Below, in pieces: positions 1 through 22,360 of a stretch of DNA of 22,360 bases. How positions within the stretch are numbered: the stretch's first letter is position 1; each line of letters starts with the position of its first letter. Source of the DNA: Candidatus Tepidifontimicrobium thermophilum. GTDB taxonomy: Bacteria > Sysuimicrobiota > Sysuimicrobiia > Sysuimicrobiales > Sysuimicrobiaceae. The DNA is taken from assembly GCA_031459915.1 (NCBI GenBank), contig JAVKHO010000027.1, forward strand, positions 1 to 22,360, given 5' to 3'. A model generated the notes under the pieces. That model searched no databases and was not told the origin of the DNA. It worked only from the letters and a program-made list of their open reading frames with translations. Position numbers and translations under genes: made by a program.

Positions 1-109
1 AGAGGTGGAGCTGATCAGCCCGATTGCGCTGGAGGAGGGGCTGCGGTTTGCGATCCGGGAGGGGGGCCGGACGGTGGGGGCCGGGGTGGTGACGAAGATC
101 CTGGAGTAG
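1..109 (+). CDS. tuf: Elongation factor Tu, 3' end (partial)
   Basis: Frame from base 2 reads [35 protein letters not shown], the conserved EF-Tu C-terminus. Stop TAG at 107-109. Confidence 0.98.
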
Positions 110-127
110 ACGGGAGGAGGCCGTGGC

Positions 128-280
128 ATGGCCCGCGAGATCATCACCCTGGCGTGTACGGTGTGCAAGCGTCGGAACTACGTGACCACCAAGAACAAGA
201 AGAACACCCCGGACCGCCTGGAGCTGTCCAAGTACTGCAAGTGGTGCCGCAAGCACACTCCACACCGCGAGACGAGGTGA
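128..280 (+). CDS. rpmG: 50S ribosomal protein L33, zinc-binding (C+) form, 50 aa; not in ORF track
   Basis: SD GGAGGAGG before ATG128. [50 protein letters not shown] has two CxxC motifs. Canonical tuf-rpmG position. Confidence 0.97.
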
Positions 281-287
281 GGCAGCC

Positions 288-461
288 ATGCGGGAGCGGG
301 ACCGGGAGCTGAGGCGCCGGCGGCACCGGCGGGAGAAGATCCGCAAGCTGCTCGCCCGGATTCAGGCCGCCAGGACCCGCGAGGAGAAGGAGCGGCTCGT
401 GCAGAAGGCCATCCGCATCGCCCCGTGGAGGGTGGCGGAGTTCCAGAAGTACCTCACGTGA
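288..461 (+). CDS. Small basic helical protein, 57 aa (resembles DUF6800-type proteins from memory); not in ORF track
   Basis: ATG 7 nt after the rpmG stop with GAGG-type SD. MRERDRELRRRRHRREKIRKLLARIQAARTREEKERLVQKAIRIAPWRVAEFQKYLT; 21 R/K versus 8 D/E. Almost all third codon positions are G/C, as in neighbouring genes. Confidence 0.85.
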   Translation: MRERDRELRRRRHRREKIRKLLARIQAARTREEKERLVQKAIRIAPWRVAEFQKYLT

Positions 462-501
462 CCGACCCTCGCCGGTCGCCCGGGGCGCCACCGCGGCCTC
501 C

Positions 502-1740
502 GTGACCCGACGGGCGGGGCCGGGCCGCCAGGGCCGCCCTTCGTCCACGGAACTGCAGGTCCTCCTGGGGCTCTTGATCAGCCTCGGGGCGTTCTCCGTG
601 GACGCCATGTTGCCCGCCCTGTCCAGCATGGCCGTCACCTTCGGCGTGAGCGAGACGCAGGCACAGCTGGTGGTGGGGGCGTACCTGCTGGGGTTCTCGT
701 GGGGGCAGCTCCTGTTCGGACCGCTCAGCGACGCCTGGGGCCGGCGGCCGGTCCTGCTGGCGGCGCTGGCCGTGTTCTGGGCCTCCAACGCGGCCATGCC
801 GTTTGTCCGCGACTTCGGAGTCCTGGTGGCGGCCCGGGCGGTGCAGGGCCTGCTGGCTTCCAGCCTGCGCACCGTGGGCACCGCATGGGTCCGGGACCGG
901 TACCGCGGCGAAGCCATGGCCCGCGTGATGGCGCTGGTGCAGAGCGTGTTCGTGGTCGCCCCGGTGGTGGCGCCGTGGGTGGGGGCGTACCTGGCCAGGC
1001 TCGGCTGGCCTGCGGTGTTCCTGTTCCTGGCGGCCACAGGCTGCGTCCTGTGGGGGTGGGCGCTGGTGAGGCTGGAGGAAACCCTGCCGGCCGCGGCCCG
1101 CAGGCCCCTGGCGTGGCGGCCCCTGTGGGAGGCTGCGGGGATCGTGGCCCGGACCCGGGAGAGCCTGGTGGGCGCCGGACTTCTGGCCCTCACGTACGGG
1201 ATGCTGTACGGGTACCTGGTCAGTGCCGCCCAGCTGTACAAGACGCACCTGGGCCTGTCCAACGAGGCGTTCGCCGCAGCCTTCGCGGGCACCGCCCTGT
1301 TCCAGCTGATGGCCATGGTCGCCACCCGCGCCCTGGTGGAACGTTTGGGGGTCCGCCGACTGGTGCGCACCGCCGCGGCGTACCTCTGCGCTGTGACGGC
1401 GCTGCTCCCGCTGCACGCGGGGGCTCGGGGGCCGGTGGGAGCCCTGTGGCTGCACCTGAGCCTGGCGTTCTTCGGGATCACGTTGACCTTCCCGAACGCG
1501 ACCAGCCTATCCCTGGAGCGTCTGGGCCACGTGGCGGGGTTCGCCAGCAGCGCCGTCGGCTTCGCCAGCACCTTTGTGGCCGGCCTGGTGGGCAACGCCC
1601 TGGGCCAGTGGTCCGGCGGACACCCGGTGCGGTTCGCGTGGGGCTGGGCGGCCCTCGGGGCACTGGTCCTGGTGACCAGCCGCTGGGCCGGTTGCCCGCC
1701 GGCGCACCGCGACCGTAAGATACGGTGCGGAGGGGCGTAG
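502..1740 (+). CDS. MFS drug:H+ antiporter, Bcr/CflA (DHA1) type
   Basis: Helix 1 motif AFSVDAMLPAL, motif A-like GPLSDAWGRRPVLL, motif B AARAVQG, about 12 hydrophobic segments. Start codon uncertain. Confidence 0.9.
   Translation: MTRRAGPGRQGRPSSTELQVLLGLLISLGAFSVDAMLPALSSMAVTFGVSETQAQLVVGAYLLGFSWGQLLFGPLSDAWGRRPVLLAALAVFWASNAAMPFVRDFGVLVAARAVQGLLASSLRTVGTAWVRDRYRGEAMARVMALVQSVFVVAPVVAPWVGAYLARLGWPAVFLFLAATGCVLWGWALVRLEETLPAAARRPLAWRPLWEAAGIVARTRESLVGAGLLALTYGMLYGYLVSAAQLYKTHLGLSNEAFAAAFAGTALFQLMAMVATRALVERLGVRRLVRTAAAYLCAVTALLPLHAGARGPVGALWLHLSLAFFGITLTFPNATSLSLERLGHVAGFASSAVGFASTFVAGLVGNALGQWSGGHPVRFAWGWAALGALVLVTSRWAGCPPAHRDRKIRCGGA
1692..1721 (+). promoter_or_regulatory. Putative sigma70 promoter for tRNA-Trp, inside the MFS 3' end
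   Basis: TTGCCC(1692-1697)-18 nt-TAAGAT(1716-1721), ending 9 nt before the mature tRNA 5' end. Confidence 0.5.
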
Positions 1741-1807
1741 CTCGAACGGCTAGAGCGCCGGTCTCCAAAACCGGAGGTTCCGGGTTCGAATCCCGGCGCC
1801 CCTGCCA
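1731..1807 (+). tRNA. trnW: tRNA-Trp (CCA) with encoded 3' CCA
   Basis: Acceptor stem AGGGGCG/CGCCCCT, D stem GCTC/GAGC, anticodon arm CCGGT-CTCCAAA-ACCGG, T arm CCGGG-TTCGAAT-CCCGG, end GCCA. Usual position between rpmG and secE. Confidence 0.98.
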
Positions 1808-1918
1808 GTTGACGGCCCACGCGGGAAGCCGCACCCGGAGCTTCGCATGCCTGCCACACTCCCGTGGTCTCCTGCCACGGGGCGCTCGGTGTACGCTAGG
1901 CACGAGGGGAGGTGGAAG

Positions 1919-2467
1919 GTGAGGGGACTCCTGGTCGTGGTCGCCGTGGCCCTGCTGGCGGCGGTTGCCCTGGCCCAGCCCCAGGCTCTCAGGACGGTGG
2001 CGGTGGCGCCGTTCTGGGACCTCAGTGCGGACGGGATCCAGGTGGACGCGGAGCGGATGAACCGGGACCTGTCCCGGCTCCTGGAACGGACCGGACGGTT
2101 CCACGTGGTCCCCGTGGACCGGGTGTCTGGAGCCATGCGGTCGCTGGGCTACTTCCCGTCGCAGCTGTTCCACCCGGCTCGGGCCCGCGAGGTCCGGGAG
2201 TTGCTGGGGGCGGACTGGCTGGTGGTGGGCCGGTGGACCCACCTGGACAGCACCGGGCACGGGGACGGTGAGCTCGACCTGCCCCGGAGGGGAGGCGGGG
2301 GTGCGGTGGCAGTGTTGGAGGTATGGGTTTGGGAGAGGGGCGCCAGCCGGCCGCGCTACGAGGCCACCTTCGACGCCTTCCGGCCTGCGGTGTCCGGTAC
2401 ATTGGGCCTGAGGGAGGCCGCGCAGGAGGTGCTCCGCAAAGCGGTCGCAGCCCTGGCCCGGCTGTAA
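1919..2467 (+). CDS. Secreted protein with probable CsgG/FlgO/TolB_N-like alpha/beta fold, 182 aa
   Basis: SD GGAGGT(1908-1913) supports GTG1919 rather than the ORF-track start at 1847. Sec signal peptide MRGLLVVVAVALLAAVALA|QP. Pattern TVAVAPF...LSRLLERTGRFHVV...ELLGADWLVVG is typical of that superfamily. Confidence 0.65.
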   Translation: MRGLLVVVAVALLAAVALAQPQALRTVAVAPFWDLSADGIQVDAERMNRDLSRLLERTGRFHVVPVDRVSGAMRSLGYFPSQLFHPARAREVRELLGADWLVVGRWTHLDSTGHGDGELDLPRRGGGGAVAVLEVWVWERGASRPRYEATFDAFRPAVSGTLGLREAAQEVLRKAVAALARL

Positions 2468-2501
2468 GCCGGGGTCGTGGGTACCAGACCCAGGGTGGCC
2501 C

Positions 2502-2530
2502 TTTACACGGTCCGGTGCGGTCCCTATAAT
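2502..2530 (+). promoter_or_regulatory. sigma70 promoter of secE-nusG-rplKA
   Basis: TTTACA(2502-2507)-17 nt-TATAAT(2525-2530), conspicuous in GC-rich context. Confidence 0.85.
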
Positions 2531-2598
2531 CACCGGGGCGCCCGCCAGGGGCGCCGTCTTGTGTTTGGACACAGTTTGCGATGGTGTGGAGGGGCCAG

Positions 2599-2868
2599 AT
2601 GGCCCGAGTCACGAACTTGATGCGGAAATCCGAAAAGGTGGCGCGACCCGCGGCCCGGCCGGCGGTCCGCAGGGGCCCGTCCGTGCTGGAGCGGGCCACG
2701 CGGTACCTGCGGGAGGTGCGGGCCGAACTGAACCGGGTCACCTGGCCCAGCCGCCAGGAGCTCATCGCCAGCACGGTGGTGGTGTTGGTGGTGGTGGGCG
2801 TGCTGTCCGCCTACCTGGGGGCGTGGGACGCCCTGTTCACGTGGCTGTTCCAGCGGGTGCTCCGGTGA
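2599..2868 (+). CDS. secE: Preprotein translocase subunit SecE (single TM)
   Basis: YLREVRAELNRVTWPSRQEL motif followed by one TM helix. SD GGAGGGG favours ATG2599. Confidence 0.95.
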   Translation: MARVTNLMRKSEKVARPAARPAVRRGPSVLERATRYLREVRAELNRVTWPSRQELIASTVVVLVVVGVLSAYLGAWDALFTWLFQRVLR

Positions 2869-3458
2869 CGGAGGAGCGGCAGGTTCCCACGGTCGAGGAG
2901 CCGGCGGAGGCAGCGGCCACCGTCCCCCGGGACCCGCGTCGCCGGTGGTACGTGATCCACACGTACTCGGGCTACGAGAACAAGGTGAAGACCAACCTGG
3001 AGAAGCGGGTCCAGTCCATGGGGATGCAGGAAAAGATCTTCCAGGTGCTCATCCCCACGGAGGATGAGATCGAGATCAAGGAAGGCAAGCGGCGCATCGC
3101 CAAGAAGAAGATCTACCCCGGCTACGTCCTGGTGGAGATGATCCTCGACGATGACTCCTGGTACGTGGTCCGGAACACGCCCGGGGTCACCGGCTTCGTG
3201 GGCGCGGGGAACCGGCCGGTCCCCCTGGAGGACGAGGAGGTCCGGGCCATCCTGGGGCAGGTAAAGGACGAGACCCCCAAGCTGCGCATCCACTACCACA
3301 AGGGCGACACGGTGCGGATCACCTCTGGCCCCTTCCAGGAGTTCACGGGCGTGGTGGACGAGATCCTGCCGGAGAAGGAGAAGGTCCGCGTCCTGGTGTC
3401 CATCTTCGGCCGGGAGACCCCTGTGGAGCTGGACTTCACGCAGGTGGAGCGCACGTAG
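2865..3458 (+). CDS. nusG: Transcription termination/antitermination factor NusG
   Basis: WYVIHTYSGYENKV, YPGYVLVEM, RNTPGVTGFVG, KOW and SIFGRETPVEL motifs. GTG start overlaps the secE stop (GTGA). Confidence 0.97.
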   Translation: MTEERQVPTVEEPAEAAATVPRDPRRRWYVIHTYSGYENKVKTNLEKRVQSMGMQEKIFQVLIPTEDEIEIKEGKRRIAKKKIYPGYVLVEMILDDDSWYVVRNTPGVTGFVGAGNRPVPLEDEEVRAILGQVKDETPKLRIHYHKGDTVRITSGPFQEFTGVVDEILPEKEKVRVLVSIFGRETPVELDFTQVERT

Positions 3459-3478
3459 CGGGTTCGAGGTGACGGCGC

Positions 3479-3901
3479 ATGAAGAAGGTCGTGGCGCAGG
3501 TCAAGCTGCAGATCCCCGCAGGTAAGGCGACGCCCGCCCCCCCGGTGGGCACCGCCCTGGGCCCGCACGGGATCAACATCATGGAGTTCTGCAAGGCCTA
3601 CAACGAGCGGACCGCCTCCCAGGTGGGGATGATCGTCCCGGTGGAGATCACCATCTACTCCGACCGGAGCTTCACCTTCGTCACCAAGACCCCGCCGGCC
3701 TCGGTGCTCCTGAAGAAGGCCGCGGGACTGGAGGTGGGCTCGCCGGAGCCCAATAAGAAGAAGGTCGGGCGGGTGACCCGCAAGCAGCTGGAGGAGATCG
3801 CCCGCCTGAAGATGCCCGACCTGAACACCACCTCCCTGGAAGCGGCGGTGCGGATGATCGAAGGCACCGCCCGCAGCATGGGGATTGAGGTGGTAGGCTG
3901 A
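3479..3901 (+). CDS. rplK: 50S ribosomal protein L11
   Basis: [20 protein letters not shown] and GTARSMG motifs. Confidence 0.99.
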
Positions 3902-3918
3902 GCTGCGGGTCTGTGCCA
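3890..3918 (+). promoter_or_regulatory. Putative L1-binding autoregulatory hairpin straddling the rplK stop
   Basis: GTGGTAGGCT...GGTCTGTGCCA resembles the GUGG(G/U)AGG-stem-CCG..ACCA L1 operator pattern and directly precedes the rplA SD (GGAGG 3919-3923). Confidence 0.45.
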
Positions 3919-3928
3919 GGAGGACGGG

Positions 3929-4648
3929 ATGGCGCGGCGAGGGAAGCGGTACGAGGACGCGGCGAAGCTGGTGGATCGCACACGGCTGTACGATCCCGAG
4001 GAGGCGGTGCGGCTGGTGAAGGCGGTCGCCCGCGCGAAGTTCGACGAGACGGTAGAAGTGGCCCTGCGTCTGGCTGTGGACCCCAAGCACGCGGACCAAG
4101 TGGTCCGGGGGACCGTGGTGCTGCCGCACGGCACGGGCCGGGCGGTGCGCGTGCTGGTGTTCGCCAAAGGGGACAAAGCCAAGGAGGCGGAGGCCGCGGG
4201 CGCGGACTACGTGGGCGCGGAGGACCTGATCCAGCGCATCCAGCAGGAGGGGTGGACCGAATTCGACGTGGCAGTGGCCACCCCTGACCTCATGGGGCAG
4301 GTGGGTCGCCTGGGCCGGATCTTGGGGCCGCGGGGACTCATGCCGAACCCCAAGGCGGGGACGGTGACCTTCGACGTGGGTCGGGCGGTCCGGGAGATCA
4401 AGGCCGGGAAGATCGAGTTCCGGGTGGACAAGGCCGGGATCGTCCACGCGCCCATCGGGAAGGCCTCCTTCTCAGAGCAGGCACTGCTGGAGAACTTCGC
4501 AGCCCTGCTGGACGCAGTGGTGCGGGCGCGGCCGGCGGCGGTGAAAGGGCAGTACATCCGCAGCATCGCCCTGAGCCCCACCATGGGACCTTCGGTGAGG
4601 GTGGATCCGGCCAGGGCGGCGGCGCTGGCGGCGGGCCGGGCCGCCTAG
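3929..4648 (+). CDS. rplA: 50S ribosomal protein L1
   Basis: [35 protein letters not shown] motifs. Confidence 0.99.
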
Positions 4649-4674
4649 TCTCGAGCGCTGGCACTGTCGGTCCG

Positions 4675-4703
4675 TTGACCGGCCGGTCGCCAGCTGCTAG
4701 GAT
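4675..4703 (+). promoter_or_regulatory. sigma70 promoter of rplJL
   Basis: TTGACC(4675-4680)-17 nt-TAGGAT(4698-4703) with extended -10 TG. Confidence 0.85.
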
Positions 4704-4746
4704 AGCGGCCGTCGACAACTGAACAGTCCGGGCCACTGGCCCGGGC

Positions 4747-4866
4747 CGTCCGCAGACCGCAGGTCCCGTAAGGGTGAAAGGCCCGCTGGCCGCCTGCCGA
4801 GGACGTCCGGCCCACCCGCCCGGGTGGGCCCGCCGGCGCTCCGTCTGCGGGGCGCCGCTCGTTTTC
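4747..4866 (+). ncRNA. L10 leader (ribosomal protein autoregulatory RNA) with attenuator-like hairpin
   Basis: CGTCCGCAGACCGCAGGT...GCCTGCCGAGGACG (4747-4805) matches the L10-leader core. Hairpin 4834-4857 contains GTCTGCGG, complementary to CCGCAGAC(4750-4757), and is followed by CTCGTTTTC. Confidence 0.85.
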
Positions 4867-4936
4867 GGCCGAGCGGCCACTCAGGCGGGCGTGGATCGAC
4901 GGAGGTTCCAGGTTCCCGACGTGCGAGGGGTGCTGG

Positions 4937-5467
4937 ATGGCGAGGCCTGAAAAAGTCGAGGCGGTCCAGCGGCTGAAGGAGCAGCTGCGCCGGGCGCGGG
5001 GGCTGGTGCTCACCGACTTCCGCGGCCTGAGCGTGCCGGAGATGGAAGCCCTGCGGCTCCAGCTTCGGAAGGAAGGTGCCGAGTACCGGGTGGTCAAGAA
5101 CACCCTGTTGGGGATCGCGGCCTCAGAGCTGGGCCTGCACGGACTCCAGCAGTTCCTGCAGGGGCCCACGGGCATCGCGGTGGGCTACGACGACCCCACG
5201 GTACCCGCCCGGGTGGTTCACGAGTTCATCCGGCAGTACCGGAAGCTGGAGGTAAAAGGGGGGCTGGCGGAAGGCAGGGTCCTGGACCCCGCGGGGGTCC
5301 GGGCCCTGGCGGAGCTGCCGGGGCGGGACCAGCTGCTGGCGAAGGTGGCGGCGGGTCTTCAGGGCCCCCTCTACGGCGTGGTAGGGACCCTGGTGGGCCT
5401 GCAGCGGAAGTTGGTCTACGCCGTGGACCAGATCCGGAAGAAGCGGGAGGAGGTCCCCGGAGCCTAG
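4937..5467 (+). CDS. rplJ: 50S ribosomal protein L10
   Basis: DFRGLSV, YRVVKNTL, LAELPGRDQLLA motifs; follows the L10 leader. Confidence 0.98.
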   Translation: MARPEKVEAVQRLKEQLRRARGLVLTDFRGLSVPEMEALRLQLRKEGAEYRVVKNTLLGIAASELGLHGLQQFLQGPTGIAVGYDDPTVPARVVHEFIRQYRKLEVKGGLAEGRVLDPAGVRALAELPGRDQLLAKVAAGLQGPLYGVVGTLVGLQRKLVYAVDQIRKKREEVPGA

Positions 5468-5488
5468 GACACGGAGGAGGGAGCGGAG

Positions 5489-5872
5489 ATGGCGAAGCTG
5501 AGCACGGCGGAGATCGTGGAAGCGATCGGCAACCTCACGGTGCTGGAGCTGGCCGAACTGGTGAAGGCCCTAGAGGAGAAGTTCGGGGTGACCGCGGCAG
5601 CACCCGTGGCGGTCGCGGCGGCGCCCGCGGCAGCGGCCCCGGCCGCGGTGGAGGAGGAGCAGACGGAGTTTGACGTGATCCTGAAGGCGGCGGGGCCCAA
5701 CAAGATCCAGGTCATCAAAGTGGTCCGGGAGCTCACAGGGCTCGGGCTGAAGGAGGCGAAGGACTTGGTGGACGGCGCGCCCAAGCCCGTGAAGGAGAAG
5801 GTGTCCAAGCAGGAGGCGGAGTCCATCAAGGCGAAGCTCCAGGAAGTGGGGGCGGAGGTGGAGGTCAAGTAG
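5489..5872 (+). CDS. rplL: 50S ribosomal protein L7/L12
   Basis: [19 protein letters not shown], Ala-rich hinge, [17 protein letters not shown]. Confidence 0.99.
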
Positions 5873-5914
5873 GACGGCGGGGGGTTCCCCAGCCGCGCGG
5901 CAGGGCGGTCCCGG

Positions 5915-5944
5915 TTGACGGGACCTGCCCAGGCGTGCTATTTT
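5915..5944 (+). promoter_or_regulatory. sigma70 promoter of rpoBC
   Basis: TTGACG(5915-5920)-18 nt-TATTTT(5939-5944) with extended -10 TG. Confidence 0.7.
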
Positions 5945-6333
5945 GTTCTGCGATTTGCGGCTACAGGGACGAGCACCTGATCGAACCTTTCCCCCTGCGC
6001 TGGGTGTCTGTGGCCTGTTGGAGTCTTACGCAGGTCGGGAACTCGTTATCAGTGGGACGCCCGAACACCCCTCCGGGGTCGGGCTTTCCACTGTTTCCTT
6101 CTCCAGGCCCGCGGCGGGGCCTGGAGGTACGGGTCCGACCGGCCCCCGAGGCTGGGACGCGGGAGGCCGGAGCCGCTGCGTCCAGGAGCCTGTCCACGAT
6201 GCCTGCGATCCGTGGGACGGGCCGGGGACCCCGAAGGTCGTGCCAGCGATCCTCGGGGGGGTCTAGACCGTCCCCCGCTAGGCTCCCAACCTCGTAACGC
6301 TGGGAGAGGGACCGCCGGGAAACCGCTGACGAG

Positions 6334-6340
<7 letters not shown>
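5945..6340 (+). promoter_or_regulatory. Long structured 5' leader of rpoB
   Basis: Nested or consecutive stems: 5952-5959/6029-6036, 5960-5967/6007-6014, 6050-6093 followed by TTTCCTT, 6101-6126 and further GC hairpins. No credible ORF. Confidence 0.55.
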
Positions 6341-9756
<3,416 letters not shown>

Positions 9757-9773
9757 CGGAGGGGGAGGAAGCC

Positions 9774-13211
<3,438 letters not shown>

Positions 13212-13224
13212 GCGGCCCGCTTCC

Positions 13225-13995
13225 TTGAACGCCGCCGCCCTCACTTGGCGCGACTGGGAGTGGGACCCGCTGGGGGTGGCGGCGCTGCTGGCCGCCGCGC
13301 TGCTCTACCACCTGCACCCCCGGGTCCGCGCGACCCCCCGACACCGGCTCTGGTTCTGGTCCGGGCTGGCTTCCGTTGCCGTGGCGGTGCTCTCGCCCCT
13401 GGAGGCGGGAGCCCGCCTTTTGCTGTGGTTGCACATGGTCCAGCACCTGGTGTTGGTCCTCGTGGCCGGGCCGCTTTTGGCCGCCTCCTTGCCCGCTCCC
13501 TTCCTCGGCTGGCTGACCCGACGGCCCGTGCTGGGACCCGTGCTGTGGGTGCTGTGGAACCCGTGGGTGTCCACCGGCCTCTATAACCTGGTGATCCTGG
13601 CCTGGCACCTGCCGGCCCTGTACAACTGGGTCCTGCGGTCGGAGCTCGCGCACGCGCTGCAGCACGCCGGCTTTGTCGGTTCGGCGGTGGTGTTCTGGGG
13701 CGTGCTGCTGAGCCCGGCTCCCCGGAACCCCACGCGCGGGCAGCGCCTCGTGATGGTCGGGGTCAGCGCGGTCCTGCAGTTCGTCCCCGCCTTCGTGCTG
13801 TCGGTGGCCGACCGTGTGCTGTACGCCCCCTACCTGGAGGTTCCGCGCCTGTGGGGGTGGTCTGCTCTGGACGACCAGCGCTGGGCGGGGGTGCTCATGT
13901 GGGTAGGGATGAACCTGGCCTACGCCCTGACCGCCCTGTGGGTGGTCTGGCCGTGGCTGCGGTCCGGGGCAGTCCGCGGGATGGAGTCCGAGTAG
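13225..13995 (+). CDS. ctaG: Cytochrome c oxidase assembly factor, Caa3_CtaG family
   Basis: LSPL...HMVQHLVL..VAGPLL, WHLPALY, HALQH and DQRWAGVLMW motifs; multi-TM. TTG start without a clear SD, so start uncertain. Confidence 0.9.
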   Translation: MNAAALTWRDWEWDPLGVAALLAAALLYHLHPRVRATPRHRLWFWSGLASVAVAVLSPLEAGARLLLWLHMVQHLVLVLVAGPLLAASLPAPFLGWLTRRPVLGPVLWVLWNPWVSTGLYNLVILAWHLPALYNWVLRSELAHALQHAGFVGSAVVFWGVLLSPAPRNPTRGQRLVMVGVSAVLQFVPAFVLSVADRVLYAPYLEVPRLWGWSALDDQRWAGVLMWVGMNLAYALTALWVVWPWLRSGAVRGMESE

Positions 13996-14076
13996 CGCCG
14001 GCGAGAAACCCGTGTGATGGCCGTGGGGTTCGGCCCAACGCTGCGGGAGCCGCGGTGACGGGCGTGGCGCTGATGG

Positions 14077-14367
14077 CTAGAACAGCTGCGCGTCCAGGGC
14101 GAGCGCCACGAACAGGGCGAGTAGGAGGAGGGCGACGGGGACGCTGAACAGGGTGGCGACCACCGGCCGCTCCCACCGCAGGTGCATGAAGTACGCCATG
14201 ATGAGGGCGGCCTTGATCAGCGCCAGCACCACTAGACTCGTGATCAGCAGGCCCCGGGGGATGTGCAGGAGCGTGACCCCGATCTCCGCCACCGTCACCA
14301 CCAGGAGCCAGAACCAGGTCACCCCGTAGATGCCGTAGCCGTGCTGCGCGGGCTTGTGCTCCGACAT
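14077..14367 (-). CDS. Heme-copper oxidase subunit IV (CoxQ/CtaF-like)
   Basis: Three TM helices; LLVVTVAE and KAALIMAYFMHLRWE motifs; last gene of the cox operon. Confidence 0.92.
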   Translation of the reverse strand: MSEHKPAQHGYGIYGVTWFWLLVVTVAEIGVTLLHIPRGLLITSLVVLALIKAALIMAYFMHLRWERPVVATLFSVPVALLLLALFVALALDAQLF

Positions 14368-14383
14368 AGGCTGCCTCCCGAGG

Positions 14384-15274
14384 TCAGTGCGCCGCCGCCA
14401 CGGAGACCGCAGGCGGGATGAGGTACATGAGGGTGAAGATGAACACCCACACCAGGTCCACGAAGTGCCAGTACAGCCCCGCGTTCTCTACCCGCTCGGC
14501 CCGGGTGTGTGGGTCCACGGGGGACGGCGGGGCCGGCGGCTCCTCCACGGCCTCCACCGCGTCCGCGGGCAGCATGGCCGCGTTGTTGGCGCCTTTGCCG
14601 GGGAGCAGCACCACCACCCGCCCGATCCGGGGGTGAGCCTTCTCCACCACGGTCTCGGGCCGGTCGGGGAGCACCAGCACCCGGACGCGGGCCCCGGGGT
14701 AGAGGGGCCGTCCCCGCCGGTCCTGCAGGGGCGTCTGCCAGTCCTCCAGGGCCCGCCGCTCTGCCCTAGCCTTGAAGAACACGTACATGAGGTACAGGAC
14801 CCCGCTGGTGACGTGGCCGCCGTGGAAGCCGGTGATGATGAAGAAACTGGCGCTGAAGGCCGGGACCCCCCACGGGTTGGTGTGCAGCCGCGCGCCCTCT
14901 TGGATGAAGTGGGTCCACTCGTACGCCTGCATCCCCAGGAAGGTCAGTCCTCCCGCGATGGTGAGGAGGAGGAACCGCTCCACCAGCGGGTGGTCCCCGC
15001 GCTTGGCGGCGTTCACCGCTACCGCCATGGTGGCGCTGCTGCAGATGAGGATGAAGGTCATGGCCCCCACCAGGCCGATGTTGAAGATCTCGGTGGCGTT
15101 GGGCCAGGCGCCTGCGGTCATCCGCGCGGCCCCGTAGGCGCTCAAAAGCCCCCCGAAGGTGAACGCGTCGGAGAGGAGGAAGATCCACATCATGAACTTC
15201 CCCCAGCTCATCCCGAAGGGCGACACCCCGCCGCCCCAGACGCTGACTTTCTGCTCCACGACCGCTTCCGCCAT
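14384..15274 (-). CDS. Heme-copper oxidase subunit IIIB (CoxP-like) with ~90-aa soluble insertion, 296 aa
   Basis: SD AGGAGGT before ATG15274. [52 protein letters not shown] motifs. Confidence 0.93.
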
Positions 15275-15282
15275 ACGACCTC

Positions 15283-15900
15283 CTACCGGGTGAACAGGAC
15301 CGCGAACAGCCACAGCCACAGGGCCGCGAGGAAGTGCCAGTACACCGACAGGTTTGACAGGTCGACCGCCGCCACAGCGGGCGCGCGGTGGCGGGTCCGC
15401 CGCAGGGCCAGGGCCCACCAGGCCAGGCCGCCCACCACGTGGACCAGGTGAGCCCCGGACAGTACGTAGAAGTAAGACGCCCCGGGGTTGGCCGCCAGTC
15501 CCACCCCCGAGGAGGTCAGCCACCCCCACCCGATCAGCTGGGCGGCCAGAAACCCCACGCCGAGCGCCAGGCCCCAGGCCATCCGCACCCGGGCCCGAGC
15601 CAGCAGCCCCCGGTATGCCGCTCTGCGGGCAGCTTCCAGCGCCGCGCTGCTTCCCAGCAGAGCCGCGGTTCCCGGCCACAGGACCGGGGGGCGGGGTGCC
15701 GGGACCCAGCCCACGGAGCCCATACGGCTCAACAGCGCCGAGCTGAGCCCCAGGAAGAACATGCCCACGGCCGCGACCACCAGCCACACGAACAGGGTGG
15801 CAGACCGCTCCCGGTCGGGCCGGCCGCCGGGGCCGCCGTTCCCGCGCGGCGGCGCCGGCGGCGTTTTCGGGGGAGCGGGGCGTTCCAGGGTGACCGCCAC
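15283..15900 (-). CDS. Heme-copper oxidase subunit IIIA (CoxO-like)
   Basis: [26 protein letters not shown] and YWHFL motifs; five TM segments. Confidence 0.9.
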
Positions 15901-15907
15901 AGCCGGG

Positions 15908-17650
15908 CTAGTGGCCTCCCACCCTCACGCCCGCGGGCTCCGGCTCCCACTGGGGCAGGTAGTCCTGGGGCGCTCCCGGGACGCTGTACTCGTACGGCCC
16001 GCGGTACACCTGGGGGATCTCCCCAGGCCAGTTGTGGTGGGGCGGGGGGCTTTCGGTGGACCACTCCAGGGTGGTCCCCCGCCAGGGGTTGCGGTCCGCG
16101 GGCCGCCCTGCGGCCAGGCTCCGCAGCATGTTGTAGGCCAGCACCAGCCCGCCCGCGAAGATGAGGAAGGCGCTCAGGGTGATGAAGACCTGTACCGGCT
16201 GCAGGTGGGCGAGGTACGGGAAGGCCCGGTAGTCGTAGATGCGCCGGTGCATCCCCGCCATCCCGAGGTAGTACATGGGGAAGAAGGTCCCGTACACGCC
16301 CAGCAGGGTCAGCCAGAAGTGGATCCGCCCCAGCCGTTCGTCCAGGAGCCGTCCGAACATCTTCGGGAACCAGAAGTAGATGCCGGCAAAGATCCCGAGC
16401 ACCGCCGCGGTCCCCATCACCAGGTGGAAGTGGCCGACCACGTAGTAGGTGTCGTGCAGGGGGATATCCACGGGCGCGTTGCCCAGGTGGATGCCCGTGA
16501 GCCCCCCCGCCACGAACAGGGATACGAACCCAACCGCGAACAGCATGGCGGTGGAGAAGTACAGCTTGCCGCGCCACAGGGTCGCCAGCCAGTTGAACGT
16601 CTTCACCGCGGACGGCACGCCGATGAGCAGGGTGGTGAGGGCGAACCCCGTCCCCAGCAGGGGGTGCATCCCGCTCACGAACATGTGGTGGCCCCACACC
16701 AGGAAGCTCAGGATCCCGATGGCCAGCATGGAGGCCACCATGGCGGGGTAGCCGAACACAGGCTTACGGGCGAAGTTGGCGATGACGTCGGAGACGATCC
16801 CCATGGGAGGCAGGATGACGATGTACACCTCCGGGTGTCCGAAGAACCAGAACAGGTGCTGCCACAGGAGGGGGTTCCCTCCCGTGTGCGGGATCACCTG
16901 ACCGCCCACCACCAGGCCTCCGGGTACGAAGAAGCTGGTGCCCGCCAGCCGGTCGAACAGCAGGAGGATCCCCGCGGCCATCAGCACGGGGAACGTAAGC
17001 AAAGCCAGCACCGCGGCCACGAAGATGCCCCAGACGGTGAGGGGCATCCGCATGAGGGACATGCCCCGGGTCCGCAGGACCAGGATGGTGGTGATGTAGT
17101 TCAGGGAGCCCAGCAGGCTGGAGACGCAGAAGATGGCGATGGACACCAGCCACAGGGTCTGGCCGAGGCCGCTTCCGGGTGCTGCCTGTGGCAGGGCGCT
17201 GAGGGGCGGGTACGCGGTCCACCCCGCGTTCAGGGGCCCTCCCGGGACGAAGAAGCTCGCCACCAGGGGCACGATGGAGAGGGCGAAGACCCAGTACGAC
17301 AGCATGTTCACGAAGGGGAAGGCCATGTCCCGGGCGCCGATCTTCAGCGGCACCAGGAAGTTCGCGAAGCCCCCCAGCAGGGCCGGGGTGAGGACGAAGA
17401 ACACCATGATGGTGCCGTGCATGCTGATGGCGGCCAGGTACTGGTCCGCCTTGAGGATCCCCGACTGCGGCCACGCCAGCTGCGTGCGGAACACCATGGC
17501 CAGCGCCCCGCCCACCAGGGCCATGAAGAGGGAGGTGAGCAGGTACTGCAGCCCGATGACCTTATGGTCCTGGCTGAACACGTACCGGGTCCAGAAGCTC
17601 TCCCGGTGCGGGTGTTCCACGTGTACGTGGGCTTCCGCGGCCGCCGCCAT
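15908..17650 (-). CDS. ctaD: Heme-copper oxidase subunit I, type A1 (CoxN-like)
   Basis: Six His ligands in MHGTIM, WFFGHPEVY, VWGHHMF and GHFH. D-channel RDMAFP and K-channel PSAVK present. Confidence 0.98.
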   Translation of the reverse strand: MAAAAEAHVHVEHPHRESFWTRYVFSQDHKVIGLQYLLTSLFMALVGGALAMVFRTQLAWPQSGILKADQYLAAISMHGTIMVFFVLTPALLGGFANFLVPLKIGARDMAFPFVNMLSYWVFALSIVPLVASFFVPGGPLNAGWTAYPPLSALPQAAPGSGLGQTLWLVSIAIFCVSSLLGSLNYITTILVLRTRGMSLMRMPLTVWGIFVAAVLALLTFPVLMAAGILLLFDRLAGTSFFVPGGLVVGGQVIPHTGGNPLLWQHLFWFFGHPEVYIVILPPMGIVSDVIANFARKPVFGYPAMVASMLAIGILSFLVWGHHMFVSGMHPLLGTGFALTTLLIGVPSAVKTFNWLATLWRGKLYFSTAMLFAVGFVSLFVAGGLTGIHLGNAPVDIPLHDTYYVVGHFHLVMGTAAVLGIFAGIYFWFPKMFGRLLDERLGRIHFWLTLLGVYGTFFPMYYLGMAGMHRRIYDYRAFPYLAHLQPVQVFITLSAFLIFAGGLVLAYNMLRSLAAGRPADRNPWRGTTLEWSTESPPPHHNWPGEIPQVYRGPYEYSVPGAPQDYLPQWEPEPAGVRVGGH

Positions 17651-17662
17651 GGTTTTTCCCTC

Positions 17663-18490
17663 CTACTTCCGCCGAGCCTGCTGGCGCATCCAGCGGTCGA
17701 ACTCCTCCTGGGTGACCACCCGGACCTTCCCCGCCATGGTGTAGTGGCCTACCCCGCACAGCTCCGCGCACGCTAGGTCGAACTCCCCCGTCTGGGTGGG
17801 GGTGAACACCAGCTCCGTGGTGGCACCCGGCAGGAGGTCCTTCTTGAGCCGGAAGGCGGGCACCCAGAAACTGTGCTGGACGTCGCGGGTCCGCAGGAGG
17901 ACCCGGTTGGGCCGGTTCGCTACCAGGTAGATCTGCGGGCTCACGACGTCGTCCCGGGAAGCGGGGTCCTGCGGGTCCACGTTGAAGGGGGCCGGGATTC
18001 GGTTGTCCACGCGGCCCAACTTCCCGTCGGGGCCGGGATAGCGGGCCGACCACCCGAACTGCTCCCCCCGGACCTCCACCACGAAGGCGTCCGGCGGCGG
18101 AGGGGCGTGCACCCGGGACCACAGCACCATCCCGGCCACGCTGAGGGCCACCAGCACCGCCGCGGGCACTGCGGTGTAGGTGACCTCCAGGGCGGTGTGG
18201 TGGGGGAAGTACAGCGCGGCCTCCCTGCCCCGGGCCCGGTACCGGATCACGAAATACCCGAGGAGGAGGTGGACCAGGATGAAGGCCACCAGGATGATTC
18301 CCAGGATGATGTCGAACAGGGACTGGATGCTGGTGCCTTCCCGGGTCACCGACTGGGGGGTCCAAGCCCAGCGCGCGTACAGAGCGCCCCCCAGGCCCAG
18401 CAAGGAGAACAACCACACCGCGAGGCCGAGGCTGAGACCGGATCTCTGGGTTTCCTCCAGGGGGCTGGGGAGTTGGGGACTCGCATCCAT
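17663..18490 (-). CDS. ctaC: Cytochrome c oxidase subunit II with CuA site, no fused cytochrome c (CoxM-like), 275 aa
   Basis: ATG18490 preceded by AGGAGAGG. LEVTYT, QFGW, DVQHSFWVP and CAELCGVGHYTM motifs; no CxxCH. Confidence 0.96.
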   Translation of the reverse strand: MDASPQLPSPLEETQRSGLSLGLAVWLFSLLGLGGALYARWAWTPQSVTREGTSIQSLFDIILGIILVAFILVHLLLGYFVIRYRARGREAALYFPHHTALEVTYTAVPAAVLVALSVAGMVLWSRVHAPPPPDAFVVEVRGEQFGWSARYPGPDGKLGRVDNRIPAPFNVDPQDPASRDDVVSPQIYLVANRPNRVLLRTRDVQHSFWVPAFRLKKDLLPGATTELVFTPTQTGEFDLACAELCGVGHYTMAGKVRVVTQEEFDRWMRQQARRK

Positions 18491-18617
18491 CTCCAATCCT
18501 CTCCTGTCGCCTTCGCCGTACGGTTCGGGGGAAGGGGACCAAAACCCTTCTGGCAAACAGTAAGGAGGGCGCCCCGCGACGCCCTCCCCTCCGTCGCTCG
18601 CTTCAACCCCTGGGCAC

Positions 18618-18647
18618 AGTATAGGGCGCGGGGCCAAGCCCAGCCAA
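18618..18647 (-). promoter_or_regulatory. Putative sigma70 promoter of the cox operon
   Basis: Minus strand TTGGCT(18647-18642)-18 nt-TATACT(18623-18618). Confidence 0.6.
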
Positions 18648-18652
18648 GCCCA
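18633..18652. repeat. Perfect 10-bp tandem repeat (GCCAAGCCCA)x2
   Basis: 18633-18642 and 18643-18652 are identical and lie between the divergent promoters. Confidence 0.9.
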
Positions 18653-18653
18653 T

Positions 18654-18682
18654 TTGACACCGCAGGGCCAATTGTCTATCCT
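18654..18682 (+). promoter_or_regulatory. sigma70 promoter of ybxF-rpsL-rpsG-fusA-tuf
   Basis: TTGACA(18654-18659)-17 nt-TATCCT(18677-18682). Confidence 0.88.
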
Positions 18683-18694
18683 CTGGAAGGTTGC

Positions 18695-18735
18695 CCGGAG
18701 CCACGATGAAGGGCGTAGCCCGGAGGGGGACCCGG
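18695..18735 (+). promoter_or_regulatory. Putative kink-turn hairpin in the 5' UTR of the L7Ae-like gene, overlapping its SD
   Basis: CCAC-GAT-GAA-GGGC-GTA-GCCC-GGA-GGGG: 3-nt bulge followed by G.A, A.G, A.G pairs and a 4-bp stem. Confidence 0.65.
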
Positions 18736-18995
18736 TGACCGAGCTGGAAGCGCTGGGCCGCGCGGAGTCGCGCGCGGTCGGGGCCAACCAGACCACCAAG
18801 GCCATCCGGAAGGGGAGGGCGGAGGTGGTGTTCGTGGCGCGGGACGCGGACCGAAAGGTGGTGGAGCCGGTCCTGCGGGCCGCGCAGGAGATGGGCGTGC
18901 CGGTGGTGGAGGTCGCCTCCGGCAGAGAGCTGGGTCGGGCGTGCGGGATCGCCGTAGGGGCATCTGCCGCGGCGATTCTCAAGCGCGACCGGTAG
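18735..18995 (+). CDS. ybxF: L7Ae/L30e-family RNA-binding protein (YbxF-like), 86 aa
   Basis: SD GGAGGGG before GTG18735. VGANQTTKAI, VFVARDAD, ELGRACGIAVGA motifs; canonical position upstream of rpsL. Confidence 0.93.
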   Translation: MTELEALGRAESRAVGANQTTKAIRKGRAEVVFVARDADRKVVEPVLRAAQEMGVPVVEVASGRELGRACGIAVGASAAAILKRDR

Positions 18996-19236
18996 CCGCA
19001 CGGAACGGCCGATTACGGTGCCCCTCGCTCCGCGGGGGGTTGCCGCGCCGCAGGGAGCCGGGCCGGTCAAGAGCCCCGGTGCCAGCCGGGAGCTCCGCTG
19101 ACGGACAGGGCCCGGGTCCCGGAGGGCGCGGACGCATCCGGCGCACAGCACAGTTCGGGTCAGCGGGCGCGTGGAGCCGGGCGCCCCGGAGGGGGCGCCT
19201 GGAGTTTGCGGACTCTTCGGCTGGGAGGGAGCTGGA

Positions 19237-19611
19237 ATGCCGACCATCAACCAGTTGGTGCGGCTGGGGCGGGAGCCCCTGACGCACAAAAGCAAGTCCC
19301 CGGCGCTGCAGGGGAACCCGTTCAAGCGGGGGGTCTGCATCCAGGTCAAGACCATGACCCCGAAGAAGCCGAACTCTGCCCTGCGGAAGATCGCCCGGGT
19401 CCGGCTGACCAACGGCATCGAGGTCACCGCGTACATCCCGGGGATCGGCCACAACCTGCAGGAGCACTCGGTGGTCCTCGTCCGGGGCGGCCGGGTGAAG
19501 GACCTCCCGGGCATCCGGTACCACATCGTTCGGGGTGCCCTGGACGCGGCCGGGGTGGCCAACCGCCGGCAGGGGCGGAGTAAGTACGGGGCCAAGCGGC
19601 CGAAGCAGTAG
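19237..19611 (+). CDS. rpsL: 30S ribosomal protein S12
   Basis: [29 protein letters not shown] motifs; SD GGGAGG. Confidence 0.99.
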
Positions 19612-19623
19612 GAGGGAGACGGC

Positions 19624-20094
19624 ATGCCGCGCAAGGGACCGGTGCCGCCGCGGGTCATCCCGCCGGACGTGGTGTACGGGAACGTGATGGTCCAGCGGCT
19701 GATCAACAAGGTCATGACCCGGGGGAAGAAGACCCTGGCGGAGCGCATCGTGTACTCGGCCCTGCGGAACGTGGAGCAGCGGACCGGCCAGCCCGCGGTA
19801 CAGGTGCTGGAGAAGGCGCTGCAGAACGTGATGCCGCTGCTGGAGGTGAAGCCGCGGCGGGTGGGTGGGGCGAACTACCAGGTGCCCGTCGAGGTCCGGC
19901 CGGAGCGTCGGGTGTCTCTGGGGATCCGGTGGCTGGTGGAGTACGCGCGGCAGCGGCCGGAGCGCGGCATGGTGGAGAAACTCACCCGGGAGATCCTGGA
20001 TGCCGCCCAGGGGCAGGGCGGTGCGGTGAAGCGGAAGGAGGAGGTACACCGGATGGCGGAGGCCAACAAGGCCTTCGCCCACTACCGCTGGTAG
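19624..20094 (+). CDS. rpsG: 30S ribosomal protein S7
   Basis: [34 protein letters not shown] motifs. Confidence 0.99.
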
Positions 20095-20115
20095 TCCGGT
20101 GTCGGGAGGTCGGCG

Positions 20116-22203
20116 TTGGCCGTGAGGGTACCGCTGGAGCGGATTCGGAACATCGGGATCGTCGCCCACATCGACGCGGGCAAGACGACTACCACCGAGC
20201 GCATCCTCTTCTACACCGGGCGCGTGCACCGGCTCGGGGAGGTGGACGAGGGCTCCGCCACCATGGACTGGATGGTCCAGGAGCGGGAGCGAGGGATCAC
20301 CATCACCTCCGCGGCCACCACGTGCTTCTGGCGGGACCACCGGATCAACATCATCGATACCCCGGGCCACGTGGACTTCACCATCGAGGTGGAGCGGTCC
20401 CTGCGGGTGCTGGACGGTGCGGTGGTGATCCTGAGCGCCGTGGAGGGCGTCCAGCCCCAGTCGGAGACGGTCTGGCGGCAGGCGGACCGGTACCGGGTGC
20501 CCCGGATCCTGTACGTGAACAAGATGGACCGGGTGGGCGCGGACTTCCTCCGCGTGGTGGACATGGTGCGGGAGCGCCTGGGGGCGCCCGCGGTCCCCGT
20601 GCAGCTCCCGGTGGGCTCGGAGGAGTCCTTCCAGGGCGTGGTGGACCTGGTGCGGATGAAGTCCATCCTGTACCTGGACGACCTGGGAACCCGCTCCAGC
20701 GAGACGGCCATCCCGCCGGAGATCCAGGACCTGGTGGACGCTTACCGGGAGCGGCTCCTGGAGGCGGCCGCGGAGTGCGACGACGCGGTGATGCTGCGGT
20801 ACCTGGAGGGCCAGCCGGTCCCGGAGGCAGACCTGCGGCGGGCCATTCGGAAGGGGACCCTGTCGGGCAGGCTGGTACCGGTTCTGGCAGGATCGTCCTT
20901 CCGGAACAAGGGAGTGCAGCCGCTGCTGGACGCGGTGGTGGACTACCTCCCCTCCCCCCTGGACATCGGAGCCGTCCGCGGGACCCACCCCAGGACCGGA
21001 GAGGTGGAGGAGCGGCCGGTGGACGAGCAGGCGCCCTTCTGCGCCCTGGCCTTCAAGATCATGACCGACCCCTACGTGGGCAAGCTCACCTACTTCCGCG
21101 TGTACTCGGGCACCCTGCGCGCCGGGTCCTATGTTTTCAACGCCACCCGCGGCGTGCGGGAGCGCGTCAGCCGGATCCTGCTGATGCACGCGAACCACCG
21201 GGAGGACATTCCGGAGGCTACCGCGGGGAACGTGGTGGCCGCAGTGGGGCTGCGGGAGACCACCACGGGGGACACCCTGTGTGACGAGGCAGCCCCTCTC
21301 GTGCTGGAGCCCATCCAGTTCCCGGAGCCCGTGATCTCGGTGGCGGTGGAGCCGAAGACCAAGGCGGATTCCGACAAGCTGACCGCGGCCCTGGCCAAAC
21401 TGGCGGAGGAGGATCCGTCCTTCCGGGTGCGGTTCGATCCGGAGACCGGGCAGACCCTCATCGCGGGGATGGGGGAGCTGCACCTGGAGATCATCACCGA
21501 CCGGCTGGTGCGCGAGTTCAAGGTGGAGGCCCACGTGGGCCGGCCCCAGGTGGCGTACAAGGAGACCATCCGGCAGCCGGCCCGGGGAGAGGGGCGCTTC
21601 ATCCGGCAGACGGGCGGCCGGGGCCAGTACGGCCACGCGGTGGTGGAGATCGAGCCCCTGCCCCGGGGCAGCGGGTTCGAGTTCGTGGACCGGATCACCG
21701 GCGGGGTGATCCCCAGGGAGTTCATCAAGCCCGTGGAGGACGGGGTCCGGGAAGCTATGGAGTCTGGGGTCCTGGCCGGGTACCCCGTGGTGGACGTGCG
21801 GGTGACCCTGGTGGACGGCTCCTACCACGAGGTGGACTCCTCGGAGCTGGCCTTCAAGATCGCGGGCTCCCTGGCGTTCAAGGATGCGGCCCGGAAGGCC
21901 AAGCCCGTCCTCCTGGAGCCCGTGATGAAAGTGGAGGTGACCACCCCGGAGGCCTACATGGGCGACGTGCTGGCGGACCTGAACGCCCGCCGGGGCCGGA
22001 TCCAGGCCATGGAGCAGCGGCAGGGGTTGCGGGTGATCACGGCCCTGGTGCCGCTGGCAGAGATGTTCGGGTACGCCACGGACCTGCGGTCGCGGACCCA
22101 GGGACGGGCGGTGTACACTATGGAGTTCTCCCACTACGAGGAGGTCCCCGCGGCCGTAGCCGAGGAGGTCCTCAAGGGCCGGCTCGCGGTGGCCCGGACC
22201 TAG
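20116..22203 (+). CDS. fusA: Elongation factor G
   Basis: [40 protein letters not shown] motifs. TTG start with SD GGGAGGT. Confidence 0.99.
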
Positions 22204-22233
22204 GAAAAACCCTGCGCGGAGGGGGCGAGGAGA

Positions 22234-22360
22234 ATGGCCAAGCCGAAGTTTGAGCGGCGGAAGCCGCATGTGAACATTGGGACGATTGGGCATGTGGATC
22301 ATGGGAAGACGACGTTAACGGCGGCGATCACGCATGCGATGGCGCGGTATGGGTTAGCGG
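22234..22360 (+). CDS. tuf: Elongation factor Tu, 5' end (partial; second copy)
   Basis: [33 protein letters not shown]; runs off the window end. Confidence 0.99.

What the first reader, a model, noticed from the sequence alone, without database searches (positions are those of the whole stretch)
18688..18995. Kink-turn over the ribosome-binding site of the bacterial L7Ae-like gene: candidate YbxF autoregulatory switch
Seen: the promoter at 18654-18682 predicts a ~45-nt 5' UTR that is almost entirely one hairpin. It has C18704-G18725, a GAU bulge (18705-18707), G18708.A18724, A18709.G18723, A18710.G18722, a GGGC/GCCC stem, and outer pairs CC/GG and CCGG/CCGG reaching the first base of the GTG. 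The non-bulged strand GGAGGGG is the SD itself. Established: this is the Kt-7 consensus (including A.G at 3b.3n, with U at L3 favoured by L7Ae); YbxF/L7Ae proteins bind k-turns; archaeal L7Ae represses its own translation through a 5' UTR k-turn. Inference: the same feedback operates here at the head of the str operon. I know of no such description for bacteria. Weakness: one A-G mismatch in the C helix.
Basis: partly seen in the sequence, partly recalled or inferred. Interest (0 to 1): 0.85.

Follow-up and report, generated by a model that had tools for sequence, protein, structure and literature searches.

The report
Bacterial YbxF mRNA kink-turn feedback switch
The messenger RNA for YbxF, a bacterial protein that binds kinked RNA motifs (k-turns), carries a conserved k-turn sequence over its own ribosome-binding site in this lineage and, in a different form, in many Bacilli, so the protein likely shuts down its own translation, a feedback loop we found described only for archaea and yeast.

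Summary
The k-turn over the ybxF Shine-Dalgarno (SD) is the only strict one among 2,515 gene starts in this genome (16 on a loose definition). It is kept in 8 of 8 genomes of the genus. A different sequence with the same geometry sits on the SD in 3 of 3 genomes of a second genus of the family. It is absent from the third genus and from most of the phylum, and the genus shows no two-sided covariation.

The larger result lies outside the window. In Bacilli, 52 of 90 sampled ybxF starts carry an opposite-polarity k-turn in which the SD pairs with codons 1-6. It shows frozen synonymous codons and a compensatory U-A/C-G change (5 changes on the tree), and appears in 39 of 40 held-out loci. Control genes rpsL/rpsG show it in 1 of 388 starts.

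YbxF autoregulation is inferred, not shown (about 65%). Against it: YbxF binds weakly (270 nM), this k-turn should fold without protein, and an upstream AUG lies inside the motif. No bacterial case turned up in 10 literature searches or in Rfam.

The parts
18654..18682 (+). sigma-70-type promoter (TTGACA, 17 nt, TATCCT); predicted +1 near G18689
   Evidence: a promoter of the same type sits before ybxF in most phylum and Bacillota loci; + strand RNA coverage starts in the 18657-18707 bin, none at 18504-18656 (run X6)
18689..18695 (+). 5' arm of the outer helix; pairs with 18734-18740 and buries the GTG start
   Evidence: predicted; invariant in the genus, no covariation; genera g2 and g3 also pair the 5' end with bases at the start, using other sequences
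18693..18700 (+). upstream copy GCC(C/U)GGAG; holds an SD-like GGAG and could act as an alternative non-bulged strand
   Evidence: sequence; alternative pairing found by the scanner in the genus loci but broken in L053; not the predicted MFE
18701..18704 (+). C helix, bulged strand; C18704 (-1b) pairs with G18725; -2 is a mismatch
   Evidence: C-G at -1 in 13 of 13 genus-type loci; -2 to -6 variable and often unpaired
18705..18707 (+). 3-nt bulge GAU (L1-L3)
   Evidence: GAU in 13 of 13 genus-type loci; GAG in genus g2
18708..18710 (+). G1b, A2b and A3b of the k-turn
   Evidence: G.A and A.G invariant; 3b.3n is A.G, G.G or G-C in the genus and C-G in g2
18711..18721 (+). NC helix GGGC/GCCC with a variable 3-4 nt loop
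   Evidence: 4 bp kept in 13 of 13 loci, with one C-G to U-G change; loop 0 of 3 columns invariant
18722..18728 (+). Shine-Dalgarno GGAGGGG, which is also the non-bulged strand (3n, 2n, 1n, -1n onward)
   Evidence: sequence; 6 nt before the GTG
18706..18738 (+). possible 10-codon upstream ORF: AUG inside the bulge, UGA overlapping the ybxF GTG
   Evidence: in relatives the AUG is in frame with ybxF or ends at the same overlap (frames 0 or 2 only); absent in g2
18735..18995 (+). ybxF, L7Ae-like k-turn-binding protein, 86 aa, recognition helix G-A-N-Q-T-T-K-A-I-R-K-G
   Evidence: the genome's only PF01248 match
19043..19132 (+). separate conserved stem-loop in the ybxF-rpsL spacer; not a k-turn
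   Evidence: RNAalifold on 13 loci: 5 of 22 pairs with two-sided changes; no Rfam match
19237..19611 (+). rpsL (S12), first ribosomal gene of the str cluster, with its own SD

Best explanation
The ybxF leader carries a conserved k-turn sequence whose non-bulged strand is the Shine-Dalgarno, and YbxF likely binds it and represses its own translation when it is in excess. Predicted mechanism: the ~46-nt leader folds into one hairpin that is marginal at growth temperature. While YbxF is taken up by other k-turn RNAs (this genome has SAM-I, T-box and cobalamin riboswitches), the SD breathes and the gene is translated. Free YbxF would clamp the G.A core and keep the SD and GTG shut. The same logic, built from different sequence and with opposite polarity (SD paired to codons 1-6), is present in many Bacilli. 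Shown: sequence, conservation, specificity to ybxF, covariation in Bacilli. Inferred: folding, binding, repression. Control of rpsL and the rest of the operon is not supported.
For: Specificity: 1 of 2,515 gene starts strict and 16 loose, and that one gene encodes the k-turn-binding protein. Conservation: C-GAU-GA and the NC stem are kept in 8 of 8 genus genomes plus L052 and L053, whose ybxF DNA is 82-96% identical. Over the same set, 0 of 11 promoter-spacer columns, 0 of 3 loop columns and 0 of 15 A/T-containing fourfold sites are invariant. Genus g2 (3 of 3) has a different hairpin with the same geometry on its SD (U-G, GAG bulge, C-G at 3b-3n, 8-bp NC helix). Genus g3 lacks the motif, and its protein has His at the position of L7Ae N33 (one genome). 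The architecture (GAU bulge, weak C helix, SD inside) matches the archaeal l7ae leaders (PMC5539422; PMC6298567). Bacilli: 52 of 90 starts, against 1 of 179 rpsL and 0 of 209 rpsG starts. Ser TCT 64 of 65 (15% elsewhere in these genes), Lys AAA 63 of 65 (56%). 94% of cells paired, 4 pairs with two-sided changes, 0 of 500 shuffles reach the covariation score. The U-A/C-G switch needs 5 changes on the tree, at least 3 forced. One model hit per genome in 56 of 61 genomes of one order; 39 of 40 held-out hits carry the full motif and all 40 lie at ybxF. K-turn RNAs that could titrate YbxF are present.
Against: No binding or expression data. No two-sided covariation within the genus; the g1/g2 difference is one event, with the register assumed. 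The form in the window is found in 1 of the other 73 phylum leaders (a chance-looking hit), 0 of 85 and 1 of 90 outgroup leaders; many phylum leaders are very short or lack an SD. Archaeal regulatory k-turns avoid C:G at -1 and 3n=G so that they fold only with protein (PMC6298567); this one has both, and 3n=G holds in 6 of the 9 genus rows. YbxF binds at 270 nM against 10 pM for L7Ae (PMC3884654). The SD supplies one GA for free. In Bacilli the Glu/Asp codon supplies the other, and A/U-rich first codons may be favoured for initiation anyway. The 5' end 18683-95 is just as invariant as the k-turn (13 of 13). In held-out Bacillales the 9b-9n pair holds in only 31 of 40. A pile of 5 read ends at 18704 could mean the outer helix is absent in vivo.
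Confidence: 0.65

Rival explanations
1. A protein-independent hairpin that dampens ybxF translation (or acts as a thermometer) at the head of a strong promoter; the G.A geometry is a by-product of the SD.
For: All three genera of the family pair the 5' end over the start, including g3 with no k-turn. The predicted cost of opening the SD and start is 12.7 kcal/mol at 37 C, about the genome's 75th percentile. In Bacilli, RNAalifold finds the hairpin without any G.A terms.
Against: It does not explain why the unpaired GAUGA is invariant while the loop and spacer vary, or why the exact 3-nt-bulge register recurs in g2 and in Bacilli. My inference: a plain hairpin in Bacilli could close the loop by pairing directly with GAA, yet CTTT precedes the SD in 55 of the 90 sampled ybxF starts, and it is not among the tetramers printed for rpsL or rpsG.
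Confidence: 0.17
2. GAUGA is kept because its AUG starts a short upstream ORF (SD GGAG at 18697-700) whose ribosomes unwind the hairpin and re-initiate at the overlapping GTG, or give an N-terminally longer YbxF.
For: AUG at 18706 opens a 10-codon ORF ending in UGA across the GTG. In 13 loci the offset is 29, 30 or 32 nt, never the out-of-frame class. Database gene callers start some relatives at this AUG (P0002, P0016).
Against: Only three lengths were seen, so the frame bias is weak. GGAG-to-AUG spacing falls to 3 nt in L006. g2 has no AUG there. It does not explain A18709, the C-G pair, or the Bacilli element. It could coexist with k-turn control.
Confidence: 0.08
3. The k-turn forms and may bind YbxF without changing translation much: it is pre-folded by Mg2+, or serves mRNA stability or processing.
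For: C:G at -1 with A.G at 3b.3n is the ion-folding combination (PMC4914095; PMC6298567). YbxF binds weakly. 5 read ends pile at C18704, the edge of the k-turn.
Against: g2, three genus members and the Bacilli form have Watson-Crick 3b-3n or U-G at -1. Watson-Crick 3b-3n is predicted to need protein; U-G at -1 is untested in the papers read. Every conserved version sits on the SD.
Confidence: 0.1

Closest known systems
Archaeal L7Ae translational autoregulation via a 5' UTR k-turn (Daume 2017, PMC5539422; Huang 2019, PMC6298567)
   Same: An L7Ae-family gene with a k-turn at its SD; GAU bulge, tandem G.A, 4-bp NC stem and weak C helix as in S. acidocaldarius; both loop polarities occur, as here between this lineage and Bacilli.
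   Different: Bacterial YbxF, a weak binder that is reported dispensable. The window's version has C:G at -1 and 3n=G, which archaeal leaders avoid. Daume et al. contrast bacteria with archaea and propose an archaeal origin. Binding and repression are shown there and not here.
YbxF/RulS/OapC binding to riboswitch and OLE RNA k-turns (PDB 3V7E, 4LCK; PMC9723947)
   Same: Same protein family. The leader's C-GAU-GA core is identical to that in this genome's SAM-I riboswitch.
   Different: There the protein helps fold other RNAs. No target in its own mRNA appears in the passages read.
Yeast L30e autoregulation (cited in PMC5539422)
   Same: An L7Ae-family protein binds a motif in its own transcript.
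   Different: Eukaryotic; acts on splicing and translation.
Bacterial ribosomal-protein leaders (PMC7247131 supplement; PMC3849166)
   Same: Feedback through a structure on the ribosome-binding site of a translation operon.
   Different: The 2020 table lists the L7Ae leader for Archaea only. No ybxF or L7A leader appears in the Bacilli and Firmicutes surveys searched. The Bacilli element lies half inside the coding sequence.

Membership tests
standard k-turn | 3-nt bulge followed by G.A (1b.1n) and A.G (2b.2n) | tested here: met
   present in 13 of 13 genus-type loci and 3 of 3 g2 loci
standard k-turn | NC helix of Watson-Crick pairs after 3b.3n | tested here: met
   4 bp in the genus and 8 bp in g2; predicted paired
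standard k-turn | C helix closing the bulge | tested here: inconclusive
   the -1 pair is always present; further pairs are variable; supported by the outer helix
standard k-turn | kinked 3D fold with cross-strand A-minor contacts | not testable with these tools
   needs FRET, probing or a structure
L7Ae-family autoregulatory leader | lies in the transcript of the L7Ae-family gene and overlaps the SD | tested here: met
   RNA reads cover it from 18704
L7Ae-family autoregulatory leader | sequence that cannot fold in metal ions alone (no C:G at -1, no 3n=G) | tested here: not met
   the window has C-G and A.G; g2 and three genus members have Watson-Crick 3b-3n; Bacilli have U-G at -1 with 3n=G
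L7Ae-family autoregulatory leader | conserved among relatives with covariation | tested here: inconclusive
   window form: conserved, no two-sided change within the genus; Bacilli form: met
L7Ae-family autoregulatory leader | cognate protein binds the leader and represses translation | not testable with these tools
   no binding or reporter data
YbxF (L7Ae-like) protein | PF01248 domain, short form, gene just before rpsL | tested here: met
   best NCBIfam model is PRK13602 at 79.6 bits, below its 113 cut-off
Rfam families | score above a gathering threshold | tested here: not met
   window; nine Bacilli loci and one g2 locus

The most novel reading that the evidence does not exclude
Bacterial YbxF represses its own translation through an mRNA k-turn, and this loop arose at least twice in bacteria with opposite polarities: a 5' UTR hairpin in this thermophile family, and an SD-to-coding-sequence hairpin across Bacillales and relatives that has frozen the protein's first codons. 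L7Ae-family feedback would then span all three domains and not be an archaeal invention.
Probability: 0.6. Interest if true: 0.82.

Novelty: new variant of a known kind. Interest (0 to 1): 0.73.

Why it matters
YbxF is a much-used crystallisation chaperone whose cellular role and regulation are unclear. A native target in its own mRNA would show that its weak k-turn binding matters in vivo and that cells meter it against k-turn RNAs such as riboswitches and OLE RNA. It would contradict the published proposal that this feedback originated in Archaea. The Bacilli version makes the question testable in laboratory strains with a protein whose k-turn complex is already solved. It overlaps the coding sequence, which may be why intergenic RNA screens missed it. 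It also offers a natural bacterial protein-responsive translational switch.

Tried and rejected
Whole-hairpin stability as evidence: no better than shuffles (z -0.42); rejected.

Two-sided covariation in the genus: none (9 rows. G001 was left out because its leader equals G002's, and the G005 row lacks 3 bases at the 5' end).

A two-state switch using the upstream copy at 18693-700 as the alternative strand: found by the scanner in the genus loci, but broken in L053, with no room for a C helix in L006, and never the MFE; kept only as a minor possibility.

Phylum-wide or Bacillota-wide presence of the window's form: not found in those searched (1 of 73; 0 of 85; 1 of 90). With a wider SD window the background rises to 3 of 85 ybxF, 7 of 179 rpsL and 5 of 209 rpsG starts. 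Weak C-GAU-GA candidates with the start AUG in the bulge (L021, L146, L068) are too few to call.

Order of gain or loss within the family: the tree (25 of 30 loci; 5 lacked a usable rpsL) leaves g1, g2 and g3 unresolved.

Exact transcription start: runs X4 and X5 gave 4 and 2 reads, and X1's contigs skip the leader.

Viral contigs: no relatives. Glycine riboswitch: none found in the genome.

Baird 2012 and Sojka 2007 are not held, so their text was not seen. The B. subtilis chromosome itself was not examined.

Full report
Observation. A sigma-70-type promoter at 18654-18682 scores 10 of 12, which predicts +1 near G18689 and a 46-nt leader. The ORF at 18735-18995 is an 86-aa L7Ae-family protein whose closest solved relative is YbxF. 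It is the genome's only PF01248 match and is followed by rpsL. A close homologue is labelled candidate division GAL15 by its source. The predicted fold is one hairpin with the k-turn as its internal loop, and the outer helix covers the GTG. It is no more stable than shuffles (z -0.42), so stability is not evidence. Rfam has nothing here.

Chance. The SD supplies one GA for free, so I measured the background. With my own rough gene calls, 16 of 2,515 starts have a loose k-turn on the SD. Only ybxF passes a strict form: C-G at -1, purines at L1 and L2, and four Watson-Crick pairs (defined after seeing the motif). Shuffling the leader with the SD fixed gives 0.8% loose and 0.14% strict. The genome's SAM-I riboswitch, a class known to bind YbxF, has the same C-GAU-GA core.

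Conservation of the window's form. I read 84 leaders from the phylum (two of the negative ones come from unpublished genomes G023 and G060). All 8 genomes of the genus, and two distinct metagenome loci, keep C-GAU-GA, the 4-bp stem and GA-G, although their ybxF DNA is only 82-96% identical. The loop (0 of 3 columns), promoter spacer (0 of 11) and A/T-containing fourfold sites (0 of 15) all vary. The 3b.3n position varies among A.G, G.G and G-C. Against this, there is no two-sided change in 9 aligned rows, the C helix beyond -1 is poorly paired, and the 5' end is equally invariant (13 of 13). A second genus of the family (3 of 3) has a different sequence with the same geometry on its SD: U-G, GAG bulge, G.A, A.G, C-G and an 8-bp helix. 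The third genus (one genome) has a hairpin without the motif, and its protein has His where L7Ae has N33; this is a single case. Of the other 73 phylum leaders one scores, apparently by chance, and many are only 6-20 nt long. Outside the phylum this form scores in 0 of 85 and 1 of 90 leaders. The tree does not resolve gain against loss within the family.

Transcription. In hot-spring RNA run X6 (149 reads laid, partly from relatives), reads on the gene's strand begin in the 18657-18707 bin. None lie at 18504-18656, and 5 molecules end at 18704 where the depth beside is 6. The transcript therefore includes the bulge. Whether 18704 is library truncation, clipping at a strain difference, processing or the true start cannot be told.

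An unexpected second element. Scanning for the opposite polarity showed a k-turn at ybxF in Brevibacillus, Thermoactinomycetaceae, Ammoniphilus, Chengkuizengella and some Paenibacillus loci. The untranslated CUUU-G-GA-GGA pairs with the first codons: the C helix holds the start codon, UAU is the bulge, the Glu/Asp codon gives GA, and AAAG closes the NC helix. In an even sample of the class of G218 (Brevibacillus fortis; class name Bacilli recalled), 52 of 90 starts have it (90 fetched of 115 genomes with a match among 131 searched). Controls give 1 of 179 rpsL starts, 0 of 209 rpsG starts and 22 of 2,518 starts in the window's genome.

Covariation in the Bacilli element. Among 65 distinct loci chosen by protein pattern (which builds in the GA and two As on the coding side), codon 2 is TCT in 64 (15% of Ser elsewhere in these genes), codon 3 is TAT in 64 (62%) and codon 5 is AAA in 63 (56%). 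The -2 to -4 pairs hold in 65 of 65 through one-sided changes. On 63 distinct rows, 94% of cells pair, 4 pairs show two-sided changes, and 0 of 500 shuffles reach the covariation score, while slid registers pair at 46-61% (relatedness inflates this). The U-A/C-G change at the Val third position needs 5 changes on a gene tree, at least 3 forced by well-supported branches. A model built from these rows hits once per genome in 56 of 61 genomes of the order of G339. Of 40 of those hits fetched (the weaker-scoring ones, excluding genomes already used for the model), all 40 are at ybxF and 39 carry the full motif, but 9b-9n pairs in only 31. G339's protein begins with the residues shown for the crystallised YbxF 3v7e. 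The B. subtilis chromosome itself was not seen. A preference for A/U-rich first codons could explain part of the codon freezing, but not the matching untranslated bases.

Mechanism. Most likely (about 65%), free YbxF binds the k-turn, holds the SD and start codon shut, and so limits its own synthesis to the load of k-turn RNAs; SAM-I, T-box and cobalamin riboswitches are present. Opening the window's start region is predicted to cost 12.7 kcal/mol at 37 C and 6.7 at 70 C, about the genome's 75th percentile, so a modest extra stabilisation could matter. Against: archaeal regulatory k-turns avoid C:G at -1 and 3n=G (PMC6298567, parts 1-2 of 5 read; rules also in PMC4914095 passages), and the window's has both. 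YbxF binds at 270 nM against 10 pM for L7Ae (PMC3884654 passages). One could argue that a weak binder needs a pre-folded site, but that is my inference. The rivals are a plain dampening hairpin (17%), a k-turn with no translational effect (10%), and an upstream ORF from the AUG inside GAUGA that ends across the GTG (8%). rpsL has its own SD after a 241-nt spacer, so nothing here shows control of the str genes.

What is known. Archaeal L7Ae autoregulation is shown by binding and reporters. Its authors contrast bacterial YbxF/YlxQ as dispensable weak binders and propose an archaeal origin (PMC5539422 passages). A 2020 table of ribosomal leaders lists L7Ae for Archaea only (PMC7247131 supplement). 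Ten full-text searches showed no paper on a ybxF mRNA k-turn; I saw listings and abstract starts for most hits. I read passages of PMC9723947, PMC10221552, PMC12054373, PMC4316175 and PMC4342826. Term searches in PMC1913097, PMC7247131, PMC5737381 and PMC3849166 and in supplements of three of them found no bacterial case; the supplements of PMC5737381 were not searched. Baird 2012 and Sojka 2007 are not held, and most subscription journals are outside the library, so prior mention is not excluded. Rfam has no match at nine Bacilli loci and one g2 locus.

Verdict. It works like the archaeal L7Ae leader, but fails one of that family's sequence criteria in this genome and lacks the binding test, so I do not file it as a member. 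It is a new variant of a known kind. Its weight comes from the independent Bacilli element, which makes the question directly testable.

Noticed in passing
L073, L085, L123, L139, L141, L272-L401 (ybxF start, about -25 to +25): Opposite-polarity k-turn in Bacilli pairing the SD with codons 1-6, with covariation; a further CCUG/CAGG helix is often predicted beyond it.
   Followed up: yes
window 19043-19132: Conserved structured RNA in the ybxF-rpsL spacer, shared by three genera and one neighbouring family; 5 of 22 pairs show two-sided changes; no Rfam match. Candidate S7/S12 leader.
   Followed up: partly
window 18706-18738: AUG inside the k-turn opens a 10-codon ORF ending across the ybxF GTG; in relatives it is in frame or ends at the same overlap.
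   Followed up: partly
L011 (G009) ybxF: The one genus of the family without the k-turn has His in place of Asn in the recognition helix (GAHQT).
   Followed up: partly
L036-L038, L023-L028, L009 and others: Many phylum members have 6-20 nt ybxF leaders with no clear SD, so the gene is near-leaderless there.
   Followed up: no
L021, L146, L068: Weak C-GAU-GA k-turn candidates in which the start AUG itself forms the bulge.
   Followed up: no
window 18618-18647 (- strand) and 18654-18682 (+): Back-to-back promoters: a cytochrome oxidase-like cluster (named from its translations, not searched) is transcribed away from ybxF, inserted between rpoC and the str cluster; RNA reads show both directions.
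   Followed up: partly
G000:C30:73153-73259, C6:688-904, C12:120491-120702: SAM-I, T-box and cobalamin riboswitches in this genome, possible YbxF ligands.
   Followed up: partly
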